Part shown: piece by piece, positions 1 to 64,000 of the stretch
Layout: each line of letters begins with the position of its first letter
How positions within the stretch are numbered: the first letter of the stretch is position 1
IMG/VR virus record: IMGVR_UViG_3300034072_000926
Coordinates: 372,001-436,000 of that record
Direction: 5' to 3' (one strand)
DNA length: 64,000 nt
The notes under the pieces: model-generated
Database searches by the model: none
Told to the model about the DNA's origin: nothing
The model's input: the letters and a program-made list of their open reading frames with translations, nothing else
Made by a program: the position numbers and the translations under genes

Positions 1-375
1 GTCAGCCTTTGCCTGTGCGCTCTGTTGGCGACGCTCCTGCCAGGTCGGCTTGGGCTTTTGCTTTGCAGGAATAGGAACCAGATCCAACAAGCCGTCATCA
101 TCGCGACTGAACAGCTTGTATTCGCCGACACGACGATCCATCAGCATTTGATGGAGGGCTTCATGACGGAGAGCGATCATCTTCGACTCGTCGCTCATTT
201 CCTCGACCATCTCTCGAATGTTGACCGGGATCGAAATCGCCGACAACGTGATTGACATTGCGGGCTTGTAATAGTCAGTGAGGGCAAGGATCCGACCGAT
301 CCGATCGTTTATTTTCGGATCCTTGAGCATTGCTTCCACTTGGGCGTCCATGGCCTTGTTGAATTCCTCGCTCAT
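1..375 (-). CDS. hypothetical protein (runs off window start)
   Basis: ATG at 375 overlaps the upstream stop (TAATG); open frame MSEEFNKAMDAQ... to window edge. Confidence 0.7.
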   Translation of the reverse strand, partial: MSEEFNKAMDAQVEAMLKDPKINDRIGRILALTDYYKPAMSITLSAISIPVNIREMVEEMSDESKMIALRHEALHQMLMDRRVGEYKLFSRDDDGLLDLVPIPAKQKPKPTWQERRQQSAQAKAD

Positions 376-638
376 TAGCACGACTCCCTCTGTTCGAATT
401 GGATATAGTCCGCAGCATCGTAGAGGCCGAGGCGATTGAGCACCGCACGGGCATCAGCGAGCTGTTCATCCAGTGGGCGCTGCGTCTGTGCATATGCGGG
501 AATGGACTTCAGATCTTCGAAGATCGAGAACGCCTTGTTTTCCGTGCCGAAAAGCGCACGAGCGACCATTCGATCCTTCGCTTGTGCGATGGCTTCGTCC
601 TTGGATCCTGCTTCGTAGCTGCTGGGTGCGGTCTGCAT
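375..638 (-). CDS. hypothetical protein
   Basis: ORF directly after cassette SD GGAGATCGAAA. Confidence 0.8.
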   Translation of the reverse strand: MQTAPSSYEAGSKDEAIAQAKDRMVARALFGTENKAFSIFEDLKSIPAYAQTQRPLDEQLADARAVLNRLGLYDAADYIQFEQRESC

Positions 639-697
639 TTTCGATCTCCGTTTATTGCCTACTCACCTGTTTTAACAGATTACTGGGTAGGGTCAAC
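639..697 (-). promoter_or_regulatory. repeated early promoter/RBS unit
   Basis: GTTGAC...TGTTAAAACAGGTGAG...GGAGATCGAAA-ATG. Confidence 0.8.
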
Positions 698-901
698 CAG
701 AATTTCACATTCTTTTGGCAAAACAAGGAATGTCTCTCCCTGATATTCGCCCTCGGTGATCCTTATGTAGAAATACCGCGTATCGTATTCTTCGCCATCC
801 CAGAAGTAGCCATCGAATACTGCATTGGCTTCGACTGCACCGGTCCAAGGAGTAGAAAACGTGGCGCGCAGTTTGTCGCCCTTTTTGAGTTCATTCTGCA
901 T
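680..901 (-). CDS. hypothetical protein
   Basis: GAGGAGG SD before MQNELKKGDK; start re-called from ORF track. Confidence 0.7.
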   Translation of the reverse strand: MQNELKKGDKLRATFSTPWTGAVEANAVFDGYFWDGEEYDTRYFYIRITEGEYQGETFLVLPKECEILVDPTQ

Positions 902-911
902 CACTGCCTCC

Positions 912-1100
912 TCAATATTCGACATGGAGTTCGACACTCTGCAGACTTCCCTTGATGTCATAGATGACATCAGTGACAGTGAAATATCCCTCAGGGGTTC
1001 TGATGCGTTCGCCGACACGAGGAACATGACAGCTCTGATACTGCGCGATTTCCGTCCAGCAGCTATACCGTTCCCGGTAGACAGTGATTGTCAGTTCCAT
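912..1100 (-). CDS. hypothetical protein
   Basis: ATG after AGGAGATCGAAC; MELTITVYRE... Confidence 0.75.
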   Translation of the reverse strand: MELTITVYRERYSCWTEIAQYQSCHVPRVGERIRTPEGYFTVTDVIYDIKGSLQSVELHVEY

Positions 1101-1156
1101 GTTCGATCTCCTGTTTCTGTTGTCCACAGTTTAGCAGGATAGGTGAACAAGTCAAC
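1101..1156 (-). promoter_or_regulatory. repeated early promoter/RBS unit
   Basis: GTTGACTTGTTCACCTATCCTGCTAAACT...AACAGGAGATCGAAC. Confidence 0.85.
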
Positions 1157-1160
1157 CAAT

Positions 1161-1191
1161 AAAAAAGGGAAGTGTTTCCACTTCCCTTTTT
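1161..1191. terminator. intrinsic terminator (possibly bidirectional)
   Basis: AAAAAAGGGAAGTG-TTTC-CACTTCCCTTTTT perfect stem with A/T tails. Confidence 0.85.
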
Positions 1192-1368
1192 GATCTTTCA
1201 TCAGCTTCACGGCATTATCCCGTCTTCAGCACCCTTATCCGAGCCGTGTTAACTTCCTTGAGTATGCAATGATATCATAACAACGGAACACTCAAGGTTT
1301 GCAGCTGATGCTTCCTAGCCCATGATCTGCGGACTACAAAAGGAGCCGGGGGCACCGAATCTGTTTCT
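1161..1368 (-). ncRNA. candidate structured small RNA (~200 nt)
   Basis: own TTGACT-N16-TAAGTT promoter (to 1398) and terminator; no ORF; nested stems CATCAGCT/AGCTGATG, CCTTGAGT/ACTCAAGG, CACGGC/GCCGTG. Confidence 0.6.
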
Positions 1369-1402
1369 AGAACTTAACTCCTAACCATAAAGAGTCAAGC
1401 TA

Positions 1403-1846
1403 TTATTTTGCGGATTTCAACAATTCCTCAAGGGAGATACGCTCCACAAACCGTGCGCTAGGCATGTGGAAGAGAATCTGGGTTTCGCCCTTCTTCGTCT
1501 TCTTGCCGTTGACCTCGTAGATGCTCAGAGCCATCGAATCATTTGCACGATCGGCCAAGACCTTCAAGTCCTCGATGGACTGTCTTGGGAACCATTCAAA
1601 GACCTGGGCCATTGATTCAAAACCGAAATACCATTCCCGGCGATCCCGATGAACCCATTCGTATGTGGCCTTCTTGCCCTTACCCTTGCCTTCCCACCAG
1701 TCCTTGAGCAGCGGATCCAGTTCCGGACCAACGTGAACAGTAGGAGGAACATCTCCGCGCTCGATAGCCGCTTCGCTGATCTTGAACCCAAAGCCCCGGC
1801 TGTAAATGCCTTCGTCCTTGTTGTTCTCGAACCGGAAAATGAGCAT
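1403..1846 (-). CDS. hypothetical phage protein
   Basis: 147-aa ORF after cassette SD. Confidence 0.8.
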   Translation of the reverse strand: MLIFRFENNKDEGIYSRGFGFKISEAAIERGDVPPTVHVGPELDPLLKDWWEGKGKGKKATYEWVHRDRREWYFGFESMAQVFEWFPRQSIEDLKVLADRANDSMALSIYEVNGKKTKKGETQILFHMPSARFVERISLEELLKSAK

Positions 1847-1901
1847 TTCGATCTCCTCTTGCTTACCTGTTCATTTTAGCAGAATAGGTGAGCAAATCAA
1901 C
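1847..1901 (-). promoter_or_regulatory. repeated early promoter/RBS unit
   Basis: TTGATT..CTCACCTATTCTGCTAAAAT...AGGAGATCGAA. Confidence 0.8.
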
Positions 1902-2214
1902 CGATCTTTTTCAGTTTCAGAGCATTGATCTTGTCGGCCTCGATGCAGCCGACCCTGATCGAGAAGACGTCACTGTTCTCATATACCGCCAAGGTGAGCG
2001 AGGCATCACCGTTAACCCAAAGCTCAGTTTCTGAGGGTTGGAATACTTCCTTGAGAGAAAAGCCGAACGTGGCGAGGATATTTGCGCGATCCTCCCACTT
2101 TGCTTGATTTGACGAGTAGCAGATCTTGTCGCCGGTCATAGGAAGCGACCACGCATTCCGGCCTATGTTGCTGAGCCCGTCAAATGCTTTGCGAAGCTTG
2201 GTCATGTTGGACAT
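1897..2214 (-). CDS. hypothetical protein
   Basis: ORF after cassette SD. Confidence 0.75.
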   Translation of the reverse strand: MSNMTKLRKAFDGLSNIGRNAWSLPMTGDKICYSSNQAKWEDRANILATFGFSLKEVFQPSETELWVNGDASLTLAVYENSDVFSIRVGCIEADKINALKLKKIG

Positions 2215-2268
2215 ATCGATCTCCTCTGTTTACCAAATCGGTGTAGCAGATATGGTGATAACGTCAAC
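2215..2268 (-). promoter_or_regulatory. repeated early promoter/RBS unit
   Basis: TTGACG..TCACC..TGCTACAC...AGGAGATCGAT. Confidence 0.75.
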
Positions 2269-2508
2269 CTATTTTGCACCAAATGGTCGAGGGAAACCGA
2301 GAATCTGCTCGATAGCAATGTCGAGGTATTTGCTTGCTTCGCGCAAGCTCATGTTCATCTTTGACAGGTCAGTTTCCGACGGAAGATGAATCTCAGGAAG
2401 ACCTACCTTATACGCGAGAAGCCGCGCAGCATCTTCATCAAGACCTTGAAACGCCCCGGCATCCTTATGCAGCTGGATTATGGCATTGGCCGTCTCTTGA
2501 ATGTTCAT
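2269..2508 (-). CDS. hypothetical protein
   Basis: TAATG coupling with upstream ORF; MNIQETANA... Confidence 0.7.
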   Translation of the reverse strand: MNIQETANAIIQLHKDAGAFQGLDEDAARLLAYKVGLPEIHLPSETDLSKMNMSLREASKYLDIAIEQILGFPRPFGAK

Positions 2509-2669
2509 TACTTGGACACCTTGTTGCAATTGCCGAACGGAGCGCAGTAGGGTTCGCCGTCATCGCCGGTTGCGTAGACAATTCCTTCAACGACCTCATC
2601 GACGAAAGCGGCGACGATCACACCGGGCTGAATCTCCATCAATACTTCGTCACCGACATAGAGCTGCAT
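2508..2669 (-). CDS. small hypothetical protein (53 aa, below ORF-track cutoff)
   Basis: MQLYVGDEVLMEIQPG...KVSK* after cassette SD. Confidence 0.75.
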   Translation of the reverse strand: MQLYVGDEVLMEIQPGVIVAAFVDEVVEGIVYATGDDGEPYCAPFGNCNKVSK

Positions 2670-2728
2670 GTTCGATCTCCTTTTGCTGCCTACTCACCTG
2701 TTTTAGCACAAGTAAGTAGGCAGTCAAC
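2670..2728 (-). promoter_or_regulatory. repeated early promoter/RBS unit
   Basis: TTGACT...TGCTAAAACAGGTGAGTAGGCAGCAAAAGGAGATCGAAC. Confidence 0.85.
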
Positions 2729-2733
2729 CTCTT

Positions 2734-3546
2734 TTAGGCGTCCAGCTTCTTTGCTGCAATGCGCTGGGACAGCTTATTGTCGACCTTGACCATAACGTCC
2801 TTGTAGGGTGCCATGATCCGCACTTCCTTGCCCTCAAATGTGGTCACCGACACGCCACCCGAAGGGAAGTAGCGCGAGACTGTTCCGAACGCAATACCGG
2901 CGCCCGTCATGCACTGGCTGCTGTATTCCTTGTGCGTGAACATCACAGTATCGCCGACCTCGACCGTCTGACCGAGTTGGTCGACGAACTTCTTGACATT
3001 CGCCATCACTGCTTCGCGTTCGGCCGCTGCCTGACCCTTTGCCTTCTTCGTGAACTTCAGTTCGGTTGGACCATCATAGTCGAGCAGGACAGTAAGGGCA
3101 GCATATCCGCCCAGTTTCTTGCTAACATCGGTGCCATCGTCGAGGATGAACCGATATTCCGGATTCTGGTAGCTGCTGGCTTCCAATTGACCGCCAATGC
3201 ACTGGCAGTCAACAACCATTTTCTTGTACGAATCCCACATCTGGTAGTGATGAATTACAGGAGTGTCGCAGTCGACCTTCTTGTATTGATTAACAAAGCC
3301 GCCCTTCTGGTCATCTTCGTTTGTCATTTCGCTGAATTCGAGACGTTTGCGCTTGAATGCAGCGAGATTGAATCGGATGATCGAACCATTTCGCGCCCCT
3401 CCGTCGATCCGAATTGCGAAGGGCTTCTCACCAAGCTGGTAGGGCTCCAGCTTCTTGATCATCTCCATCTGTATTTCTTTCGAAGCAAGCAGATCAACCC
3501 AGCGCCCGTCGAAGAAAGTCCGCAGTTCAATTTCGGTGTAGGTCAT
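2734..3546 (-). CDS. hypothetical protein with C-terminal KOW/SH3-like barrel; paralog of 29756..30556
   Basis: FVDQLGQTVEVGDTV...FGTVSRY resembles FFDRLDQEVNIGDLV...VGVVKGY. Confidence 0.75.
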   Translation of the reverse strand: MTYTEIELRTFFDGRWVDLLASKEIQMEMIKKLEPYQLGEKPFAIRIDGGARNGSIIRFNLAAFKRKRLEFSEMTNEDDQKGGFVNQYKKVDCDTPVIHHYQMWDSYKKMVVDCQCIGGQLEASSYQNPEYRFILDDGTDVSKKLGGYAALTVLLDYDGPTELKFTKKAKGQAAAEREAVMANVKKFVDQLGQTVEVGDTVMFTHKEYSSQCMTGAGIAFGTVSRYFPSGGVSVTTFEGKEVRIMAPYKDVMVKVDNKLSQRIAAKKLDA

Positions 3547-3628
3547 GTTTCGATCTCCGTATTGTTTGCTTCTGTTGTCCTCAACTTAGCAGAAATAGGT
3601 GAAGCGTCAACCGCTTATTCACCTATTT
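3547..3628 (-). promoter_or_regulatory. repeated early promoter/RBS unit with dyad AATAGGTGAA/TTCACCTATT around -35
   Basis: boxes flank GTTGAC in inverted orientation. Confidence 0.85.
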
Positions 3629-4145
3629 TGTGAAAATCCTTGACCTCCCCTGCGCGACGTTCCGCTGCGGTCGTCCGTCGCCAGCCCAGTTCCTTCATCT
3701 TCGCAGTCTGTTCCTTGCCGCGCAAGTAGGCAAACTGGTTCCGCTCCTTGTCGAGTTCCCGCTGACGCTCTACGGCGTTCTTGTGCGCGAGGCTGTCTGC
3801 GTCGTGAGCCATATTCAGCGTGGCCGAGAAGCTGTTCTCATAGGCTACTGCGCCGTAGTGCCAGTTGGTCGAGAAGGTGTGGCCATCGGGGTGCATCAGC
3901 TTGTCGCCGTAGTTGACGTGACTGCCGTCCGGCGTAATGCGGTCATGTTTGTCGACGGGGCGGAAACCCAACGCGATAGCGCGGTCGTGCATACGATGCA
4001 GCATATTGGAACCGCCGTGCCCGCCGCGCTTATAGAATCTCGCAGAAGCCGGATAGACCATCTTGCCCTCATGGAAATGAGCTTCCTGGAAATCGACGTT
4101 CTGGCCGCTTCCGAGGATCTTCTTTGCGAGCTTCTGAAATTCCAT
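3615..4145 (-). CDS. hypothetical protein
   Basis: 176-aa ORF after cassette SD. Confidence 0.8.
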   Translation of the reverse strand: MEFQKLAKKILGSGQNVDFQEAHFHEGKMVYPASARFYKRGGHGGSNMLHRMHDRAIALGFRPVDKHDRITPDGSHVNYGDKLMHPDGHTFSTNWHYGAVAYENSFSATLNMAHDADSLAHKNAVERQRELDKERNQFAYLRGKEQTAKMKELGWRRTTAAERRAGEVKDFHKIGE

Positions 4146-4204
4146 GTTCGATCTCCGTTTGCTGTCTACTCACCTGTTTTAACACAAACAGGTGAGCAAT
4201 CAAC
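4146..4204 (-). promoter_or_regulatory. repeated early promoter/RBS unit
   Basis: TTGATTGCTCACCTGTTT..TGTTAAAACAGGTGAG inverted repeat across -10. Confidence 0.85.
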
Positions 4205-4206
4205 CA

Positions 4207-4533
4207 CTAAATGATCATTCGGGCAATTTCTTCCAGCTTCTGCCGGTCGCGGGTGAAGGAGATCATATCGTAGCCGCGCTTGGGATCGGTCACCGCGTAG
4301 CAGGCCTTGGCTTGCATCTGCGACTTGGGAATCGATCCGATTTCGATCCAAGCAAGCGTTTCCTGATGCTGGACCTGGACGACCGCGAAGGACTGCTCCT
4401 CGTAGGCGTTACGGCGGATGACCATTCGCAGCTTGCGACCCTTGTAGGAGAAGTGCTGCTTCATATACCAGGATTGCGACTGGTTGTAAAAGTTGGCCTG
4501 GTCGAGTGCCTTGAACGAGGAACGTGCTACCAT
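4207..4533 (-). CDS. hypothetical protein
   Basis: MVARSSFK... start after GGAGATCGAAA. Confidence 0.8.
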   Translation of the reverse strand: MVARSSFKALDQANFYNQSQSWYMKQHFSYKGRKLRMVIRRNAYEEQSFAVVQVQHQETLAWIEIGSIPKSQMQAKACYAVTDPKRGYDMISFTRDRQKLEEIARMII

Positions 4534-4593
4534 TTTCGATCTCCATGTTTGCTTTGTTGTCCTCAACTTAGCAGAATAGGTGAAAGTGTCAAC
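4534..4593 (-). promoter_or_regulatory. repeated early promoter/RBS unit
   Basis: TTGACACTTTCACCTATTCTGCTAAGTT. Confidence 0.85.
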
Positions 4594-4597
4594 CAGT

Positions 4598-4690
4598 TTA
4601 TACGATAAAAACAACAAATAGCACGATTGCGAAAACCGCGCTACTCATTACCAGACCAACGAGTCCGTTAGCATTTGTGCCCTTACTCAC
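4598..4690 (-). CDS. small membrane peptide (30 aa)
   Basis: GTG overlapping upstream gene end; hydrophobic AVFAIVLFVVFIV. Confidence 0.45.
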   Translation of the reverse strand: MSKGTNANGLVGLVMSSAVFAIVLFVVFIV

Positions 4691-5273
4691 CCTCTGCCTC
4701 CCGTAGCACCACAACACGGATATATTTACCCGTCGGATGCGCCCCCTGGGTGTAGGTGCCCTCAATGACGCGGAAACCCAGCTGTTCCATGTCGTGTTCG
4801 TCGAGGCGGGAAACATTCTTCCACCCTGCGCGGATCATTTCCGACTTGATATCGGCGAGACGGTTTGCGATGAATACCTTACCATTTCGGTCAGCATATC
4901 GCACCGGCCAATCCTCGAGCGCTTTTTTGACGCCGGCGATGAGCTTGAGGGTGCGCTCATTTTCGTCGACGATTTCGCGAGCTTTCCGACCCATATTTCG
5001 GAAGGCATTCGGATTCTCGCGGAAGAAATCTGCGACCGCCTGATTTTCGGCGATGATTTTCTCGGTTTCGCGCTGCTGGTGCTTGGCGAACAATTCATTT
5101 GCCAATTCTAAGTTAACGGGCGTTAACCCATTTGGGTAGACGGCCTTGAACCGCTGGAGGAGGAATTCAGGGTTAACATTGTAAAAAGGAGCAACTTCGG
5201 CTGCGACCTCCTCCGGAGTGCCTCCCTTGCGGAGTTCCTGGATAAAGTCGTCGAACGCTTCTGCCTTGCTCAT
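4683..5273 (-). CDS. hypothetical protein
   Basis: MSKAEAFDDF... after AGGAGATCGAAG. Confidence 0.8.
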   Translation of the reverse strand: MSKAEAFDDFIQELRKGGTPEEVAAEVAPFYNVNPEFLLQRFKAVYPNGLTPVNLELANELFAKHQQRETEKIIAENQAVADFFRENPNAFRNMGRKAREIVDENERTLKLIAGVKKALEDWPVRYADRNGKVFIANRLADIKSEMIRAGWKNVSRLDEHDMEQLGFRVIEGTYTQGAHPTGKYIRVVVLREAEGE

Positions 5274-5334
5274 CTTCGATCTCCTGCGCTGCATTTCGTG
5301 TCACCACTTTAGCAGAACAGGAGACTGAGTCAAC
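5274..5334 (-). promoter_or_regulatory. repeated early promoter/RBS unit (near-identical to 14263..14323)
   Basis: shared GCTGCATTTCGTGTCACCACTTTAGCAGAACAGGAGA. Confidence 0.85.
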
Positions 5335-5545
5335 CAGTTTTCTGGTAGTCTGTGGATTTTCCATCCAGGATCTTGATCGTATCCCTATCTTGTAGGCCAC
5401 GATTGGCCATGGCGCTGACCTCGTCGGCTAGCCGACGTTCTGATCCGGGACCGTCCGGGACAAAGCGGCAATCAATGTTGCCGCTTCCGTTATTGAGGAT
5501 GACCCAAGTTCCATTGTCCTTGTCCATTAGTAGAACAATTCCCAA
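5330..5545 (-). CDS. hypothetical protein
   Basis: ORF coupled to upstream gene. Confidence 0.6.
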   Translation of the reverse strand: MGIVLLMDKDNGTWVILNNGSGNIDCRFVPDGPGSERRLADEVSAMANRGLQDRDTIKILDGKSTDYQKTG

Positions 5546-5922
5546 TCGCTAGCCAGTTCGGCATAGAAGGCCGCCTCAAAGCGCGCCATGTTGTTGGACA
5601 TGAAGGACGTCGACTGATTGGTGAACCGAGCCTTGTCGATTGCGGTCTTGACGATGAAGTTGTAGAGCCGGGTAACAGCTTCTTCCTCAGTCTCGGGCAG
5701 TTCTTCGCCGGCATGGCTGGCGCGCTTGTCTTCCCATCCCTGGATGCTTGCGAGGTAATAGCCGGCGACCTGCTTCTGTGCGGCCGCCTTCATGGCATCT
5801 TCGCCCCAGATGAAAGCGTGGACGGGATTCTGAGCCAGCTCTTCCTTGAACTTGTCGAGTTCACGATCGGCCTGTGCAACGATGCTCTCGAACTTCTTTT
5901 TGATCTGCTGCATGGTGGGCAT
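5527..5922 (-). CDS. hypothetical protein
   Basis: MPTMQQIKKKF... after cassette SD. Confidence 0.8.
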   Translation of the reverse strand: MPTMQQIKKKFESIVAQADRELDKFKEELAQNPVHAFIWGEDAMKAAAQKQVAGYYLASIQGWEDKRASHAGEELPETEEEAVTRLYNFIVKTAIDKARFTNQSTSFMSNNMARFEAAFYAELASDWELFY

Positions 5923-5982
5923 ATTCGATCTCCTGTTTGCTTCTGTTGTTCTCAACATAGCAGAACAGGAGATCATGTCAAC
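5923..5982 (-). promoter_or_regulatory. repeated early promoter/RBS unit; spacer is exact complement of SD
   Basis: TTGACATGATCTCCTGTTCTGCTATGTT...AACAGGAGATCGAAT. Confidence 0.85.
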
Positions 5983-5989
5983 CAGTTTC

Positions 5990-6496
5990 TTACTTGGTTG
6001 CCTTAGCAGCCCAAGATTGCGACATGCCGTAGATATCACCCAATGCGCGCTGCGACATCTTGCCACCGGAGGCTTTGACGATATCGGCAATCTGCTTCAC
6101 AGCATCGATGGGCTTGATCCGACCACATGCCGGCTTCGACGTCTTCAGTGTTGCAAGCGCGTCAATGTCGGCCTGCGTGATAACATTCGAGCGAAGAAGC
6201 TGCTCGAGAATGTTGGACGAAATGACCTTGACCTTTGCTGAAGTCTTAGCAGGCTTCATAGCCTGCTTCATCTTATGATGATCGCCTTTGGCTCGGATAG
6301 TAACACCGGCCAGAGCAAGATTATCACGTACCTGCTTCGGAGAAACCTTGTAAGTCTCTGCGAGATCTCGCAGAGACTCGCCACTCTGATATCGACGCTG
6401 CGCTTCTCCATCGAAAATGGCCTTACCGAGAAGACCGGGAATGGTGAGGTTCTTGAAAGCTGCGATAGTCATAAAATCACAAGTCCTTTGTTGCAC
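5990..6496 (-). CDS. helix-turn-helix DNA-binding protein
   Basis: YQSGESLRDLAETYKVSPKQVRDNL HTH; second HTH-like MSQRALGDIYGMSQSW. Confidence 0.65.
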   Translation of the reverse strand: MQQRTCDFMTIAAFKNLTIPGLLGKAIFDGEAQRRYQSGESLRDLAETYKVSPKQVRDNLALAGVTIRAKGDHHKMKQAMKPAKTSAKVKVISSNILEQLLRSNVITQADIDALATLKTSKPACGRIKPIDAVKQIADIVKASGGKMSQRALGDIYGMSQSWAAKATK

Positions 6497-6612
6497 TAAA
6501 GCATTTTGCTTTTAGTGTTTGTTTGTTTGTGCATTGCTGCGTTTGTTTAACTGCCCTTTAAGAGCACGTTACCTATTCTATATACGGGAATAGGTAACGC
6601 CGCGTCAACCTA

Positions 6613-7104
6613 TTAAAAAGGTTCGACACAGAAATTTGGCACGAAAAGAACAAGGCTCGGAAGGTCTGCAAATCCGAGTGGTTTGCCCTTGAAGCGAACA
6701 GGAATACAGTTCTCAGGAATTTGCGATTTGCTGTAGCTGTCAAGCCGAGCATAGGTTCCATGTTGGCCGACTTTGAGGGGCTCTTCCCCGACCCTGACAT
6801 TACGCTTGATACGAAGCTTTGTCCCGACCTTGAATGCCTTTGGATGCTGCTCAGAGAGCAGCGCACGGGTGGCCTCCCACGTGTTCAAAGTCTTCAGGGC
6901 GTCCTGCATTGCCGCAAGCTCGTCCTCAAACTCTTTGATCTCCTCAGGGGAGAAAGGACCAGGGTGTTCGCTATTGCAGAGCAATATCAGCTCACATGTC
7001 TTGATCGACGATGTGAACGATTCGCGATAACGCTCATAGTCGCGAAGGGAGGTCGCAATGCCTCCCTCCATGAAATTCTCGATGACCGTTTTGTAGAGTC
7101 TCAT
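6613..7104 (-). CDS. hypothetical protein
   Basis: ATGA overlap with upstream ORF. Confidence 0.75.
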   Translation of the reverse strand: MRLYKTVIENFMEGGIATSLRDYERYRESFTSSIKTCELILLCNSEHPGPFSPEEIKEFEDELAAMQDALKTLNTWEATRALLSEQHPKAFKVGTKLRIKRNVRVGEEPLKVGQHGTYARLDSYSKSQIPENCIPVRFKGKPLGFADLPSLVLFVPNFCVEPF

Positions 7105-7307
7105 CGAAATGCAGCCCGTCCCAGCTTATAGAGAATGAACAGACCGACCAGCGTAGGAAGGATGATCATGCCCGCCGATGTCAGGACATAGAGGGTTGCG
7201 CCGACCACCCAGAGGATGAACAGAAGGATTTTCACAGCCATTGCACCCACTGCTAGGATGCAGCAAATGATGATCAGGAACAGTAGACAACCCAACATTT
7301 CATTCAT
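7101..7307 (-). CDS. small membrane protein
   Basis: highly hydrophobic 68 aa; GGAGG SD. Confidence 0.7.
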   Translation of the reverse strand: MNEMLGCLLFLIIICCILAVGAMAVKILLFILWVVGATLYVLTSAGMIILPTLVGLFILYKLGRAAFR

Positions 7308-7465
7308 TCTTCGATCCTCCAGATCACGACCTTGTCGAACATTGCCGACTTTGCGGAGATCACACTGGCCCGCTTGATGGGGTCAGTGGCCTCTTCCGTA
7401 GTTATCTCGAACGGGTGTTCCTTACGGTGACGCCCGTTCTTGGTCGTGATGATCAGCTTTGCCAT
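7304..7465 (-). CDS. small hypothetical protein (53 aa)
   Basis: MAKLIITTKNGRH...IEE*, coupled to neighbours at both ends. Confidence 0.65.
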   Translation of the reverse strand: MAKLIITTKNGRHRKEHPFEITTEEATDPIKRASVISAKSAMFDKVVIWRIEE

Positions 7466-7794
7466 TAGGCGCTGACCGAGCCGGCGAGCAGCGAAGCGTT
7501 GGTTGCTTCGGTGAAGCGCGCCAGGGTGAACCAGCCATACTTGCCGGGGATCAGCGCAACCTTGGCGCCCGGTTCCGGCAGATGGTCAGCGATTGCGCTG
7601 GGCAGGCCGATCCGACGACCCGAACCCTTGACGCTCAGGTTCTTGAGCAGCTGGTCGTCCGAGAGGTTGGCATCGCTGGTGCGTTCGGTGAACCGGATCA
7701 TGACGCGACCTTCCTTGACGGTCACGCGAGCCTTGGTGTTCTGGCCGATCTTTTCCGACGTCGTAGCTGAATTGAAATTCACAGTCTTATACAT
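7465..7794 (-). CDS. 'KYGWF' paralog family protein 1
   Basis: RVTVKEGRVMIRFTER...GKYGWF shared with 48260 and 51082 ORFs; AAGGAGA SD. Confidence 0.8.
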   Translation of the reverse strand: MYKTVNFNSATTSEKIGQNTKARVTVKEGRVMIRFTERTSDANLSDDQLLKNLSVKGSGRRIGLPSAIADHLPEPGAKVALIPGKYGWFTLARFTEATNASLLAGSVSA

Positions 7795-7939
7795 GAGTAT
7801 CTCCTTGTTCTCTTCGGAGCACCATTGCCCCGCTTCATACTCTGAAACTAGCACCAGGTTTAGAACTGTCAACCAGGTTTTTCATATTAGGAAGTAAATC
7901 TATTAGAAAATGACCAGTATCGAGATAGGTTTGTTACTC

Positions 7940-7984
7940 AAAAGAAAAGATGGTTTGCGGTCATCGCAAACCATCTTTTCTTTG
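7940..7984. terminator. bidirectional intrinsic terminator
   Basis: AAAAGAAAAGATGGTTTGCG-GTCAT-CGCAAACCATCTTTTCTTTT. Confidence 0.85.
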
Positions 7985-7995
7985 AAATGGAATGT

Positions 7996-8331
7996 TTAGG
8001 CAACGAGTCCGTAGGTCTCGCGCTCTTCACGTTCATCTGCGGTCATCATCTTCCCCAGCGCGTGGAGGTAGCCGAAGCGAGCAGCCTGACGCCATGCGCC
8101 GTTCTCGTCGCCCTTCATTGCGAACAGCTTGACCGCATCGCTGTTGGTCAGATCATTGTCTTCGCTGTCGAGACCGTTGCCGTTGAAAACTGCGAAGAAA
8201 TCGCTCTCGATGGGCTGGCATACGGTGACCAGAACTTCGTCGCCGCAATAGATTTGGATGAGATGTTCGCAATCGAAAGTTGCAGTCGTCAGCGCATAGT
8301 TGCGACGTGCGATCTCGTTTTCGATGGACAT
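7996..8331 (-). CDS. hypothetical protein
   Basis: AACAGGAG SD and TTGAC promoter at 8332-8393. Confidence 0.75.
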   Translation of the reverse strand: MSIENEIARRNYALTTATFDCEHLIQIYCGDEVLVTVCQPIESDFFAVFNGNGLDSEDNDLTNSDAVKLFAMKGDENGAWRQAARFGYLHALGKMMTADEREERETYGLVA

Positions 8332-8400
8332 TTGGAAACTCCTGTTTGTGTCTTTGTATCACCTAAATAGAGTAGATCTAGGTGAGGGTCAACATCTTTT

Positions 8401-8634
8401 TCAGAACTTTTTCAGGATTTTATCCATCTCTGCGATCTTTGCCTTGAGGTCATCAAGGAGGGCTTGATTGCGACGGTCCACTTCTTCCCGCTCCTTCCCG
8501 AATACCGGCATCTGCACGATGATAGCGAGCTCGGACTTAGTGACCATTTTGACGAACTCGTTCCGCAACGAGAGCGCCATCTTCTGGTTCAGCTTGTCGC
8601 GGTTATCCCACCACTGTTTGACGGGGACTGTCAT
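8401..8634 (-). CDS. hypothetical protein
   Basis: ATGA overlap. Confidence 0.7.
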   Translation of the reverse strand: MTVPVKQWWDNRDKLNQKMALSLRNEFVKMVTKSELAIIVQMPVFGKEREEVDRRNQALLDDLKAKIAEMDKILKKF

Positions 8635-8999
8635 CCCCTCACCGCCGCTGCATCGGCTTTTGCGGGATTGGCCTTTGCTTCTTCGGCCCAGCCAACATAG
8701 GCTTCGTAGACACGCACCACTAGCGCATCACATGCCTGCGTGAGGGTAAGCTGACGGGACTCGAAGCCGAGAACTTCCTGGACGAACATGCCGACCACTT
8801 CGTCCTTCATTGCCAACCAGGCATCAGAGGTGCGCGTCGTGTTCGGCGAAATCGTCTTTGCCAGTTCGTGTGCCGGCGTCGAGACCTGCTGAACCAGCAG
8901 AATTGCGAGACTGCCGAGACCACGGAATTCAGTTCCGCCGCGAACCAGCTGACGAACCGCATAGTCCTTGGCCCAAAGCCTTGCTTCGTTGATATCCAT
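8631..8999 (-). CDS. hypothetical protein
   Basis: after cassette SD. Confidence 0.8.
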   Translation of the reverse strand: MDINEARLWAKDYAVRQLVRGGTEFRGLGSLAILLVQQVSTPAHELAKTISPNTTRTSDAWLAMKDEVVGMFVQEVLGFESRQLTLTQACDALVVRVYEAYVGWAEEAKANPAKADAAAVRG

Positions 9000-9056
9000 G
9001 TTCGATCTCCTTATTGCCTATGTGCCTATTTTAGCACATAGGTGGATAGAGTCAAC
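9000..9056 (-). promoter_or_regulatory. repeated early promoter/RBS unit
   Basis: TTGACTCTATCCACCTATGTGCTAAAAT...AAGGAGATCGAAC. Confidence 0.85.
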
Positions 9057-10964
9057 CTAATATTTCCGGCCCCGCATACGAGAGTATTCCATCTTCCGCT
9101 GCTCTTGTTCAGCTTGTTCGCGATCCGCCATATATTTGCGGAGAACCGCCTTCGAGTCGGCCTTGACCTTCTCGGCCTTCATAGCTTCTGCACGTGCCTT
9201 TTCATCCGCTATGGCTTTTTTCCGAATCTTGTTGTTTAGATTAAGCAAAAACAGCTGGGCTTCGGTTTGAGTTTCGAACCGGTGCATTTCATCTTCGGTT
9301 CGGACTATGAATTGTCCGAGATTATTTTCTTTGTTGTAGCCGGACTTTGGACCCGCAATCTTCAACTGATTACAGATATCCTGGATAAGATCCTCGAATG
9401 ACTCGTAATCACAGAGGCCATAGACTTTGACCTTCCATTCATTGTTAATGAGCATGATCAACTCAATCTCATCCTGTCCACCAATGACTTGGTAAATGTC
9501 TTCATTGAGACTAAAATCGCTATAAACGATTTCCTGACAGAAGTGATTGACTTGGTCAAAGACATCCTGCCATGTTTCTCCTCTCAGACAAAGGATATTT
9601 GATTGAGCAGTCGGCTCATAGGCATCCTCGAGGTATCGTTCCTTCATCTTATTCATTTTGCGCTCATAGCGATCCTCGGCGAGAAACATATCTCGCAAGG
9701 ATTCTATGTCGTCATTCTCTTGTTCCTTATTCTCAAGAGGAACAATCTCAGCCTTCTTTGTTGGTGGTGCAAGCAAACTCTGTGCCACAACATCATCGGC
9801 CTGTAACTGGCGTAGATGACGCATTGAAGCGGGCATATAGTTCTCAGGCTTCGTCCACCATTCGGGCGCTGGCAATGCCTCGGCCAACGGTCCGTTAGGA
9901 TTGAGGAAGAATGCTTTGCCTTCGCTCATCCAGTAATGGTCGTTCATTTCCCGCTGCTGTTCAACAGTCCAGAAATTGTTCGAGACAGCCGGAGGACCCT
10001 CGGCTTCCAACTGACGAGCAACGCGCTGTTCGCTTGTCTGAATGAGGACCAGGTTCTTCTCGATAGCTTCCTGATTTGCTGCATAGTCGTTCAACTGGGC
10101 TTCGAGGCGCTGTTGCCTGATGGCTTCCCGATTGGCAATGATCCACCAAATTTTGCTCGCCGTGATCATGAGGCCGTCTCGACCCAAGTTGATATCCTGA
10201 TGGTGCTGGAAGACGGCGGGGAGACTTGCTTTCACTTCGTTTGCTGTCGGATAGAAGTTCCTCAGTTCATAGAACAGTTTCAAACCCTTTTCAGTCAACC
10301 ACCAACGTGGCGAACCCTTCTCCCAAGTGTGGCCATTCGATATAAGCCCTTGCTTGGTCAGGTTATCAATTATGGACTTGTGATATCCGCTTATGCCAAT
10401 TGAGTGAATCCTGTTCGGATTCAAGCATAGGTTGGGTTGCTTTGACTCTTGGATTCCTCGAACTGCACCCTCAATTTCATTGAGCTCGGCGACATTTATG
10501 GAATACTTCTCTGCCAGTTTGTCCTTGAAATCATAGACCTGACGATTAAACTCGGAAATGGTCAGACGTGCCGACTTACCAGTGCTTGCTGTGTAGCAGG
10601 TATGAAGATGGGCTTGGAGGTGCTGTCCCTTGTCAGTCAGGAAATAATATCCGAACTGTTCAAAGACGATATTCTTCCTCATGAGGGTTTTGATACCCTC
10701 ATGATGTTGATCTGGCCAAAGTGGATCAGGACGGTGCGCAAGCCTCATACCTGAGAATTGCTTGTGAGATGCGCCGGAACCGTCAGGATCGATAAGTGTG
10801 ATCTCTTCGGCCTGACGGATCATCATGCAGCTATACTGAGTGATACCTCGACCTTCAAGCGTCGCAACTGCCTTCGGGTATTTCATTCCTCGGATAAGAT
10901 CATGAAGTTCCATTGAGCTTTCCCGAAGGTCCCTTTCTAAGGCTTGTGCGGCTCCAAATATCAT
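9057..10964 (-). CDS. large hypothetical protein, possible winged-helix repeats
   Basis: 635 aa; two 'LT.KG' wing motifs (YFLTDKG, WWLTEKG); upstream TAAATA. Confidence 0.7.
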   Translation of the reverse strand: MIFGAAQALERDLRESSMELHDLIRGMKYPKAVATLEGRGITQYSCMMIRQAEEITLIDPDGSGASHKQFSGMRLAHRPDPLWPDQHHEGIKTLMRKNIVFEQFGYYFLTDKGQHLQAHLHTCYTASTGKSARLTISEFNRQVYDFKDKLAEKYSINVAELNEIEGAVRGIQESKQPNLCLNPNRIHSIGISGYHKSIIDNLTKQGLISNGHTWEKGSPRWWLTEKGLKLFYELRNFYPTANEVKASLPAVFQHHQDINLGRDGLMITASKIWWIIANREAIRQQRLEAQLNDYAANQEAIEKNLVLIQTSEQRVARQLEAEGPPAVSNNFWTVEQQREMNDHYWMSEGKAFFLNPNGPLAEALPAPEWWTKPENYMPASMRHLRQLQADDVVAQSLLAPPTKKAEIVPLENKEQENDDIESLRDMFLAEDRYERKMNKMKERYLEDAYEPTAQSNILCLRGETWQDVFDQVNHFCQEIVYSDFSLNEDIYQVIGGQDEIELIMLINNEWKVKVYGLCDYESFEDLIQDICNQLKIAGPKSGYNKENNLGQFIVRTEDEMHRFETQTEAQLFLLNLNNKIRKKAIADEKARAEAMKAEKVKADSKAVLRKYMADREQAEQEQRKMEYSRMRGRKY

Positions 10965-10994
10965 ACCGCAACACTACACCTATTTAGGTGAACG

Positions 10995-11657
10995 TCAAGC
11001 GAAGAACACAAGGTCCAAGCGCGGAACCAAATCTTCCTGTCCAATTCCACGAATGAGCTGTAGAACTTTGTCCTCGACACCCTTGTATTTGGCATGGAGA
11101 ACACTGACGACTTTCTCACCAGTTACAGGTGCCTCGGTGAGACGAACAATAGACGCCTCAGGAAACTCGCAGACGCCCGCTCGACATAGGCTCCATGCTG
11201 CACTAAGCAGGGCGCAAGTGTGTTCCTCATAGTTCTCATAGACGCTCTTAAGCCCTATACGACTACCGTCATCAGCAAGATAGCTGAGCACTCGCTTACC
11301 TTGTTTGCTGAACTTCTGCCAATCGAGTCTATCTTCTGGCAAGCTCGCAATAATCTGCTCAGCAACCGGCCCAAGTCGTCCCTCAAAGACAACATGATCG
11401 GGAGCAAGACCACGACGTAGGATGCAACGGATGAACTCGTTAACGTCCAGGGTATTCTGCTCGACATGCAGATCGTCAATGAGGATCGCGGCAACAACCA
11501 AGCTATCGGCGGTGCTCTCCCGATCCAGATATTCCTTCATGACAGTCAGAGATTCGTCCTGTTCATCAGAGAAGATGGAGTCAGCGTAGATGTGCGCAAA
11601 CTCAACAAACATCTCCGGGCGAGGGAGGTTAGGATTATCGGGAAGATGACTGCCCAC
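10995..11657 (-). CDS. HUP-fold-like protein resembling the SCO2522 family
   Basis: VEFAHIY, ILIDD, TCALLSAAW, SVL..KY..VE motifs (recalled similarity). Confidence 0.5.
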   Translation of the reverse strand: MGSHLPDNPNLPRPEMFVEFAHIYADSIFSDEQDESLTVMKEYLDRESTADSLVVAAILIDDLHVEQNTLDVNEFIRCILRRGLAPDHVVFEGRLGPVAEQIIASLPEDRLDWQKFSKQGKRVLSYLADDGSRIGLKSVYENYEEHTCALLSAAWSLCRAGVCEFPEASIVRLTEAPVTGEKVVSVLHAKYKGVEDKVLQLIRGIGQEDLVPRLDLVFFA

Positions 11658-11705
11658 TTAGATCTCCTGTTTCTTGTCCTCTCGATAACAGGAACGGTGA
11701 ACAAG

Positions 11706-12008
11706 TCAACCAGTTTGTTTGGATTGGCAAAACTCACGAATAAACTGAGACCAACGAAGCTTGAACAGCATTGCATCGTCCTTCGATTTTATCCAATAAG
11801 TTCGCCAAGGCTGATGGTGCCCTATGCCCAACCAAGTCCAGCTATGGTTGAGGTTTTCGGAACCCCAGGCAACGATTTCATCATGAAGACCACGACGATC
11901 ATCCTCATGCGAATATCGATTGGATCGGATGCTATAGGTCTTAATGAATTGGATCTTAAATCCAAACCATTGTTCGGTATCAGCTTGAGGAGGGCAAGGA
12001 CCAACCAT
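11706..12008 (-). CDS. 'DAMLFKL.W' family protein
   Basis: C-terminal WIKSKDDAMLFKLRW. Confidence 0.75.
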   Translation of the reverse strand: MVGPCPPQADTEQWFGFKIQFIKTYSIRSNRYSHEDDRRGLHDEIVAWGSENLNHSWTWLGIGHHQPWRTYWIKSKDDAMLFKLRWSQFIREFCQSKQTG

Positions 12009-12301
12009 CAGAAGCGAAAGTCCAGCTTGACCGTGCTATCAGACCAGGCTAGTTTGAACAACATTGCGTCTTGTTTGTCCTTGATGAACACGGGAATTGA
12101 TACACCGCTTGGGACACTTCTCGCGAGTGCCCATTTGCCCTTAACATTCTCCTTGAGCCAGGTCAAGATAGCAGAGTTGTCTATCTTAACAGACATTAGC
12201 TTATTAGTGTCATAGTAATAACCCCCTGGCATACGAAAGGTGTACCATTCCAAACAGCTCATCGTCCAGACAACAGGATTGCTCACAGGGCTCCTCCCCA
12301 C
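12008..12301 (-). CDS. 'DAMLFKL.W' family protein
   Basis: FIKDKQDAMLFKLAW. Confidence 0.75.
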   Translation of the reverse strand: MGRSPVSNPVVWTMSCLEWYTFRMPGGYYYDTNKLMSVKIDNSAILTWLKENVKGKWALARSVPSGVSIPVFIKDKQDAMLFKLAWSDSTVKLDFRF

Positions 12302-12546
12302 GCGAGCTTGAACAGCATCGCATCTTCGTCTTCTTCAATGTAGAAGAATACCGCTGCGCTTTGGTCAGCCCTAAACGTCCATCTGCCACGAGTCATTTCG
12401 CCACACCAACGTCCGGCGTTCCCGCCATTGGGACTTACTATCCGAAAGGTGTGCCAGTCTCTAAAGCCCAAGGTGCTCTTATTGCTGACTGGTCTGTTTC
12501 GCTCGAGGAGTTGGACGATAGGTCCGATAGGGCTAGGCTGACTCAT
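12283..12546 (-). CDS. 'DAMLFKL.W' family protein
   Basis: YIEEDEDAMLFKLAW. Confidence 0.75.
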   Translation of the reverse strand: MSQPSPIGPIVQLLERNRPVSNKSTLGFRDWHTFRIVSPNGGNAGRWCGEMTRGRWTFRADQSAAVFFYIEEDEDAMLFKLAWGGAL

Positions 12547-12593
12547 TCACCTCGAGTAGCATAACCCTTTCCCCGTTTCAAAAGAAAAGCGAA

Positions 12594-12968
12594 TTACAGA
12601 GCGCCATGCTCCCATGCTTCGATTGCGGGCAGCGGCGAACCCCGACGATTGAATTCGGCCTTGTGAGCTTGCTGCTCGATCCGGGCCGCATTTTCGCGTT
12701 CCCATGCTTCGGCGGCGCGACGGTCCTGTTCGCTGTAATAATGCGACCAGTTGCGGTATTCGATACCGTCGCGCTCACTGTTGCGCTTGAGAAGGGCAGC
12801 TTCGCGCTCCTCTTCCTCCTTGAAGGCGGCTTCATAGTTGTTCATGAAGAACACTTGAGCCTCTGGCGTGCGCGGGCAGGCCGACCGAGTGCCGTAGAGT
12901 CCCTTGGCGAGGTCGGAAATGATGTCCTGGACTTCGTGGATGTTTTCCAGAGTGTAAACGTGCGTCAT
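12594..12968 (-). CDS. hypothetical protein
   Basis: after cassette SD. Confidence 0.8.
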   Translation of the reverse strand: MTHVYTLENIHEVQDIISDLAKGLYGTRSACPRTPEAQVFFMNNYEAAFKEEEEREAALLKRNSERDGIEYRNWSHYYSEQDRRAAEAWERENAARIEQQAHKAEFNRRGSPLPAIEAWEHGAL

Positions 12969-13028
12969 TTCCGATCTCCTCGTTGCTGCCTACTCACCTG
13001 TTTTAGCACTCTGGAAAACAAAGTCAAC
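12969..13028 (-). promoter_or_regulatory. repeated early promoter/RBS unit
   Basis: TGCTAAAACAGGTGAGTAGGCAGCAACGAGGAGATCGG. Confidence 0.85.
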
Positions 13029-13061
13029 CAGGTTTTTGCTGGTTGACGATTTTGTTGTCTG

Positions 13062-13421
13062 TTAGAGCTTTTCCTCCCAGCGTTTGATCTCAGCTTCGAT
13101 GCGAGCTTTCTCGCTGTAGAGTTCCTTGAGACGATGCTGGGCAATGAGGAAGTTCTTCCGCTTGTAGAACGCATCGGCGAATTCGGTGCCGAACATATCC
13201 TCGAGGGTGTTGATACCCTGTGCATCACATTGGGCCTCGCCCAACGTCGTGTATGCGTTGAACTCGAACGCGGTCATTTGCTCGGCACGGTCGAAGACCC
13301 CGAAGAGACTCTGGACCTCACGGACCGGAATGCTTGACAGGGTTTTGCTGTAACGCATCTCCTTGACCGTGTTCTCGTCATCAGTGAGGACGATCATGTC
13401 CATGTTGCGCGGTTCGATCAT
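13062..13421 (-). CDS. hypothetical protein
   Basis: AAGGAGA SD before MIEPRNMD. Confidence 0.75.
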   Translation of the reverse strand: MIEPRNMDMIVLTDDENTVKEMRYSKTLSSIPVREVQSLFGVFDRAEQMTAFEFNAYTTLGEAQCDAQGINTLEDMFGTEFADAFYKRKNFLIAQHRLKELYSEKARIEAEIKRWEEKL

Positions 13422-13434
13422 TTGCTTTTCTCCT

Positions 13435-13878
13435 TCAGCGGCGAGGGGTGCGGATACCGGTGAAATAACCAGTGGAAACCTTGCAATTCTGGTAGGGTTG
13501 CGATGGACGATGGTATCCGAGGTCAGTTGCCTCACGCGCATCATAGTAGGACCGGCGCTCTGACCACCCTTCACGGGCTTCCGCGATTGCATCGACCTTA
13601 CTGGCGAGACGTCTCGATTCTCCATTGGTCAGTCGACCATCCCTCATTGCAAAGCTGACCTCGCGGCGGAGAATTTTGCAGTTCTCCATGATGAACGCAA
13701 CGTCTTCGTAATCGCGCGGCGGCGCTTCCTCGTCGGATGGTCCGCGAGTCATTGCCCATTCTGCAGCTTTGTTTCGTTGTTCCTTCGAACCGAATGAATG
13801 TGCCCGATTGGTGTTTCCTCCTCCACAAGCCACAAGGCCGACCGAGAGGGCCATAGCGAGGATAATGTGATTCTTCAT
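13435..13878 (-). CDS. putative lipoprotein
   Basis: signal peptide with LVAC lipobox; AGGAGATCGA SD. Confidence 0.75.
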   Translation of the reverse strand: MKNHIILAMALSVGLVACGGGNTNRAHSFGSKEQRNKAAEWAMTRGPSDEEAPPRDYEDVAFIMENCKILRREVSFAMRDGRLTNGESRRLASKVDAIAEAREGWSERRSYYDAREATDLGYHRPSQPYQNCKVSTGYFTGIRTPRR

Positions 13879-13890
13879 TGATCGATCTCC

Positions 13891-14262
13891 TTAGGCCGCG
13901 AGGACCATCTTAACATCAAAATCCAAGGGTGCCCGATTGCTGTCAGTCATGCGCTCGTTGACGATGAAACCGGGGCTGCAGGGGCACGACGAGCAACCCG
14001 CATAGGTCGAGAAGCGCAGCTTGCCCTTAAACTCCGGGAAAGCGTCCTCGATCATCTTGCGCGCTGCATTGATCTGCTGGCGGAAAGAGAGTTCGCCGAA
14101 CACGCTCTGGTCGATGTTGATGTAGAGGCGCGATGCCTTGTCCCAGTCGCGCATCGTATAGCGGCGATCATATGCGGTCTTGCTGGTCGACCAGTGTCGA
14201 CGGGCGCGCTGCGAGAGAGTTGCGTTGAACGTTCCGAACTTCGTTTCGCAAACCTGGCACAT
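13891..14262 (-). CDS. hypothetical phage protein with Cys motif
   Basis: MCQVC and AGCSSCPCSPGF. Confidence 0.8.
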   Translation of the reverse strand: MCQVCETKFGTFNATLSQRARRHWSTSKTAYDRRYTMRDWDKASRLYINIDQSVFGELSFRQQINAARKMIEDAFPEFKGKLRFSTYAGCSSCPCSPGFIVNERMTDSNRAPLDFDVKMVLAA

Positions 14263-14323
14263 ACTCGATCTCCTTTGCTGCATTTCGTGTCACCACTTTA
14301 GCAGAACAGGAGATCAAGTCAAC
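14263..14323 (-). promoter_or_regulatory. repeated early promoter/RBS unit
   Basis: TTGACTTGATCTCCTGTTCTGCTAAAGT...AAGGAGATCGAG. Confidence 0.85.
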
Positions 14324-14329
14324 CACTTT

Positions 14330-16039
14330 TTATGCGCTTGCAGTCTCCAGGAGGTAATTCAAATACTTTTGGCAAAAGTCCTCAACTGTATCATCGGGGT
14401 GCCATCCCAAGGAATAAGAAAAGTTTGCGAAGCCGATGTTGCAGTCTCTGATCTTAATACCAGTGTTCTTGAAGAACGTGATATTTGCCTGCCAGATAAT
14501 CCGACTTAGTTCCATCTCAATATTGGCCGGAACTTTTGCACGAGTTTGCAAGTTGACAAAGGGAAGGATGTAGGGAACCCGTCCCCTCGTTTTATCGGGA
14601 AGGATTACTGAAAGCCCGCCATGTTTCGAACCGACAATGAAGTCTCTCAGGTCGACCACATCGTAATATTCAGTGCCCGCATAGTCGGCGAAGTCGCTGA
14701 GGATAACCTGTCCCTTAATCTTCACACTAGGTGGGAGATTGTTGCGGACTGCATTGATCGTTTCGCCCGTCACGGTATCGTCCTCGACCAACAGATATTC
14801 ACCCTCAGGGATCTTATCAAACTGGTCTGCGAGTTCCTCTGCCCCAGGACGCGCTGCACGATAGAGGGGCTTGTATTGGGGGCCGTAGGGCGTGAAATAG
14901 CGGGTCGAATCAATCCGATAAGTGCCTGAGAAGAAGGGATCCAATGAGATTGTCTTCTGATCGCCGATGACCTTTTTGGCCTCGCTAATCTGTTTCGTAA
15001 CGTCCAGGAGGTGGACTTTGTTCTTCATGCCCGAGAGCTTGAATAGTTGGGCAAATCCAAGGCGAATCGCATTTTGGAGAGCGAGGCGACGACGATCAAG
15101 AACCTCTTTGCTCTCGAAATACCGCTCCCAATGACCGACAGTCATGTCCTCTTCGTTACGGATCAAGTAGGGGAGTTCGCCCGTATCGGTCTTTCCGATG
15201 CCCTCGAAGTATTCGCGCACCTTCGGATCTAGGTGATCCAAGTTGCCTTCTCGAACAGCTTTGCTCGAAATATTCGAGCGCTCGACCATGACGGTATGAC
15301 CTGGGAGAGCTGCACTGAAGCCAGCATTGTCGCTGCCATGCACGTAGAATATTTGAACGGGGCCACTGTATTGTTTCAAGAAGCGACGATAAATGTCCGT
15401 GAAGTTGATCTCCGCAGGCATGTAGCGAGCAGCCCAAGGATCGCAAGATAACCAATCACTGTCCTGGACTGCCAGTTCGACCATCGCACACCGATCCGCT
15501 GCACTGATTGCAGCCGTGCCGTTATACTTCTTGCTCACATAACTATCATGTCCGGGGCAGAAATAACCAGCTACGACGGAGAAACCTTTATCTTCCAATT
15601 GTTTGCGAGCGTTTTCCATCATTGCAATGTGGCCGTTATGGATAGGGGCCATCCCGCCAGTTGTGAACAAGACTGCAACATTGCGGGTATTGTGATCAAT
15701 CTCATTGTAATTGGAAACAAGCTTATGATCTGACACACATGAGAAATCAGTGTCAAAGAGGAGATAGTCCTCTACCAGTTTCTCGAGCCCGTCATCGAAG
15801 AAGCCAGCATCGTAGAGCGCTTCGGTTGTCCGGGTTTTATTGTAGAGTGCATTGTAATAGGGATCAGAGAGAGCCTTCCACGCATAGCGGACGTCTGCGG
15901 AGAAATCCTCAGATTTACGACGATGATTGCCGTGCATACCGCAGGTCACAAAATCTGAACCCCGAGGGACTTCTAGGATGTCGTAGAGGTCACCTTCGGG
16001 ACGGTGCATCTCAATGCCACATGCGTAGGTGTCGACCAT
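14330..16039 (-). CDS. NMN/NaMN adenylyltransferase-like (HxGH) domain fused to a type I PRTase-like domain, with J-domain-like N-terminus
   Basis: TGGMAPIHNGH, HDSYVSKK, HGSDNA, ISSKAVR; YLLVEDDTVTGET PRPP loop; DLYDILEV...AWKALSDP. Confidence 0.7.
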   Translation of the reverse strand: MVDTYACGIEMHRPEGDLYDILEVPRGSDFVTCGMHGNHRRKSEDFSADVRYAWKALSDPYYNALYNKTRTTEALYDAGFFDDGLEKLVEDYLLFDTDFSCVSDHKLVSNYNEIDHNTRNVAVLFTTGGMAPIHNGHIAMMENARKQLEDKGFSVVAGYFCPGHDSYVSKKYNGTAAISAADRCAMVELAVQDSDWLSCDPWAARYMPAEINFTDIYRRFLKQYSGPVQIFYVHGSDNAGFSAALPGHTVMVERSNISSKAVREGNLDHLDPKVREYFEGIGKTDTGELPYLIRNEEDMTVGHWERYFESKEVLDRRRLALQNAIRLGFAQLFKLSGMKNKVHLLDVTKQISEAKKVIGDQKTISLDPFFSGTYRIDSTRYFTPYGPQYKPLYRAARPGAEELADQFDKIPEGEYLLVEDDTVTGETINAVRNNLPPSVKIKGQVILSDFADYAGTEYYDVVDLRDFIVGSKHGGLSVILPDKTRGRVPYILPFVNLQTRAKVPANIEMELSRIIWQANITFFKNTGIKIRDCNIGFANFSYSLGWHPDDTVEDFCQKYLNYLLETASA

Positions 16040-16049
16040 TGTGGATCCC

Positions 16050-16220
16050 TTACTTGGCGGCTTTTGCGGCTTCAGCTTTCCAGCCGGCGATCCATTTCAC
16101 GCCGCCTGCAGATTCCCCATAGGGATTCGCATCCACATCCAGACCAGCGCGGAAAGCCTTACGACCTTCTTCGGTCGAGGGACAAAAATTGATGGGCAAT
16201 TCCCAGATGGGCTTCGGCAT
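16050..16220 (-). CDS. Rmf/CrpP-like small protein (56 aa)
   Basis: EEGRKAFRAG...NPY...WIAGW; own promoter/SD at 16221-16274. Confidence 0.65.
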   Translation of the reverse strand: MPKPIWELPINFCPSTEEGRKAFRAGLDVDANPYGESAGGVKWIAGWKAEAAKAAK

Positions 16221-16263
16221 AACTAATCTCCTGTTGTCTTATCACCACTTTACAGGAAATAGG

Positions 16264-16446
16264 TTAGTTGTCAAGCTCTTCGCCGCACTCTTTCTGGCAC
16301 TTGCATTCACACGCCTCGGAGATCGTAGGCGCGAGCAATAATCCAACAAAGAGGAACCAGCCCCAGCCGCCCGACCCGTTATAGGCCAGGACAGTGGCTG
16401 CTAGGATGCAGAATGTGATGGGCAAGAATGCAAGGAAACGTGTCAT
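16264..16446 (-). CDS. small membrane protein
   Basis: GWGWFLFVGLLL TM hairpin; leaderless-type promoter. Confidence 0.7.
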   Translation of the reverse strand: MTRFLAFLPITFCILAATVLAYNGSGGWGWFLFVGLLLAPTISEACECKCQKECGEELDN

Positions 16447-16478
16447 AACCTCTTTGTAGCAGGTTATGACACGCCTTG

Positions 16479-16724
16479 TCAGTAATCTTTCAGCGCCTTC
16501 ATCATCAGCTCATAGACGCGAGCCTGCGGCGAATCGGGATAGGCCAGGTTGACTGCCATCCCGCACCGGCCGGTCGTATGACACAGGGCCGACCACATTG
16601 CGGTGTGAAGCATCTGCTGCCCAACACTCTGATCCTCAGCCGACGGCGAGAATGCTTCTCCGCCGCGATTCAGCCGGGCATAGAGGTTGGTCAGTTCCTC
16701 ACGCTCTTCCTTTGTCAGGCTCAT
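16479..16724 (-). CDS. hypothetical protein
   Basis: ATGA overlap. Confidence 0.7.
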   Translation of the reverse strand: MSLTKEEREELTNLYARLNRGGEAFSPSAEDQSVGQQMLHTAMWSALCHTTGRCGMAVNLAYPDSPQARVYELMMKALKDY

Positions 16725-17035
16725 TTTTCATCCCCTGGAATCTTGAAGCAGAGTTGACTCTGAACCCCGTCCTTTTCCCGCATACGAGGCACGACCGAGA
16801 CATTGTTGCCGTAATACTTGGTCATGAGGTATTGACAGCCGGTCGTAACGTCACGGAAAGTCGTGACGGAGATCACGCCTGGATCGATTTCGTTGAAAGC
16901 AATGACATGCACGGCTTTCGGCCACTTCGAATAGCCTTCAGCCGTCGAAGCCACCGACTGTTGGGTTTCTCGAATCGGAGCACCACAACCGGCCAGCAGC
17001 GCGATTCCCATAAGGGTGACGATTGAACGCTTCAT
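16721..17035 (-). CDS. lipoprotein (DUF6440-like)
   Basis: LLAGC lipobox; DVTTGCQYL motif. Confidence 0.65.
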   Translation of the reverse strand: MKRSIVTLMGIALLAGCGAPIRETQQSVASTAEGYSKWPKAVHVIAFNEIDPGVISVTTFRDVTTGCQYLMTKYYGNNVSVVPRMREKDGVQSQLCFKIPGDEK

Positions 17036-17268
17036 AATTTCCTCCACACTGTCTCACCTTTGCGTGTGAGCTCAAAGTTCATTCCGGGTTTATCGCTCGA
17101 GGTGGACCAATGGATCAGTCCTGCGTCAAATAACCGGTCCACCCTTCGAGCAAACACTGGACCCCAGCGGCGAACATAGAATCCTGTCCGAGGCTTAATG
17201 CGCCGGAAGAATTCCATATCCTTACTGCTGATCATCACAGGATCTTCGTGCCGTCGGCGTAGGTCCAA
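17032..17268 (-). CDS. hypothetical winged-helix-like protein
   Basis: LFDAGLI...FELTRKGE. Confidence 0.55.
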   Translation of the reverse strand: MDLRRRHEDPVMISSKDMEFFRRIKPRTGFYVRRWGPVFARRVDRLFDAGLIHWSTSSDKPGMNFELTRKGETVWRKL

Positions 17269-17510
17269 AGCGAACCCAGCTTTTCCTTCATCTCCATGAT
17301 CCGCAAGGACTGTTCGTTCGAGAAACCCTTGCCCCGCACATCATAGAGGTTCTCGCCGTCGAGCAGGTCGCAGAATGCGTTGATGAGTTCCTGAACCGAA
17401 ATGTCAGTGCCACCGGCAGCGGTCAGGATTTCGGCCCGGTTCGCCATGCTGTCGGCGATCTTGATATCGAGGCCGTAGGTTTCGTTCCGGGCGTCCAAAT
17501 AGTTGCTCAT
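17235..17510 (-). CDS. hypothetical protein
   Basis: after cassette unit 17511-17569. Confidence 0.8.
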   Translation of the reverse strand: MSNYLDARNETYGLDIKIADSMANRAEILTAAGGTDISVQELINAFCDLLDGENLYDVRGKGFSNEQSLRIMEMKEKLGSLWTYADGTKIL

Positions 17511-17576
17511 CTTTCGATCTCCTTTGTTCGCCTATGTCACACTGATAGCATGAATAGGTGAACAATCAAGTCCTTT

Positions 17577-18017
17577 TTAACCTAATTCGACGATCAGTGC
17601 GAATCTTTCCCGTCCCTCAGGAAACTCAGCGAGAACCATAGGCGCCCACCAGTCCTCAGTATCGCTGAAGCTGTATTTCTGCGATGCCGAAGTATCGACG
17701 TCCTTGCTCTCAGGGTTCCGGAGACGCTCTTTGAGAACACGCTCGAGAAGTGTGTCCACATACCCGATCGCAAAGTCGTCGATCTTGTCGAGGTGCTCAA
17801 TGTCGAAGATGGCTGAATAGCTGCGACTGTGGAGAACATGCCCCCATCCATCGTCGTCATTGTCGCGAATCTCGAGACTTTCTGAGACGTCGAGGATTGG
17901 ATAGCAGCCGAACACTTCAAGGAACTTGGCCTTGATCGCTGCACCGATATTCTCCTCAATGTCCTCGAACATTGGCTTCTCGCCGAAGTGATGGCCGCCG
18001 TGTCGATCACGCCACAT
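17577..18017 (-). CDS. hypothetical acidic protein
   Basis: 146-aa ORF in operon. Confidence 0.7.
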   Translation of the reverse strand: MWRDRHGGHHFGEKPMFEDIEENIGAAIKAKFLEVFGCYPILDVSESLEIRDNDDDGWGHVLHSRSYSAIFDIEHLDKIDDFAIGYVDTLLERVLKERLRNPESKDVDTSASQKYSFSDTEDWWAPMVLAEFPEGRERFALIVELG

Positions 18018-18207
18018 CGAGTTTGCCCTTATACCAGGACCAGATTGCAGGGTCGATTTCGTTCATAGTTCCCATGAACTTGCGGACAGCCTGTTTGGCT
18101 TCGACTTCGGGAACCAGTCCGTCATTGCCCATTGCTGCTGCATAGGCACGACTGTAGACATCGGCGATCATCTTCTGCACTTCGATCTTCGTTTCAAAGG
18201 AACCCAT
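18007..18207 (-). CDS. hypothetical protein
   Basis: after cassette unit 18208-18263. Confidence 0.75.
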   Translation of the reverse strand: MGSFETKIEVQKMIADVYSRAYAAAMGNDGLVPEVEAKQAVRKFMGTMNEIDPAIWSWYKGKLDVA

Positions 18208-18284
18208 GTTCGATCTCCTGTTTCTGTTATCTACGGTTTAGCAGATATGGGAATGGAGTCAACCATTTAGGTGACTCCAAATCC

Positions 18285-18449
18285 TTAAACGATGATTTCG
18301 ACGATACCGGTGCAGACTTCGATCTCAACATCCTTGGCATTGCCGGTTTGGTCACTGTCGGTCCAGAGGACGCCCACGGGCTGGTCCAGCTGGTGCTCCG
18401 GGATGGAGTTCATCCTATCCCGGAGTTCACGGTTGGTGAGGTAGCTCAC
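18285..18449 (-). CDS. hypothetical protein
   Basis: GTGA overlap with upstream ORF. Confidence 0.55.
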   Translation of the reverse strand: MSYLTNRELRDRMNSIPEHQLDQPVGVLWTDSDQTGNAKDVEIEVCTGIVEIIV

Positions 18450-18634
18450 CGGTTCGAGATGTCGTCGACTGCGACATAGCTGGGGTTGCTGAGCATCGCC
18501 TGGCACTGGTATGCCTTGTGCCCGTCGGCGCGACATTCCCGATAGAGGGAATAGTTCCAGAGCGCGCTGGCGATCATCAGGAGCGGCACGATAATGAACA
18601 TGCCGCCGACGAAGATGAAAAGAAGCTTCCGCAT
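18446..18634 (-). CDS. small membrane protein
   Basis: N-terminal TM; GGGAGGG SD. Confidence 0.7.
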   Translation of the reverse strand: MRKLLFIFVGGMFIIVPLLMIASALWNYSLYRECRADGHKAYQCQAMLSNPSYVAVDDISNR

Positions 18635-18645
18635 TGTGCCCTCCC

Positions 18646-18975
18646 TTAGTGGCGAGTGTTGAGCTGACCGCGCGACATGGCGGAGTAATACTGAGAGGGC
18701 ATTGCCGACTTCAGCGTCGGAGCAAATGCAGCCTGGTAATTGTTGCCCATCAGCTCGTAACCCTTGATCAGCTTCTCACGGAGCAGATCATGCGGCATGC
18801 CGTTGATTTCGGTCTTGAAGCTGAGCTTGCCGTTCCGACGACCCCAGAAGCGAACCATCGTATTGCCGACCTTCGCAATGCCCCAGACCTTATCATTCTG
18901 GGCTGCGCCGCCGCGGCGACCACGGGCACCTGCTTCATAGTAGTGGGCTGCTGCGAGAATCTCTACCTGTGCCAT
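18646..18975 (-). CDS. WGR-domain-like protein
   Basis: DKVWGI...VRFWGRR...KLIKGY. Confidence 0.65.
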   Translation of the reverse strand: MAQVEILAAAHYYEAGARGRRGGAAQNDKVWGIAKVGNTMVRFWGRRNGKLSFKTEINGMPHDLLREKLIKGYELMGNNYQAAFAPTLKSAMPSQYYSAMSRGQLNTRH

Positions 18976-19053
18976 GTTCGATCTCCTGTATGTTGTTCCG
19001 ATAAAACAATCATAGCAGAAATAGGCGAAGCGTCAACCGCTTTTTCACCTATT
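18976..19053 (-). promoter_or_regulatory. repeated early promoter/RBS unit with dyad around -35
   Basis: near-identical to the 3585-3628 segment. Confidence 0.85.
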
Positions 19054-19425
19054 TTACCTGAAATTTGCCCGGATATTTGCGATCAGCTTGTCTGCTTCAG
19101 TTGTCGCTTTCGGGAGCGGAGTGCTAACAGTCGGCTTCTCGCTTTCTGTCATGTCTACAACGTGATAGGAGCGATCATACGCCTTAGCGGCTTTAATAGC
19201 CGCTTTGAGGGTCGGCCAATAGCCGCGCTGCTGCGAGTGCCACCAGCGATTCACCACAACTTCGCGCGGGCCGGTGAACGACATTCCCTTGTGACAGGAA
19301 ACAACATCAAACTTGCCCTCAGCAAGCATCTGGATCTCCGTCCAGTAAGTCTCAAATCCGGAGATCTTATCAACTACAAGGCGCTTGTAATCGTTGCGCG
19401 AAAGAGGCTTATTGTGGTTGCGCAT
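19054..19425 (-). CDS. hypothetical protein
   Basis: after cassette unit 19426-19485. Confidence 0.8.
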   Translation of the reverse strand: MRNHNKPLSRNDYKRLVVDKISGFETYWTEIQMLAEGKFDVVSCHKGMSFTGPREVVVNRWWHSQQRGYWPTLKAAIKAAKAYDRSYHVVDMTESEKPTVSTPLPKATTEADKLIANIRANFR

Positions 19426-19492
19426 ATTCCGATCTCCGTGTTGTTCCGATAAACAGACACTAGCAGGAAATAGGAACCATGCAACCAGTTTT

Positions 19493-19909
19493 TCACCTGT
19501 TTTCGAGTCTGTTTAGAATTGCATCCCAATCACATTCGGGATCGAATCCGGCCTTGTCGTCGAGGAGGATGCTGAAGTAGAACTTGCTCTCGAAATTACC
19601 TGACGCGGTATTTTCGATTTCTGGATTCTCGTTGAAATAATCGACCTTGATCCCATGATGGGCGAGGAAGTCGATGATGGCCTTGTATTCCTCCGGGTGA
19701 CACGACGACCAGAGGATCAGTCGATAATCCGAGTCCTCAGAGATATAACGAAGCGTAGTGATTGCGCTCGGATGGGTGAACGTATAGCCGCCCTGTTCAT
19801 AGTTGGAGCGGAACACCACCCCATGCAGATCGACCGCCCAATAGATTATTGGTTCATTGCGCTCTTCTGCATTACGGAGTGCTCGCTCGATGCCCTTCAG
19901 AATGCTCAC
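19493..19909 (-). CDS. HAD-superfamily phosphatase-like protein
   Basis: WAVDLHGVV, LILWSS, LLDDKAG. Confidence 0.75.
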   Translation of the reverse strand: MSILKGIERALRNAEERNEPIIYWAVDLHGVVFRSNYEQGGYTFTHPSAITTLRYISEDSDYRLILWSSCHPEEYKAIIDFLAHHGIKVDYFNENPEIENTASGNFESKFYFSILLDDKAGFDPECDWDAILNRLENR

Positions 19910-19917
19910 GTGACCCC

Positions 19918-20238
19918 TCAGAAAGCCTTGATTGCGGATTCGGCAGTGGGATGGGCCTTATAGAAGGCTGCATATTCTGCCGGTTGATTGTCATGTCCCT
20001 TGCGGGAAAAGTCGGTGATGCCGAACCGCTTCATGACCTCTTCGACCTTCCGAAGCTTCTCATCCTCGGCAACTTCGTAGGCCTTGAATTCTTCCTCGGT
20101 CGCGAGGGAGTAGATGCCGTTGCCGATTGGGGCCTTCCAAGCACCGACCCAGACTTCGCCGTTTTCCTCGATGGCAACCTGGACGCGGTAATAGTTTTCG
20201 ACCTTGTTGTCGGTCTTCAAATACACCATGCGTTCCAT
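19918..20238 (-). CDS. hypothetical protein
   Basis: after cassette unit 20239-20295. Confidence 0.8.
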   Translation of the reverse strand: MERMVYLKTDNKVENYYRVQVAIEENGEVWVGAWKAPIGNGIYSLATEEEFKAYEVAEDEKLRKVEEVMKRFGITDFSRKGHDNQPAEYAAFYKAHPTAESAIKAF

Positions 20239-20290
20239 GTTCGATCTCCCTTGTTCCGATAAAACGACCATAGCAGAAACAGGTGAGCAG

Positions 20291-20560
20291 TCAACCTGTT
20301 TGTAGGGCGAGGAATCGTTTTCTGGCTTCCTTCATCAGGCCGGCCATGAATGGCGAACTCTTACCCAACAATTCGTCATAGGCTGCATCATCGAAGGGTT
20401 CCCAACCCTCAGGAATATCGTAGGGCTTCCCGCCGAGCGCCAAATCGAAACGTCGAAGGTCTGCCTGAGTCTTGGTCTTGACCTGCTCGCCATTGTTCTC
20501 ATTGACGATGGTAAGCAGAGACCAAAACTCAAGGTCGGACATTTCGTGGAACTTAGGCAA
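20291..20560 (-). CDS. hypothetical protein
   Basis: coupled ORF. Confidence 0.65.
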   Translation of the reverse strand: MPKFHEMSDLEFWSLLTIVNENNGEQVKTKTQADLRRFDLALGGKPYDIPEGWEPFDDAAYDELLGKSSPFMAGLMKEARKRFLALQTG

Positions 20561-20831
20561 AGGTCAACCCCTTGCTAAATGCCGATCCGTAGAAATCGGT
20601 AGCAATGTAGCGCTCGAGGAAGGTCTGGATCTCAAAGTCCTGATTGACCATCGAGTTATGTGCATCTTCGCACGACTTGGGCGGTTTCAGGCCAACCCAA
20701 CGACCGCCTTTCACTGCCTTGTAGCGGCAACCATTGGTTACCTGATTGGTCCAGATTTTCTTGCGGAAGTTCCAGACCAAGTGACCACCGACGAAATCGG
20801 GGTTCGGCTTTACAATAATATAATTATCCAC
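20553..20831 (-). CDS. hypothetical protein
   Basis: GTG after AGGAGATCGAAC (unit 20832-20886). Confidence 0.75.
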   Translation of the reverse strand: MDNYIIVKPNPDFVGGHLVWNFRKKIWTNQVTNGCRYKAVKGGRWVGLKPPKSCEDAHNSMVNQDFEIQTFLERYIATDFYGSAFSKGLTFA

Positions 20832-20892
20832 GTTCGATCTCCTGTTGTGTTGTGTCCACAATAACAGAATAGGTGAGTTAGTCAACCGCTTT

Positions 20893-21096
20893 TTAGCGGG
20901 AAAACCCTTCCTTGATCGACTTGATCTTGATCCCTTTGCAGAGGCGACGAATTTCGGTCGGGGTGGTGTTACGCGCCTGCACAAAGTTCTGGCGGGCTTC
21001 GAAAACTTCGATACCTGCATCCTTGAGCGCACCCGAGACTGCGGCACGATCACCTGCATCCCAATTGTTGAGAATGATTTCTAGGCTACGCTTCAT
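20893..21096 (-). CDS. hypothetical protein
   Basis: after cassette unit 21097-21152. Confidence 0.75.
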   Translation of the reverse strand: MKRSLEIILNNWDAGDRAAVSGALKDAGIEVFEARQNFVQARNTTPTEIRRLCKGIKIKSIKEGFSR

Positions 21097-21139
21097 TGTC
21101 GATCTCCTCTTGTTCACCTGTCCATAATAACAGGACTGG

Positions 21140-21412
21140 TTGACATGTCAACCAGTTTCTTTACTCAATATTGCTTTCGAGCAAAGTGAGAAAGCCAAGA
21201 TTCGTGAGCAACAAAAGCGAGAAAACGGCTGGAAAATGTCGGAAGATGCTAAAAAACGTTCGCTCGAAACACGTATGGCTAGAATAGCTACAGGCGAGAT
21301 AAAAGCCTATTCCGAAAGTGCTTTAAGGAAGTTAGTCGAAAGTAGAAAAGGTTCCAAACGAGTTTATAGACCCGATGGAACCTTTTATTATTCGAAGGAT
21401 ACTGGAGTCTAA
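21140..21412 (+). pseudogene. homing-endonuclease C-terminal (NUMOD3-like) remnant
   Basis: KMSEDAKKR, YSESALRKL..SRKG repeats; no nuclease domain, no SD, opposite strand, AT-richer. Confidence 0.5.
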
Positions 21413-21753
21413 GAGCACCAGTAGCTTTCCGAGGCCACCGAGCAAGCGAAGGGCGTTCCTTCAGCTTCCTGAGTATAGCCGCCGAACCGAGCATTGCGGA
21501 CCCACTTGTAACCTTCCCGAGCCGGCGGAAGATCTTCGAACTTGGTGCCCTCCGGCATGTTCATCGGGCTGACCTTGCGGTCAATGTCGATGCAGGAAAT
21601 GTTGTAGAACTTGCCCTCAGCATACTTCTCCCAACGCTGGAAGGTCTTCACGTTCGTGAACTCCCGAGTGCGCTCGATCATGCGCGACGGCGTCGAATAG
21701 TGGGCGGTGATCTTTTCGACGGTTTCGGGATTTTCGATCTTCGTCAGTTCCAT
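21409..21753 (-). CDS. hypothetical phage protein
   Basis: C-terminal TPFACSVASESYW; cassette unit 21754-21813. Confidence 0.8.
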   Translation of the reverse strand: MELTKIENPETVEKITAHYSTPSRMIERTREFTNVKTFQRWEKYAEGKFYNISCIDIDRKVSPMNMPEGTKFEDLPPAREGYKWVRNARFGGYTQEAEGTPFACSVASESYWCS

Positions 21754-21834
21754 GTTCGATCTCCTGTTTGCTTCTGTTGTCCTCACAATAGCAGAAAGAG
21801 GTGAAGCGTCAACAGGAGATTTCACCTATTATGA

Positions 21835-22134
21835 CTAAGCGGCCTCTTTTTCGATCCACTCCTCTTTGAGGATCAGAACCGGCTCACCTTGCCGGCCGCC
21901 ATCGAGCATCCGGCAAAAGCCGAAGTTGCCCATCCAGTGCCATCCGCGACCACATTCGGTGCAATGGCTCTGCTCGACCGAATCACAGGACCAGATGTCC
22001 GGTCCGATGCACCCGCAGGGAAGCTGCCAGGTCGTCGGAATGCGCTTCCATTCAGTCTCGGTAGTTGTGGTCAATGTGATGACCATCCGCTCCTGAGTGA
22101 CGTTCGACGGGAATAGTTCGTAACCCTTCTTCAT
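21835..22134 (-). CDS. hypothetical Cys-rich protein
   Basis: CGC, CTECG; ATGA overlap. Confidence 0.65.
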   Translation of the reverse strand: MKKGYELFPSNVTQERMVITLTTTTETEWKRIPTTWQLPCGCIGPDIWSCDSVEQSHCTECGRGWHWMGNFGFCRMLDGGRQGEPVLILKEEWIEKEAA

Positions 22135-22502
22135 GCCTTCTCCTCCTCCTGTCTCACATATTCCTTCCAGGGATCCTCGAACATTGCCGCCGGGCAAATG
22201 TCATCCTCCCCGTATTTGCAACTGAAGCGACTGCCTTCGTGACCTAACGGAGGATCGTCATCGAGCCCGTAACAATGGCGCATGTGGACACCATAATGAT
22301 CATCGCCGCGCTTAAGACGTTTGTCTGCTGTCAGTCGAGCATCGGCTGCACGAACTGCATCCCTGAGCTCCATCTGAATATTGACCATTGCAGTCTTGAT
22401 CCGAATCGCTGCATCACGCTGTTCGCGCAAAGCATCAACACCCTCACCGATCGTAATGGCACCCGTAGCCACCTGCAGATCACGGAGAAGATCGCTGCAC
22501 AT
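22131..22502 (-). CDS. hypothetical protein
   Basis: TAATG coupling; HC...CKYGEDDICP. Confidence 0.7.
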   Translation of the reverse strand: MCSDLLRDLQVATGAITIGEGVDALREQRDAAIRIKTAMVNIQMELRDAVRAADARLTADKRLKRGDDHYGVHMRHCYGLDDDPPLGHEGSRFSCKYGEDDICPAAMFEDPWKEYVRQEEEKA

Positions 22503-23053
22503 TAGCGGGACCCTCCATCCTGATATGCCTTGTAGCGGCGCTCGAATTCGTCCATATCGTCGCGATGGATGCGAATGCTGTGGTAATCGCCTGTATCGAG
22601 ATCGCGGATCTGACCGCTGTATCCACGCCCGTTGTTGAAGCGCAAGCCCTCGCCGAGATTGGGATAACCCTCGAGCCGTCCGTCGATATAGCGAGAGCCG
22701 TATTGGCATTGCTGACGGAGACGTGTCCGACAAAAGTCGCCGAAGCTGCTGAACCCACCGTCATTGTAGAGGGGATGGACGATGTTGCAGAGGATGGCCA
22801 TACCTTCCTCGCTTTCATTGGTGTCGATGGTTTCGCCGGTCGCTTCGACAATCTTCGCCTCAACGAGGATTGGAACGAATTCTGCGAGAATCCAGGACTG
22901 ATTGAAGCCTGGCTTGGGATCACGTGCCGAGACATACGCTTCGATCTCGCCCTCGCCATGTTTGCGGGTCGATTCGAAGACGATGGAGTTGTTGAATTCG
23001 CTGAGGACGACCGAGACTGGATCGCCATTGTAAATGACTTGAACGGTTTTCAT
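22502..23053 (-). CDS. hypothetical protein
   Basis: after cassette unit 23054-23108. Confidence 0.8.
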   Translation of the reverse strand: MKTVQVIYNGDPVSVVLSEFNNSIVFESTRKHGEGEIEAYVSARDPKPGFNQSWILAEFVPILVEAKIVEATGETIDTNESEEGMAILCNIVHPLYNDGGFSSFGDFCRTRLRQQCQYGSRYIDGRLEGYPNLGEGLRFNNGRGYSGQIRDLDTGDYHSIRIHRDDMDEFERRYKAYQDGGSR

Positions 23054-23108
23054 GTTCGATCTCCTGTTGTTATGTGCCTATGATAGCAGAACAGGAGACC
23101 GTGTCAAC

Positions 23109-23471
23109 CTATTTCTCGAACACGATATTGATTGCTTTGTTGTAACTGGTTTGGAAGTCGAAGTTGTCCGGATCAGCCAGCTTGTCTGCTTCGACCAACT
23201 TCATAACCGCCTTCTTTGTTGCTTCTATCGAGAAACGCCAGTCGAGCGTCTTGATCACACGCTTGGGAAAACGATCAGAGAACTCGATGACGCGCATCTG
23301 TTTGCCATCATGCTTGAGGTGGAGTTCATGGTAGCGATCGTTGAAGGGAACGCGGAGACGATATTCCTTCTGATCCTCAATGGTTTCAAGGATCTCGACC
23401 TTCGGAATACCCGACTGGAAGAGACCATTCCAGGTATCGTAGGGAAGCTTGAGGAGTTCAGGGTTGTTCAC
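23109..23471 (-). CDS. hypothetical protein
   Basis: GTGA overlap. Confidence 0.7.
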   Translation of the reverse strand: MNNPELLKLPYDTWNGLFQSGIPKVEILETIEDQKEYRLRVPFNDRYHELHLKHDGKQMRVIEFSDRFPKRVIKTLDWRFSIEATKKAVMKLVEADKLADPDNFDFQTSYNKAINIVFEK

Positions 23472-23752
23472 GAATCTTCTCCAGCTGCATCAAAGCCCTG
23501 ACGGAATGCCCCAAAGCGCCCCTTCCATTCGTCCCGCATTGGAACGCCGTCCATATGAAACTGGACGCCCGCATCATAGCCTTCGCGGTATTCATCCTGC
23601 TCACGTTCCCAGCCCTTGATATCATCCTCCAGGGCATCAATGTCACTCTGGTAGTTGTTGATATCCTCTTCCGAGAGGTCACCGACCATGATCGCGAATT
23701 GCTTCTCTTCGATCTCCTCGCGGGCTTGTGCGATGGATTGATAATGGATCAC
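23468..23752 (-). CDS. hypothetical protein
   Basis: YREGYDAG...FRQGF motif. Confidence 0.7.
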   Translation of the reverse strand: MIHYQSIAQAREEIEEKQFAIMVGDLSEEDINNYQSDIDALEDDIKGWEREQDEYREGYDAGVQFHMDGVPMRDEWKGRFGAFRQGFDAAGEDS

Positions 23753-23985
23753 AGTTCGTCCTTCCGCTCGTAAAGCCAGCCCATAATGAGCTCAATATCG
23801 ATTGCACGAAATGCTTCCATTTCCAAGCAATTCTTGAGGTAGGAGAGGAAGCGAACTTCGTCATCCATGATCTGCGGCATACGCTTCAGCGCCCAGAGGA
23901 TGCTGTTAGCCTTCCATTCCTTCAGGAAACCTATGCCGAAAGAATTGGAATAGTTCTTGAAGTCCTGAACCAACTGGCCGTCCAT
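23749..23985 (-). CDS. hypothetical protein
   Basis: GGAGG SD. Confidence 0.7.
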   Translation of the reverse strand: MDGQLVQDFKNYSNSFGIGFLKEWKANSILWALKRMPQIMDDEVRFLSYLKNCLEMEAFRAIDIELIMGWLYERKDEL

Positions 23986-23986
23986 A

Positions 23987-24193
23987 TTAACCTCCCTGGC
24001 TCATCATTCGGATGTAAGCAGGATCGAACTGCTCGACCGGTTCAGTCCGAACGGGACGGACACTTGCGATGGTCGCCCAGCTGTTCGAGACCCGACGGAC
24101 TTCGGTCACGGGATCCTGATCATCGGCAATGGTGATCCGGCTCAGACCACTTGCGTCTGCGTATCCCTTCGGCCAATATTCAACGATCTGCAT
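23987..24193 (-). CDS. hypothetical protein
   Basis: after cassette unit 24194-24247. Confidence 0.75.
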   Translation of the reverse strand: MQIVEYWPKGYADASGLSRITIADDQDPVTEVRRVSNSWATIASVRPVRTEPVEQFDPAYIRMMSQGG

Positions 24194-24243
24194 GTTCGAT
24201 CTCCTGCTATTGTGTCTCCACTTTAGCAGAATAGGTGAGCTTG

Positions 24244-24645
24244 TCAAGCCTGTTTGTGATATTTCATCCAGGTTTTACGCTGTTGCGCTGACATACTCGT
24301 GATGCGACTTTCTGGGACATTTATGAGCTTCTCACGATCAAGGCTCTTCAGGATCACGTATTTCTCACCATCCCATTTACCAAGCGCCCATTTGCGATTG
24401 TTCTGCACTGGCACATTGGTCAGGCAATGAATTTTGCCGTGACTGGAAAAGTTCCAGTGGTCGCTAATCCTGAGACTACCGAGAGGGGTAGTATCCCAAT
24501 CCTTTTCACCGGCGTTGAGATTGTAATAGGAATGGCTGTAGGGAGACTTGCACTTCTTATCCCACGACATGATCTCCGCAACCAATTCAGCTGGCATATG
24601 CCAGGGAATGTTGTTCTCATGCACGACTTGTTTGGGATTGCTCAA
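24244..24645 (-). CDS. hypothetical phage protein
   Basis: KSPYS.SYY...LRISDHWNF motif; TTG start after CAGGAGA; promoter 24646-24698. Confidence 0.75.
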   Translation of the reverse strand: MSNPKQVVHENNIPWHMPAELVAEIMSWDKKCKSPYSHSYYNLNAGEKDWDTTPLGSLRISDHWNFSSHGKIHCLTNVPVQNNRKWALGKWDGEKYVILKSLDREKLINVPESRITSMSAQQRKTWMKYHKQA

Positions 24646-24837
24646 CTGTAGTCTCCTGTAATTTCACCTATTTTAGCAAGACAGGTGAGCTTGTCAACCA
24701 CATAAAGGCGAAGCCGGAAAGTTTCCCTTCCGGCTCCCATCCAACGTCGGGCAGATATATCGTTTCACCGTCGCCTTATCCCAGTAGCTTCATCTTACAA
24801 GCCATTGGTCTGGAATACCTATCTGTTATGACCAGTC

Positions 24838-25020
24838 TTATTTGCTGTCAAGCAATTTCTTATTTTCTACTCGGATAAAAACATCTCGTTCTTTCTGAGC
24901 CTTTCGACGATTCGCCTGGTATTGTTGTTCATCCTTCGAATATTTTACGGGAAAGCCCTTGATAAGATCAGGACTCTGTGCCCAATATGAACCACGATCA
25001 TAACCGCCACGAACCCACAT
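24838..25020 (-). CDS. hypothetical protein
   Basis: after cassette unit 25021-25075. Confidence 0.7.
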   Translation of the reverse strand: MWVRGGYDRGSYWAQSPDLIKGFPVKYSKDEQQYQANRRKAQKERDVFIRVENKKLLDSK

Positions 25021-25080
25021 AATCGATCTCCTGTTGTTACATCTCTACCATATAGAAAACAGGTGAGATATCAACCCTCA

Positions 25081-26286
25081 TTAAAAGGAAAATGCACAAC
25101 CCAACTGCTCGAGGACTTCTTCGGCTTCATCGAAGTCCATGTCGAACTCGTCGACCAGAAGGAACAACGTGGGTTGCTTGCCCTGCAATTGTGCGCGGAT
25201 CTTGTCCAGCTTGGTCGTCGGAGCAGCTACCTTAGGGGCCGGGGCAACCAAGCTCTTACGGGCTTCTACGATGCGCTGGACAGCTTCATCGCTAACAAAG
25301 GCACCGTGGACGCGCCGCAGGTTGCTGCCCTCCATGAGCAGCATGTCACCCTTGCCTAGGAGGTTCTCTGCACCTTCTTCGCCGATAATCGTCCGGCTGT
25401 CGAAATTGCTTGCAACTCGGAAGCTAATCCGAGTGGGGAGGTTCGCCTTGAGAACACCCGTCACAACGTCCACAGACGGCCGCTGAGTAGCCATAATAAG
25501 ATGGATGCCCGCTGCTCGCGCTTTCTGTGCAATGCGCTGCACAAGCCCTTCAAGGGCTTTGCCGGCCATCGAGATCAGATCAGCAAATTCATCAATGACC
25601 ACAACAATGTAGGGCAGCTTGTTGGCGTGCTTTTCATTGTAGTTCGCAATGTTGCGAACCTTTGCATCGCTGAGCAGTCGGTAACGATCCTCCATGGTCT
25701 GGACAATCTCACCCAGTGCCTCAATGGCTTCCTTGGGATCGGTAATCGTCGGGCGCAGCAAATGCGGGATGCCATCATATATGGACAGTTCCAGCATCTT
25801 CGGATCGATAAAGAGGAACTTGCATTCCTCTGCCGAAAACTTGGAAAGCAGGCTGAGGATCATGCTGTTCACGCCCACGCTCTTGCCCGATCCGGTGGTG
25901 CCCGCGACGAGCAAGTGGGGCATGGTAGCGAGGTCGCTCACGACGGCCTCCCCAGTGATTGCACGACCGAGGATGATGGGCAATGCCGCGTTGCTCTTCT
26001 GGAACTCCGGGGCAACCAAGAGGTCATCGAAGGAGATCATCTGGCGGTTCTCATTGGGAACCTCGACCGACATTGTGTTGCTTCCCTGCGTGGGAAGGAT
26101 ACGAATGCCCTGCACGCCAATGCAGCGCGCAATATCGTTGGTCAGACCGATGACCTTATTGGAACGGACACCGCGCTCCAATTCGATTTCGTAGGTGGAA
26201 ACCAGCGGGCCGCTCTTGACCGAAACGACTTCGACTTTGAAGCCGAAATCTTCGAAAGCTTGTTCCAGTGCAACGGTGCGGTTCAT
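25081..26286 (-). CDS. ftsK: FtsK/SpoIIIE DNA translocase motor domain only
   Basis: PHLLVAGTTGSGKS, IDPKMLEL, VVVIDEFADL, RAAGIHLIMATQRPSVDV, GAENLLGKGDML; no N-terminal TM. Confidence 0.9.
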   Translation of the reverse strand: MNRTVALEQAFEDFGFKVEVVSVKSGPLVSTYEIELERGVRSNKVIGLTNDIARCIGVQGIRILPTQGSNTMSVEVPNENRQMISFDDLLVAPEFQKSNAALPIILGRAITGEAVVSDLATMPHLLVAGTTGSGKSVGVNSMILSLLSKFSAEECKFLFIDPKMLELSIYDGIPHLLRPTITDPKEAIEALGEIVQTMEDRYRLLSDAKVRNIANYNEKHANKLPYIVVVIDEFADLISMAGKALEGLVQRIAQKARAAGIHLIMATQRPSVDVVTGVLKANLPTRISFRVASNFDSRTIIGEEGAENLLGKGDMLLMEGSNLRRVHGAFVSDEAVQRIVEARKSLVAPAPKVAAPTTKLDKIRAQLQGKQPTLFLLVDEFDMDFDEAEEVLEQLGCAFSF

Positions 26287-26340
26287 CTTCGATCTCCTGT
26301 TTGTTGTCCTCGTTTTAGCAGGAAACAGGTGAACGTCAAC
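26287..26340 (-). promoter_or_regulatory. repeated early promoter/RBS unit
   Basis: TTGACGTTCACCTGTTTCCTGCTAAAAC...AACAGGAGATCGAAG. Confidence 0.85.
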
Positions 26341-26343
26341 CGA

Positions 26344-26493
26344 TTATTTGTTGGGATTCTCGATCACGCAGATCTTGTCGCCGTTCATCACGCAACCAAT
26401 CTCTTTGAATTCCTGGGAGACCGCATTGCCGACAAAGGACACGATAGTCATGATTGCCAGCGCGATGCCGACCCACATAAGACCCTTTTCCAT
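26344..26493 (-). CDS. Flp/Fap pilin-like peptide (49 aa, not in ORF track)
   Basis: MEKGLMWVGIALAIMTIVSFVGNAVSQEFKEIG; AAGGAGG SD; TTGACA promoter. Confidence 0.65.
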   Translation of the reverse strand: MEKGLMWVGIALAIMTIVSFVGNAVSQEFKEIGCVMNGDKICVIENPNK

Positions 26494-26549
26494 CGTGTCC
26501 TCCTTTCCTTGACTCTTGCGAGCTTAACACAGGAACGACACTTGTCAAG

Positions 26550-26906
26550 TCAGTCCTCGGATGCATCTCCAAAATACTGATCCTCGATGCTCTGGTTAGC
26601 ATCTTTGCAGTAGAGACGCCGGGCTTTAGCCATCTGTTCCCACGCGGGCCAGGTCAGACTAAGCTCAAGGAAATCGCCTAGTCCGTCTTTATCCGTTGTG
26701 CTTCGAGTCATAATGTGATGCTCGTCACACTCGATGACCTTCATGTCGTGATTAGGACCAGAGAAGCCGGCCTCACGCCATAGCTGACCAACAGCTGGCT
26801 CAACCTCAGGTGCCCGATGCCATTGCCACAAGCGGATCGGTACGCGCCAGAACTTCCATGCCATCCCGGCTCCGGCTACAATTGCACCTGTGGAAATCAG
26901 AGGCAT
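26550..26906 (-). CDS. hypothetical protein
   Basis: coupled ORF. Confidence 0.65.
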   Translation of the reverse strand: MPLISTGAIVAGAGMAWKFWRVPIRLWQWHRAPEVEPAVGQLWREAGFSGPNHDMKVIECDEHHIMTRSTTDKDGLGDFLELSLTWPAWEQMAKARRLYCKDANQSIEDQYFGDASED

Positions 26907-27070
26907 TAGTCGATGATGTCACAGCCGTGGATCAGACCGACAATAATCAGTGCGACCAACGTCGGCATTGCGACCCAGAGCCATGCAAAGTCCGGAATGA
27001 CTGCGAACTTGAGGATCATGAGGACGAACGAAATGAACAGTCCAGCAACAAAGATAAAGAGTTCACCCAT
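26906..27070 (-). CDS. small two-TM membrane protein (54 aa)
   Basis: MILKFAVIPDFAWLWVAMP; TAATG coupling at both ends. Confidence 0.7.
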   Translation of the reverse strand: MGELFIFVAGLFISFVLMILKFAVIPDFAWLWVAMPTLVALIIVGLIHGCDIID

Positions 27071-27855
27071 TAGTTAACCTTTTCGAATACGATATCTGTG
27101 CGGATGATGATCTTCTCGCTGTTCCAAGGCTTTTCAACAGCCTTGACATACGGAGCGCCATCATGGAGTAGTCGATGATCGAACAGCAAGGCTGATCCGG
27201 CCATCGGCTTGTTAGAGAACAGGACTTCATCATCGTTGCCGACGCGGTCCCAATCACTGAAATCCATGTCGGACATTGCGAATCCGGCCTGTGGATCTTT
27301 GAGGAAACGAGTAGCACCACTTTCGTTGCTCGTCAAGTAAATCACAAGACTCATCAGCGTTCGCTGGGTTTCCGTCTTCGCATAGGTGCCATCGTAATGG
27401 GCGACCAAGAGGCTTTCGTCCTCATAGCGAATGAAGCGCATCAACGGGTTAACGCCGATGGGACGCCATAGTTCGTGACCATCATGGTCAGTCGGCGTGA
27501 ACGGATTGCAGACTCGAACCTCCGGCAACAGTGGCTTTATCCGGCGCCACAGAACATCTGCGAGTCCCTCGTTGTAGTTGGACAGCCGATAGTTGCCGAT
27601 TTTGTCGTAGAGCTTGTTTGCGTAGCCGTCCGTGCCAACGGCCTGCCAAGCATTCTGTCGCAGACCTTGGAGCAGGACGCTGATGATGCCGGCTGGAATG
27701 AGATTGTCGATGGTGATTGCCTCGTGACCATCGCCGATGTCATGTGTCTCGTGCCTCCAGATCGGAGCGCAGAGATAGTTGCCGCCGAAATGACTACCCG
27801 AAATGATCTTGTTCGAATAGTCTGAATATTCGAAGGAGTTGACGAAGCCGCTCAT
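27070..27855 (-). CDS. 2OG-Fe(II) oxygenase (prolyl-hydroxylase-like)
   Basis: RFIRY..AHYDG, LVIYL, GATRF, LLFDHRLLHDG, KIIIRTD. Confidence 0.85.
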   Translation of the reverse strand: MSGFVNSFEYSDYSNKIISGSHFGGNYLCAPIWRHETHDIGDGHEAITIDNLIPAGIISVLLQGLRQNAWQAVGTDGYANKLYDKIGNYRLSNYNEGLADVLWRRIKPLLPEVRVCNPFTPTDHDGHELWRPIGVNPLMRFIRYEDESLLVAHYDGTYAKTETQRTLMSLVIYLTSNESGATRFLKDPQAGFAMSDMDFSDWDRVGNDDEVLFSNKPMAGSALLFDHRLLHDGAPYVKAVEKPWNSEKIIIRTDIVFEKVN

Positions 27856-28028
27856 CGGTCGCTCAGTTTCCCGATCGGACTCGTCATACCACAGAGGCGG
27901 AGCCATCCTGCATGATTGCGTCGACGTTCTGCATCCTGGGCTTCCAGCTGCTCGCGCTTTTTCTCTGCCCAGTAGCGATCGTTCTCCGTGAGGTCCAGCC
28001 CACGCCGGCCGTCATTGTGGTAGGTCAT
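27852..28028 (-). CDS. small hypothetical protein
   Basis: ATGA overlaps at both ends. Confidence 0.55.
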   Translation of the reverse strand: MTYHNDGRRGLDLTENDRYWAEKKREQLEAQDAERRRNHAGWLRLCGMTSPIGKLSDR

Positions 28029-29032
28029 TCTGCGGGCCTCCATGCTGGATTGTCCCAACCATCTTTAACACCACTTTGGAGAATGTCAAGATGGACTGCG
28101 GGCGACCGGCCCAGATATTTGTGGGCATTGTAGCGGTGCATCCGCTCCAGATTGTCGCGATATTCGTCATATTGCGCACGATCCTCAGCGGTGCCATAAT
28201 CGGAGACCATGCCGTCCACAAATGCAGCGCACAGGTCGCTCCACTTGGTATGCGTGAAGATCTCCACGAAATCGTAGGGCGCACCGAAGACGACCTCATC
28301 CGTGGTCGCGTCGAACATGTCGCCTGTTGGTGCGCGAGTGAGAACCTCTTCCGGAACCCCGAGGAAACGACCGACCTCGTAGACTTCCGATTTGAACAGG
28401 TCGCTGATCAGCTGGAGATCGACCATGCCGTCAGAAGCTTTGCCGAAATAGCCGAGGTAGCCACCCTCGCTGAGATTGGTCGTGCCGATGACCAGACCGG
28501 GCATTCCCTGTGCTGCGAGAACGCTGGTCACATAATAGTAGACTGGAGTCCGAGCGTAGCTGGTGATCTGACCACGACACCAGTCCGCTTTGTCCTCATT
28601 GGGTGCACCGAGACCGCTGAACAGTTCCACGTCCTGTATGATCTGCTTTGTGATCAGACTCATGTTGATTTCGTAGAACTTAACACCGAACGTCCGGCAG
28701 ACCTGCTCCGCGAGATTAGCTGCGTCGTCCTGTCCCGTTACGCCGTGATTCTCACGATCTGGCAGGGTGATGGCAACAATACGTTCGATCGGACTGTCCT
28801 CTGCCCGGCTGGCCATTTCGACCAGACCCAGGACCACCGCACTGTCGATGCCACCGGAGATCGCAACCACTGCGCTCTTGAGGCCGGCTTGTCGGTAATA
28901 GGCGTTGAGCAGCTTGATCTTTTCCTCGACCACCGTCTCAACATTGAACCCACGTTCCTGTCGGACATGAGCGAGAGCCTGTCGGAGCGGCGCACTGAGG
29001 ACCATGTTGGTCGAGTGGTTGCGGATTTCCAT
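28025..29032 (-). CDS. nadE: NH3-dependent NAD+ synthetase
   Basis: AISGGIDSAV, GTTNLSE, GYFGKASDG, LISDLFKSEV; no glutaminase domain. Confidence 0.88.
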   Translation of the reverse strand: MEIRNHSTNMVLSAPLRQALAHVRQERGFNVETVVEEKIKLLNAYYRQAGLKSAVVAISGGIDSAVVLGLVEMASRAEDSPIERIVAITLPDRENHGVTGQDDAANLAEQVCRTFGVKFYEINMSLITKQIIQDVELFSGLGAPNEDKADWCRGQITSYARTPVYYYVTSVLAAQGMPGLVIGTTNLSEGGYLGYFGKASDGMVDLQLISDLFKSEVYEVGRFLGVPEEVLTRAPTGDMFDATTDEVVFGAPYDFVEIFTHTKWSDLCAAFVDGMVSDYGTAEDRAQYDEYRDNLERMHRYNAHKYLGRSPAVHLDILQSGVKDGWDNPAWRPAE

Positions 29033-29044
29033 GCTGGTTGCCCC

Positions 29045-29218
29045 TTACTTGCTCTCGTAGCGACGGATTGCAGCTTCGGCGCGGGCTTTGCTAACATAGC
29101 CCCAACCGTTGTTGGCCGGGCTGTTGAAGCCGGAAAAACCACACCGGATATACCAGCGACCGTGCTTTTCCTCGACCGCATCTGCTTCATTAGCGCGGGT
29201 AATGTGGTTGTAAAACAT
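29045..29218 (-). CDS. hypothetical protein
   Basis: after cassette unit 29219-29278; GFNSPANN motif. Confidence 0.75.
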   Translation of the reverse strand: MFYNHITRANEADAVEEKHGRWYIRCGFSGFNSPANNGWGYVSKARAEAAIRRYESK

Positions 29219-29282
29219 GCTCGATCTCCTGTTTGCTTCTGTTGTTTTCACACTAGCAGCAAACAGGAGGGAGTCAACCTGT

Positions 29283-29645
29283 TTATTCGGAACACCAGCT
29301 TATTAACATCAAAGTCTTAATTTGCTTCAAATGCTCTTTCGTTACCTTAATTTCTGGCGCATAATGATTCCAGCCGTCACCGCCAACGCCGCCGACACCT
29401 CCGCCAATCCGCACCATCGATCGATCTCCTAGCATCTTTAGCAAATCGATGTCATTAACCACCCCTAAAGTATTGCTTTCGAAATTATTTCCTTTGCTCT
29501 CATATTTTACGGGAATCACGCTGCTAACCAATAAACGTCGGTTATTGCTATATCTGATCGATATACCGTAATGGTCACGCAGCAGCTTGTTAATAACCCG
29601 GAGACCGGCATTATCAATAATTCGGGCTTCAATGCGCTTATCCAT
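29283..29645 (-). CDS. hypothetical protein (AT-rich)
   Basis: after cassette unit 29646-29711. Confidence 0.7.
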   Translation of the reverse strand: MDKRIEARIIDNAGLRVINKLLRDHYGISIRYSNNRRLLVSSVIPVKYESKGNNFESNTLGVVNDIDLLKMLGDRSMVRIGGGVGGVGGDGWNHYAPEIKVTKEHLKQIKTLMLISWCSE

Positions 29646-29755
29646 TTTTCGATCTCCAGTTTGCTTTATTGCCTATAAAAAGACAATAGCACAAACTGGA
29701 TTTCGTGCAACCAAAAAGTCACCAAAACTCAATAAAAACGGAAAGATTTTGATGT

Positions 29756-30556
29756 TTATCGGGAGCCTGAGAGCTTCATCATGAGCGCCGTGTCCTTCAG
29801 GGTCATGGGCATTTTCATGATCTTCTGGGTCGAGTTTTCCTCAAGCGGAATGCGGAGCATTTCGCCATCACCACAAGCTTCAACCAATACCCGGATCTCA
29901 TCCGCGTAACCCTTGACTACACCTACATCGAGACCCTCGCCATAGAGCTTCGCAACGACCACAAGGTCGCCAATGTTGACTTCCTGATCGAGTCGATCAA
30001 AGAACGTCAATGGACGAACGTCCTCATTGAATGCGTAGACTTCACCACCCTGGTAATCGATCAGGATGGAAACAGAATCGTCCACACCACTAGCCATATA
30101 GCCGGGATAGATCGTGCCGTCCATCATGCGAATCGGAGTAGATCCTGAAAAGGAATACCACCGCAAATAGCGAGGCGCACGAGTATAAGCGTATTTCTTA
30201 GACTTGTTATAGGTTTCCCACGAGGAAAGGTGATAGTTGGTATTTTGAATGGTGACTTCGTTGACCAAGAAACGCCAACCAGTATGGTCTTTGTCATTTG
30301 TCGTGGCACGGAATATCGAACCCTTGTTGATCCCCCGATTGAGTTTCAGCCACACAAAGGGCTTCTTAACCTCTGCGATAAGGAGATCGATATTTGCTTC
30401 GCGCTCGGCCAGCTTCTTCAGATCACCCGCAGTAAGGGGATTATTGTTTGATAACGTGGAGGGGATAACGTCGTCATCGAAAGCGAATACGCTAGTGGAT
30501 TTGAGCTTGATTTCTTTCATATAGGTGGGATAATAGGCTACCCCACCTATAGTCAA
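29756..30556 (-). CDS. hypothetical protein, paralog of 2734..3546
   Basis: RGINKGSIFR vs GGARNGSIIR; KOW-like C-terminus. Confidence 0.75.
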   Translation of the reverse strand: MTIGGVAYYPTYMKEIKLKSTSVFAFDDDVIPSTLSNNNPLTAGDLKKLAEREANIDLLIAEVKKPFVWLKLNRGINKGSIFRATTNDKDHTGWRFLVNEVTIQNTNYHLSSWETYNKSKKYAYTRAPRYLRWYSFSGSTPIRMMDGTIYPGYMASGVDDSVSILIDYQGGEVYAFNEDVRPLTFFDRLDQEVNIGDLVVVAKLYGEGLDVGVVKGYADEIRVLVEACGDGEMLRIPLEENSTQKIMKMPMTLKDTALMMKLSGSR

Positions 30557-30564
30557 TATTCACA

Positions 30565-31233
30565 TCATTTGGGTTCGAGACGGAAGTCCGGATCGCCAAA
30601 TTCGTTGTAGAAATGAATGCCCCAGGTATCCAGCTCACTCTCAGGAATGAGCTCAAATGACTTCTTAGAGTCAACATAGCGATGATAGGAAGGACGACCA
30701 TCGGCATTAAAGTCAGTGCGCTTCTTAAACGCTATCCGACTGATTTCTGTATTGGCTCTTGCCTTTCGAGCCTCGAGGATCCGTGCCTTTGCCGGTTCAA
30801 GATCAGTTCCTGGTTCGACATAGAATCCATAATGAAGACCCTCTCGACAACCCTCCGGTTGCCAATAGACCATTTCATATTTAGGAGGCCAAGGCAATCC
30901 CGCTTCTAACCTTTCAGCCTTCATCTTCGCAACTTCAAGGTGTCGCTCGACACGATGCTCAGGAAGCTGGAAGTTATATCGTTTGGCAACCTTGATAGCT
31001 GCGCCATAGTTGGCGTAACTTCCAAAGGAGGTCACGGACATAGCCTCGTTGACTTCCCGGTCCTCTTGGCTGATCCCGTGTGGGTCGACTTTCGCTCGAT
31101 GCGCGTAATATTCTGGCCAGGTCATCGGTGGCAGCTTTTCGGGCTGCGACTTCGCGAGCGATTCGTTCTCGCCCTTTGATGGTTTTGGCTTTGCGGGCTT
31201 TCCGCTTGAGTCGTTCGGGTTCTCTTTCGTCAT
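30565..31233 (-). CDS. hypothetical protein (start uncertain)
   Basis: 222-aa ORF; may start at MTWPEYY. Confidence 0.65.
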   Translation of the reverse strand: MTKENPNDSSGKPAKPKPSKGENESLAKSQPEKLPPMTWPEYYAHRAKVDPHGISQEDREVNEAMSVTSFGSYANYGAAIKVAKRYNFQLPEHRVERHLEVAKMKAERLEAGLPWPPKYEMVYWQPEGCREGLHYGFYVEPGTDLEPAKARILEARKARANTEISRIAFKKRTDFNADGRPSYHRYVDSKKSFELIPESELDTWGIHFYNEFGDPDFRLEPK

Positions 31234-31597
31234 ACCATTTCATAACTTTTGGGTTAATATCTGTCAAGCCGAGATACTTGCGAGCCCGGCCATCCTTCTC
31301 GATCGCTGACTCTAGGAACTCAAGAGGCATGACTGTGAAGAAGAATCTCTTGTCCGAGTTGTAGAACGCGAGAACTTTACCCTTAGACGTATCAAGAAGC
31401 CACCATGTCTTAGTCAGCGATTTACGTCCAATGAATCCCTTCCCACTTGTTATGAGGTCCGGTAGGGCTTTCCATTCTTCATGAGAGATTACAAAATTAT
31501 ATCGCTGGAAGATTCGTTCGTTAAAATGCCGCCATGCTGATTTAGAGGTCCATCCTTTACCGGGCATAACCCCACTCATCATAAGAGTTTGCTTCAA
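30974..31597 (-). CDS. hypothetical protein
   Basis: HFNERIFQRY motif; overlaps next ORF. Confidence 0.6.
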   Translation of the reverse strand: MKQTLMMSGVMPGKGWTSKSAWRHFNERIFQRYNFVISHEEWKALPDLITSGKGFIGRKSLTKTWWLLDTSKGKVLAFYNSDKRFFFTVMPLEFLESAIEKDGRARKYLGLTDINPKVMKWYDEREPERLKRKARKAKTIKGRERIAREVAARKAATDDLARILRASSESRPTRDQPRGPGSQRGYVRDLLWKLRQLWRSYQGCQTI

Positions 31598-31958
31598 CGC
31601 AGGAACGATCCTGATCGAGTTGCCATCCCTTTACGGGGAGAATGAAGCCATAGTGGGGAGAAGCTGTTCGATCGTCAATTCGATAACGAGTAGCATTGGA
31701 AGGAAAGAAGTCCCAGAACTTCAAGGATCGCTCTTCGCCGTGGAACCGACAGATCAAATCGGCCAACATGAGGAAGCTGCGGGCATTTTGCCCCGAGACG
31801 CCCCTGTGACGCTCTCTGAGCTGATACGCATAGTCTGCGTAGGGCGTGGGCGCCCGACCGATCATTGCGTTCTTATAGGCCGTCTCTGCTGCTTCGAAGG
31901 ATGGCGAATCCCATCCACTCCGAGGCATTGCATCTTCTATGTATTTTTGCGAAGTCAT
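31557..31958 (-). CDS. hypothetical protein
   Basis: GAGGA SD. Confidence 0.7.
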   Translation of the reverse strand: MTSQKYIEDAMPRSGWDSPSFEAAETAYKNAMIGRAPTPYADYAYQLRERHRGVSGQNARSFLMLADLICRFHGEERSLKFWDFFPSNATRYRIDDRTASPHYGFILPVKGWQLDQDRSCVEANSYDEWGYAR

Positions 31959-32084
31959 GCAGTCCTCAAGTCTGGTATCACAACTCCATATAGGACAAAT
32001 ACACCAAGGACAAGAGTAAGAATAGACCCAATCATACCGAACTCCTAAAGTGACAAATTACCACCTATCCTGTAAACTGGCAGG

Positions 32085-32648
32085 ATGTCTAAGTGGGAAT
32101 ATGTTCTGTTCGATCTGGAGTGCAACGGGTTCAAGCCAGATAAGATTTGGGTCATCTGTATGATTGACCTAATCACCCGTGAGCGCAAGAGCTTCGTTGG
32201 TATGGAAGCCATAGCAGAAGCTATCATGATCTTGCAAGACGCAAAGTTACTCGTCGGCCACAATATCAAGACCTTCGACGTTAGGGTGATTGAGAAGATC
32301 ATGGAGGGCGCAGTGTCGTTTGACCGCGATCGTGTTCTCGATACACTCTATTTGAGCAAGGCGCTTGTGAAGATGGACAATCATCGCCTCGAGGCATGGG
32401 GCGAGATCCTAGGCGTGCCAAAACTTGATACGCCGTTTGGATGGTTCAAGTTTGATCCACGTATGGTTCCCTATTGCGAACGCGACGTGGATCTAAACCT
32501 TGAGGTGTTCTTGGCTCTTTGGGCCCTAATGGAACAGAGACACGGTCAGAAAATACCACCTAAGTGGAAGATGTTGACCGAGTTTAAGGAATCAGTTGCG
32601 GCTCATCAATCCCAAGCCGCCGGAGATCTTGCCGTCCTTAAGGGTTAA
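32085..32648 (+). CDS. DnaQ-like 3'-5' exonuclease (family A polymerase proofreading-type, standalone)
   Basis: FDLECNG, GHNIKTFD, DTLYLSK, YCERDVDL. Confidence 0.85.
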   Translation: MSKWEYVLFDLECNGFKPDKIWVICMIDLITRERKSFVGMEAIAEAIMILQDAKLLVGHNIKTFDVRVIEKIMEGAVSFDRDRVLDTLYLSKALVKMDNHRLEAWGEILGVPKLDTPFGWFKFDPRMVPYCERDVDLNLEVFLALWALMEQRHGQKIPPKWKMLTEFKESVAAHQSQAAGDLAVLKG

Positions 32649-33002
32649 ATCCTGCAGACGGGCAGGTCGCCACGAATTGTGCTGATATGCTCCGTCGTAG
32701 ACCATCAGGACGAGTTGCCATCCGAACATACTGCGGCGAGGAGCAAAGCAGATAGGAAGTTCTCCAGCCTCTTTGGGTTCAAGCAGAGTGGACAGGCTCA
32801 TCGTGCTCAGATGCTCGAGAGTCACATTGTGCCAGTTCTTCCCAATCTCAACCCATTTACTCGGAGACATGAAGAAGGTTTTGTATTCTTCGACCTTCTT
32901 CTCAGCCTGAAGGATGATGACCGGATCCTTGAACCAGCGAGACTTGAGGGCGAAACGATACCGACCAGTGTGAGTGGAACGATAGTTAGAACCTTCAGAC
33001 AT
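32592..33002 (-). CDS. hypothetical protein
   Basis: ORF in operon. Confidence 0.65.
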   Translation of the reverse strand: MSEGSNYRSTHTGRYRFALKSRWFKDPVIILQAEKKVEEYKTFFMSPSKWVEIGKNWHNVTLEHLSTMSLSTLLEPKEAGELPICFAPRRSMFGWQLVLMVYDGAYQHNSWRPARLQDLTLKDGKISGGLGLMSRN

Positions 33003-33378
33003 TGTCGTCTGCCAGTGTCAACATTGCAGCGCGCTGCTCTTCGGTCAGATTGTGATCCTTGACGAGAGTGTTGAGACGATCCCAGATGTTTCGCTGGATC
33101 TCGTAAACGCTCTGAACGAACCGTCCGCCCTCCTTCAGAACGATAGATTCCCACCACATGAAATCGGTCACGGTGAGTTCCAGACGATATTCCTTCTCGA
33201 CCTTGTTCCCAACTGTGGTCGGGACACTGATGCTCTTGAAGCTCTTGGCCACATCGTCAGGGACGATCTTGACCAGTTCACGGTAAAATTCCATGAACTG
33301 CTGGTGTTCCTCAGTCTCCTTCTGGCGAGCACCGGTGATGATGGCAATGAGGGACTTAAAAGCATTGAAGGGAATCAT
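32995..33378 (-). CDS. hypothetical protein
   Basis: ATGA overlap. Confidence 0.7.
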   Translation of the reverse strand: MIPFNAFKSLIAIITGARQKETEEHQQFMEFYRELVKIVPDDVAKSFKSISVPTTVGNKVEKEYRLELTVTDFMWWESIVLKEGGRFVQSVYEIQRNIWDRLNTLVKDHNLTEEQRAAMLTLADDNV

Positions 33379-33971
33379 TCAACAATCTCCACAATGGCGC
33401 GCTTCTTACGAGGGCCAAGTTCGTGTCTACCAAGTTCGAGGGGCTTATCCCAACCGTTCTTGCGAGCCTGAGCCACAGACGGGAAGAAACCCAAGTCCAC
33501 CATGAGGTGAGCCATTAGGGTCTTGTTCTGCGCCTGCATGTCCGCGATGCTGATACGGTCGGCTTTGCGCTGGGGATCGCCGTTGCTGTCAATATCCCAC
33601 CAGCCTATCTTCTCACCACGTTTGATGCCCTCGCGAGCCTGTAGCTTGACTTGACCGAGCCAATCTTCTTTGGTTCGAGGCTCTCCGGATTGGAACCAAC
33701 CCCAAAAACCCCAGTCATCATCGCGGATAACCTCGAAGGTCTTGTCGCCGAATGTGAACTGACCGCGCAATGGCATAAAGTCGCCATCTTCCACGATAGT
33801 TTCATCCACACCTGGATCGGGAACAATCACACCGTGGGACTCGTGAATCTCATGGACCTTCGTCTCAATGAGATGACCCATCCACCACACTTCTTCCTCT
33901 TCAAGACGAAGGGTCTTGAATTCAACGAAGCCGGGCTGAATAGCCGTGCCGGAAGGGAATAGAACTTTCAT
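33375..33971 (-). CDS. protein with C-terminal S4-like RNA-binding motif
   Basis: LMVDLGFFPSVAQARKNGW resembles the TyrRS C-terminal S4 motif. Confidence 0.6.
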   Translation of the reverse strand: MKVLFPSGTAIQPGFVEFKTLRLEEEEVWWMGHLIETKVHEIHESHGVIVPDPGVDETIVEDGDFMPLRGQFTFGDKTFEVIRDDDWGFWGWFQSGEPRTKEDWLGQVKLQAREGIKRGEKIGWWDIDSNGDPQRKADRISIADMQAQNKTLMAHLMVDLGFFPSVAQARKNGWDKPLELGRHELGPRKKRAIVEIVE

Positions 33972-34010
33972 ATGTCTGCCCTATAGTTAAGCAGGTGAGA
34001 TGTCAACCGA

Positions 34011-34379
34011 TTAAATCCAGGGCTTGAGACCCTTAAGGATGTCTTCACGATCCTTTGGATCAATAGGTCCGATGCCAAGTGCGGTAATCATCGGGCGAGG
34101 GAAGACAGTCTTCCCTGCATCCTTAATAAGAGCCACACCATATTTGTCCTTGTAGAGACGACTCAGCTTGTGGAGGGTTTCTTCATCGGCAACGAGACAA
34201 ACCTTGGCTACTATGCCAGAGTCCCGATAAGCCTTGACAACATCTGGGAAGCGATCCAAAGCGTCAAAGACAGCCTCAGTGTAGGCGTGCCCGATCTGAG
34301 CACCCATCTTGCCACGATTGCCCTTGGACTCCTGAACAGCTTCCTTGCTCACAATACAGTAGAGTTTAAGTTCAGACAT
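34011..34379 (-). CDS. pth2: peptidyl-tRNA hydrolase, Pth2 type
   Basis: GKMGAQIGHA, KVCL, IKDAGKT, TALGIGP. Confidence 0.88.
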   Translation of the reverse strand: MSELKLYCIVSKEAVQESKGNRGKMGAQIGHAYTEAVFDALDRFPDVVKAYRDSGIVAKVCLVADEETLHKLSRLYKDKYGVALIKDAGKTVFPRPMITALGIGPIDPKDREDILKGLKPWI

Positions 34380-34674
34380 TCTCTAATTTCCATACCATTG
34401 CTGCTGCTCGACCGTTATCTCTAGCCAGCACATAAATGGTGGTATAGAAGATAGCTTCGTTGGTTGCCTTCATGATACGGCCGAGTTTCGAGTCTCCTTG
34501 GCGAATAATATCCGCTTCGGGAAAAATCCCAAAAGTTGCTAAGAAATCATCGAGACTTCCTTGAATAGCAAGCTCATGAGTATCCGAAAACGTGAATCCC
34601 TGACTATTATTGGTGAGAGATTTCACATAATCGCGCTTCTTTTCGGCACGATCTTCAAGTTCTGATAGTGTCAT
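34372..34674 (-). CDS. hypothetical protein with C-terminal AMVWKL tag
   Basis: leaderless promoter TTGATT..TATAGT-AAGGC-ATG. Confidence 0.7.
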   Translation of the reverse strand: MTLSELEDRAEKKRDYVKSLTNNSQGFTFSDTHELAIQGSLDDFLATFGIFPEADIIRQGDSKLGRIMKATNEAIFYTTIYVLARDNGRAAAMVWKLENV

Positions 34675-34705
34675 GCCTTACTATAGCGCAAGGTAGAACA
34701 GTTAA

Positions 34706-34861
34706 TCAATTTTTAAGGAAGGCACAAGCTATCTTGCAACAGGAGCCACACTTGACTGCGCAGCCGAGGATCGAATATGCTTCATGAGGGCTTTTGGCGC
34801 CTGCTGCCTTAGCCTTTGCGAGTTTCGTTTCGTTGATATTATTGCAGGAACAAACGATCAT
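34706..34861 (-). CDS. bfd: bacterioferritin-associated ferredoxin-like [2Fe-2S] protein (51 aa)
   Basis: MIVCSCNNIN...LGCAVKCGSC; GAGGTGA SD. Confidence 0.8.
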   Translation of the reverse strand: MIVCSCNNINETKLAKAKAAGAKSPHEAYSILGCAVKCGSCCKIACAFLKN

Positions 34862-34902
34862 ATTCACCTCATCTCATATTTACATGAAATGAAAGGTGGT
34901 TG

Positions 34903-35190
34903 TCAAGCCAAGGTAAGGCGCAAAAGAACAGCTGATTGAACACCGTGCTTCTTCGCGTGATAGAACACCTGCCCGTCACGCTCGAACTGTTCGATGAGTG
35001 CGTGGTATTCACTCTCAAAGCGTTGCCAAGACCTATTGCCCGGATCGCCGAAACCAGTCATGTAGTCATGTGCAAGAGTCCACGTCTCTCGCATATTGCG
35101 ATCGGTTGCACGATGTCCCATTTTGATATGATACATCTTAAGAGCTTCGAATGATGCCTTCATTCGTTCCCGTAGATCGTCAATAGTCAT
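34903..35190 (-). CDS. hypothetical protein, tandem paralog
   Basis: VFYHAKKHGVQSAVLLRL. Confidence 0.75.
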   Translation of the reverse strand: MTIDDLRERMKASFEALKMYHIKMGHRATDRNMRETWTLAHDYMTGFGDPGNRSWQRFESEYHALIEQFERDGQVFYHAKKHGVQSAVLLRLTLA

Positions 35191-35455
35191 TGGAAAGCTT
35201 CAACAGCATAGCTGATTGCAACCCATGCTTCTTTGCATGATAGAAGACGTCTCCGGCACGAACAAGTCGTGTCGCAATGTCTCGATACTGGGCGGTAATA
35301 TTTGGCGACTTTACAACAACCTTCTTGCAAAAGGCATAATGCTCACGCATTGATTTATTGCGTACGCCATTTGGAGGATTCATCGACTCACGATAAGCGG
35401 AATACTCAGCAAAGACCCTCTTGAGGTCCTCACGTAGATCATTCAGGGTCGTCAT
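35180..35455 (-). CDS. hypothetical protein, tandem paralog
   Basis: VFYHAKKHGLQSAMLLKL. Confidence 0.75.
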   Translation of the reverse strand: MTTLNDLREDLKRVFAEYSAYRESMNPPNGVRNKSMREHYAFCKKVVVKSPNITAQYRDIATRLVRAGDVFYHAKKHGLQSAMLLKLSNDY

Positions 35456-35739
35456 AGTTTGCCAGTCATCCTTAGACGCTTGGCACGACGATAGGCCCAG
35501 GAACGAAACTTCTTCAGCTTTGCATCACGAGCAATCCAGTTCTTAGTCAGTCGGACCTTCTCACGATCATACGGGAAGGTTGCCTGCTTCACTCTCTCAT
35601 ATTCTTCCTTAGAAGGGAAGGCGCAGCTATAACGACCGTGGGGACGACGTTCCTCGACAATCTTCCAGAACCGCCGGAGATAGTCCTGTCGATTCCACCG
35701 AATTAAAGTCTGAGCAATCGAAAGCGGTGTAAGCGTCAC
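35452..35739 (-). CDS. hypothetical basic protein
   Basis: ORF in operon. Confidence 0.65.
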   Translation of the reverse strand: MTLTPLSIAQTLIRWNRQDYLRRFWKIVEERRPHGRYSCAFPSKEEYERVKQATFPYDREKVRLTKNWIARDAKLKKFRSWAYRRAKRLRMTGKL

Positions 35740-35743
35740 AGAT

Positions 35744-35953
35744 TTATCCGTCTAATTTATGGGCCAATACATCAGCTTGTTCAGCCAGATTGAGCGCACC
35801 GAACTTTGTCCATAGCGCGGCCTTCTGAAGCGAGTCAACACCTTTTTGACCCATCTTCTCAAGTTCAGACATGGGAAGATTGCGAATGCTCGCAATGATC
35901 ACGCCTTCACTATCAAGGGTCAAATCGATCGTTATGACGGGTTTATCGCTCAC
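35744..35953 (-). CDS. hypothetical protein
   Basis: GTGA overlap. Confidence 0.65.
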   Translation of the reverse strand: MSDKPVITIDLTLDSEGVIIASIRNLPMSELEKMGQKGVDSLQKAALWTKFGALNLAEQADVLAHKLDG

Positions 35954-36219
35954 TTCTTATCCTTCGCTCTAGCCTGCCTGTCAGACTTCACAGCCTGCAC
36001 TATAGCGTGATAGAGGAACTTCTCCAAGCCTGCACGTGGCGCATCCTTGAAGCCGTCTCGGATGGCCCTCTTTACCTCATCTGGAATACCATCCTCACCG
36101 AATTTTGCACCCTTGGATACCCAGGCCGCATACTCGATCTGAGCAATCGCAACATCAAGGAGATCAGCGTCTGGCTTATCTTGGAAGCCTTCGAGCAAAG
36201 GATGGTCGCGATATTCCAT
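35950..36219 (-). CDS. hypothetical protein
   Basis: TAATG coupling. Confidence 0.7.
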   Translation of the reverse strand: MEYRDHPLLEGFQDKPDADLLDVAIAQIEYAAWVSKGAKFGEDGIPDEVKRAIRDGFKDAPRAGLEKFLYHAIVQAVKSDRQARAKDKK

Positions 36220-36431
36220 TACCGAGCCTTATTCTTGAGCATCGTTTCGAGGAACTGGATCTTCAGCTTCGGAGCGCGAGCCGGCGTAGCCATCTTGGGC
36301 TTGCTGGAGACCACCGGACGGATGCGAGCAGTCATCCCGGTCGCGTAAGCGTCTTCCATCAACTGGGCGCGCTCTGCTGCGGTCATCGGGGCCAGGGTTG
36401 CTGCGGCTGCTGCAATCACGATCGAAAACAT
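36219..36431 (-). CDS. hypothetical protein
   Basis: AAGGAGA SD before MFSIVIAAAAA. Confidence 0.65.
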   Translation of the reverse strand: MFSIVIAAAAATLAPMTAAERAQLMEDAYATGMTARIRPVVSSKPKMATPARAPKLKIQFLETMLKNKAR

Positions 36432-36502
36432 CTGTATCTCCTTGTTGTCTTGCAACCTGGTATATAGGTTTTCAACAAGGAGTCAACACCTAATCTCCTG
36501 AA

Positions 36503-36727
36503 TCACGCATAGATGGTTTCGCTGACCGTCCAGTCGTTTTCGTTGCACCACTGTTCTGCCTCAGCAAGATCACCTGCCTTGTAGAGATAGTCGTAATTGT
36601 CGTCCTTGAGACCATAGCGGAGATTCTCAAGTGAATCGTCCTCCTCCATGATGTCCTCAAATACGTTTGAGAACAGGACGAATACCGCGCCGTCACAATC
36701 GACAAGGGTCGCAGGTTTATCCGACAT
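36503..36727 (-). CDS. hypothetical acidic protein
   Basis: GAGGAG SD. Confidence 0.7.
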   Translation of the reverse strand: MSDKPATLVDCDGAVFVLFSNVFEDIMEEDDSLENLRYGLKDDNYDYLYKAGDLAEAEQWCNENDWTVSETIYA

Positions 36728-37226
36728 TCACGTTCTCCTCAAAGAACTGGTTCGCGTCCTCGACATAGCGGAAAGCATAGAGGATGCCATTTGCGGCGCG
36801 CCAGGTGTATCGATGTTCGCTTATCACTTCACTCGGTATCATATCGAAATGCGGAATGAACACACAATACCAAGTTGATGCCGAACCTGAACGAGTCGTG
36901 ACCATACGTTCGGCCCACTTCGGAAGTGAAGCATTTCGCTTCAGATAATCCGACACGCATTCACCATGGTGAACGTCGTCCGTTGACAGATTGTCGAGAA
37001 CTTCCATACGCTCGATTTCAGACTGGACGACGCGCTTGGTAATCTCGAGAGCATTTGGATTAGAATGCTCGAGGAACTTCAGCGCAACGGTGTCGGAATT
37101 GTAGGGATAGAGTTGAATTCGACGCTGACGATGCAAACGAATGAGCTGAATCGGAGCATCAAAGGAAAGATGATATGCGCCTGACCATTTCGATTTGGCT
37201 TTTACGCGCTTGTTCAGAAGAATCAT
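36717..37226 (-). CDS. hypothetical protein
   Basis: ATGA overlap; C-terminal YAFRYVEDANQFF. Confidence 0.65.
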   Translation of the reverse strand: MILLNKRVKAKSKWSGAYHLSFDAPIQLIRLHRQRRIQLYPYNSDTVALKFLEHSNPNALEITKRVVQSEIERMEVLDNLSTDDVHHGECVSDYLKRNASLPKWAERMVTTRSGSASTWYCVFIPHFDMIPSEVISEHRYTWRAANGILYAFRYVEDANQFFEENVNVG

Positions 37227-37858
37227 ACCAACTCCCAATCAGAATCCTTAACATCCAGGCGAGCCGAGAACTTCTCGATCATCACGCTAACATCCTGGAA
37301 CAACTGCTCGTCACCATCCTTCAGACCGGGCAGCACATCAGCCTTTTCCTGCACCCACTTGCGGGCAAAACCGGGGTCATTGGCAACAATGCTGGGCATG
37401 TTGGACTTGATGTCGGCGAGCTTGACAGTCTGCCGCTCCGGCGTTGCCCGCCAGGCATGCTCCTTGTCAATGTCCTTCCGAACCTTGCGATTCCCGTCGG
37501 ACAGCTGACTCACGTCAGTTACCTCGTAGACACCGGTCACAATCTGGCTCGCGACATCATCGCCAAACCTCTTGCCGAACGCCTCACGGATATCACCGAG
37601 TCCCTTGTGGGTATCCTCAACCACGTCATGCAACAGCGCAACAGCAATCGTCACGGAATCGTTGTGCTTGGACAACGACACCATCTTTGCAACTTGGATA
37701 GGATGAACCTCATAGTGGGCACCACTATACTTGCGACGCTGGCCTCCCAGCTCAGGGTCAGGCTTCAGCGCATGATTGCGATGTGCGTCGATCATGAACT
37801 CCATCGCAAAAATCACGATGGAATCCTGCATCACGTCATATGTGGTCTCGTTTGTCAT
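37223..37858 (-). CDS. RelA/SpoT-type HD hydrolase (small alarmone hydrolase/Mesh1-like)
   Basis: AH..Q.RK.SG..Y..HP..VA, ALLHDVVEDT, VKLADIKSN. Confidence 0.85.
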   Translation of the reverse strand: MTNETTYDVMQDSIVIFAMEFMIDAHRNHALKPDPELGGQRRKYSGAHYEVHPIQVAKMVSLSKHNDSVTIAVALLHDVVEDTHKGLGDIREAFGKRFGDDVASQIVTGVYEVTDVSQLSDGNRKVRKDIDKEHAWRATPERQTVKLADIKSNMPSIVANDPGFARKWVQEKADVLPGLKDGDEQLFQDVSVMIEKFSARLDVKDSDWELV

Positions 37859-37899
37859 GCTCTGTGCATAACATAGGTGACCTGTTTGTCAACCAAAAG

Positions 37900-38346
37900 T
37901 TATCCGACGATTTTCAGGAAATGGTCATTCCATGTCAACTTGAACCAAGCTGCGGTGCTCTTGTCAAACAATCGTATAATAATGACATGCTGCGATATCA
38001 CGGGAGCCTTTGCTCCTAAAGCGACAAGATACGAATCCTTGAACTCAACCTCTCGTTTGTCGACTTTAACCTCAAAGAGAATGTTCATCCCATTAAGCCA
38101 AGCAATCGAGGGATGCTTCTTTGCCGCGACTAACCGAGCCCTGTCCCAGCCCTCGGGATTTGTTTCAAGACTTCTGATACGACGCAACTCCTCAGAAGCA
38201 TCGGCTAGCGGCATATTGAGATACTTTGCCTTCTTAAGGAAGTCTCTCTCGAGTTTTTCGATCTTAACTTTGGGCGGTGGTTTGACGACCGACGAATCTA
38301 GGGCGAGAGCAAATTCTATCATTAGCGCCTCCAAGACACGACACAA
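37900..38346 (-). CDS. hypothetical protein with C-terminal AAWFKLTW tag
   Basis: IRLFDKSTAAWFKLTW. Confidence 0.65.
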   Translation of the reverse strand: MCRVLEALMIEFALALDSSVVKPPPKVKIEKLERDFLKKAKYLNMPLADASEELRRIRSLETNPEGWDRARLVAAKKHPSIAWLNGMNILFEVKVDKREVEFKDSYLVALGAKAPVISQHVIIIRLFDKSTAAWFKLTWNDHFLKIVG

Positions 38347-38446
38347 ATCCTTCCAGAGAAGCTTATCTGTGCGCTTTGAGTCAAGGTCATCTTCCTTAAA
38401 TACAGCGTTGCCAGTCTAGAGTCAAGCTGGTAAGATCGGAGGCATA

Positions 38447-39007
38447 GTGAAGAAGCTCGTCCTTGCAGCTTGTTTGTTTCTGACTGGATGCGCTACCGCA
38501 TCACGCGATACCTATCCTATTCGTTCCGCCACTGAAGAGATGCTCATCAGCGAAGCCGCAGAAGATGCAGCTCGTCAGATAATCATCACGATTCCCAAGG
38601 GACGACGCTGCTATCTTGATACCACAAACTTCGAGGGACTCGATGGTCGTTATGCAGTCTCGGCCGTGCGACAGAAGCTCTTAGAGCAAGGAATCGCACT
38701 TATGGAAACAAGGTTAGAAGCTGACACAATCATTGAGATAAGGACTGGCGTTCTCTCCATCGACAGCATCGGCAAGAGCATCATGATCCCCGCCATTCCA
38801 ATTGGACAGATCATCCCTCAGATCACCACACCACTATCCTATAACCAGTGGTCGCGTCGCCGAGACGAGGGTATCGCCAAGATCAGTGCCTTTGCGTATG
38901 ACAAGAAGACTGGAACCCTCTTGAGCGTAGCTGAGTCTGTTATTGGCAGGTCACATCGTCGCCGAATTAACGGACAACAGGTCGTCGTCTCTAAACAAGC
39001 GAACTGA
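38447..39007 (+). CDS. lipoprotein (DUF6655-like)
   Basis: LFLTGC lipobox; RSATEEMLISEA; GGAGG SD. Confidence 0.7.
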   Translation: MKKLVLAACLFLTGCATASRDTYPIRSATEEMLISEAAEDAARQIIITIPKGRRCYLDTTNFEGLDGRYAVSAVRQKLLEQGIALMETRLEADTIIEIRTGVLSIDSIGKSIMIPAIPIGQIIPQITTPLSYNQWSRRRDEGIAKISAFAYDKKTGTLLSVAESVIGRSHRRRINGQQVVVSKQAN

Positions 39008-39659
39008 CGATCTTCTCCGGATCAGAGGTCAAAATCGTCCTCTCCAGATCCAAATTAGCCTTAGCATGTTTCACCAGTCGTTTTGCCTGGTGGGTATAGA
39101 ACATGAGTGCTGGATCAATTGTGGAAAGGAACTTGAGCCTATTCTCCACATAGACGTCCTTGCCGTAGATACTATATTCGCGCCAGATGTTCTTGGCATA
39201 TTCCAAATAATGATGGTCAGGGCACAGAAAGATGTGCATATCCGCATCGCTCATCATCTTGTAGATCAGCGATGCATCAGCATCCGGCTTATGGTTTGCG
39301 GTCATTCGAATGAGACTGGCGACCAGATTGCTCTTTGCAACGATCTTCTGATAAATCCCGCTTGCCTTGCTATATACCTCCCATTGCTGGGCCGACATTT
39401 CCTCATTGTCCTTGCGCATAACATAATAGACAACGTCATGATAGAACAGTGCAAACTTGACCAGAACAGCATCTTCGCCGTTGCCATAATGACGATTCAC
39501 AAAACGGATGCACTCAGCAATGTGCTGGAATGTATGATAGAACCGTCCAGGCTCACTGTAAGCAGTGCGAAGACGGAAGAACTCTTTCAGAGACGGACGA
39601 ACACCCACGGCCAAGTGGATGGACACCCATTCCTTGAATAGAAACAAATCGTTCTTCAT
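38991..39659 (-). CDS. HD-superfamily phosphohydrolase (COG4339-like)
   Basis: YSEPGRFYHT..H, FYHDVVY, DNEEMSA, DADM, IWREY. Confidence 0.8.
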   Translation of the reverse strand: MKNDLFLFKEWVSIHLAVGVRPSLKEFFRLRTAYSEPGRFYHTFQHIAECIRFVNRHYGNGEDAVLVKFALFYHDVVYYVMRKDNEEMSAQQWEVYSKASGIYQKIVAKSNLVASLIRMTANHKPDADASLIYKMMSDADMHIFLCPDHHYLEYAKNIWREYSIYGKDVYVENRLKFLSTIDPALMFYTHQAKRLVKHAKANLDLERTILTSDPEKIVSSLV

Positions 39660-39684
39660 ACGTCCTCTCTACCACTATACAGGA

Positions 39685-40053
39685 TTATTGCTTCAAATCA
39701 ACAGGAGTTATTTCCTTTGGAGCATCCGGACGAGTCTCGCCGATGCTCTTCAGCTTTTCGTCCTGTTCTTTCTGTAGTTCTGCCTCTCGTTGCGCAGCAT
39801 TCATGTCCATCAGGTCATTGCATTCGCCCCTCGTGAACACGCCATCGGCTTTAGATTTCAGAATGAAGATCCTGAAATTGGGATGGGTTTCATAGAAGGA
39901 CTCGAACAGACTGTAGCAGGAATCTGAGGCACGTTCGTTGTCACGATGGTGGTTCATGTAATAGGGAAAGCCTACCCCAAAACCCACTATCACTGCACAA
40001 CATGAAGCGAACAGTAAAGCTGATGATCGATTAGACAATCTCTTCCTCCTCAA
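39685..40053 (-). CDS. membrane-anchored hypothetical protein
   Basis: N-terminal TM. Confidence 0.65.
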   Translation of the reverse strand: MRRKRLSNRSSALLFASCCAVIVGFGVGFPYYMNHHRDNERASDSCYSLFESFYETHPNFRIFILKSKADGVFTRGECNDLMDMNAAQREAELQKEQDEKLKSIGETRPDAPKEITPVDLKQ

Positions 40054-41668
40054 TCAACACGCCTGCTCGAATCCTCAAAATGTTGATGCAGTTCTCAAGA
40101 CCATACGCCTCAATGAATGCACCGAACCGAGGACCATCACTGGATCCCAACAGGCACTCGTATAGCGCCTGGAACCAAGAACGCAAAGGTTCAAATCCAT
40201 GTGCCTTGCCAACCTCATATACCTGATACTGGTAATGATCAGCCGTCATGTTGGGCAGCATTGCCTCAAGGCGAGTAGCAAGGTCGATGAACGCATCAGC
40301 TTCCTGAACCGTTGGTTCCCGACATTCACGATCATACAGACCACGCTCAGTCGCGTAGCGGATGACCTTGTTGGCCTTGATGAGAACCTGCAACCGCTGC
40401 TGGAAGTCAAGTGGTCGAGACTGTTCGAGGTAGCTGACCAGCGTTTCAGCGTCCGAAGCCTGGCTGACCACGCTCAAGTTGAGCAATAGGCTATACGCCA
40501 CATCGACGATCGGTTCGGCGATCCCATTCTCAGTGAAGAACCACGCAGCATCGTTCGGAGTGAGCGGTCGCCCAAGCATCTTCAGATAGTCGTCTTCCAT
40601 CTTGGGAACAAGATCGATATGAATCGGCTTAGATGCAGTCGGCTTCTGGAACAGGAAGAGCATGAGCGATTCCTTAGAGCCATAGGACAACCAGTCCTCA
40701 ATCGAAAAGCCATTGCCCTTCGACTTGCTGATCTTCTTGCCCTCTGCGTCGAGGAAGAGTTCATAGGTCATGCCAACTGGAGGTGTCCCGCCGATTGCAC
40801 GACAGATCTTCCGAGAAGCCGTAACCGAATCAATGAGATCCTTGCCGGACATTTCGTAGTCCACATCAAAGTGAGCCCAGCGCATTGCCCAGTCCACCTT
40901 CCACTGAAGCTTGGAGCGACCATTACCCGTTGGGCTCGTCACCGCCGTGACATCATCCCTTCCGGTTTCCCACGTGAGCTGGCGCCCGGGGATCACCATT
41001 TCGCGCGAGACACCCTCATTGAGGAGTCGTCCCTCAAAAAGCGGCATGAATGGACTGTAGGTTGCGCGGCGCTCCTCACCCAGTGTGGGCAGCATCACGC
41101 CCTGAATGGCATCGTAATTGTCCCAGATGCGATCCAGCATTTCGTTGAACTTGCCCGACCGGTAATAGTCAGAGGAGCTCACGAAGGATACGCGACTCCG
41201 ATCCGGCGAGCTGCCGACCACCGAGCCATCGTAGGTCTTGAGAATGTCGTCAACAAACCGCACCAGACGATCGTTGTTAGCGCCCGCAAAGCTGCCTGCA
41301 TACTGGTCGGCATCGTTGGCCACGCACTCGTCCATTTCCGGATAAGGATTTGGAACCGTGCTCAGCGGCTTGCCCAGATAATCCTGCATCCACGCGGGCA
41401 TCCCATCAGGAACCTTCCGCATCGCGTCGTAGTCGTCGCTGAACATGATAAGTCGAGTCTGATACGCCTTGTCAGTCAGCGTATCAAATGCCTTCATAAC
41501 CCAAAGGGTGCGAACAACTTCTGCGAACGTGCCGATATGCGGCGCACCCGAGGGACCATAGCCGGTCTCGAACGTCACGACATCACCAGGCTTCTTCCCC
41601 TTCTTCTCAATATGCTTGAGAAGTGAACGGGCCTCTTGGAAGGGCCAGCTCTTTGCCTGAGTAGTCAC
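40031..41668 (-). CDS. lysS: lysine--tRNA ligase, class I
   Basis: SWPFQEA, FETGYGPSGAPHIGTFAEV, KLQWKVDW, EMSGKDL, KISKSKGNG, GPRFG; AAGGAGG SD before GTG. Confidence 0.92.
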   Translation of the reverse strand: MTTQAKSWPFQEARSLLKHIEKKGKKPGDVVTFETGYGPSGAPHIGTFAEVVRTLWVMKAFDTLTDKAYQTRLIMFSDDYDAMRKVPDGMPAWMQDYLGKPLSTVPNPYPEMDECVANDADQYAGSFAGANNDRLVRFVDDILKTYDGSVVGSSPDRSRVSFVSSSDYYRSGKFNEMLDRIWDNYDAIQGVMLPTLGEERRATYSPFMPLFEGRLLNEGVSREMVIPGRQLTWETGRDDVTAVTSPTGNGRSKLQWKVDWAMRWAHFDVDYEMSGKDLIDSVTASRKICRAIGGTPPVGMTYELFLDAEGKKISKSKGNGFSIEDWLSYGSKESLMLFLFQKPTASKPIHIDLVPKMEDDYLKMLGRPLTPNDAAWFFTENGIAEPIVDVAYSLLLNLSVVSQASDAETLVSYLEQSRPLDFQQRLQVLIKANKVIRYATERGLYDRECREPTVQEADAFIDLATRLEAMLPNMTADHYQYQVYEVGKAHGFEPLRSWFQALYECLLGSSDGPRFGAFIEAYGLENCINILRIRAGVLIEEEEIV

Positions 41669-41740
41669 GTATGCCTCCTTGAATACTATCAAGCTGCAAC
41701 GTATAGACAATCACACAGGTGTCAACCTATTTAGGAGGAC

Positions 41741-42193
41741 TCAAAGATATCGGCTATTCACACCACGGAATTTGAGACCTCGCATCCTACGAACTTTCAC
41801 AGTCTTCTTGAAAGCCATCATCTCTTTAACCGTATAGTTGATCTCAGGCCATTTGGCCATACGTCCATAGATATACTCACTTCGACGAGCAATGTGATTA
41901 CGGTAATATACCTCGGTGCGACTGAGATTATTAACATTCTTCTTGAAAATAAGAATGTTGTTATGACGGCGCTTCATAAACGCCGTATATTCTGTATCAG
42001 TTGGATTGAGCTGTCGTAGGCGTTGATTGCGATCACGAACAGTCGTTGCATGATAACGCTTCATCGACAGATAGCCTGCCATTTCTCCATTTAGACTGGA
42101 GATCTTAGCCCGTGCATGTTCCATCCCAGCTTCCTCATAGAGCTTGATGAAGAACTCAGGGTTGCTGTAGAGATGTTCAATCGTAGGTTTCAT
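41741..42193 (-). CDS. hypothetical basic protein
   Basis: TAATG coupling. Confidence 0.65.
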   Translation of the reverse strand: MKPTIEHLYSNPEFFIKLYEEAGMEHARAKISSLNGEMAGYLSMKRYHATTVRDRNQRLRQLNPTDTEYTAFMKRRHNNILIFKKNVNNLSRTEVYYRNHIARRSEYIYGRMAKWPEINYTVKEMMAFKKTVKVRRMRGLKFRGVNSRYL

Positions 42194-42489
42194 TACGCGA
42201 CCTTGGTGAGAATGCCGTAGATGTTCTTTATTGTCGTCCAGCCATTCACATGACCATGGTTATTTGAGATCTGAAACTGATCCCCGCGCACCGCAGAGAC
42301 AAGATGAAGGTATTGATTACCCCTGACCTTGCATAGCACAATGTCACCCTTTTGCGGGGGAGACGAGACAGGTGCAACGGTGCAAAGCTGTCCCGAGGAG
42401 ATCCTTCCAGTCATGGAGTTACCACGGGGACGAAACTCAATAGTCTCGCCAGCTTCTAGCTTCTTGATATATTGGGTAGCCCAGCTCAT
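42193..42489 (-). CDS. S24/S26 peptidase-like protein
   Basis: FRPRGNSMTGRI.SG, KGDIVL, YLHLV. Confidence 0.75.
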   Translation of the reverse strand: MSWATQYIKKLEAGETIEFRPRGNSMTGRISSGQLCTVAPVSSPPQKGDIVLCKVRGNQYLHLVSAVRGDQFQISNNHGHVNGWTTIKNIYGILTKVA

Positions 42490-42636
42490 AAGCCACGTTA
42501 CAGAGTGGCATTACCTGTAGTCAAGATGTTCCTGAAGGGCATTACGAATGCCACGCCGTATGACATCCTTTTTATTGCAGTTATCGAATCTATTACTGTA
42601 TAAAAAGGGTTAATAAAAACAGAACTGGAGAATGGT

Positions 42637-44100
42637 ATGCTGGCGCCAAAACAGCTAGACACGACCAAAGACCTTACAATGAAAGGCGGCAGAATCTATC
42701 TAGTCGATGGCGACGCGTCATCTGTAAGCCTAGGGTTCCGTGACCATCCCAATACTGGCTTTTACCGATCGAGTGATGGCTCCATGGGCTTTGCACAGAA
42801 CGGCGTTAGTCGTCTGCATATCAATCCCTTGGGTGTTATCTCAGGTGCGTTTTCCGGCTCTATAACAGGGTCTGCTGATACAGCAGTCAAGCTATCAAGT
42901 TCAAGGACTTTCTCACTCACAGGGGATGCAACAGCATCTGTGACTAGCGATTTGGCAACTGGTGTGAGTCTAGCCGTTACCTTGAAAGATATCGTTGGTT
43001 TAACACCTGGAACTTATAATTCCTTGACTGTTGATCAGAAAGGTCGCATTACTAGCGGCACTGTCATCAGTTTCACAAAGTCCCTTGTTGGACTTGGTAA
43101 TGCAGATAACACCTCAGATGCCCTAAAACCAATCAGCAATGCAACTCAGGCTGCACTGAACCTCAAGCTCAACAGTAGCGCATTCGTGCCTGTTGGCAAT
43201 ACGAGCGAAGTCATCTATAACAATGCCGGTGCTTGGGGATCGGCATCTAATTTGATGGTAGAGGGTGGCTATCTCAAACTCGCTGCCAGTCTTCCTACAA
43301 TTGCAACCAACGGTGTCATACTAGGTGCTAAGGATCATGCGGGTCGAACAATGCCTGCATGGGTCGACAGCAACGGTCTTGATATAACACCCCAGCCGCA
43401 TATTGGTAGGAATTGTGTAAGTCAATGGACTCCACAATTCGGCGCTACAACACTCAGCATATGGGGCATGTCAACCGCAACTGCAACTGGCACGGCAACT
43501 GCAAGAAGTCCAGCAAACACAAGTCTCCTTGCAAGCTTGCGTCGCACTGGCTTTGTGAGTGCAGGAACAAGCGGTAGCCTTTGTGGCTATCGTCAACCCA
43601 CTGCCCAATGGTGGAGGGGTAATGTCGCGGGCGCTGGTGGCTTCCATTATATCCACACCTTCGGCATCTCAGATGCTTCCACGTTGAGCACGGCTAAGAT
43701 GTTTGTGGGATTATCAGCTTCGACCGCGGCGCCCACCAACGTAGAGCCCAATACTCTAGTCAATAGTGTTGGACTTGGAAAGATGTCAACGTCCGCGAAC
43801 CTCTGCATCATCACAAACGATGCAACGACAGGCTTCACTCCAATTGATCTCGGAGTCAACTTCCCAGGGACCGTGGTAGGTGACATCTATACCTTGACCT
43901 TATTTGCTCCACCCAACGGTAGCTTTATCGGATATAAGGTCGAGAGAGTGACAACAGGTATGAGTGTATCGGGCACACTTACCACAGACCTACCGGTTAA
44001 CACCACATTCCTCACCTTACAGTCATGGCGAACAAATAGCACCATTTTGGCCGCCGCTGGACTGGACCTCATTAGTCTCTATATCGAAACTGATAATTGA
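42637..44100 (+). CDS. tail fibre / virion structural protein
   Basis: NTGFYR, PGTYNSLTVDQKGRITSG, VGLGNADNTSDALKPISNATQAAL; Gly/Thr/Ser-rich. Confidence 0.8.
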   Translation: MLAPKQLDTTKDLTMKGGRIYLVDGDASSVSLGFRDHPNTGFYRSSDGSMGFAQNGVSRLHINPLGVISGAFSGSITGSADTAVKLSSSRTFSLTGDATASVTSDLATGVSLAVTLKDIVGLTPGTYNSLTVDQKGRITSGTVISFTKSLVGLGNADNTSDALKPISNATQAALNLKLNSSAFVPVGNTSEVIYNNAGAWGSASNLMVEGGYLKLAASLPTIATNGVILGAKDHAGRTMPAWVDSNGLDITPQPHIGRNCVSQWTPQFGATTLSIWGMSTATATGTATARSPANTSLLASLRRTGFVSAGTSGSLCGYRQPTAQWWRGNVAGAGGFHYIHTFGISDASTLSTAKMFVGLSASTAAPTNVEPNTLVNSVGLGKMSTSANLCIITNDATTGFTPIDLGVNFPGTVVGDIYTLTLFAPPNGSFIGYKVERVTTGMSVSGTLTTDLPVNTTFLTLQSWRTNSTILAAAGLDLISLYIETDN

Positions 44101-44110
44101 CTCACCGGCG

Positions 44111-44187
44111 TAAGCCAAAGCCTTCCCCCGAATACAGGTAAAGGGGACTCTTCCGGTATTGAAGAGTCCCCTAGTTCGGGCGGCTTA
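44111..44187. terminator. long nested hairpin between convergent genes
   Basis: 12-bp AGGGGACTCTTC/GAAGAGTCCCCT stem plus CCCGAA/TTCGGG and TAAGCC/GGCTTA. Confidence 0.55.
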
Positions 44188-44219
44188 TTGGATTGGCTGT
44201 GGGGTTGGATGCGCGGCAG

Positions 44220-44555
44220 TTAGCTGTTCTTTTTCGTCCACTTATCCAGATATTTCGTCAGTTCGGGACTGGCCTTACCCGTTCCGAAAACTCGATTTAT
44301 TGCGAGTGCCTGTTGCAGATCCTGAGCGTTCATCGGCTGCGCGAACGGCTTGTTCTGTGACAGCTTGCGGAAACAGGCGTTCAGTGCGCCCTGTTCGGTC
44401 GTGAAGTCGATGCCGTTGAGCCAGCTCTTGTCCGGCTTCTCGCACAGGAATTCGTAGGTGTCGTCATCGTGATGGATGAGGCAGATCTTCATCTGGGTCA
44501 GGAAATCTGCGAAACGAGGATGGGTCAGGCTTTCAAGCTTCGTGAAGGACTTCAT
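44220..44555 (-). CDS. hypothetical protein
   Basis: AAGGAGA SD. Confidence 0.7.
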   Translation of the reverse strand: MKSFTKLESLTHPRFADFLTQMKICLIHHDDDTYEFLCEKPDKSWLNGIDFTTEQGALNACFRKLSQNKPFAQPMNAQDLQQALAINRVFGTGKASPELTKYLDKWTKKNS

Positions 44556-44564
44556 GGTATCTCC

Positions 44565-45074
44565 TTAAAAGGTATTGCGGTCCTTGTCGAAGGTAACTTC
44601 GCGGACATTCATTTGGACGAGAGTGTGGGCGCTCTGCGGCAATTCCTGCGTGTCGAAGGACACGTTGATGTTATCACGGAAAAGGAATCCGGGGCCGTGG
44701 TGAAGGGTAACGAATACCGGCGTCGTAGCAAGGGCCTGACATTCCGTCATCGTTGCATATTCGTTCGGGCATTCGTAGAGGATGGCATCGACCGTCATCT
44801 TCTCCATGAAGTCCTGGCTATTGTTCCGGACTTGAACGTCCATCGTGAACGCCGGATTGAACTGGCCGTTGTCACGTTGGATGTTGTCGATGGTGATGCT
44901 GTAGGAGGGGTCCAGACCAGTGACCGTATAGTCACTCTGCCAATCCTTGACCCACTGCACGGCGAGCCAGAGCCCCAAAGCGATCATGAACAAGCGGAAG
45001 AGTTTGAACTGAAACATCAGAGCGAAAATGGCACCGAAAATTACAAATCCGCTAATGCCTCCACTCTTCTGCAT
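44565..45074 (-). CDS. membrane-anchored hypothetical protein
   Basis: N-terminal TMs; cassette unit 45075-45130. Confidence 0.8.
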   Translation of the reverse strand: MQKSGGISGFVIFGAIFALMFQFKLFRLFMIALGLWLAVQWVKDWQSDYTVTGLDPSYSITIDNIQRDNGQFNPAFTMDVQVRNNSQDFMEKMTVDAILYECPNEYATMTECQALATTPVFVTLHHGPGFLFRDNINVSFDTQELPQSAHTLVQMNVREVTFDKDRNTF

Positions 45075-45138
45075 GTTCGATCTCCTTGTTGCCTAATCAC
45101 ACGGATAGCAGAAATAGGAGACAAGTCAACCAGAATTT

Positions 45139-46107
45139 TCAGATATATCGAAGACTGGATATAACGCTGAGATTCGTGAGCTGCCCGCCAAATACCGAAT
45201 AGGGAATTGCGAGGATACCCTTGTCTAAGAGTTCCTCCCAGCTATAGGGAACAACCTGCAAGTAGGAAACTTGCTGGTCACTGATGTAGAAATTGATCTG
45301 AAAATCTCGATGCAATTCCCGTTGCATATTCAACCGAGACGTGAGTATCTGGGAACCGTATGTCATGCAAGCAAAGCGTTCCTTCCGAAGAAGAAACTCA
45401 GCTTTGCGGAAATTCTCCTTATCATCTTCCCAAGTCAATGCCCGGAAGGTAGGAGTGTAGAGGGAAATGTCCTCACTGGGAACCATGCAGACTCCCATCA
45501 TCTTCTCAGAAATGAAGCTCTTAGAGAGGCTATGGAGGAAGATAGCCTGGCCGGTATCCCAGAGACTTTGGGTCAGCTCGTCCATGTCGAAATAGTTGTA
45601 GACGCCGTCGATGACGATGCGACGCTTCTTGTCATGTGCAAGCCATTGAAAGAGAGTTGCACGTTCGCCCATTGAGAGTGGTTCATTGCGCGGCTTGCTA
45701 GGATGACAGAAGAGCAGGAAGTCACCCTGGGGTATATTGGCCAGTGGGTAACTCCGATATGTCACTGTGAGCTGGAATGGATTCCGCTTTGCAAGTTGCA
45801 TATAGACCGGATAGACATCTTCCGGAATAACCCATAGCTTGGCGAAATTTGATTTCAGGAGAACTTCGAGAGAATGACGAACACCCTGAGAGATCAAGGT
45901 ATTAGGCTTGAGGTCACGGGATAGTTTCATTGCATCGAGCCAGAACTCAGCAAGGTGACAGCGGTATGAAACCTCAGGTAGATCATCGGGATGGAAGTTG
46001 CGCGGCTTGAGCCTGCTATTGCGTAGGCGAGACTCGGACAGATCGAGAATGTCCGGCTGTTCGGCGAGGATCTTCTCTTTTGCTTCGATGAAATTCTGAA
46101 GGTTCAC
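45139..46107 (-). CDS. PLP-dependent aminotransferase-like protein (class I/II)
   Basis: SQGVRHSL, PEDVYPVY, IVIDGVY, LHSLSKS. Confidence 0.7.
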   Translation of the reverse strand: MNLQNFIEAKEKILAEQPDILDLSESRLRNSRLKPRNFHPDDLPEVSYRCHLAEFWLDAMKLSRDLKPNTLISQGVRHSLEVLLKSNFAKLWVIPEDVYPVYMQLAKRNPFQLTVTYRSYPLANIPQGDFLLFCHPSKPRNEPLSMGERATLFQWLAHDKKRRIVIDGVYNYFDMDELTQSLWDTGQAIFLHSLSKSFISEKMMGVCMVPSEDISLYTPTFRALTWEDDKENFRKAEFLLRKERFACMTYGSQILTSRLNMQRELHRDFQINFYISDQQVSYLQVVPYSWEELLDKGILAIPYSVFGGQLTNLSVISSLRYI

Positions 46108-47375
46108 TTGATCGTAATCTCGCTCTTAGGGTCCTCGAGACTGGCGAGGACAGTTCCATCTTGCATGATATTCCAGCTTCGTGCAATGCCATTTTTCCTC
46201 TCCCAGAACATGCTGGGTTCGGTGTAGGCCGCAACACGCATTTTCTTGCCCTTGATTTCACCTTCAAAGAAGGGCGCACCCCAGGGAAGCTGACCTTTCT
46301 CCTCAAACGCAATGTTCTCCATTGCCTCAAGGACTACAGAGAGCGACACTTGATTCGCCTCGCTGTAGAGGTTTTCCTCATTGCCTGCGTAGACACTTTC
46401 GAAGGTGGTCGAAACGTAGAGCTCTTTGAAGCAGACTTCCTGAACACCAAGCTCTGCAGCCCATTCCAAATACTTCTCAACCTCAGCGGCCGAGTTGATT
46501 CCGCTCTTTTGTAGGACGCAGATGAGACGCGACGTGATCTTCGTCTTTTTGACTTGTTCGATCACTTCTTCGGTATTCGTGTCAAGACCCATGATGAATT
46601 GGTTGACCACCGGCTCATAGTGGTGACGCGAAATTGCTAGGACATTCAAGCCATTGGCATCATAGTCTATGACCATATCGGGACGCTTTGCAAGCATTAC
46701 ACCATTTGTAATCAGGACGGTCTTGAACATTGAACTGCCGACTAAGATTGCCTTGCAGATTTCAGGATGACTGGCTAGGGTAGGTTCCCCGCCACCTGTT
46801 ATGACGAACCGAGTTGCACCGCGATGATAGGCAGTTATCATCTTGCGGACGATGGAAGGACTGAACATTGCTTTCGAGTCCTGTTCAACCGAGACCGAAG
46901 CCTCACTGAAACAGAACTTGCATTTGGCCTGACATGCTTGACCGACTGGGAGCCAGCTAATCGAGCGAGGTTCGAGAGACTCGTAGGGTTTGAAGCCACC
47001 CTGGATAGCCATCGACATAGCGTAGATTGTCTCCACGTTATATGTCTCGCCATTCATGTAGATTGTCTCAACAGGGAAGCGATTGCCCTCGATGTAGCGA
47101 CCCAGCCCCGTGCCCGTTACATCATTGGTACGAACATCGTAGCCTTTAAGATCTCCCTGCATGATAATGATCTCATCACCAGGAATGTTGAGCTTCTCGA
47201 GGAGCCGTTCGGCCTTGGCAGTTCCGATGCCGAGTTCGTGATGTCGGAGGACAAATGTCGTTCCAGGATAGGAAGACTCGGGGATGGCAGACTTATCATA
47301 GGCGCGAGCATACTTGTCGTAGGCTTTCGCAAAGTTGCTCAGCAGCGTCACATGATAATAAAAGAACATCAGCAT
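46104..47375 (-). CDS. radical SAM protein with N-terminal extension
   Basis: CQAKCKFC, ITGGGEPTL, LITNG. Confidence 0.88.
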   Translation of the reverse strand: MLMFFYYHVTLLSNFAKAYDKYARAYDKSAIPESSYPGTTFVLRHHELGIGTAKAERLLEKLNIPGDEIIIMQGDLKGYDVRTNDVTGTGLGRYIEGNRFPVETIYMNGETYNVETIYAMSMAIQGGFKPYESLEPRSISWLPVGQACQAKCKFCFSEASVSVEQDSKAMFSPSIVRKMITAYHRGATRFVITGGGEPTLASHPEICKAILVGSSMFKTVLITNGVMLAKRPDMVIDYDANGLNVLAISRHHYEPVVNQFIMGLDTNTEEVIEQVKKTKITSRLICVLQKSGINSAAEVEKYLEWAAELGVQEVCFKELYVSTTFESVYAGNEENLYSEANQVSLSVVLEAMENIAFEEKGQLPWGAPFFEGEIKGKKMRVAAYTEPSMFWERKNGIARSWNIMQDGTVLASLEDPKSEITIK

Positions 47376-47427
47376 CCCTTAGGTTTCGCACCTGTTTAGC
47401 TGATGTAGGTGTTCCAGTCAAGCGCAA

Positions 47428-47466
47428 AGAAACCCGCCGGAGAGTGGGGGAACCCGGCGGGTTTCT
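47428..47466 (-). terminator. intrinsic terminator
   Basis: AGAAACCCGCCGG...CCGGCGGGTTTCT stem with T tail on minus. Confidence 0.75.
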
Positions 47467-47500
47467 ATCCTCTAGGGTTGCTGACTACAGACTCGCAGGC

Positions 47501-47668
47501 TTATTCGGCCTGGGACTCTTGCTCGGTCACCTCCTCAGGAGTCCCTAGGGAATCTGAGCTCTTCAGAAGTTGTTGCGCTTGCTGGATTGCCGATTGCTCA
47601 TCGTTGCTCGTGACAGTGAGTGTTGCACTGTTCGAGCCTTCGTTGATGTTGAACTGATACTTCGGCAT
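47501..47668 (-). CDS. small hypothetical protein (55 aa)
   Basis: MPKYQFNINEGSNS...QAE* after CAGGAGATCGAA. Confidence 0.75.
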   Translation of the reverse strand: MPKYQFNINEGSNSATLTVTSNDEQSAIQQAQQLLKSSDSLGTPEEVTEQESQAE

Positions 47669-47784
47669 TTCGATCTCCTGCTAACCTGTTGTGCTTTTGC
47701 ACCACAACAAATTGCGCTTGTGAGCACTTCCAGTCAAATGGAAGACAAAACAGGAGAGCTTAAGGAAACAACGCTCTATCCAGG

Positions 47785-48150
47785 TTAGATGAGAGTGAAG
47801 CTTAGACGCAGAATGGCATCATTGCCGGAGACCTTAACATCATGACCGATTTGAGCAGATGCAATCTTGTTCGAGAAGTCAAGCAATTGTGCAACCGAGA
47901 TGCCGTGACCACCGTCGCTGATTGCCACTTCACCAGTCGAGCCATCGATCATAATGGAATGCGAATCAGCGAGATCCAAGCCAGTCTGGCGACAGATCAT
48001 CTTGATGTGCTTTTCCTTGATCTCGTAGTTTTCCGACTCTTCGTCCTCGTTAGTGCGAGACCTATCGTCGGCTTCTGCCTGTGCTGCAATACGCTCAACT
48101 TCCTCGTCGGGCAAGCCTGCATGTCGCAGTAGAGTGCGGTAATCAGTCAT
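47785..48150 (-). CDS. hypothetical protein (possibly late)
   Basis: GGAGG SD; upstream ATAAGTA. Confidence 0.7.
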   Translation of the reverse strand: MTDYRTLLRHAGLPDEEVERIAAQAEADDRSRTNEDEESENYEIKEKHIKMICRQTGLDLADSHSIMIDGSTGEVAISDGGHGISVAQLLDFSNKIASAQIGHDVKVSGNDAILRLSFTLI

Positions 48151-48259
48151 GTATTCCTCCATTCACTATAATACTTATCAGTCGAACAAAGGATCTATAT
48201 CTTTCAGTCACAAGAATGGGCAGGATTGCTCCTGCCCATTAGCTTGCCGAATGCCTATG

Positions 48260-48628
48260 TTAGGCTTCCGTCTGCTCGGTCTGTGCCGGCGTTTCTTCCT
48301 TCGACGTCACGGACACTTCAGCGCCCTCGACGTTGTTCTCGGCGCCCGCGGCGGTCAGAGCGAACCAGCCATACTTGTCGGGGCGCAGGCCGAAGTTCGA
48401 CGCATCGGCGATCACGCTGTTGGCGCCCATCTTCTCGACCAGCGCGTCGGCGATTTCGACGGACAGGCCCTTGCTCTTGCTGCCCTTCAGTTCCACGAGA
48501 TGCGGCGACGCCTTGCGATCCGTCGGACGAACGAAGAGGACGCCGTCCTTGACCGCGACACGCAGCTTGGCGCCGCTGCGCCCGGAAATTGCCGAAGAAG
48601 CCTGGGTATTGAAATTCAGAACACGCAT
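48260..48628 (-). CDS. 'KYGWF' paralog family protein 2
   Basis: KLRVAVKDGVLFVRPTDR...DKYGWF; GC3-rich codons. Confidence 0.8.
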   Translation of the reverse strand: MRVLNFNTQASSAISGRSGAKLRVAVKDGVLFVRPTDRKASPHLVELKGSKSKGLSVEIADALVEKMGANSVIADASNFGLRPDKYGWFALTAAGAENNVEGAEVSVTSKEETPAQTEQTEA

Positions 48629-48792
48629 TATTCGATCTCCATCTTTACAGCACTACGACCATCCTGCGCTGTTAATTCCAACTTAATGGATTGGATCCAA
48701 ACGTCAATACCGAAAGTGACATTTTTCCACATTTTTAGAAAAATGCGACTAATCGTGGGAATGGCCCGAAGCGTCCTCCGGGCCATTCAAAG

Positions 48793-49140
48793 TTAACGGC
48801 AGCGACGGTCGATTGCGCGTCCTGCCAGAGCACCAGCACCGGCGCCTACGATAGTGCCAGTTGCACGATCGCCTTCGGTATCGATGGAGCGACCCAGCAG
48901 TCCGCCTGCTACTGCGCCGAGAATTGTGCCGGTGGTTCCACCACGGCAACGCTCGCCACGATAGCCATTGCGGTATGGACCACGGCGATCATAACGGTCA
49001 TAACCACGATAAGGACGATAGTCCCTGTAGTGACGGTCATAGCGATAGCCACGATCATGACGACCATGATCCCTTGCCTCAGCGGCAACAGGAGCCAGAA
49101 CCATCAGAGAGGCCATAAGACCAAGAATGAGCTTTTTCAT
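48793..49140 (-). CDS. secreted glycine-zipper 2TM protein
   Basis: signal peptide, R/Y/D-rich linker, GTILGAVAGGLLG...GTIVGAGAGALAGRAIDR. Confidence 0.85.
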   Translation of the reverse strand: MKKLILGLMASLMVLAPVAAEARDHGRHDRGYRYDRHYRDYRPYRGYDRYDRRGPYRNGYRGERCRGGTTGTILGAVAGGLLGRSIDTEGDRATGTIVGAGAGALAGRAIDRRCR

Positions 49141-49197
49141 AGAATTCTCCTTTCCTATATGTATCTAGCACAGATCGGCTTAACCTAACCTGTATAG

Positions 49198-49644
49198 TTA
49201 ATCCTTTTTCTTTTTCTTCTGCTCGTCGAACTGTTTATAGAACAAATAGGAATGCACGCCTGCGTCCATGATGTGCTGCTCAGTCGGCGAAAGGCTAACC
49301 GCGCCGTCCTTGAGTTCTTCGATACAGCTTTTGTCGTAATATGGAAGGGGAAGATCATGGCCACTGTAGATCTTGGGATTGCTTTCAATGTCCTCGAGAT
49401 CGTGGTCGAGGATCACAAAAGCTGTATAGACTTCATCATCGCCTGGATGACATACTGCCATGGCGATCTTGTTATGGCCACTTCGCATTTCGTTCGCGCC
49501 GTCAAGGACTTCGTTGAGAGCGTCCCGAAGAGCTGTTAGGCCCTGTCGTCCGCCAATCACGTAAGCGTTGTGGTGATACTTTTTCTGAGGGAAGATAGCG
49601 AGGATACGATTCTCAGATGCTTCGATGAATTCGTCACGGTCCAT
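49198..49644 (-). CDS. hypothetical protein
   Basis: AAGGTGA SD. Confidence 0.7.
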   Translation of the reverse strand: MDRDEFIEASENRILAIFPQKKYHHNAYVIGGRQGLTALRDALNEVLDGANEMRSGHNKIAMAVCHPGDDEVYTAFVILDHDLEDIESNPKIYSGHDLPLPYYDKSCIEELKDGAVSLSPTEQHIMDAGVHSYLFYKQFDEQKKKKKD

Positions 49645-49695
49645 ATATCACCTTTTAATATTGATTAGCTGTCCTGCTCTATGTATAACAAGGAC

Positions 49696-50012
49696 AGTAG
49701 GAAAGCAAATTGTGAGGACGAAATACCGCACAAAGAATTTTCCCACTAGACTAGCATCCCTGCTCAGTGGGCCCTAAATCGGTATGGGGATACAGACCGA
49801 CGTTGACCTGCCACCGTAAACGCACAGGGGCCTTTCGGGATTGAGCTATATCAATTCTCGGGTGTTGGATATCACCGCCCTATCCAGGTACGCCTACTAT
49901 CCAAGGGGCGAAGTTGGGGAAGAACTTCTAAATAAGTCCTGCGGGGCAATCCGCCGAGGTCAACGTAGCCTCAAGAGCCAGGAAACTTTCTAGTCAACTG
50001 TTTCCTGGCTCG
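49696..50012 (+). ncRNA. candidate large structured ncRNA (~300 nt)
   Basis: TTGATT-N17-TATAAC promoter at 49661-49689; no ORF; 10-bp ACGTTGACCT/AGGTCAACGT closing stem; many hairpins; 12-bp terminal hairpin. Confidence 0.6.
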
Positions 50013-50030
50013 CTTTGCCATAAATACACA

Positions 50031-50124
50031 TGACAGAGACGCCTAATTGGTATGGGCGCTTCCGCACTTCGGGCAGGCGTATCCAGTGGAAGAGTGTAGC
50101 GGGGTTCAAATCCCCGCCCTGTCA
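50031..50124 (+). tRNA. tRNA-like RNA with extended anticodon arm (isotype not assignable)
   Basis: acceptor TGACAGAG/CCCTGTCA, D-arm CGCCT-AATTGGTAT-GGGCG, T-arm CGGGG-TTCAAAT-CCCCG; no encoded CCA. Confidence 0.65.
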
Positions 50125-50125
50125 C

Positions 50126-50317
50126 TTACGAAGCGAAATCAGGATCGATCACGCGAGGATGATCCTTGGCAGACTCGAACCCCATCTGATAGGCCGGCGT
50201 CCCGCTTTTGTAGCGTTCCATCAGCTCAGTGTGACCTTCGCCATAGTAGCGAACTCCATCCTGCTGGCCGGTCTGATACTGGGCCTGATTGGTGTCGAAA
50301 GTCAAGCTCTTATACAT
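50126..50317 (-). CDS. hypothetical protein
   Basis: YQTGQQDG...AYQMGF; AAGGA SD. Confidence 0.65.
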   Translation of the reverse strand: MYKSLTFDTNQAQYQTGQQDGVRYYGEGHTELMERYKSGTPAYQMGFESAKDHPRVIDPDFAS

Positions 50318-50332
50318 GAGACGTCCTTCCCG

Positions 50333-50587
50333 TTATACTAGGCGGCGCACTGGATTACCGTCGCGATCAATACGCTCAATAATGCCATAGCAGAATAATT
50401 GCAACTGATCCCATTCCTCGCTTAGTGCGAGGGCACGGCTATATGCCATTTCAATGAGATCCGGGATCTTAACGAACCGAGGATCCGTCGACGGAAGGCT
50501 GAATTCCTTAACGATCTTGTCCTCGAGAAGAACCGTCACATTATGATCGCGATTGGAATGGCGCGGTACATTCATTCTCTGAAACAT
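50333..50587 (-). CDS. hypothetical protein
   Basis: AAAGGAG SD. Confidence 0.7.
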   Translation of the reverse strand: MFQRMNVPRHSNRDHNVTVLLEDKIVKEFSLPSTDPRFVKIPDLIEMAYSRALALSEEWDQLQLFCYGIIERIDRDGNPVRRLV

Positions 50588-50641
50588 CGTGGCTCCTTTC
50601 TTAACACTTATGACAAATACATAACAGGTGTTAAGAGAGCA

Positions 50642-50953
50642 TTAACGGACAGCGACCTCCTTCACCTCATATTCGATGTCATAGACGTTGTCGTAGCCGA
50701 CCTCTTCGAAATAGCCGCCATCGAGTTTCAGGATCTTCTTTATCCAGTCTATCCAGTTCGTCTGGTTCAGAACCGAGTTCTTCTCGACACTGTCGTAGCG
50801 AGCATCGTAGGCATGTCGTGCTGCCTTGACTTCTTCGTTGGCCGAAAACGCCCAGGACTTTGCGAGCATTTCGTCATCCGTCACAAACGGATACGATAGT
50901 TCTTCACCGCCGCTGTAATCACCATGGTCGAGTTTGCGAATTACGAGGAACAT
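50642..50953 (-). CDS. hypothetical protein
   Basis: after cassette unit 50954-51008. Confidence 0.8.
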   Translation of the reverse strand: MFLVIRKLDHGDYSGGEELSYPFVTDDEMLAKSWAFSANEEVKAARHAYDARYDSVEKNSVLNQTNWIDWIKKILKLDGGYFEEVGYDNVYDIEYEVKEVAVR

Positions 50954-51081
50954 TGTCGATCTCCTGTTTCTGTTAACCTGGTTATAAGCGGTTCAGATTA
51001 GGAGTCAAGAGGAGATTGACTAGATATGATTACGGCACCGACCGAAGCCAGCGCCGTAATAGATTCGGGAAGAATCGCTGT

Positions 51082-51375
51082 TTAAGCGATCTTGACCGAG
51101 GGACCGCGGCCCTGATGACCCGGAATGAGGGCGAACCAGCCATACTTGTCGGCGCGGACGCCGTAGGTGCCGGCGGGCATTTCGACGCCTTCGAGCTCGA
51201 TCTTGGCGCCGTTCAGCGGGACCAGGTGTTCGGCCGACTTGTCCAGGTTCACCGCCGATGCACGATGCGTCGGACGAATGAAGAGGGTTCCATCCTTGAT
51301 ATGAGCGCGGATCTTCTGTGCGCCGACAAAACGATCCTGCCCACGGGCAGCGGTGTTCAGAGTGAGAGTTGCCAT
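51082..51375 (-). CDS. 'KYGWF' paralog family protein 3
   Basis: KIRAHIKDGTLFIRPTHR...DKYGWF; AGGTAGATCGAAC SD. Confidence 0.8.
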   Translation of the reverse strand: MATLTLNTAARGQDRFVGAQKIRAHIKDGTLFIRPTHRASAVNLDKSAEHLVPLNGAKIELEGVEMPAGTYGVRADKYGWFALIPGHQGRGPSVKIA

Positions 51376-51659
51376 GTTCGATCTACCTTTGTTCACTGTT
51401 CGGTTATAGGTTGCGGGATTGCTACCTACTTGTGAACAGCGGAACTTGCCGTTCACAGCCTGAATATATGTGATAGAATTTTATTGTCAACAGCTTTTCG
51501 CACGTTTTCTGCGGTTTTGACTACTCTATAGGGTGTTGTCAAGCGAAAAATCAACGATTACTGCGGTTTTTGCACCTAAAATTTTTCACATTTTTCTTGC
51601 ACCATAGTATAGATGTAGTACGCTATCCAGTGTATTTCAATAGGTTGGAAGCAGGTTAA

Positions 51660-52037
51660 ATGACCAAACCTACCATGTCGGATCTGATGAAGTTGACGAC
51701 AGATGAAGAGATCGACGCACTCATTATCTGTCATGCCAAGCACTTTAATGTGGTGCAAATGAACCCTGGAGGGTTTGTAAGTGGTAGCCGAAACTACCTG
51801 CACCATAAAGCATACACGATAGAAGAAGCCCGCACAATGGCCAAAGATCTACATGAGGGCGATGAGAAACGTCGTCATATCGTGATCTATGCGGTCGCAG
51901 ATATTGGCTATGTGACTAATATGAGTCGCCCCGTCGAAACTTATCCGCTTTCCAAGCCCTTTATCAGCAAAGCCGCAAAGGCTAAAAAGGAACGCGAGGA
52001 ACGTTCCTTAGAGCGTCAGACAAAGCGTAAATCCTGA
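51660..52037 (+). CDS. hypothetical protein
   Basis: 125-aa ORF, divergent. Confidence 0.7.
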   Translation: MTKPTMSDLMKLTTDEEIDALIICHAKHFNVVQMNPGGFVSGSRNYLHHKAYTIEEARTMAKDLHEGDEKRRHIVIYAVADIGYVTNMSRPVETYPLSKPFISKAAKAKKEREERSLERQTKRKS

Positions 52038-52106
52038 GAGTAAGTCGCACTACTCGAGCGCAGTTAATTTGCTTGTAAGGCTGCGATAGAGCCCCTCTGA
52101 TAGCCC

Positions 52107-52469
52107 TTAGGGTAGGGTCAGCTTCTTAGCTGCCATGTAGTCTCTACGGTATTTCAACATCTTTTCTTTGGCTTCCTCAGTGAGTTCGTCACGCTCGCTC
52201 AGTTCCTTGCAGATATCAAGCTCTGCCTTGTATTTCTCATAGAGCGGAGTGAGGAACTCGTCATCAGCAGCCGGGCCGGTGTCCAGGGAAATTCCAGAGC
52301 TACGAATCACATCGTGCCAACGCAGCCCAACATACTCTTCACCCAAGAGGCCATTGTCCATAATGGCCTGGAATGCCTTGCTGAGACCCATGTCCGCGAT
52401 TGGACCCAGTTCCTTCAATGTAAACGCCTTATCTCCAATGAACATAAAGATATTATTGTCGAGGGCCAT
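52107..52469 (-). CDS. hypothetical protein
   Basis: AGGTGA SD. Confidence 0.7.
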   Translation of the reverse strand: MALDNNIFMFIGDKAFTLKELGPIADMGLSKAFQAIMDNGLLGEEYVGLRWHDVIRSSGISLDTGPAADDEFLTPLYEKYKAELDICKELSERDELTEEAKEKMLKYRRDYMAAKKLTLP

Positions 52470-52518
52470 GCTTCACCTAAATTGACTATAAGGTGATTAT
52501 GGACGTATCATACCCTTA

Positions 52519-52845
52519 ATGTCAAATAAGAACACAAGCATCTATGTTATTGGCCCACCAGAGGGGCCCTTCAAGATTGGTTACTCGGCTAGTCCTACTC
52601 ATCGTCTGTCCAGTTTACAGACAGGGACGACTGAATACCTTATGCTTCATTACAGTGAAGAGACAGAAACCGATAAGGCAAAGGTCATCGAGAAGATGAT
52701 CCATCGCACCCTTGCACATAAGAGGATTCGAGGGGAATGGTTCAAAGTCACCCTCGAGGAAGCGATCGCAGAGGTCAAGTTTGCATTCATAAGGTGGGAC
52801 GGTGAGGATGAGCTCACCGTCCGATTTAAGCGAAAGTTGATTTAG
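52519..52845 (+). CDS. GIY-YIG/T5orf172-family protein
   Basis: IYVI..FKIGYS..P..RL..LQTG, EKMIH, RGEWF. Confidence 0.85.
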   Translation: MSNKNTSIYVIGPPEGPFKIGYSASPTHRLSSLQTGTTEYLMLHYSEETETDKAKVIEKMIHRTLAHKRIRGEWFKVTLEEAIAEVKFAFIRWDGEDELTVRFKRKLI

Positions 52846-53078
52846 CTAACTACGAACCAAATCCCTAGAGAAACTATCCCAATCCTCACAGTATCGTAGA
52901 TGAAATCCACAATACGATATGGGATTTTGAAGTCGAAGGGTTCATAGCCGTTCTCTGAACGGTATTTTCGTAGCCGTCTATCTGCGATAATGCTTCCAGT
53001 CATCGCAAAAATGACAGCACCAATATAGAGTGTGATGGCAAAAGCCACTAGGACCTTTGCCATCACAATCCAAGTCAT
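52842..53078 (-). CDS. small membrane protein
   Basis: two hydrophobic segments. Confidence 0.65.
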   Translation of the reverse strand: MTWIVMAKVLVAFAITLYIGAVIFAMTGSIIADRRLRKYRSENGYEPFDFKIPYRIVDFIYDTVRIGIVSLGIWFVVS

Positions 53079-53527
53079 GCAGCGAGAACCTGGCGGACGA
53101 CCGCGCTGGCCTTGGCCTTGTCGAGCGAGGTGCCGAAAGTTGTGGACAGATGTGCCATGATGGCGCCCATCTGCTTCATGGTCTTCTCGGGCAGCGTCGC
53201 AGCAAAGGTCTCAGCTTCGCCACGGATGTCGTCCTCGCTTGCCATCTGCGGCAGCAGCGATTCCAGCATGGCCAGTTCGCGGATGCTCTGCTCATGATCG
53301 GGCTTCAGCGCCAGCGTGTCGTTGACCTGTTTGATCGACTTCTGGATTGCACGGAGCGCGTCCTCATCAGTGACCACAGCCGACGCAGGATCCTGCTTCA
53401 GCTTGACCACAGTTTCCTTCGCGTTCGCAGTGGCCAGTGCCTGAACCGCCTGGAACGAGCCGGCCAGCGGGTCGCGAGTCTTCCGCAGCTCGAGGGTTTT
53501 TGCGTTCAACGCGGCGAGAATACTCAC
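53075..53527 (-). CDS. GatB/YqeY domain protein
   Basis: ELAMLESLLPQMASEDDI, MKQMGAIM, ASAVVRQVL. Confidence 0.85.
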   Translation of the reverse strand: MSILAALNAKTLELRKTRDPLAGSFQAVQALATANAKETVVKLKQDPASAVVTDEDALRAIQKSIKQVNDTLALKPDHEQSIRELAMLESLLPQMASEDDIRGEAETFAATLPEKTMKQMGAIMAHLSTTFGTSLDKAKASAVVRQVLAA

Positions 53528-53958
53528 TTCGTGTCTCCTTCTTCGTATTCGATTGTGACCTTAACGTCCAAATCGCTATACAGGCTTTTGAGCCTATTGC
53601 AAGCATTTAGGACAGATTCTTTCTTCCTGAATTGCTTGGCTTGGTTCTGATCGTCAACGAGCTGCGGCAACCGCCGACCAGTGTATTGCTTCTCAATGAC
53701 GTTCTCGGGACGCGCTAAGGGCTTGCGATAGCTTGCAAGGGTGCCTTTGCGTTCATGTCGAGCATGTTGTCGTCCATAACGCCTTACTGAATTATAGGAA
53801 GATCCTCGACGTGGATCATAAGGCTGACGATCAGGTAATATCGAGACCTCAATCGTCTCAGCCATTTCACCCGAATAGAACCGATGCCCTACCTTGATAT
53901 AGAAGTAGGACCCCCTCGGTAGCTTCTCGTTGGCTTTAAGGCTATTGAGCTTTGACAT
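53524..53958 (-). CDS. hypothetical protein
   Basis: TTGACA promoter with very short leader. Confidence 0.7.
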   Translation of the reverse strand: MSKLNSLKANEKLPRGSYFYIKVGHRFYSGEMAETIEVSILPDRQPYDPRRGSSYNSVRRYGRQHARHERKGTLASYRKPLARPENVIEKQYTGRRLPQLVDDQNQAKQFRKKESVLNACNRLKSLYSDLDVKVTIEYEEGDTK

Positions 53959-53989
53959 ATGTCTCACTTATAGGGAGAAAGGCGTTCTG

Positions 53990-54289
53990 TCAATCGCCCC
54001 AGGTCAGTCGAGCCAACACATAGTCGCGATCACAATCGAGCCACACCCGGCACATCTTGATCAGTTCGGGATGATGGTAGAAGACTGGCTTCATCGAGTC
54101 CTCAAAATTATCATCATTGGCTGCTAGGAACTTGCCATATTGTGTGTTCAACATCCGCTTGTAGACTAACGGATGCCGGGCATAAACGATTGCAACCCTG
54201 AGCAAATCATCGCTCAGGGTCATAAAGTCAGCAAATGTTTTAGGGGTAGGAAGAGGACGTTCGCCGCTGGACCAACCGAAGGGATACAT
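53990..54289 (-). CDS. hypothetical protein with C-terminal VLARLTW tag
   Basis: DRDYVLARLTWGD. Confidence 0.7.
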   Translation of the reverse strand: MYPFGWSSGERPLPTPKTFADFMTLSDDLLRVAIVYARHPLVYKRMLNTQYGKFLAANDDNFEDSMKPVFYHHPELIKMCRVWLDCDRDYVLARLTWGD

Positions 54290-54302
54290 CCTCTCTCCTC
54301 TC

Positions 54303-56402
54303 TTAGTTGCCGAAGCCGATGCCAGACTTACGATAACCCGGCTTGACCTTCAGTTCGTCCTCAATAAGGTTGAGGATTTCGTTAGGGTCTTCCACGCCCA
54401 GGATCGTGACCTTCTTCATGACCGTCGAGAAGTCACCCGGTGCCAGGTTATCGAAACGCTCAATGCGCGTCGGAGCAGGCAGCTTGAAATACTTCTCAAA
54501 GAGCTTCGCGCTTTGTTCAGGACGCATGAAGTCAAACTTCATCTTGAAGGTGAACCTACGCAGCGAGGCAGGGTCCAGGTTGTCCATCAAGTTGGTCGTG
54601 ATAATGAAGGGCTGGTCGTGATTTTCCATCTGCGACAGCATTTCATTGACCTGGCTGATCTCCCAGCTCTGACGTGCCTTGGTGCGATCCTGAAGGAAGG
54701 AGTCGCCTTCGTCGATGATCAGGACCTTCTTGCCCTCACGCGCTTCCTTGAAAGCCTTCGCGATGTTCTTCTCGCACTCGCCGAGCCACATGCTCTGCAG
54801 GTCCGATGCGCGCTTGTAGAGCACTTGCTTGCCTAGGCGCTTTGCAAGGTAGCGACCATATTCGCTCTTACCCGTGCCAGGAGCACCGTAGAGGCAAAGC
54901 GAGAATGCCGGGTTAGCGGTCATCAGACGCTCAGTGAACTTATTGAGGTCCAAGTCAGTGTTTGCGCAAGACACATCGTAGGGAGTGTCCTTCATCTTCA
55001 CTTCATCGAACTTGCGAGTCTCACCGAAGTTCATCAGTCGGTCGAGGCTAACGATAACTTCAGAGATGTCATCGCCCTCAAGGCCGGCCATGCCGCTGAT
55101 CTTCATGGAGTTGTTGATCAGAGCAGGAACAATGTCAAAGGAGTTGCCGAAGCTTTCCACGAGTTCGTCGGACAGGTTGACGTTATACTTTGCTGCCGCA
55201 CGAGCCCACATTCCCTTGCGAGCTTCCTGAGGAGGAATTTCGAAGTGAATGTTATAGACCATTCGACGCAAGCAAGCCGAACCCATCGCGGTCACGCTGT
55301 TGGTGGTCCAGATGATGGGGATGGTAGTCGTCTCAATAATGCGGTTGATGAACGCCTTGGAGAACGACGCATTGTTGTCGACCTTGAACAAGTCTTCCAT
55401 TTCATCGAAAAGGATGACCGCCTTCGGATCTTTCTTGAACAGCTTCAGTGCCAGCTTGAGCGAGGTCAAACGCTGAGCACGACCCTTTTCAGCATCGTCG
55501 TTTTCCGAGATGTCGCCGACGATGTGGAGGTTCCAGTCGTTCTGCTTCGCCAGTGCAAGAGCCAGTTCGGTCTTACCCGTGCCCGGCAGGCCCCAGAACA
55601 TCACGTTCGTGCCCTTGTTCTTGGTTTCCAAGCTCGTGTTCACGATCCGAACAGTGCGGTCGATTTCCTTTGCGAGGTGCGGATAATTCTCCATTCCGAG
55701 CGTGGATTCCACGTTGCTGGGAAAGAGCTTCTCTTCGAGAGATTCGATGGAGAAGCTAGTGGCGCAGAGCGCTTCCTTGAGTTCCGCATTCACGTAGGGA
55801 AGGCGATTACCTTCGCTCTCAATAAGGACACCCGACTTGAAGAGGAAGCCCTTGACAATCTTCTCCATATCCTGCGAAGGGATACCGAGGAGAATGTTGT
55901 AGCGTTGGACCGGATCCTTCATGTCCATGTGGTGCCCAAACTTGTCGAACACATAATTGTATCCGTAGGGCAGGCTCTGACGCAGTCGAATTGCAAGGTC
56001 GAGAATGACCGCTTCGTGCTCGTTCAAATCCAGCAAGTCAGCTAGTGCAACCGAGTTCTCGAGCAGTTCGAAGGGTTCCAGGACCTCAGGGAAGAGTTCG
56101 GCCATACGAGCAGCAGCAGCCTGCATGTCGTCGATGGTCATATACTTCTTGAAGCTTGCGTAGCTCGCGAATTCTGCCTTCTCGGGCGAGAGCGTTGCCA
56201 TCCACTCGTTCCGACGAGTAGTGATGATCGTCCACCACTGATTCTCGTTCTCAGAACCATCCTCGAGGTTGCCGACATACATGAGATGCCGATCCATCGC
56301 CTGCTCGATAGCCGAGTCCTGATGGGTGTGGGCAGTCCACGCTCGAACGAGGTTGTAGATCATCTTGTTGTAAAAGCGATTATGCATCTGAGGTCCCAAC
56401 AT
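54303..56402 (-). CDS. AAA+ ATPase with two AAA modules
   Basis: GLPGTGKT/ILFDEMED and GAPGTGKS/LIIDEGDS, LDPASLRRF, C-terminal IGF. Confidence 0.88.
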   Translation of the reverse strand: MLGPQMHNRFYNKMIYNLVRAWTAHTHQDSAIEQAMDRHLMYVGNLEDGSENENQWWTIITTRRNEWMATLSPEKAEFASYASFKKYMTIDDMQAAAARMAELFPEVLEPFELLENSVALADLLDLNEHEAVILDLAIRLRQSLPYGYNYVFDKFGHHMDMKDPVQRYNILLGIPSQDMEKIVKGFLFKSGVLIESEGNRLPYVNAELKEALCATSFSIESLEEKLFPSNVESTLGMENYPHLAKEIDRTVRIVNTSLETKNKGTNVMFWGLPGTGKTELALALAKQNDWNLHIVGDISENDDAEKGRAQRLTSLKLALKLFKKDPKAVILFDEMEDLFKVDNNASFSKAFINRIIETTTIPIIWTTNSVTAMGSACLRRMVYNIHFEIPPQEARKGMWARAAAKYNVNLSDELVESFGNSFDIVPALINNSMKISGMAGLEGDDISEVIVSLDRLMNFGETRKFDEVKMKDTPYDVSCANTDLDLNKFTERLMTANPAFSLCLYGAPGTGKSEYGRYLAKRLGKQVLYKRASDLQSMWLGECEKNIAKAFKEAREGKKVLIIDEGDSFLQDRTKARQSWEISQVNEMLSQMENHDQPFIITTNLMDNLDPASLRRFTFKMKFDFMRPEQSAKLFEKYFKLPAPTRIERFDNLAPGDFSTVMKKVTILGVEDPNEILNLIEDELKVKPGYRKSGIGFGN

Positions 56403-56482
56403 TAAGTCGATCTATCTTCGGACCTTGTTCGCACCTTTTAGTTTGTGGTAGGTGCTGCGTCAAGCAGGAAAATCACCTGCCC

Positions 56483-56857
56483 TTAATAATCTTCTCGCCA
56501 TGCCAGTTTCGCCAAAACCATGTCGTAATGGTTCTCCATATAGCAGATGACCATTCGACGATTGGTATAAAATTCGATAAAGGATTCCGAGATGTCGATC
56601 AATTCCCAAGTCGATAGGGTTGTGTTCATATCACGACGACATTTGATATAACTGTAGATGTCTCTTTCGCACCAGTCATAGACAATTTCGTTACGACCGG
56701 CTTCGTAGACTAGAGCTTCCCGAACCAATTCAGGAAGTCTCTGGAAAGTGTCGAAGGGCCGGGAGATAGTGCCTGACCAGTCAACCATCTTGGCAACCAC
56801 TACCGGCCCTTCCACTTCAAAGTCTGCAAGCGAGGATCCTGGGGTTCCTTCGCCCAC
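56483..56857 (-). CDS. hypothetical protein with C-terminal VLAKLAW tag
   Basis: YMENHYDMVLAKLAW. Confidence 0.65.
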   Translation of the reverse strand: MGEGTPGSSLADFEVEGPVVVAKMVDWSGTISRPFDTFQRLPELVREALVYEAGRNEIVYDWCERDIYSYIKCRRDMNTTLSTWELIDISESFIEFYTNRRMVICYMENHYDMVLAKLAWREDY

Positions 56858-57600
56858 GTGTCGTTGAACTTGCCAATCGTCAAGTGCAGGTTCCAGTTCG
56901 AGGGAATATCGAATTCGTCCCGAATCTGCTTCAGCATAGGAGCCTGAACCACAATAAACCAGTGCAACGCCTTGCGGTCGCCAGTCGTATCGCCCGTGAA
57001 CCGAATGTCCGGCTCATAAGTGAACTCGATCTGCTGACCCTCATACTTGCCCCAAAGGGCATGACGCTCCTCACGAGGAACATCAATGAGGTCGTTGACG
57101 CCACGGGTAATCGTAATGTGCGGCACGTGGCTCGGAGCGAGAAGCCCCAGACCTTCGACGCCCGTCATGTTCAGCAGCTCTCGATCAACGAACCAGCGAT
57201 AATAGCTTGCAAGGTCCAGATCGACCGTTGCTACCGCCCAGTAGTGATACTGGTTACGGTAACGAGACATCTGCTCCAGCTTGTCGCGGAACTTGCCACC
57301 GCCCTTGCAAGCAAGCAAAGCCCGTGCAAGGAACCTGCAAGCCAGCTGCGCGTCGACTACATCGCCGGCCGCATAAGCGTCAAAGAGCGCGATACGCTGC
57401 TGAGCAACCACATCATCAGCCGTCGGCGTTACGCGGAACTGACTCAGGTCGAGGTCATCCATGACGAACTTGTAGAAGTCATAGGCAACTCGATCTTCGC
57501 GCTTCTTCAGCGTGGGATTGCGATAAGGCTCATAATGGATCACTCCCTGTCCAGTGAGCGAGCCCTTGGGCTTTGCAGTAAGGATGCGTCTCTGTTCCAT
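56800..57600 (-). CDS. 2H phosphoesterase-domain protein
   Basis: PHITI and LHLTIG HxT motifs. Confidence 0.7.
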   Translation of the reverse strand: MEQRRILTAKPKGSLTGQGVIHYEPYRNPTLKKREDRVAYDFYKFVMDDLDLSQFRVTPTADDVVAQQRIALFDAYAAGDVVDAQLACRFLARALLACKGGGKFRDKLEQMSRYRNQYHYWAVATVDLDLASYYRWFVDRELLNMTGVEGLGLLAPSHVPHITITRGVNDLIDVPREERHALWGKYEGQQIEFTYEPDIRFTGDTTGDRKALHWFIVVQAPMLKQIRDEFDIPSNWNLHLTIGKFNDTWAKEPQDPRLQTLKWKGR

Positions 57601-57637
57601 ATCACCTGTTTAGCAGGAAAGAAAGACTTGTCAAGCG

Positions 57638-57670
57638 AAAAGGGTGGAAGTTTCCTTCCACCCTTCCCTT
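57638..57670 (-). terminator. intrinsic terminator
   Basis: AAGGGTGGAAG-GAAA-CTTCCACCCTTTT on minus. Confidence 0.8.
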
Positions 57671-57737
57671 CCGTCAACCGTGAAGGAACTTAGGCTTGGA
57701 TGAAATTTGATTGATATTTGGGAAAGAGACTGGAAAG

Positions 57738-58094
57738 TTAGCTCTCGACAAATACCTTCTTAGTATGATTCCAATTATAGGTTCGACCGTTCATCCTTAG
57801 GCCAACCAAAGCGTCCAAATTTACGTTACGAAATGCACCCTTCTGCATTTCCTCCTGCGTCTTGCCCTTGTTGTGGGCCGCGCTAGGGTCCAGCTTCTGC
57901 ATGTCATATACAGTGAGGAGGTTGTGGTCGCTGGGCTTGTAAGCCTGGCCGACACCCTTGACGCCCTTGCTGACACCACGACGGCAATTCATTGTGCGGA
58001 TGCTGCCATCGCCGCGCTTCACGAAGTCGACGGTGAAGAGCTGACCACTGGCGGTCTTTTCCATAAACTGGTCGAGGGTCATTTCCTGTGCCAA
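57738..58094 (-). CDS. SH3/WYL-like beta-barrel phage protein
   Basis: FTVDFVKRGDGSIRTMNC...VYDM...FRNV. Confidence 0.7.
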   Translation of the reverse strand: MAQEMTLDQFMEKTASGQLFTVDFVKRGDGSIRTMNCRRGVSKGVKGVGQAYKPSDHNLLTVYDMQKLDPSAAHNKGKTQEEMQKGAFRNVNLDALVGLRMNGRTYNWNHTKKVFVES

Positions 58095-58168
58095 AGTGCA
58101 GTCTCCCTTTAGTTGATACATATCAATTAGCGGGAAAACTGCACTCTGTCAAGCCCGATCTAGAACTT

Positions 58169-58507
58169 TTATCGTTTTGCCGAAACTTTCTTCGGCTTGG
58201 TCTTCTTTGTGGGCATAGATATCCCACCATAGCCGATCCGTTTGACGCCTGCTCCTGCGCCACTGACGATCACGAGGTCATGATCGCAAGCTTTGAGCAT
58301 TGCACGGATGGTTGCAAGCTGCGGGAAGCGGGTCTCGCGATACAACCATTTGCTGGTCGTCTGAGGGGTGGGGCCACCACGCTCATGCACTCGCTTGAGG
58401 GACTGGCCACTGTTGAGCATGACTGCGATACAATCGTCTCTCAGGTCTTCCAGTTCAACCAGCGGCTGACGTGCGAGAACAAACGGTTTACCTTTTGCCT
58501 TTGCCAT
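58169..58507 (-). CDS. XRE-type HTH protein
   Basis: SGQSLKRVHERGGPTPQTTSKW...PQLATIRAML. Confidence 0.7.
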   Translation of the reverse strand: MAKAKGKPFVLARQPLVELEDLRDDCIAVMLNSGQSLKRVHERGGPTPQTTSKWLYRETRFPQLATIRAMLKACDHDLVIVSGAGAGVKRIGYGGISMPTKKTKPKKVSAKR

Positions 58508-58516
58508 GATATCTCC

Positions 58517-59821
58517 TTACAGTTTTGGCAATTCCCACTTGATCCGGATGCTGCGGATTGGCTTGCCCTTACGGAACGCCATAAATCCACGCATCAAGAC
58601 TTCGACTTTCTGTTCCCTAACAAGCGAACTCAATTCGAGCAGCTTCTCGCGAGTCACATAAGCGGGACTCTGAGCATCCAAGCCGATACCTGTGATGACC
58701 TGCCCCATGAAGGTATCAGCTGCATCCTTGTCAGCTTGGCTCATCACATAGTAACAGAACCCTATCACACTTGGCGGAGCAAGTCGCTTGCTCTTGTTGC
58801 CATGCTTGTAGGGAAACTGGCTTGCAAGATCGAGCATCTTGTCGGTCTTGGCTCGCTCATAGATCTCAGCGGCTGTCACACGATTCAAGTTGGCAAAGTT
58901 CTGCCCATCATTGCGCTCATATGCAATGAGGAAGCGAGTCAGTGCCGCGAGGGTTGTGGGCTGGGTGAACCCATCGACGCTCAGATGATCGTGGGCGCCA
59001 CGATTAGCCCCGGTATCCACTGTTCGCCGCGATGCGCGTTCCACGCCAAAAACAAAGAGAACCGGGATCGCCTTCTGTGTGTCCAAGACCGCGAGGCTGC
59101 GATGCTGACCATTGTTGACCAACCCTTCCTTGCTGATGATGATGGTTTCACCGTTGAAGTCCCAACGATCAGCATTGATGTCGCTGATGTATTGGTTCAG
59201 CTTTGCTTGCCGGACAGGACGATTCCCGTCATTGTGTTCCAACAAGACCGTTGCAAGTTCGGGAGTCATATCGACTTGGACGGTATGGACCCGTTTCTGG
59301 GAGAGTCTGACCTGTTCCTGATACCACGCTTTCGCATCGTCGATGTCTGTGAGGTCTGCATGAGCAGCCCGTTCAGAGGAGACATCTTCCTGGAAATGTG
59401 TAGCAGGGAAGTTGTGTTCGGGTTCTGCGCTCTCTTTCAAGCCCACAATGTCCACGAACGTTTCGCGAACCAAGTCTGGAAGTTCGCTTGTCACTTCGAT
59501 CTCATGTGTCTCAGGATGATAGACACCCTTGAGATGTTGGGCTGGCATTTCCCTGGACGCCGTCGTGAGACCAGTGAGATGATGTTCGCCCAGTGAGGTC
59601 GCATAAGCAAAATTGCCTCGGTTGCGGTCACTAAGTTTCACACCATCTTCGCCGATCTTGATCCGCAGTCGGCCATCGGACTGTTCGATCCGCGCATTTC
59701 GATCTGCTTCTGGGATTTGAGAAATGAATTCCTTGTGGACTCCCAGGCTCCACACAAGGCGCGGATTGGCCTTGGTTCCCATTCGTAGGCTAGATAGCCT
59801 CAAATCAATTGCTTGGTTCAT
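58517..59821 (-). CDS. ParB/Srx-fold (DGQHR-like) protein
   Basis: TPELA..LL..NDGNRPV, W.FNGETI, NGQHRSLA. Confidence 0.75.
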   Translation of the reverse strand: MNQAIDLRLSSLRMGTKANPRLVWSLGVHKEFISQIPEADRNARIEQSDGRLRIKIGEDGVKLSDRNRGNFAYATSLGEHHLTGLTTASREMPAQHLKGVYHPETHEIEVTSELPDLVRETFVDIVGLKESAEPEHNFPATHFQEDVSSERAAHADLTDIDDAKAWYQEQVRLSQKRVHTVQVDMTPELATVLLEHNDGNRPVRQAKLNQYISDINADRWDFNGETIIISKEGLVNNGQHRSLAVLDTQKAIPVLFVFGVERASRRTVDTGANRGAHDHLSVDGFTQPTTLAALTRFLIAYERNDGQNFANLNRVTAAEIYERAKTDKMLDLASQFPYKHGNKSKRLAPPSVIGFCYYVMSQADKDAADTFMGQVITGIGLDAQSPAYVTREKLLELSSLVREQKVEVLMRGFMAFRKGKPIRSIRIKWELPKL

Positions 59822-59824
59822 AGT

Positions 59825-60058
59825 TTACTCCGATCTAACTGTAGCGATGACTCGATCCATAAAAGCTTTCTCGACGGTCTGTTTGTCATTCGTAAATGCA
59901 CTAAGGGCCTCGATAAGTTTGGGGTTTATATCTGGATCGAAGAACATCTTTATGACAGTGCTGGCAAGGTATTGCTTGCTCATGCCAGTTCTCTTGGCTA
60001 CAAGATCGAGCGCACCACTCGCCTCTTTTGTTATTGAAACGCTTGTGGTTGTCGTCAT
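59825..60058 (-). CDS. ribbon-helix-helix protein
   Basis: TSVSITKEASGALDLVAKRTGMSKQYLAS. Confidence 0.7.
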   Translation of the reverse strand: MTTTTSVSITKEASGALDLVAKRTGMSKQYLASTVIKMFFDPDINPKLIEALSAFTNDKQTVEKAFMDRVIATVRSE

Positions 60059-60190
60059 ACTGACCTCATAAGGCTATAGGAATGCAGAAGAAGCCCGAAC
60101 GCCGAAGCGATCAGGCTACTACTTGCTTTTGTCGAGATGCGCGTATTGCGACCCACTGACATTCCTATCTCTCTACTGTCAGTGAGCTAA

Positions 60191-60231
60191 CTTATAGATT
60201 GCTTATAAGAAGTCAAGAACACACTTATAAG
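60191..60231 (-). promoter_or_regulatory. promoter with CTTATAAG palindromic operators
   Basis: CTTATA at 60191, 60202 and 60224 overlapping TTGACT-N16-TAAGTT. Confidence 0.6.
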
Positions 60232-60241
60232 CCGTTTATGG

Positions 60242-60682
60242 CTATGATATTTCACTCACAATGTCAGCCAGAATCTCATCTGCTAGAGCGAGAAGTTCAG
60301 CTTTTTGTACGAGTTGAAGCGCGATTGGTGCTCGACGATCCTGAGTCATCTTGAGTTCGAAGGAGCAAGTTCGGTAACTGAACAGGTCTTTTGCTTCAAT
60401 ATTTCCTAGATCGATCTGTTGCTGATTGTGGGAGAGTCTTTCCCTGCGGGCTTCAATGAGACTGTGGAACTTCTGTATGAACCACGGCCCCCCGCCATGC
60501 TTTATCATATTGTTGTCAGCGAAGAATCGTCCCTTGGGTTCACGTTTCGCAACCTCAAATGCAAGGAAGGGCGTTATTAGGACGATGTTCTTGGAATTTG
60601 TTTCGAAGCGACCAAACATCTTCGCATTTCGGAAGACCTTAGCGGAGTCAATTACATTAGGAACGAGTTCACTCATGTTCAC
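60242..60682 (-). CDS. hypothetical protein
   Basis: GAGGTGA SD. Confidence 0.7.
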   Translation of the reverse strand: MNMSELVPNVIDSAKVFRNAKMFGRFETNSKNIVLITPFLAFEVAKREPKGRFFADNNMIKHGGGPWFIQKFHSLIEARRERLSHNQQQIDLGNIEAKDLFSYRTCSFELKMTQDRRAPIALQLVQKAELLALADEILADIVSEIS

Positions 60683-60999
60683 CTCTCATAACAACGGGGA
60701 GGGCTTTGCAGCACCTCCCCGTCGGTAGCCCGCTTACTAGACAACTTGGGAACCAGGTCGGGTCGCTACAACCAGATCCTTTAGCCGTCTTTCCACACCG
60801 TCCGCCACGCACACCGTAAAGCCCTGTATGCCCCGCGAAATGTGCCCACCTTCCCTAGAAGGAAAGGCTCTCCCTCAGCAAACTACAGCCTGCAGAGTAG
60901 TGGAATTCGTAGAAAAAGCAAGACGTTTACGCCTATGCAACAAAATTTTTCTAGGTTAGTCAAGTCTTTAACCTAATATCATTATATTCAATGCAGTAG

Positions 61000-61299
61000 T
61001 TACATGAATGTGATGCGAATATAATGAGTAAAGTTTGCACAATGCTTGGATTCGTCGACTACGGGCCCGTAGATGGCCTCCAAGTAGGCAAAATTATAGG
61101 TCTGGTGCGCGTCCTTAACCGTTGACATTGTGAGCTCTCGAAGCTGCTGGCGATCCAGTTCAGGGTCGACTAACATGCGGAAAACTCGCTGTCCGTTATG
61201 GTTGGTGAAATTCGCGACTTTGACATAAACGCCCAGTTCGTTCGAGACGACCTGAGCGTATGTGTAATCAGCGGGGTAATCACGACAATCTAAGTGCAT
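61000..61299 (-). CDS. hypothetical protein
   Basis: GAGG SD; upstream ATAAGTA. Confidence 0.65.
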   Translation of the reverse strand: MHLDCRDYPADYTYAQVVSNELGVYVKVANFTNHNGQRVFRMLVDPELDRQQLRELTMSTVKDAHQTYNFAYLEAIYGPVVDESKHCANFTHYIRITFM

Positions 61300-61350
61300 A
61301 ATGAACCTCTAAGTAGGAAGGCTACTTCCTACTTATCAGTTGTTCAGCCC

Positions 61351-61839
61351 TCAGGATGCAAGGATCATAGCCTGGTAGCGGCCAGAGAAATCGTCCCAGC
61401 TCTTCATGCCGGTCGGGTTGAAGCTGATCCGCTGGAATGCAAGCAAGTGGCGCATCACTGCAACGGGAATCACGACCTCGAGGATCTTCCGCAAACCTTC
61501 CTCGGTCATCGTGTCCATATAATTGCGGTCTGCGAACATCTTGCGACATTCCTCAAAAGCTTCCTTGGACTTGTAGTCGCCGGTGAAGTTCTCCATCGAG
61601 TAGCGCAGAAGGGTATCAATTTTCGGATTCATGACCTCCTGATACTGCGGATTCAGGTGGGTCGGACCATCCGACTTGTCCTTCATGAGCGTGTGGAAAG
61701 CGATCACATCCTGCTGGAGACGGACCATAGTCGCATACTTGTTCAGACCGGCGGCCTTGGCAGCACCTTCAAGTGCGCCCATCGCTGCGCCGGCGATTGC
61801 AGCTTTGAAAATGTTCTTCAGAATTTCACGGCGGTTCAT
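61351..61839 (-). CDS. hypothetical protein with twin-arginine-like N-terminus
   Basis: MNRREILK; cassette unit 61840-61898. Confidence 0.75.
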   Translation of the reverse strand: MNRREILKNIFKAAIAGAAMGALEGAAKAAGLNKYATMVRLQQDVIAFHTLMKDKSDGPTHLNPQYQEVMNPKIDTLLRYSMENFTGDYKSKEAFEECRKMFADRNYMDTMTEEGLRKILEVVIPVAVMRHLLAFQRISFNPTGMKSWDDFSGRYQAMILAS

Positions 61840-61930
61840 GTTCGATCTCCTGTTTGTCTCTATGCCATATTCATAGCATCAAACAGGAGACACGCAACCT
61901 CTTTTTCACCTTTGTTGAAAGAAAGGTGAC

Positions 61931-63472
61931 TTATACGGCGTAACGAACCTCCGCTTCCCAGTTGCCAATACGCACACCGCCCTTCTTCACCTTGCTCATC
62001 TCATACGTTGCGAGAATGTCCTCGATAACCCCGTAGCGGGTGTTCAGAGCTCCGTCGATGAAGATCTCCTTATCGAGTTGCTTATTGACCAACTGCTGGA
62101 AGAGGACGTTCCCAGCAAGTCCATTCTTGATCTTCGGTTCCATCTCCTGGAACTTCTTGTGGTCAATACCCAGGTAGTCCCGAACCATAATGTTGATCGT
62201 GGAAACGACCTGCAAGGTGTGTTCGCGGCTGCAAAGACCACAGATCTTTGTGGTCTTGATGTTGAATACGTGACCACAATCCTCGTCTTCACAACGCTTC
62301 CAAACATTGGTGCGCTTCTCGTAGCTCTTAGCCGACAGTTCGCGTTCCTCACGTTCGAGGAGCAGACCCTTTGCAGCACGGGGCCATTCAATTGCTTCGA
62401 CCGGACCATGCTCCTTGATGTTGCCGGCAAAATCGAAAACATAGCCGAAACGCTCGCCTTCACACTTGCGGAGGACACGACCTACCATCTGCTGGTAAAA
62501 CGCAATGCTGCCGACCTTGCGGGTCAGGAAGCAGAACTTGGCCAGCTTCTCGTCAAAGCCTTCACACAGAGCGTTAACGCTGATCAGCACCTGCGTGATG
62601 CCCTCATGGAAACGCTTGAAGATGTCTTCCCGAACCACCGGGCTCTGACCCTGAACATAATCGACATCGCCAACATTGCCCTTGCCTGCCGTTACGACTT
62701 CGCACTTAATGCCCAGTGCAAGGAACTGCGCTTCCAGTTGCTTGGAGTGGTTCGTATCATCGGTAAACACGATAGTGCGCTTGTTCTCATGCGAGGCAGT
62801 TGCGAGCAGCCATGTCTTGCCAACATGGTCATCAGCGAGGCTGAGCTCTTCATATACGGGCTTCTTCAAGTCGCCTCGTTCGATGAGTTCGCTCATCGTT
62901 GCTGCAACGATCATCCGATCCCCATACCATTCTGCAAGGCTTTCGCCGGGCTTATCAGTGCCATCCCGATACGGAGTAGCGGTGAAGCCGACGACCTTAG
63001 CGTTGGGCCAGCGGTTGCGGATTGCTTGGAACTCCGACGAGGTTGCCTTGTGGGCTTCATCGAAGATGATCATTGTGGGTTCGAAGCTGGGATCGAAGTA
63101 GAGGTCGTTGGACAGACCGAGGGTGTTGGTCAACGTCTTCGGAAGCGTAACGAGCAAGTTACGCTTATAGTCGCATACCAGCTTGTGGGAAGCCTTGCCG
63201 ACCAAGTAGGTCTTGATCGAATCATGCAGGGCGCTCGACATAATCTGGAAGCCATGCTGCATGGTTGCAATCGTCTGTCCCAGGAGAACCTGCAAGTTAA
63301 CGATTGCAAGAACCCGACCGCCCCGCTTGATTTCCTCAGCCGCTACGTCTCCCATCACGACCGTCTTGCCGTATCCCGTAGGAGCAACGACAAGAACAGA
63401 AGGCTGTTGCTGCAAAATGTTAAACACTTGCGTTGTTACGTTGCGCTGTTCTTCACGAGGCTTGATGACCAT
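61931..63472 (-). CDS. SF2 DEAH-box helicase with C-terminal Zn ribbon
   Basis: APTGYGKT, DEAH, GFTATP, EGFD, QMVGRVLR, C....C..CGLC. Confidence 0.9.
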   Translation of the reverse strand: MVIKPREEQRNVTTQVFNILQQQPSVLVVAPTGYGKTVVMGDVAAEEIKRGGRVLAIVNLQVLLGQTIATMQHGFQIMSSALHDSIKTYLVGKASHKLVCDYKRNLLVTLPKTLTNTLGLSNDLYFDPSFEPTMIIFDEAHKATSSEFQAIRNRWPNAKVVGFTATPYRDGTDKPGESLAEWYGDRMIVAATMSELIERGDLKKPVYEELSLADDHVGKTWLLATASHENKRTIVFTDDTNHSKQLEAQFLALGIKCEVVTAGKGNVGDVDYVQGQSPVVREDIFKRFHEGITQVLISVNALCEGFDEKLAKFCFLTRKVGSIAFYQQMVGRVLRKCEGERFGYVFDFAGNIKEHGPVEAIEWPRAAKGLLLEREERELSAKSYEKRTNVWKRCEDEDCGHVFNIKTTKICGLCSREHTLQVVSTINIMVRDYLGIDHKKFQEMEPKIKNGLAGNVLFQQLVNKQLDKEIFIDGALNTRYGVIEDILATYEMSKVKKGGVRIGNWEAEVRYAV

Positions 63473-63766
63473 TTACATTCCCCAGTTAATTTACCGATCT
63501 CTTGTCCATTCTTATACATAGGTGGAACAAGCGAGTCAACCAGGTATTTCACCTTTTCTCGATCTAGTTGCTAGGTCGGTACGCCCTCCTCCTTACCGAC
63601 ACCGAGGTCCACGCTATTCACGCTTCTGCCCTCTGAAATCCAGCTCAGTGCTACTTGTCGGCCGCCGTTCACACCTCTGCTCTAGCATTGGTGAGCGTAT
63701 GGTGAATACAAAGGTGTGTCAACTCTAGATATGGGAATGGGCCGAAATTTCTTCCGGCCCAAAATC

Positions 63767-64000
63767 TTACTTGACTTTGCCGCCGCAACCGATGATACCA
63801 GCTTCGAGGCTCTTGATGTAGGCTTTCTGTTCCGCAATTGTCTGGCGCAACATAGCATTCTGCTGTTCTAGCTTCAGTCCACGTTCTGCCTTATCAATTG
63901 CAATCTCAGCCTTTGCGATTTCGACCGTGCAAAGAACTGGAATAGGCACGTCGTTCTGGACGACCTCTGTGTTCTCTGGCGGTTTAGGGATAGTCTCAAC
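63767..64000 (-). CDS. hypothetical protein (5' truncated by window; o-spanin-like?)
   Basis: open frame to edge; PIPVLC plus coiled coil ending IIGCG. Confidence 0.5.
   Translation of the reverse strand, partial: VETIPKPPENTEVVQNDVPIPVLCTVEIAKAEIAIDKAERGLKLEQQNAMLRQTIAEQKAYIKSLEAGIIGCGGKVK

Follow-up and report, generated by a model that had tools for sequence, protein, structure and literature searches.

A predicted NAD biosynthesis module, with an adenylyltransferase fused to a PRPP-binding domain, in a giant phage and in bacteria

In the Preiss-Handler pathway, nicotinate is converted to NAD by phosphoribosyl transfer (PncB), adenylyl transfer (NadD) and ATP-dependent amidation (NadE), and pncB-nadD-nadE clusters have been reported in "NAD-jumbo phages" (PMC11662467). 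A deamidated, NadE-using route in jumbo phages is therefore not new at annotation level. Phages also carry NAD reconstitution pathways. NARP2 (bioRxiv 10.1101/2024.02.11.579819) uses a type II Nampt, PRPP and nicotinamide to make a mononucleotide that is adenylylated by an Nmnat of the NadM/Nudix type, and needs no NadE; the NARP paper mentions neither NadE nor nicotinic acid. NARP1 consists of Adps, which is built from the PRPP-synthetase (type I PRT-like) fold, and Namat. NARP3 pairs a PnuC transporter with a NadR-like kinase/adenylyltransferase (PMC13464706). All known nicotinate, nicotinamide and quinolinate PRTases have the type II fold, and no type I enzyme that uses nicotinate or nicotinamide has been described.

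The locus described here lies in a window of 64,000 nucleotides from the IMG/VR virus record IMGVR_UViG_3300034072_000926 (Table 1). An earlier note, made from the sequence alone, reported an HxGH nucleotidyltransferase with NMNAT-like motifs fused to a domain with a type I PRPP-binding loop, together with a separate nadE. This observation is confirmed, and the supporting results are far beyond chance. The note further proposed a possible new phage route from NaMN to NaAD to NAD+, possibly started by the fused domain, with the substrate of that domain left open; this interpretation is supported only in part. The linkage to nadE and to NAD metabolism holds, but the note missed a fourth partner enzyme, the bacterial origin of the module and a second, canonical NAD pathway in the same phage.

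Table 1. Positions of the module genes, domains and motifs (window numbering unless stated otherwise)
Position	Strand	Feature	Size or residues	Details
14330..16039	-	Fusion gene	569 aa, ATG start	Three-part protein
15686..16039	-	N-terminal region	aa 1-118	Mostly helical; conserved AGFFDDGL-type motif, G79 invariant; function unknown
15176..15685	-	NMN/NaMN adenylyltransferase-like domain	aa ~119-288	
15629-15640	-	HNGH motif	aa 134-137	
15251-15271	-	ISSKAVR motif	aa 257-263	
14333..15175	-	Type I phosphoribosyltransferase-like domain	aa 289-569	Conserved hairpin with R380, Q388 and R397; conserved DVVDLRDF and RxPYxxP motifs
14759-14794	-	PRPP loop		LLVEDDTVTGET
28025..29032	-	Module NAD synthetase (short NadE)	335 aa	No glutaminase domain
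27070..27906	-	Module 2OG-Fe(II) oxygenase	278 aa	Immediately downstream of nadE
26550..26906	-	ORF downstream of the oxygenase gene	118 aa	Unknown function; membership of the module uncertain
145755-151142 (phage genome, G000)		Canonical NAD cluster		Gln-NadE, PncB, Nudix and NadM-like NMNAT

The fusion protein has 113 homologues, some annotated simply as nicotinic acid mononucleotide adenylyltransferase, which align from residue 1 at up to 60% identity and 100% coverage and so support the start codon. An AlphaFold2 model of the whole protein has a pLDDT of 94.4 and a pTM of 0.93, and the N-terminal region, which has no PDB sequence match, is confidently modelled. In the adenylyltransferase domain, both the (H/T)xGH motif and the second ATP motif, ISSTxxR, are present, and H134, G136, H137, S259 and R263 are invariant in 59 homologues. 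Pfam CTP_transf_like (PF01467) scores E 4e-9, above its cut-off, but TIGR00482 scores 39 bits against a cut-off of 112 and all other NCBIfam NadD/NMNAT models are also below cut-off, so that this is a divergent subfamily. The best PDB sequence matches are eukaryote-type NMNATs, 9rpk at 6e-10 followed by 5z9r and 1nup. Foldseek with the whole model returned only this domain, matching NMNAT/NadD structures at E 3e-8 with probability 1.0 and a TM by target of 0.57-0.72. Eukaryote-type enzymes such as human NMNAT1/3 and Arabidopsis NaMNAT act on both NMN and NaMN. Identity to the matches is only about 20-24%, and adenylylation by the phage protein was not assayed, so its substrate preference is unknown.

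The C-terminal domain has a canonical type I PRPP loop, with a hydrophobic strand and two acidic residues before xxTGxT, in which D420, D421 and G425 are invariant and T427 is nearly so. A profile of this domain hits the PRPP loop of adenine, hypoxanthine and orotate PRTases and of PRPP synthetase in the PDB, with a best E of 4e-4 on the APRT loop. When folded separately, the domain was modelled with a pLDDT of 96.9. Exhaustive structural alignment with VIA-align places type I PRTases in almost all of the top 35 places, but with middling Z values of 5-7.4 over 80-140 residues, Foldseek against the PDB gives only E 0.04, and no Pfam model, PF00156 included, matches the domain; taken together, these results leave the presence of the five-stranded alpha/beta PRT core unsettled. 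The protein also lacks the PF04095 or PF01729 match that would mark a type II pyridine PRTase. Catalytic competence is suggested by the invariant acidic pair and TGxT, by an Arg/Gln-bearing hairpin where type I PRTases have their catalytic flexible loop, and by further invariant Arg residues. About 110 C-terminal residues, with their own invariant motifs, have no counterpart in APRT, HGPRT, OPRT or PRPP synthetase. The domain family has 1,228 cluster representatives, including stand-alone forms, and AFDB clusters show the same module fused to NadE- and NadD-annotated proteins.

The module NadE matches PF02540 at E 6e-30 (104.7 bits, cut-off 21) and the domain-level model TIGR00552 at 104 bits (cut-off 64). 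It is a divergent short form that reaches no other NCBIfam NAD-synthase cut-off (PRK13980, 121 against 255), and its closest solved structures are NH3-dependent NadE, including the Francisella enzyme 3fiu. The oxygenase scores 26 bits on PF13640, just under the cut-off of 27, but it matches a PADLOC 2OG profile at E 1e-7 and 2OG dioxygenases at TM 0.75 in an Atlas structural comparison. The HxD...H iron triad and the basic residue for 2OG are present, given that H170, D172, H244/H248 and R269 are kept in 37 orthologues. A PDB sequence search with the oxygenase gave nothing meaningful, and modelling of a NadE-oxygenase complex gave no answer, which is not evidence either way.

Absence of co-occurrence with nadE had been put forward in advance as grounds for rejecting the proposed route, and the opposite was found. 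PF02540 is present in 17 of 20 related IMG/VR records and in 8 of 8 that are at least 90% complete. Across 70 phage and bacterial loci, NadE lies within about 13 kb of the fusion in 62, and immediately upstream of it (directly or across one gene) in most of them. Of these 62 loci, 37 also have the oxygenase and no radical SAM gene, 23 have a radical SAM gene and no oxygenase, 2 have neither (one sits on a truncated contig), and none has both. The four activities also occur as fusions: NadE, 2OG oxygenase, NMNAT and PRT-like domain in single chains of about 1,130-1,210 aa (proteins P0141 and P0180), NadE with NMNAT and PRT-like domain (P0216), 2OG oxygenase with NMNAT and PRT-like domain (P0212), and NadE with 2OG oxygenase (606 aa, in locus L029). 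The idea that the oxygenase is a chance neighbour was rejected because of the fusions and the mutual exclusion.

The module is mainly bacterial, occurring in CPR bacteria, Clostridia, Myxococcota and Elusimicrobia, and was acquired by phages at least four times. Paraliomyxa miuraensis and a Streptomyces isolate are among its carriers. The window's fusion protein sits in a 100/100-supported clade with five jumbo-phage homologues. The ADPR-responsive repressor NrtR lies beside the module in Elusimicrobia, Collierbacteria, Saccharibacteria and Clostridia, PncA and PncB lie beside it in a Saccharibacteria genome, and NAMPT in a phage (locus L012). In five small genomes (one Microgenomates, one Curtissbacteria and three Clostridia MAGs), the module is the only recognisable NAD machinery, which makes the fused domain the only candidate for the phosphoribosyl step. 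Its NadE is the only full NadE hit in these genomes, and in the Clostridia MAGs the fusion is the only PF01467 hit at E <= 1e-5, although the two CPR genomes have one or two further short hits. PncB/NadV, PnuC and PncA were not found in the five, and NadC does not clearly pass its cut-off; in one genome (G029) it does so only when neighbouring hits in the frame are added. The completeness of these MAGs is unknown.

The best explanation, held at about even confidence, is that the gene encodes the bifunctional core of a four-activity module that makes NAD through deamidated intermediates. In this view, the type I PRT-like domain would join PRPP to a pyridine carboxylate, most likely nicotinate, to give NaMN, as a non-homologous stand-in for PncB; the fused NMNAT domain would adenylylate NaMN to NaAD; and the module NadE would convert the carboxylate to the amide. 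The oxygenase, replaced by a radical SAM enzyme in anaerobes, would carry out an obligatory oxidative step in close association with NadE. The leading guess is oxidative N-dealkylation of an amine or amino-acid adduct formed by NadE, which would unmask the primary amide, and the alternative is a maturase role on one of the enzymes. The precedent is ArcS/RaSEA in archaeosine synthesis, where lysine is used as nitrogen donor and the C-N bond is then cleaved by a radical mechanism. The radical SAM family (B) that replaces the oxygenase scores 165-196 bits on the RaSEA model TIGR01210, below the cut-off of 212, and in both cases the enzyme partners with a reaction that installs an amide or amidine nitrogen. 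The partner here is NadE rather than ArcS and the substrate a dinucleotide rather than tRNA, so the analogy is a hypothesis only. Two other ideas, trigonelline demethylation as the oxidative step and ring synthesis through the associated amino-acid racemase, found no support.

The analysis itself establishes the domain identities, motif conservation, gene linkage, domain fusions, oxygenase/radical SAM exclusivity and genomic distribution, whereas every substrate and product, the role of the oxygenase and any anti-defence function are inferred. No enzymology exists for any part of the module, and phosphoribosyl transfer to a base is supported only indirectly by the five small genomes. Many module-bearing genomes also carry a PncB, NadV or NadC gene, sometimes in the same cluster, and this phage has PncB and a second NMNAT, so the PRT-like domain is not generally a replacement for them and the fusion is not needed for a plain Preiss-Handler route here. 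A plain route also needs no oxidative step, so the fourth enzyme, regarded as obligatory, shows that part of the chemistry is not understood. In the phage, the module presumably raises or restores NAD during infection, alongside the canonical cluster.

A less likely alternative is that the C-terminal domain is not a base phosphoribosyltransferase but a PRPP-synthetase/Adps-like activating enzyme, pyrophosphorylating ribose 5-phosphate or ADP-ribose, or a PRPP/nucleotide-sensing regulatory domain. NaMN or NMN would then come from a type II enzyme (PncB, NAMPT) of the phage or host, and only the NMNAT and NadE steps would belong to the module. Type II PRTases do co-occur with the module in 11 of 20 related phage records, in 7 of 8 near-complete ones and in 13 of 28 bacterial genomes, and in four loci (L073, L012, L064 and L066) they lie in or close to its neighbourhood. 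In addition, the best reviewed-protein fold match is ribose-phosphate pyrophosphokinase (E 9e-3), this phage has no Prs-type gene, and NrtR responds to ADP-ribose, as its model name states. However, the domain is a single PRT-like fold without the N-terminal Prs domain (PF13793), purine and orotate PRTases score at least as well as Prs, the five small genomes have no type II PRTase, and the hairpin and many invariant residues outside the PRPP loop argue for catalysis on a specific second substrate.

It is more doubtful that the module makes a modified dinucleotide, such as an NAD analogue oxidised or otherwise altered on the base or ribose, or builds the pyridine base from an unusual precursor. 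The phage would use such a product beside its canonical pathway, for example as a cofactor or substrate that host NADases do not recognise. This reading is suggested by the oxidative enzyme, for which there are three unrelated solutions (a 2OG oxygenase and two radical SAM families), and by the redundancy with a complete canonical cluster in this genome. Clostridial versions also sit in larger clusters that resemble biosynthetic gene clusters, with a GNAT domain, a PLP decarboxylase-like gene, a second radical SAM gene and a 620-aa unknown protein. Against it are the neighbouring NrtR, PncA and PncB, the locus (L037) with neither an oxygenase nor a radical SAM gene, and the minimal CPR and Clostridia genomes, which have the module as their only NadE (and, in the Clostridia MAGs, as their only NMNAT-like gene) and must still make NAD. 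That the gene is an ordinary NadD/NMNAT with a degenerate appendage, near nadE through routine clustering of NAD genes, is very unlikely despite the plain annotation of some homologues and the Pfam recognition of the adenylyltransferase domain only, since the C-terminal domain is as conserved as the NMNAT domain (12 invariant positions across sequences that are 25-60% identical), is confidently modelled, forms a large family and keeps its PRPP loop.

The defining genes of NARP1 and NARP2 are absent from this genome or of a different type. There is no PF13793 protein, and the only PF04095 protein is a separate one of the PncB type (PRK05321, 437 bits against a cut-off of 379) rather than a NAMPT. 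With regard to NARP3, the fusion has no kinase domain and scores only E 0.017 on the NadR model; PnuC was not searched in this genome. A counter-defence role is an untested assumption. Nicotinamide, not nicotinate, is what NADase defences release, and no PncA is found in this phage. The boldest reading, which is unlikely but not excluded, is that the four activities form an undescribed route to NAD in CPR bacteria, Clostridia, Myxococcota and several jumbo-phage lineages. It would include the first non-type II enzyme for pyridine phosphoribosyl transfer and amide nitrogen delivery by NadE as an adduct, dealkylated by a 2OG oxygenase in aerobes or a RaSEA-like or other radical SAM enzyme in anaerobes. 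In phages, it would act as a fourth kind of NAD reconstitution pathway against NAD-depleting defences.

NAD biosynthesis is considered one of the most completely mapped areas of metabolism, and this module suggests otherwise. A PRPP-binding domain of the wrong fold class for pyridine salvage, together with the oxidative partner, points to at least one unknown enzyme activity and probably one unknown reaction step. The module may explain how some minimal CPR and gut Clostridia genomes that lack PncB, NadV, NadC and PnuC make NAD. Its repeated acquisition by jumbo phages, beside canonical NAD genes, makes it a concrete, testable candidate for a further NAD-rebuilding counter-defence, and the three phage genes are small enough for direct reconstitution. 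Full-text literature searches for this gene combination and for a type I nicotinate PRTase found nothing relevant, and a 2022 survey of viral NAD systems (PMC9503650) mentions neither NadE nor this fusion.

BLAST of the protein and of 20 kb of DNA against INPHARED phages gave no match, and PADLOC defence models gave nothing for the fusion or NadE and only the generic 2OG profile for the oxygenase. The 118-aa ORF, without a Pfam or PADLOC hit, is conserved only in the window's own phage clade, with tblastn matches of 32-79% identity in four loci (L006-L009). Among 20 neighbouring ORFs of the window searched with Pfam, only an FtsK-like ATPase and a weak winged-helix hit were identified.

The IMG/VR virus record from which bases 372001-436000 were examined is 465,259 bp long, is rated as complete by CheckV, and represents a jumbo phage with 49% G+C that has no relative in the INPHARED phage collection at BLAST sensitivity. 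The earlier note had described an NMNAT-like nucleotidyltransferase fused to a domain with a type I PRPP-binding loop, together with a separate nadE gene, and that observation is correct. Homologues of 55-60% identity align over the whole length of the fusion protein, and an AlphaFold2 model built on 59 homologues is confident throughout, with pLDDT 94 and pTM 0.93. Residues ~119-288 are an NMN/NaMN adenylyltransferase-like domain. The HNGH and ISSKAVR motifs are present and are invariant in the family, Pfam PF01467 scores above its cut-off, the best PDB sequence hits are eukaryote-type NMNATs at E 6e-10, and Foldseek finds NMNAT and NadD structures at E 3e-8. The domain scores below every NCBIfam equivalog cut-off, however, so it is a divergent subfamily. 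The region N-terminal to it carries conserved AWKxLxDPxY and AGFFDDGL motifs and is confidently modelled as mostly helical, but it has no Pfam or PDB sequence match; it is present in most NMNAT+PRT-like proteins but is missing from the shortest ones.

Residues 289-569 have no Pfam match, but they contain the loop LLVEDDTVTGET. A profile of this domain aligns that loop to the PRPP loop of adenine, hypoxanthine and orotate PRTases and of PRPP synthetase, with a best E of 4e-4. A separate model of the domain has pLDDT 97, for which Foldseek finds only weak PDB matches, with HGPRT at E 0.04. An exhaustive alignment against 48,000 chains puts type I PRTases in almost all of the top 35 places, at Z 5-7.4, over the core residues 58-164 of the domain, although no reviewed protein shares the whole fold. 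The domain therefore appears to be a remote type I PRT relative, and it also has about 110 extra C-terminal residues with their own invariant motifs. The only viral predicted structure that resembles it is BFVD entry A0A172Q0R7 (Foldseek E 2e-6, TM by target 0.63), an uncharacterised 212-aa protein of the cultured jumbo phage vB_AbaM_ME3 of Acinetobacter, which makes that protein a possible experimental handle. The nadE gene is also genuine. A longer open frame lies antisense to it and is picked over the real gene by a naive longest-ORF gene caller, but it is almost certainly not a gene.

Coordinates of the features discussed, in the window unless marked G000 (the genome of this phage)
Location	Strand	Size	Feature
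14330..16039	-	569 aa	NMNAT-like and PRT-like fusion protein
15686-16039	-	aa 1-118	Conserved N-terminal region of the fusion protein
28025..29032			nadE
27070..27906			2OG-Fe(II) oxygenase, directly downstream of nadE
26550-26906	-	118 aa	ORF directly downstream of the oxygenase gene, no family match
28076-29320	+	414 aa	Open frame antisense to nadE
25081-26286	-	401 aa	FtsK/SpoIIIE-family ATPase
9057-10964	-	635 aa	ORF with a weak winged-helix hit
G000:C1:145755-151142			Canonical NAD gene cluster (locus L031), outside the window
G000:C1:233913-234335		198 aa (open frame)	Third cytidylyltransferase-like gene, outside the window

The fusion gene and nadE belong to a conserved module that could not be seen from the sequence alone. 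To define it, 22 IMG/VR loci were collected, mostly from contigs of 170-480 kb, along with 51 loci from GTDB species genomes and several assembly contigs. A tblastn comparison over 70 of these loci shows that a short NadE lies within about 13 kb of the fusion in 62 loci, and immediately upstream in most. In 37 of the 62, a 2OG-Fe(II) oxygenase lies between NadE and the fusion, or next to NadE. In 23 of the 62 there is no oxygenase, and a radical SAM gene from one of two families is present instead. Family A is ~291 aa and lies just upstream of NadE in Clostridia and Elusimicrobia, whereas family B is ~370-390 aa, scores 165-196 bits on the RaSEA model, and occurs in CPR bacteria and in two phages. 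Two loci have neither gene, one of them on a truncated contig, and no locus has both an oxygenase and a radical SAM gene. The oxygenase in the window retains an HxD...H triad and arginine that are conserved in 37 orthologues. In this phage clade the NadE-oxygenase pair lies 9-13 kb from the fusion, and in the window the ATPase gene (PF01580 E 3e-61, with the FtsK alpha domain) lies between them. The small ORF that follows the oxygenase gene is conserved, at 32-79% identity, only in the window's own phage clade (loci L006-L009), and the ORF with the weak winged-helix hit is conserved near the fusion gene in that clade (L005-L009).

An exhaustive profile search with the C-terminal domain finds 1,228 cluster representatives, the architectures of which tie all four activities together. 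These include NadE+2OG+NMNAT+PRT-like in single chains of ~1,130-1,210 aa, NadE+NMNAT+PRT-like, 2OG+NMNAT+PRT-like, NMNAT+PRT-like+GNAT, and stand-alone PRT-like proteins. An oxygen-dependent enzyme that is replaced by radical SAM enzymes in anaerobic lineages is the classic signature of one isofunctional oxidative step, and that step must therefore be integral to the module.

The module belongs to NAD metabolism and is primarily bacterial. Neighboring genes include the ADPR-responsive repressor NrtR in several phyla, PncA plus PncB in a Saccharibacteria genome, and NAMPT in phage locus L012 and near the Elusimicrobia operon. In CPR and related loci (L029, L038, L040, L041, L070, L073 and L075), an amino-acid racemase that scores above the TIGR00035 cut-off, and is closest to cysteate/aspartate racemases, lies immediately upstream of NadE and may supply a D-amino acid to the pathway. 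In Clostridia (loci L027, L045-L053, L055, L059, L060 and L067) the module sits in a conserved 8-10-gene cluster that resembles a biosynthetic gene cluster, with a PLP decarboxylase-like gene (~370 aa), radical SAM A, NadE, NMNAT+PRT-like with a fused or separate GNAT, a second radical SAM/SPASM-like gene (~333-381 aa), an unknown ~620-aa protein and small ORFs. Carriers include isolate genomes, namely Paraliomyxa miuraensis and a Streptomyces, and multi-megabase scaffolds. In a maximum-likelihood tree of 57 fusion proteins, the phage sequences fall into at least four separate groups, and the window's protein sits in a fully supported clade of six jumbo-phage sequences.

The evidence that the PRT-like domain makes the mononucleotide is mixed. 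It has a canonical PRPP loop, it has a conserved hairpin carrying R380, Q388 and R397 at the position where type I PRTases have their catalytic loop, and it is fused to the enzyme of the next pathway step. In addition, five small genomes (one Microgenomates, one Curtissbacteria and three Clostridia MAGs) appear to have no other NAD machinery. In these the module NadE is the only full NadE hit, no PncB/NadV, PnuC or PncA is found, and NadC does not clearly pass its cut-off. In the three Clostridia MAGs the fusion is the only PF01467 hit at E <= 1e-5, although the two CPR genomes have one or two further short hits. Against a simple replacement, about half of the carriers also have a type II PRTase, sometimes in the same cluster, and the apparent absences are in MAGs of unknown completeness. 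The constant presence of NadE argues for a carboxylate (deamidated) intermediate, and hence for nicotinate rather than nicotinamide as the base.

This phage has two NAD gene sets. Outside the window lie four canonical genes, encoding a glutamine-dependent NadE of 591 aa (PRK13981, 635 bits against a cut-off of 479), a PncB of 442 aa (PRK05321, 437 bits against 379) whose start overlaps the NadE stop, a Nudix protein of 223 aa and a NadM-like NMNAT of 201 aa, with three small unknown ORFs between PncB and the Nudix protein. This is the Preiss-Handler cluster type already reported for "NAD-jumbo phages" (PMC11662467). The third cytidylyltransferase-like gene of the genome (PF01467 E 1e-12) could be CoaD, a sugar nucleotidyltransferase or another NMNAT. 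The genome has no PncA and no Prs-type gene. The module is therefore either redundant capacity or does something the canonical set cannot.

Of the described phage systems, NARP1 (Adps+Namat) and NARP2 (Nampt+Nmnat) do not involve NadE or nicotinate, and NARP3 is PnuC+NadR; none of their defining genes matches this module. The closest known scheme is the Preiss-Handler pathway, from which the module differs in the fold of the putative PRTase, in the fusion, and in the obligatory oxidative enzyme. The NAD reading of the earlier note is broadly right, and co-occurrence with nadE, the absence of which the note had said would refute it, is upheld by the locus comparison. However, the system is larger, older and more widespread than was proposed; it is not phage-specific, and a role against NAD-depleting defenses, which the note had raised, is untested. 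In short, the feature is real, and it appears to be a new form of NAD biosynthesis with at least one unknown enzyme activity.

In the proposed mechanism, PRPP and nicotinate would be converted to NaMN by the PRT-like domain, then to NaAD by the NMNAT domain, and then to NAD by NadE, with the oxygenase acting in close concert with NadE. Three observations point that way: NadE and the oxygenase are adjacent or fused; one of the substitutes is RaSEA-like, and RaSEA removes the carbon skeleton of a lysine used as nitrogen donor; and the module NadE lacks a glutaminase domain. It is therefore suggested that NadE attaches an amine or amino acid, and that oxidative N-dealkylation then releases the primary amide. 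Whereas the adjacency, the fusions and the domain content were observed directly, this reaction is an inference without direct evidence, and two alternatives are still possible. The oxidative enzyme could have a maturase role, like the aerobic FGE versus anaerobic radical SAM pair in sulfatase maturation, or the module could produce a modified dinucleotide.

What the first reader, a model, noticed from the sequence alone, without database searches (positions are those of the whole stretch)
26344..26549. Unannotated 49-aa Flp-pilin mimic lacking the prepilin leader
Seen: MEKGLMWVGIALAIMTIVSFVGNAVSQEFKEIG follows the mature Flp pattern (xEYGLxxxxIAxxIxxxxxxxGxxxxxxFxxI), with Y-to-K in the Flp motif, no G|A cleavage leader and a C-terminal Cys pair. 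It has a strong SD and its own promoter. Established: several alphaproteobacterial phages adsorb via Tad/Cpa pili. Inference: a dominant-negative pilin that blocks pilus assembly (superinfection exclusion).
Basis: partly seen in the sequence, partly recalled or inferred. Interest (0 to 1): 0.62.

Follow-up and report, generated by a model that had tools for sequence, protein, structure and literature searches.

The report
Leaderless Flp-pilin look-alike in huge phage
A 465-kb phage related to giant Sinorhizobium and Agrobacterium phages carries a real 49-residue membrane-protein gene that copies the core helix of bacterial Flp (Tad) pilins but has no leader peptide, so it probably tampers with the host's pili, though this has not been tested.

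Summary
Window 26344-26493 (minus strand) is a real 49-aa gene with a GGAGG ribosome-binding site. It has its own copy of a promoter motif that occurs 36 times in the genome against about 1 expected.

The protein alone hits nothing: not Pfam, not PDB, and only itself among 1.84 billion proteins. A diverged homologue in a sister phage opened a family of 13 distinct 49-65-aa proteins. All contigs long enough to judge belong to one clade of 465-481-kb phages, and the family is under purifying selection (dN/dS 0.11-0.33).

At family level the Flp resemblance is statistically solid:
- hhalign against 35 Flp prepilins gives 95% probability, P about 1e-8.
- 9 of 13 members hit Pfam Flp_Fap, the best at 25 bits, below the 32.2-bit cut-off.
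- A reciprocal HMM search returns only Flp prepilins.
- No shuffle out of 1000-4000 reaches the observed score.

The proteins start at mature-pilin position +3/+4. They keep Glu5 and Gly/Ala7-Leu8 and replace Tyr6 by an invariant Lys. They lack the leader and Thr2, and add an invariant Cys-x7-Cys tail.

The capsid protein is 88.5% identical to that of Sinorhizobium phage Phosso, and Sinorhizobium makes Flp pili. The phage has no Tad machinery of its own.

Interference with host Tad pili is a plausible inference with a type IVa precedent (phage FimU and PilA mimics). It is untested.

The parts
26344..26493 (-). CDS of the 49-aa leaderless Flp-like membrane protein (P0001). Residues 1-33 align to positions +4 to +36 of mature Flp. 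The tail carries C34-x7-C42 and an (I/V)I-x-(D/N)-P-N motif.
   Evidence: ORF. The identical gene is called on 8 public contigs. Family of 13 with invariant E2 K3 S19 G22 S26 C34 C42 P47. dN/dS 0.11-0.33 among P0002-P0005. hhalign to Flp 95%. AF2 predicts a helix over residues 3-36.
26499..26503 (-). Shine-Dalgarno GGAGG, 5 nt upstream of the ATG
   Evidence: Read from the sequence. The six members whose upstream DNA was read all have GGAGG or GAGGAG 5-8 nt before the ATG.
26521..26548 (-). Promoter-like element: TTGACA (26543-26548), 16-nt spacer ending in TGT, TAAGCT (26521-26526)
   Evidence: Sequence. The motif class occurs 36 times in the genome against about 1 expected; 32 of 36 are followed by a ribosome-binding site and start codon. 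The same element precedes the family gene in five other phages.
26550..26906 (-). Upstream neighbour: 118-aa protein with a hydrophobic N-terminus and no family match. It is conserved in relatives and marks one edge of the variable slot that holds the gene.
   Evidence: Homologues at 79% identity (L082) and in L081.
25081..26286 (-). Downstream neighbour: 401-aa FtsK/SpoIIIE-type motor protein with its own TTGACG promoter-like element (26334-26339). It marks the other edge of the slot and is not linked to the family in other phages.
   Evidence: Pfam FtsK_SpoIIIE 207 bits. The 81%-identical homologue in L081 is preceded by an unrelated 78-aa ORF instead of the Flp-like gene.

Best explanation
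The gene encodes a small inner-membrane protein that is derived from, or has converged on, the single hydrophobic helix of Flp (type IVc / Tad) pilins. It is translated directly in a 'pre-processed' form: it has no class III leader, so it would not need the host prepilin peptidase.

It sits in a cluster of small genes, each with its own sigma-70-like promoter, so it is probably made early in infection. I propose that it inserts N-in/C-out like a pilin and enters the host Tad/Cpa assembly pathway through the conserved Glu5-(Gly/Ala)7-Leu8 helix. There it stalls or caps assembly as a poison subunit, for three reasons:
- it lacks residues +1 to +2/+3, including Thr2;
- it has Lys in place of Tyr6, the residue that keeps helical register in the Tad filament;
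- it carries a foreign disulfide-looped C-terminal tail.

The infected cell would then lose functional Tad pili. That would exclude pilus-dependent competitor phages and stop sibling virions from adsorbing in vain.

Shown here: the gene is real and selected, the Flp-like profile similarity, the missing leader, the invariant Lys and Cys pair, the promoter class, the Rhizobiaceae-phage kinship, and the absence of phage-encoded Tad machinery. Inferred: early timing, topology, the disulfide, entry into the Tad pathway, the poisoning step, and the exclusion benefit.
For: Gene reality:
- Ribosome-binding site and promoter.
- 13 distinct homologues with dN/dS 0.11-0.33.
- Contigs from an RNA library tile 26190-26607 without mismatch, which is weak support.

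Flp likeness:
- P0001 scores 12.9 bits against an HMM of mature Flp; 0 of 4000 shuffles reach it, and it is the top of 5806 genome ORFs.
- Other members score 12-27 bits, with 0 of 1000 shuffles each.
- Pfam Flp_Fap is the best family for 9 of 13 members, best E 1.7e-5, with protein residues 1-33 matching profile positions 10-42 of 46.
- hhalign gives 95.6% and 95.4%, P 1.2e-8 and 1.7e-8.
- In the reciprocal HMM search, 34 of the 35 best non-self hits among 9,724 ORF segments carry the Flp cleavage motif.
- The nearest hit outside the family in the 5.8-billion-protein word search is a genuine Flp prepilin.

Context:
- No T2SSE/CpaF, T2SSF/TadBC or A24 peptidase in the phage genome, so any pilus role must act on the host system.
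- Capsid 88.5% identical to Sinorhizobium phage Phosso and 71.8% to Agrobacterium phage Atu_ph07.
- S. meliloti has two flp clusters that make pili (PMC10934763).
- In the C. crescentus Tad filament, Thr2 and Tyr6 make the inter-subunit register contacts (PMC10710030).
- Precedent: phage FimU and PilA mimics, including N-terminal-only PilA fragments in virulent phages (PMC12952977).
Against: - P0001 itself has no Pfam hit, no BLASTP alignment to S. meliloti PilA2, and no relative other than itself in 1.84 billion representatives.
- No family member reaches Pfam's curated cut-off.
- The similarity lies in a hydrophobic helix, where profile statistics can be optimistic.
- The most conserved part of the family is the Cys-x7-Cys...DPN tail, which Flp pilins lack. 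The tail, not the helix, may be the functional part.
- Without a positively charged leader the orientation is uncertain. The C-terminal flank has more Lys/Arg than the N-terminal flank, which could favour the opposite topology.
- No receptor is known for this phage clade.
- The closest isolates (Phosso, Atu_ph07) and a 462-kb relative lack the gene, so it is dispensable.
- The exact host is unknown.
Confidence: 0.4

Rival explanations
1. Receptor masking rather than poisoning. The protein is incorporated into otherwise functional Tad pili. Its Cys-loop tail changes the filament surface, so pilus-binding phages can no longer attach. This would be analogous to prophage P-FimU replacing FimU.
For: The Flp likeness is the same as above. 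In Tad pili the C-terminal part of the pilin is surface exposed and is where phage phiCb5 binds (abstract of PMC11067988, listed). P-FimU works by incorporation without loss of pilus function (PMC12952977). The tail is the most conserved part of the family.
Against: Residues +1 to +2/+3 are missing and Tyr6 is replaced by Lys. These remove contacts described as holding the Tad filament in register (PMC10710030), so efficient co-polymerisation seems unlikely. A strongly conserved tail is also the opposite of the high diversity seen in P-FimU proteins under phage-versus-phage selection.
Confidence: 0.15
2. The Flp-like helix is only a membrane anchor, either inherited from a captured flp gene or convergent. 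The conserved periplasmic Cys-x7-Cys...DPN peptide is the effector and acts on a target unrelated to pili, for example a sensor kinase, an envelope enzyme or a transporter. This would resemble small regulators such as MgrB, or other early host-takeover peptides.
For: Conservation is highest in the tail: E33 (nearly invariant), C34, C42, I44, P47 and N48. The language-model atlas places the protein nearest to unnamed small proteins and, weakly, to MgrB and DUF2556 (scores 0.75-0.77, which is chance level). The gene sits among dozens of unrelated small early genes.
Against: An arbitrary anchor would not need invariant Glu and Lys at the very N-terminus. It would not keep Gly/Ala-Leu, G22 and S26 in register with Flp, and it would not retrieve only Flp prepilins in a reciprocal search. 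The atlas scores are below the level that shuffled sequences reach a third of the time.
Confidence: 0.27
3. Chance resemblance: an ordinary small single-pass phage membrane protein of unknown role, whose helix looks like Flp only because both are Ala/Leu/Ile/Val/Gly-rich.
For: P0001 alone has no significant hit anywhere. All Pfam scores are below the curated cut-off.
Against: No shuffle out of 1000-4000, with composition and block structure kept, reaches the observed scores for any of five members. The protein is a clear outlier among 5806 ORFs of the same genome. Flp_Fap is the only Pfam family recurring across members, out of 24,736. Reciprocal hits are almost exclusively Flp. hhalign P is about 1e-8.
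Confidence: 0.13
4. Not a gene: a spurious ORF in an intergenic spacer.
For: It is very short, and its DNA is identical in all six near-identical contigs, so those copies show no informative variation.
Against: There are 13 diverged homologues with dN/dS well below 1. The start context, ribosome-binding site and promoter are conserved across the phages examined, and the Cys pair is invariant.
Confidence: 0.01

Closest known systems
Flp/Fap type IVc (Tad) major pilins (Pfam PF04964), e.g. S. meliloti PilA1/PilA2, A. tumefaciens CtpA, C. crescentus PilA
   Same: Similar size (about 40-45 aa mature against 49-65 aa). A single long hydrophobic helix, with Glu at the position of Glu5, Gly/Ala-Leu at +7/+8, a conserved Gly near the helix end and a Ser/Thr-rich segment after it. 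Profile-profile match over 34 columns.
   Different: No class III leader and no Gly at -1. Residues +1 to +2/+3, including Thr2, are absent. Tyr6 is replaced by an invariant Lys. A C-terminal Cys-x7-Cys...DPN tail is added. The gene is encoded by a lytic-type huge phage with no tad/cpa genes nearby or anywhere in the genome. Scores are below Pfam's cut-off.
Phage-encoded type IVa pilin mimics: prophage P-FimU, Xylella prophage P-PilA, and truncated PilA-like proteins (N-terminal about 60 residues) of virulent Pseudomonas phages (PMC12952977)
   Same: A phage carries a copy of a host pilus subunit. For P-FimU the demonstrated benefit is blocking adsorption of pilus-dependent phages. The truncated PilA proteins likewise keep only the N-terminal helix and occur in virulent phages.
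   Different: Those mimic type IVa pilins (FimU and PilA); none is Flp/Tad-like. That paper does not describe a leaderless form. The mimic here targets a different pilus class and a different host group (Rhizobiaceae-type), and it has no experimental support.
Phage inhibitors of pilus motors: Tip (D3112) and Aqs1 (DMS3), which bind PilB (PMC11436027, PMC13060843)
   Same: The proposed outcome is the same: loss of pili on the infected cell and superinfection exclusion.
   Different: Those are soluble cytoplasmic proteins that bind the extension ATPase. This is a membrane protein resembling the pilin itself.
MgrB-type small membrane regulators (an N-terminal transmembrane helix plus a short periplasmic tail with two conserved Cys)
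   Same: Overall architecture and size. It was the nearest named cluster in the language-model atlas.
   Different: The atlas score of 0.75 is at chance level. There is no sequence or profile match, and the N-terminal motif is Flp-like rather than MgrB-like.

Membership tests
Flp/Fap pilin (Pfam PF04964, type IVc pilin) | Match to the Flp_Fap HMM above the curated gathering score (32.2 bits) | tested here: not met
   P0001 has no hit at E<=10. The best homologue, P0005, scores 25.0 bits at E 1.7e-5. Nine of 13 members hit at E<=1, and none reaches the cut-off.
Flp/Fap pilin (Pfam PF04964, type IVc pilin) | Profile-level similarity of the hydrophobic helix to mature Flp | tested here: met
   hhalign gives 94.4-95.6% probability, P 1e-8 to 9e-8. 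No shuffle reaches the observed HMM scores. The reciprocal HMM search returns Flp prepilins almost exclusively.
Flp/Fap pilin (Pfam PF04964, type IVc pilin) | Class III signal peptide ending in Gly, cleaved by TadV/CpaA (G/XXXXEY motif) | tested here: not met
   An in-frame TAA lies 10 codons upstream with no alternative start, and the ribosome-binding site occupies the place of a leader. The same start context holds in the six members whose upstream DNA was read. Pfam aligns the proteins from profile position 10.
Flp/Fap pilin (Pfam PF04964, type IVc pilin) | Glu5 and Tyr6 of the Flp motif; Thr2 | tested here: not met
   Glu is present and invariant. Tyr6 is replaced by an invariant Lys in 13 of 13 members, whereas Tyr is invariant in the 35 Flp sequences. 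Thr2 has no counterpart because the protein starts at +3/+4.
Flp/Fap pilin (Pfam PF04964, type IVc pilin) | Encoded with tad/cpa assembly genes (prepilin peptidase, CpaF/TadA ATPase, TadB/C platform) | tested here: not met
   The phage genome has no PF01478 and no PF00482, and only P-loop-level noise for PF00437. Neighbours are unrelated small phage genes.
Flp/Fap pilin (Pfam PF04964, type IVc pilin) | Polymerises into a Tad pilus | not testable with these tools
   Needs pilus purification or labelling in a host.
Phage-encoded pilin mimics (P-FimU / P-PilA type) | A phage-encoded protein with detectable similarity to a pilin of the host lineage | tested here: met
   All contigs long enough to judge belong to one huge-phage clade. 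The clade's isolates infect Sinorhizobium and Agrobacterium. Flp similarity includes S. meliloti PilA2 in the profile.
Phage-encoded pilin mimics (P-FimU / P-PilA type) | Interacts with or is incorporated into the pilus and blocks adsorption of pilus-dependent phages | not testable with these tools
MgrB-like small membrane regulators | Sequence or profile match to PF13998 | tested here: not met
   There is no Pfam hit. The atlas feature score of 0.75 is at chance level.

The most novel reading that the evidence does not exclude
A clade of 465-481-kb phages of Rhizobiaceae-type hosts has evolved a leaderless pilin decoy for the Tad/Flp (type IVc) pilus. It is a ready-processed subunit that bypasses the prepilin peptidase and shuts down or re-surfaces the host's Tad pili early in infection. 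If so, it would be the first phage-encoded inhibitor or mimic specific to Tad pili. It would also be a natural 50-residue tool for blocking Tad pilus assembly, and it would imply that Tad pili are a contested phage receptor in rhizobia.
Probability: 0.4. Interest if true: 0.75.

Novelty: new variant of a known kind. Interest (0 to 1): 0.62.

Why it matters
Tad/Flp pili drive attachment, surface sensing and host colonisation in many bacteria, including plant symbionts. They are phage receptors in Caulobacter.

Known phage countermeasures against pili all concern type IVa pili. They either bind the PilB motor (Tip, Aqs1) or replace a minor or major pilin (P-FimU, P-PilA). In the literature searched here I found no phage-encoded protein aimed at the Tad system.

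A leaderless Flp mimic would extend pilin mimicry to a second pilus class. It would show a new trick, skipping prepilin processing. It would also give a very small genetic probe for how Tad platforms select and polymerise subunits, in particular the roles of Thr2, Glu5 and Tyr6.

It further suggests that the plastic early region of these giant rhizobiophages, with dozens of promoter-equipped mini-genes, is a store of host-surface and takeover effectors.

Tried and rejected
Searches with P0001 alone that found nothing:
- Pfam, PHROGs and NCBIfam, and PDB sequences.
- The word-indexed search of 5.8 billion proteins, which returned only itself.
- The exhaustive HMMER search of 1.84 billion representatives, which returned only itself.
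- tblastn against 50,697 phage records, for both P0001 and P0005.
- Pattern scans of IMG/VR with the single protein.
- BLASTP against S. meliloti PilA2.
- A search for paralogues in the phage genome.

Other dead ends:
- The six near-identical contigs gave no informative variation in the ORF.
- megablast of the region against phage records gave no match.
- The genome search cannot draw 'relatives' for a virus record.
- The NAD synthase neighbour gave no host clue. Its relatives are contigs from Myxococcota, Bdellovibrionota and CPR metagenome-assembled genomes at 38-48% identity.
- The atlas suggestion of MgrB or DUF2556 was rejected as chance level.
- A functional link to the FtsK-like neighbour was rejected, because the other family members sit in different slots and a close relative has an unrelated 78-aa ORF in this slot.
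- A hidden leader from an upstream start was rejected. P0001 has an in-frame stop. In other members the longer open frames overlap the promoter, the ribosome-binding site and the preceding gene.

Limited or not run:
- The AF2 model shows a single helix over residues 3-36 (mean pLDDT 68) with an unstructured tail. I did not run a fold search because a lone helix matches anything.
- The RNA-library contigs show presence only. They give no strand, level or proof of transcription.

Full report
**What is there.** The window is G000:C1:372001-436000 of a single 465,259-bp contig with 49% GC and 58 tRNA genes. The contig has a T4 gp23-type major capsid gene. Its product is 88.5% identical to the capsid protein of Sinorhizobium phage Phosso (469 kb, host S. 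meliloti) and 71.8% identical to that of Agrobacterium phage Atu_ph07. It also resembles the published Sinorhizobium jumbo phage AP-J-162 (471.5 kb, 47% GC, with a tRNA carrying a CUA anticodon; PMC11242549). So the window comes from a huge T4-core myovirus whose cultured relatives infect Rhizobiaceae. Its own host is not known.

**The ORF and its signals.** The ORF lies at 26344-26493 on the minus strand: 49 aa, ATG start, TAA stop.
- A GGAGG ribosome-binding site sits 5 nt before the ATG.
- Further upstream lie TTGACA, a 16-nt spacer ending in TGT, and TAAGCT.
- The generic promoter scan missed this element. The motif TTGAC-N14-TGnTAnnnT nevertheless occurs 36 times in the genome, against about 1 expected.
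- 32 of the 36 copies are followed within 90 nt by a ribosome-binding site and a start codon. 18 lie on the minus strand of window 1155-29277, one of them at 26548.

The gene therefore belongs to a dense array of small genes that each have their own promoter. By analogy with T4 this looks like an early or host-takeover region; that is an inference. An in-frame TAA 10 codons upstream, with no start codon in between, rules out any leader peptide.

**Is it a gene?** Public gene callers call the identical ORF on 8 contigs from different samples. Those copies are identical in DNA and so carry no information on selection.

The window protein alone finds nothing in Pfam, PHROGs, NCBIfam or PDB. It finds only itself in the 5.8-billion-protein word search and in the exhaustive 1.84-billion-protein HMMER search.

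The way in came through neighbouring genes.
- A 462-kb relative, whose FtsK-like protein is 81% identical, has an unrelated 78-aa ORF in the same slot.
- A second relative from the same metagenome carries a 53-aa homologue elsewhere in its genome (34% identity by the genome search, 35% by MAFFT).
- Searching with the two-sequence alignment, then with a six-sequence one, gave 13 distinct members of 49-65 aa.
- Every contig long enough to judge is a phage of the same clade, 465-481 kb.
- Among P0002-P0005, dN/dS is 0.11-0.33 at dS of about 0.8-1.7.
- In the six members whose upstream DNA was read, all keep the same promoter element and ribosome-binding site.

It is a real, selected protein family. 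Phosso, Atu_ph07 and the 462-kb relative lack it, so it is an accessory gene. The P0002-type members occupy a slot that corresponds to window positions of about 7800 down to 384. The window's copy therefore sits in a different slot of the same plastic region.

**Is it Flp-like?** I collected 53 Flp prepilins from 151 Pseudomonadota genomes using PF04964, and added S. meliloti pSymA PilA2.

| Test | Result |
|---|---|
| P0001 against an HMM of mature Flp | 12.9 bits; 0 of 4000 composition- or block-preserving shuffles reach it (maximum 10.8) |
| Same HMM against all 5806 ORFs of the phage genome | P0001 ranks first; the next ORF scores 7.3 bits |
| Other family members against the same HMM | 12.4-27.1 bits; 0 of 1000 shuffles each |
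| Pfam Flp_Fap | best family for 9 of 13 members; best 25.0 bits, E 1.7e-5; protein 1-33 on profile positions 10-42 of 46; none reaches the 32.2-bit cut-off; P0001 itself does not hit |
| hhalign, family against 35 Flp prepilins | 95.4-95.6% probability, P 1.2-1.7e-8 over 34 columns |
| Reciprocal HMM (family's first 34 columns) against 9,724 ORF segments | after self, 34 of the 35 best hits carry the Flp cleavage motif, at 17-28 bits |
| Word search outside the family | the only other candidate is a genuine Flp prepilin (27 bits) |
| JGI annotation | one member is named 'Flp pilus assembly pilin Flp' |

I conclude that the resemblance is real at family level, through either homology or strong convergence. 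The proteins still fail the formal membership criteria.

**Anatomy relative to Flp.** In the profile alignment the initiator Met lies at mature-pilin position +3 or +4.
- The invariant Glu aligns with Glu5.
- The invariant Lys aligns with Tyr6, which is invariant in the 35 Flp sequences.
- Gly/Ala-Leu align with +7/+8.
- The invariant G22 and S26 align with the conserved Gly and the Ser/Thr-rich stretch of Flp.
- After column 34 comes a family-specific tail: nearly invariant Glu, invariant Cys, seven residues, invariant Cys, then a (I/V)I-x-(D/N)-P-N motif. Flp pilins have no such tail.

AF2 predicts one helix over residues 3-36 and a low-confidence tail. In the C. crescentus Tad filament, Thr2 hydrogen-bonds the neighbouring subunit's N-terminus. 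Tyr6 keeps the helical register, while Glu5 points outward (PMC10710030). The phage proteins thus keep the docking helix but lack two of the register contacts.

**Context for function.** The phage genome has no prepilin peptidase and no TadB/C-type platform. For the CpaF/TadA ATPase family it shows only P-loop-level noise. A pilus-related role would therefore have to act on the host's system. S. meliloti has two flp clusters that make type IVc pili (PMC10934763). Phage-encoded pilin mimics are established for type IVa pili: prophage FimU copies are incorporated and block tip-binding phages. N-terminal-only PilA fragments also occur in virulent Pseudomonas phages, where they are proposed either to incorporate or to block assembly (PMC12952977). 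I found no report of a phage Flp-like protein.

**Best explanation and rivals.**

| Explanation | Confidence |
|---|---|
| An early, leaderless Flp decoy that enters the host Tad pathway without peptidase processing and poisons assembly, giving superinfection exclusion | about 0.4 |
| Incorporation and receptor masking | about 0.15 |
| Helix as a mere anchor for a Cys-loop effector acting on another target | about 0.27 |
| Chance resemblance | about 0.13 |
| Not a gene | about 0.01 |

The main weaknesses of the best explanation:
- The helix is hydrophobic, so profile statistics may flatter the match.
- The tail is conserved more strongly than the helix.
- Topology without a leader is uncertain, because the C-terminal flank carries more Lys/Arg.
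- No receptor is known for this clade.
- The host is inferred from capsid kinship only.

**Occurrence.** The phage appears in subsurface or soil, indoor and wastewater data sets. In one wastewater metatranscriptome library, three contigs tile 26190-26607 without mismatch. This shows presence in an RNA library, not transcription.

**Verdict.** The dominant-negative and exclusion mechanism is a reasonable, precedented and testable hypothesis with no direct evidence. Novelty: a new variant of a known kind, namely phage pilin mimicry extended to Flp/Tad pilins in a leaderless form.

Noticed in passing
window 1155-29277, minus strand (18 sites, e.g. 26548, 24697, 24247, 23107, 21812): A conserved promoter-like motif, TTGAC-N14-TGnTAnnnT. 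It occurs 36 times in the 465-kb genome against about 1 expected. 32 copies are followed by a ribosome-binding site and start codon, and 22 of the 32 minus-strand copies lie in genome 350-400 kb. Nearly every small gene here has its own copy, and the motif is also conserved in sister phages (L081, L083, L084, L104-L106). It probably marks a temporal (early) promoter class.
   Followed up: partly
L081:2704-2940 (+), IMGVR_UViG_3300049044_000033: In a 462-kb relative whose FtsK-like protein is 81% identical, the slot between the 118/121-aa gene and the FtsK-like gene holds an unrelated 78-aa non-membrane ORF with the same promoter type. This shows cassette-like gene replacement between conserved neighbours.
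   Followed up: partly
window 25081-26286 (-): A phage-encoded FtsK/SpoIIIE motor of 401 aa, with the alpha and motor domains only and no N-terminal membrane domain. It is about 50% identical to bacterial FtsK motors. Its role in a huge phage is unknown.
   Followed up: no
window 27070-29032 (-): A 2OG-Fe(II) oxygenase-like gene (278 aa) and an NAD synthase gene (335 aa). The closest NadE relatives in species genomes are contigs from Myxococcota, Bdellovibrionota and CPR metagenome-assembled genomes at 38-48% identity, not Rhizobiaceae. Some of those short contigs may be misbinned phage.
   Followed up: partly
window 26550-27070 (-): Two further small predicted membrane proteins lie directly upstream, with overlapping stop and start codons: a 54-aa protein with two hydrophobic stretches and a 118-aa protein with a hydrophobic N-terminus. 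Neither has a family match, and both are conserved in relatives. Together with the Flp-like gene this makes three membrane proteins in a row.
   Followed up: no
G000:C1:222209-222282 and 441571-441647 (outside the window): Two tRNA genes with a CUA anticodon (amber-suppressor type, labelled Pyl by ARAGORN) among the 58 tRNAs. The related phage AP-J-162 is reported to have one as well. I did not check whether TAG is read through in some genes. The gene studied here ends in TAA.
   Followed up: no
G000:C1:278788-278985 and 317885-317980 (outside the window): Extra short matches to the Gp23 capsid family away from the main capsid gene (160622-161590). They may be capsid-related paralogues or fragments.
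   Followed up: no
JGI sample 3300034072: contigs Ga0310127_000020 (465 kb, the window) and Ga0310127_000018 (468 kb, L108): Two related huge phages co-occur in one sample. Each carries one diverged copy of the Flp-like gene (33-35% identity between the copies) in a different slot of the same early region.
   Followed up: partly

What the first reader, a model, noticed from the sequence alone, without database searches (positions are those of the whole stretch)
49661..50012. Large (~300 nt) multi-branched ncRNA candidate upstream of a tRNA-like gene
Seen on plus: near-consensus TTGATT-N17-TATAAC promoter and no ORF. 5' hairpins are TTGTG/CACAA, CCCACT/AGTGGG (inner AGCA/TGCT) and TCGGT/ACCGA. 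A 10-bp helix, 49800-49809 with 49957-49966, encloses CGGGATTGA/TCAATTCTCG, GGTG/CACC, CGCCT/GGGCG, GAAGTT/AACTTC and GCGGG-GCAA-TCCGC (GNRA loop). A 12-bp hairpin closes it at 49975-50011. G-U pairs favour the + strand. It lacks RNase P, tmRNA-tag and group I core signatures. Large phage RNAs next to tRNA genes are a known theme (e.g. GOLLD), so this may be a new class.
Basis: partly seen in the sequence, partly recalled or inferred. Interest (0 to 1): 0.76.

Follow-up and report, generated by a model that had tools for sequence, protein, structure and literature searches.

The report
Pseudoknot-rich phage RNA plus anticodon-less tRNA mimic
A group of giant bacteriophages (about 280-465 kb) carries a conserved, roughly 320-base non-coding RNA built from a chain of pseudoknots, followed by a tRNA look-alike with no anticodon; neither matches any catalogued RNA family and their function is unknown.

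Summary
The candidate is real. The 480-nt gap between two minus-strand ORFs lies in a 465-kb phage record. It holds two plus-strand RNA genes, conserved in eight lineages of related huge phages (seven compared, 55-76% identity).

**Gene 1 (~49696-50011)**
- It starts at a conserved sigma-70-type promoter.
- It folds as P1, P2, PK1, P4, P5, PK3, P6, PK4, a GNRA hairpin (P7), P8 and a 12-15-bp hairpin (P9).
- Three H-type pseudoknots (PK1, PK3, PK4) are backed by compensatory changes. A fourth, at P4, is uncertain.

**Gene 2 (50032-50124)**
- It is a cloverleaf with covarying acceptor and T stems and an invariant D arm.
- A 7-bp stem closes a ~20-nt loop with an invariant 15-nt motif where the anticodon loop should be.
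- In seven of eight lineages it has its own phage-type TAAATA promoter.

Nothing in Rfam 15 matches in any lineage. It is not tmRNA, RNase P RNA, GOLLD or ROOL.

Function is inferred only. The two most likely act as stable trans-acting RNAs, a tRNA-machinery mimic plus a compact pseudoknot scaffold. I rate it a new RNA family of a known general kind.

The parts
49661..49689 (+). Sigma-70-type promoter of the pseudoknot RNA: -35 TTGATT (49661-49666), 17-nt spacer, -10 TATAAC (49684-49689). The inferred start is near 49696.
   Evidence: AATATTGA plus a -10 of TATAAC, TATAAA or TATAGT at 17-nt spacing is kept in all eight lineages, while the spacer varies. The consensus scanner skipped it because it requires T as the last base of the -10. 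The start site itself is inferred.
49698..49745 (+). P1, a variable 5' hairpin.
   Evidence: A hairpin of varying length and sequence sits here in every lineage. It is capped by GCAA in L042, L043 and L059.
49749..49754 (+). Invariant GACUAG, complementary to the P9 loop. Its last three bases also form the base of P2.
   Evidence: It is invariant in eight lineages. The pairing with the P9 loop is inferred, with no covariation possible beyond G-C versus G-U at one position.
49753..49764 (+). P2 hairpin, AGCA/UGCU with a CCC-containing loop.
   Evidence: Compensatory versions are AGUG/CACU, UAGC/GCUA, UAGCU/AGCUG and UAGUA/UACUA.
49772..49800 (+). PK1, an H-type pseudoknot. Stem 1 is CCCUA (49772-76) with UGGGG (49785-89). 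Stem 2 is UCGGU (49779-83) with ACCGA (49796-800).
   Evidence: Stem 2 has six different complementary versions in seven lineages, and a further version in L059. An unbiased search for the best pseudoknot recovers it in every lineage.
49801..49838 (+). Linker CGUUG plus P4 hairpin, CCUG (49807-10) with CAGG (49825-28). The P4 loop may form a fourth pseudoknot.
   Evidence: P4 covaries (CCAG/CUGG, CUGGC/GCCAG, GGCAU/GUGCC). A second stem is clear only in G001, G003 and L044, and two registers compete.
49839..49856 (+). P5 hairpin, GAUUGA/UCAAUU.
   Evidence: It is present with other sequences in L042, L043 and L044 (GAAG/CUUC, GGAGU/GACUC, GGAGG/CCUCC) and absent in G003.
49861..49886 (+). PK3, an H-type pseudoknot. 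Stem 1 is GGUG (49861-64) with CACC (49873-76). Stem 2 is UGGAUA (49866-71) with UAUCCA (49881-86).
   Evidence: Stem 2 differs in all seven lineages and stays complementary. Stem 1 is replaced by GCGAU/AUUGC, GCGGC/GCCGC, UGAG/CUCA and AGGA/UCCU.
49891..49910 (+). P6 hairpin, CGCCU/GGGCG.
   Evidence: There are wobble changes in the close lineages and full replacements (GAGAC/GUCUC, UCUUG/CAAGA) in distant ones.
49910..49941 (+). PK4, an H-type pseudoknot with an A-rich third loop. Stem 1 is GAAG (49910-13) with CUUC (49925-28). Stem 2 is UGGGG (49915-19) with UCCUG (49937-41).
   Evidence: Stem 2 has six distinct complementary versions, up to 7 bp. In G003 and L044, 0 of 200 shuffles reached the observed score.
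49941..49954 (+). P7, a 5-bp hairpin with a GNRA tetraloop (GCAA here).
   Evidence: It is 100% paired, with two pairs changed on both sides. The loop is GCAA, GAAA, GUGA or GUAA.
49956..49972 (+). P8 hairpin, GAGGU/GCCUC, with a 7-nt loop of consensus CAnCGnA.
Evidence: It is 100% paired, with two pairs changed on both sides.
49975..50011 (+). P9, a 12-bp terminal hairpin (12-15 bp elsewhere). Its apical loop carries the invariant YUAGUC (CUAGUC at 49990-49995).
   Evidence: Ten of 12 pairs have changes on both sides and 97.6% of cells are paired. The loop motif is invariant in eight lineages. No U-run follows it consistently, so it is at best a weak terminator.
50021..50026 (+). TAAATA, the phage-type promoter element of the tRNA mimic. 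It ends 5 nt upstream of the mimic's first base.
   Evidence: It is present in seven of eight lineages. In G001 it stays with the mimic, downstream of the 185-nt insertion. Genome-wide, 75 of 126 copies lie in the 14% of the DNA that is intergenic, mostly 0-40 nt upstream of same-strand ORF starts.
50032..50124 (+). An anticodon-less tRNA mimic. Its parts:
- a 7-bp acceptor stem with an invariant A6-C67 mismatch
- an invariant D arm with the GG elbow bases
- a 7-bp stem (50059-65 with 50086-92) closing a 20-nt loop that holds the invariant motif at 50071-50085
- a T arm (50100-50116)
- discriminator A, with no encoded CCA
   Evidence: On the alignment, 95% of cells are paired and nine pairs change on both sides; 0/500 shuffles reach the observed covariation score or percentage paired, and 2/500 reach that pair count. 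ARAGORN finds nothing. Rfam gives only 18-22 bits to the tRNA-Sec and mascRNA models. There is one copy per genome.

Best explanation
The gap holds two adjacent plus-strand genes for stable non-coding RNAs. They belong to one clade of huge phages.

**RNA 1 (about 320 nt)**
- Host RNA polymerase makes it from a conserved sigma-70-type promoter.
- It folds into a chain of small H-type pseudoknots (PK1, PK3, PK4 and perhaps one at P4) interleaved with hairpins.
- It ends in a GNRA hairpin, a short hairpin and a long hairpin.
- The long hairpin's invariant loop (YUAGUC) is complementary to an invariant GACUAG near the 5' end. That pairing would close the chain on itself or join molecules head to tail.

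**RNA 2 (93 nt)**
- It keeps what tRNA-handling enzymes read: the acceptor stem, the D/T elbow and a discriminator base.
- In place of an anticodon loop it has a long stem that presents an invariant 15-nt loop motif.
- It is transcribed from its own phage-type TAAATA promoter.
- Read-through from RNA 1 also reaches it. In that case RNase P cleavage at its 5' end would set the 3' end of RNA 1.

**Proposed mechanism (inferred, not shown)**
- Both act in trans as structured RNAs.
- The mimic engages tRNA-binding machinery or a tRNA-directed host factor without entering decoding.
- The pseudoknot RNA serves as a compact, nuclease-resistant scaffold or decoy.
For: **Shown**
- Eight lineages carry the whole unit (window, L002, G001, G003, L042, L043, L044, L059). 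Seven were compared and share 55-76% identity.
- The promoter is conserved and faces plus.
- On P7-P9, 98.7% of cells pair and 14 of 22 pairs change on both sides. Slid controls give 31-53%.
- On the cloverleaf, 95% of cells pair and nine pairs change on both sides.
- PK1, PK3 and PK4 are recovered by an unbiased search in every lineage, with different complementary sequences.
- No ORF is conserved.
- Invariant G-U pairs would be A-C mismatches on the minus strand.
- There is a single copy per genome.
- TAAATA behaves as a genome-wide promoter motif and travels with the mimic in G001.
- In L044 only 8 nt separate the two RNAs and there is no TAAATA, so they must be co-transcribed there.

**Suggestive**
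- In two RNA-type libraries, nearly all index words held from the 2.4-kb neighbourhood fall in the 436-nt RNA segment. X15 holds 0.12 of 263 words against 0.63 of 43; X19 holds 0.09 against 0.56.
Against: - No experiment or stranded read shows either transcript, its ends or its abundance. The one read-laying run gave low, flat, strandless contig depth over genes and RNA alike.
- The trans-acting decoy or scaffold role is inference from anatomy only.
- No partner protein is identified.
- The loop motif has no complementary target in the phage genome and no conserved pairing with RNA 1.
- The GACUAG-YUAGUC contact cannot be tested by covariation, and it overlaps the base of P2.
- Adjacency of the two RNAs could reflect conserved gene order in one phage clade rather than a functional link. 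In G001 a reverse-oriented 58-aa ORF sits between them.
Confidence: 0.6

Rival explanations
1. An RNA-only assembly. GACUAG of one molecule pairs with the YUAGUC loop of the next. The pseudoknot RNA would then form rings or cages, as phi29 pRNA, ROOL and GOLLD do, possibly with the tRNA mimic as cargo or partner.
For: - Two invariant, mutually complementary 6-mers lie at opposite ends of the RNA. One sits in a 9-13-nt apical loop on a long stem.
- There are two GNRA loops, in P1 of some lineages and in P7.
- ROOL and GOLLD are pseudoknotted phage RNAs near tRNA islands that assemble through kissing loops (bioRxiv 10.1101/2024.12.08.627333).
Against: - The same complementarity can be satisfied within one molecule.
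- UAG of GACUAG is also needed for the covarying P2.
- The RNA is much smaller than ROOL or GOLLD, and there is no Rfam match.
- Nothing here tests oligomerisation.
Confidence: 0.15
2. A rewired relative of tmRNA. The tRNA-like domain plus a ring of pseudoknots would work together on the ribosome, for example by occupying stalled or host ribosomes, but without a tag reading frame.
For: - The parts list matches: a tRNA-like domain plus three or four tandem H-type pseudoknots.
- The phage has 58 tRNAs but no detectable tmRNA.
Against: - The tRNA-like domain is a contiguous cloverleaf, not formed by the RNA's two ends.
- There is no G3-U70 pair.
- The first four acceptor pairs vary between lineages.
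- There is no conserved ORF or resume/stop arrangement.
- The phage has no SmpB.
- The Rfam tmRNA model does not touch the locus.
- The two parts usually have separate promoters and are split by a gene in G001.
Confidence: 0.08
3. A decoy for tRNA-directed host defence. The mimic would soak up a host anticodon nuclease or another tRNA-targeting immune effector. The pseudoknot RNA would be an unrelated neighbour.
For: - tRNA shape is retained under strong selection while decoding capacity is lost.
- The mimic has its own phage promoter.
- From general knowledge, phage tRNA genes are known to counter host tRNA-cleaving defences.
Against: - Known anticodon nucleases read the anticodon loop, which is absent here.
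- The invariant 15-nt loop resembles no tRNA anticodon loop.
- The host is unknown.
Confidence: 0.1
4. Minus-strand reading. The region would be a structured intercistronic spacer or 5' leader of the 148-aa ORF (49198-49644), or a decayed tRNA gene plus chance hairpins.
For: - Both flanking ORFs are on the minus strand.
- The minus strand folds almost as well in a single-sequence test, z = -2.8.
Against: - The conserved promoter and the T-loop/D-loop polarity face plus.
- Invariant and lineage-specific G-U pairs become A-C on minus.
- The 148-aa gene is absent next to the RNA in G003, L043 and L044.
- Covariation and invariant loops rule out decay.
Confidence: 0.03

Closest known systems
ROOL and GOLLD RNAs (Rfam families; large ornate phage/prophage RNAs)
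   Same: They are phage-encoded, of unknown function, richly structured with pseudoknots and GNRA-type contacts, and found beside tRNA-type genes. Complementary loops could act as kissing contacts.
   Different: There is no sequence or structure match to either model, even at E up to 10. This RNA is about 320 nt, against about 580 and 800 nt. Its architecture is a linear run of small H-type pseudoknots. Oligomerisation is untested.
tmRNA
   Same: It combines a tRNA-like domain with several consecutive H-type pseudoknots.
   Different: - The cloverleaf is contiguous and lies 3' of the pseudoknots.
- There is no tag ORF, no G3-U70 and no SmpB.
- The Rfam tmRNA model does not match.
- The two parts have separate promoters.
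MALAT1/MEN-beta mascRNA-type tRNA-like elements, and phage T4 stable RNAs C and D (both from my own knowledge)
   Same: These are tRNA-shaped RNAs without a working anticodon loop, sitting at or next to another non-coding RNA, where RNase P cleavage can define ends. The best weak Rfam hit of the mimic is the mascRNA model, at 22 bits against a 42.5-bit threshold.
   Different: The hit is below the family threshold. This is a bacterial virus. The mimic has a 7-bp stem with a 20-nt invariant-motif loop and, in most lineages, its own promoter. RNase P cleavage is untested.
Plant-virus 3' tRNA-like structures with an upstream pseudoknot domain (TMV, TYMV; own knowledge)
   Same: The order of elements is the same: tandem pseudoknots followed by a tRNA-like structure.
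   Different: Those are 3' ends of RNA genomes, are aminoacylated, and build their acceptor arm from a pseudoknot. Here a DNA phage encodes two genes and the mimic is an ordinary cloverleaf.

Membership tests
Any Rfam 15 family (including GOLLD, ROOL, RNase P RNA, group I intron, 6S, SRP) | A covariance-model match at the family's gathering score | tested here: not met
   There were 0 matches in the 64-kb window and in six related loci. At E up to 10 on the RNA alone, the only match was a 12-bit chance hit to the hairpin ribozyme on the minus strand.
tmRNA | A tRNA-like domain formed by pairing of the RNA's 5' and 3' ends, enclosing the pseudoknots | tested here: not met
   Both acceptor strands lie within 93 nt downstream of the pseudoknot RNA. 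Covariation supports this local acceptor stem.
tmRNA | A tag reading frame with a resume codon and a stop | tested here: not met
   No ORF or peptide is conserved in any frame across lineages.
tmRNA | G3-U70 alanine identity and an SmpB partner | tested here: not met
   Pair 3-70 is C-G, U-A or A-U. SmpB is not found in the phage; the best hit scores 13.9 bits inside a 1004-aa frame. Host SmpB cannot be excluded.
tmRNA | Several H-type pseudoknots | tested here: met
   PK1, PK3 and PK4 are present in all lineages.
tRNA | An acceptor stem, a D arm with GG, and a T arm with a TPsiC-type loop | tested here: met
   All three are covarying or invariant.
tRNA | A 5-bp anticodon stem with a 7-nt anticodon loop | tested here: not met
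   There is a 7-bp stem closing a 19-22-nt loop. ARAGORN calls nothing. The tRNA-clan score is 18.5 bits against a 47-bit threshold.
tRNA-like 3' processing element (mascRNA type) | RNase P cleavage at its 5' end releases the upstream RNA | not testable with these tools
   The geometry allows it (an 8-21-nt linker, apart from G001's 185-nt insertion, and obligatory co-transcription in L044). No end-mapping data could be obtained.
Homo-oligomeric ornate RNAs (ROOL/GOLLD/pRNA type) | Conserved intermolecular loop-loop pairing that gives a defined multimer | not testable with these tools
   Invariant complementary 6-mers exist. Pairing in cis and in trans cannot be told apart by sequence.
Intrinsic terminator (for P9) | A GC-rich hairpin followed by a U-run | tested here: not met
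   The scanner finds none in 49000-50800. What follows P9 varies: GCUUUG, GCUAGG, AAUUUA, AUCUUC, and only G001 has UUUU.

The most novel reading that the evidence does not exclude
The two RNAs form one new functional system specific to huge phages. An anticodon-less tRNA mimic works with a self-closing or self-assembling chain of pseudoknots. Together they capture or redirect host tRNA-handling or translation machinery, or form an RNA-only particle. This principle would be related to, but evolved independently of, tmRNA and of the ROOL/GOLLD cages.
Probability: 0.25. Interest if true: 0.85.

Novelty: new variant of a known kind. Interest (0 to 1): 0.68.

Why it matters
Large structured RNAs of unknown function are rare, and they have repeatedly led to new biochemistry: ribozymes, riboswitches and RNA cages.

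- This is a compact, well-defined family of about 320 nt with three to four pseudoknots and two GNRA loops.
- It has enough natural variation to fix most of its secondary structure.
- It is small enough for chemical probing and cryo-EM.
- The adjacent tRNA mimic is under strong selection yet cannot decode. That makes testable the question of what huge phages do with tRNA-shaped RNAs beyond codon supply.
- The phage's two promoter types, one on each gene, also give a handle on timing of expression.

Tried and rejected
**Known families and coding**
- Rfam at gathering and at permissive thresholds, on the window, on the RNA alone and on six related loci, gave nothing.
- ARAGORN found no tRNA or tmRNA in the window. 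It found 58 tRNAs but no tmRNA in the genome.
- tmRNA and SmpB searches of the genome were negative at this locus.
- A conserved ORF or tag peptide was rejected.

**Searches for relatives**
- BLAST of the locus and of the 148-aa neighbour against deposited phages found no match.
- Two of the DNA-pattern scans added no new lineage. Seven of the eight hits were chance matches, as nhmmer showed.
- Both genome-contig scans found nothing, so there is no bacterial or prophage copy among the species representatives.
- G002 (a 499-kb relative) and L009 lack the RNA. The 92-nt model hit in G002 is an ordinary but long tRNA-Ile.

**Pairing ideas**
- Pairing of the mimic's invariant loop with RNA 1 has no consistent site. 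Pairing with phage transcripts has no target.
- Pairing of RNA 1's 5' end with the acceptor 3' strand occurs in the window's and G001's sequences only and does not covary.
- A fourth pseudoknot at P4 is left open.

**Context and transcription**
- The 148-aa neighbour as an obligate partner was rejected, because it is absent in three lineages.
- Read laying gave no information on strand or transcript ends.

Full report
**Setting.** The window is bases 372001-436000 of a 465,259-bp virus record. The genome carries 58 tRNA genes, none of them in the window, and no tmRNA. The finding lies in a 480-nt gap between two minus-strand ORFs, 49198-49644 (148 aa) and 50126-50317 (63 aa). Neither ORF belongs to a known family.

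**Observation.** As a single sequence, the 326-nt stretch folds moderately better than shuffles: z = -3.1 on plus and -2.8 on minus. That is not decisive. Rfam 15 gives nothing at gathering score in the whole window. At E up to 10 it gives only weak tRNA-like hits at 50032-50123: mascRNA at 22 bits and tRNA-Sec at 18.5 bits.

**Relatives.**
- Deposited phages hold no match.
- Homologs of the 148-aa protein led to contigs 99% and 76% identical over the gap.
- A conserved AAA ATPase led to a 462-kb relative, G001, which has the RNA, and to a 499-kb relative, G002, which lacks it.
- DNA patterns taken from the tRNA-like D arm and from the P7-P8 block found G003 (436 kb), three JGI metagenome contigs (L042, L043, L044) and L059 (277 kb).
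- That makes eight lineages. The seven compared share 55-76% identity. Each has one copy.
- Two scans of one genome per bacterial species found none.

**RNA 1.**
- A promoter of the form AATATTGA, a 17-nt spacer and TATAAC (or TATAAA, TATAGT) is kept in all lineages and faces plus.
- No reading frame survives the 1- and 2-nt indels.
- Comparison gives this plan: P1 (variable), invariant GACUAG, P2, PK1, linker, P4, P5 (absent in G003), PK3, P6, PK4 with an A-rich third loop, P7 with a GNRA tetraloop, P8, and P9.
- On the MAFFT alignment of the 3' domain, P7-P9 are 98.7% paired. Fourteen of 22 pairs change on both sides. No shuffle out of 500 reaches the observed covariation score or paired percentage, and slid controls give 31-53%.
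- The pseudoknots do not align column by column, so I tested them in two ways. First, a table of strands per lineage was checked by script for complementarity. Second, an unbiased search for the best H-type pseudoknot was run in each homologous segment against 200 shuffles. It recovers the same topology at the same place in all seven lineages, with different stem sequences.
- As an example, stem 2 of PK1 reads UCGGU/ACCGA, UUCAAU/AUUGAA, CUACC/GGUAG, CCGU/ACGG, CCACC/GGUGG and CUGU/ACAG. L059 adds CUUCC/GGAAG.
- A fourth pseudoknot at P4 is clear in only three lineages, and two registers compete.
It is broken in L002 and absent elsewhere, and it overlaps the covarying P8.
- The P9 loop motif YUAGUC and the 5' GACUAG are invariant and complementary. 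They suggest a closing or intermolecular contact that cannot be tested by covariation.

**RNA 2.**
- RNAalifold and explicit pair counts give a cloverleaf.
- The acceptor stem is 7 bp. Three pairs covary, and there is an invariant A6-C67 mismatch.
- The D arm is invariant, with 6 bp and the GG elbow bases.
- The T arm covaries.
- A 7-bp stem with four covarying pairs closes a 19-22-nt loop. That loop carries an invariant 15-nt motif (50071-50085).
- There is no 7-nt anticodon loop, which explains why ARAGORN is silent.
- The first four acceptor pairs vary between lineages, and CCA is not encoded except by chance in G003.
- The loop motif has no complementary site in the phage genome and no conserved partner in RNA 1.

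**Are they one transcript or two?**
- TAAATA ends 5 nt upstream of the mimic in seven of eight lineages.
- In G001, a 185-nt insertion with a reverse-oriented 58-aa ORF separates the two RNAs, and TAAATA stays with the mimic.
- Genome-wide, 75 of 126 TAAATA copies lie in the 14% of the DNA that is intergenic. Of those 75, 47 lie 0-40 nt upstream of a same-strand ORF start, with no -35 consensus. TAAATA is therefore a phage-type promoter element.
- RNA 1 has a host-type promoter and the mimic a phage-type one.
- P9 is not a canonical terminator, and L044 has only an 8-nt linker without TAAATA. Read-through followed by RNase P processing is therefore also likely. This step is inferred.

**Transcription evidence.**
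- Contigs from four wastewater metatranscriptomes cover the genes and the RNA at similar low depth, without strand information.
- Index shares are more telling. X15 holds 0.12 of 263 words from the 2.4-kb neighbourhood but 0.63 of 43 words from the RNA segment alone. X19 holds 0.09 against 0.56.
- Almost everything those libraries hold therefore lies in the RNA segment. This is suggestive, not proof.

**Comparison with known systems.**
- It is not a member of any Rfam family.
- It shares a parts list with tmRNA but fails the defining features of tmRNA.
- It fits the theme of ROOL and GOLLD, which are pseudoknotted phage RNAs near tRNA islands that assemble through kissing loops. It is unrelated to them in sequence, size and plan.
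- The mimic resembles mascRNA-type elements in principle only.

**Verdict.** This is a real, conserved and previously uncatalogued pair of phage non-coding RNAs. The structure is largely solved by comparison. The function is inferred.

Noticed in passing
whole genome (G000); in the window at 50021-50026: TAAATA is a phage-specific promoter-like motif with no -35 partner. It is fourfold enriched in intergenic DNA and usually lies 20-40 nt upstream of ORF starts on both strands, which recalls the T4 late promoter TATAAATA.
   Followed up: partly
G000:C1:222209-222282 and 441571-441647 (outside the window): ARAGORN calls two tRNAs with a CUA anticodon (amber suppressors). This hints at stop-codon reassignment or regulated read-through in this phage. 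The other tRNAs cluster at both ends of the record.
   Followed up: no
window 48260-48628 (-) and 51082-51456 (-): Two paralogous small proteins (37% identical; four copies in the genome) flank the RNA locus on both sides, here and in L002 and G003. ESM Atlas leads point to the AbrB/MazE/MraZ/SymE swapped-hairpin fold at TM about 0.5. They could be regulators or RNA-binding partners.
   Followed up: partly
L017:1817-1993 (G001): A 185-nt insertion carrying a reverse-oriented 58-aa ORF sits between the pseudoknot RNA and the tRNA mimic in one lineage only.
   Followed up: partly
window 50042-50056: The invariant D arm of the mimic contains CCUAA and UAUGG, the two halves of the classic 11-nt GAAA-tetraloop receptor. 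RNA 1 carries GNRA loops. The Watson-Crick register of the D stem argues for coincidence.
   Followed up: no
L048:1498-1592 (G002): The more distant 499-kb relative lacks the RNA pair. It has an unusually long (95-nt) tRNA-Ile(UAU) call that may hold an insertion.
   Followed up: no
window 25081-26286, 28025-29032, 46104-47375, 48793-49140, 54303-56402: Neighbouring genes with family matches are an FtsK/SpoIIIE-like ATPase, an NAD synthetase-like protein, a radical SAM protein, a glycine-zipper membrane protein and a double AAA ATPase. Most other ORFs have no family.
   Followed up: partly
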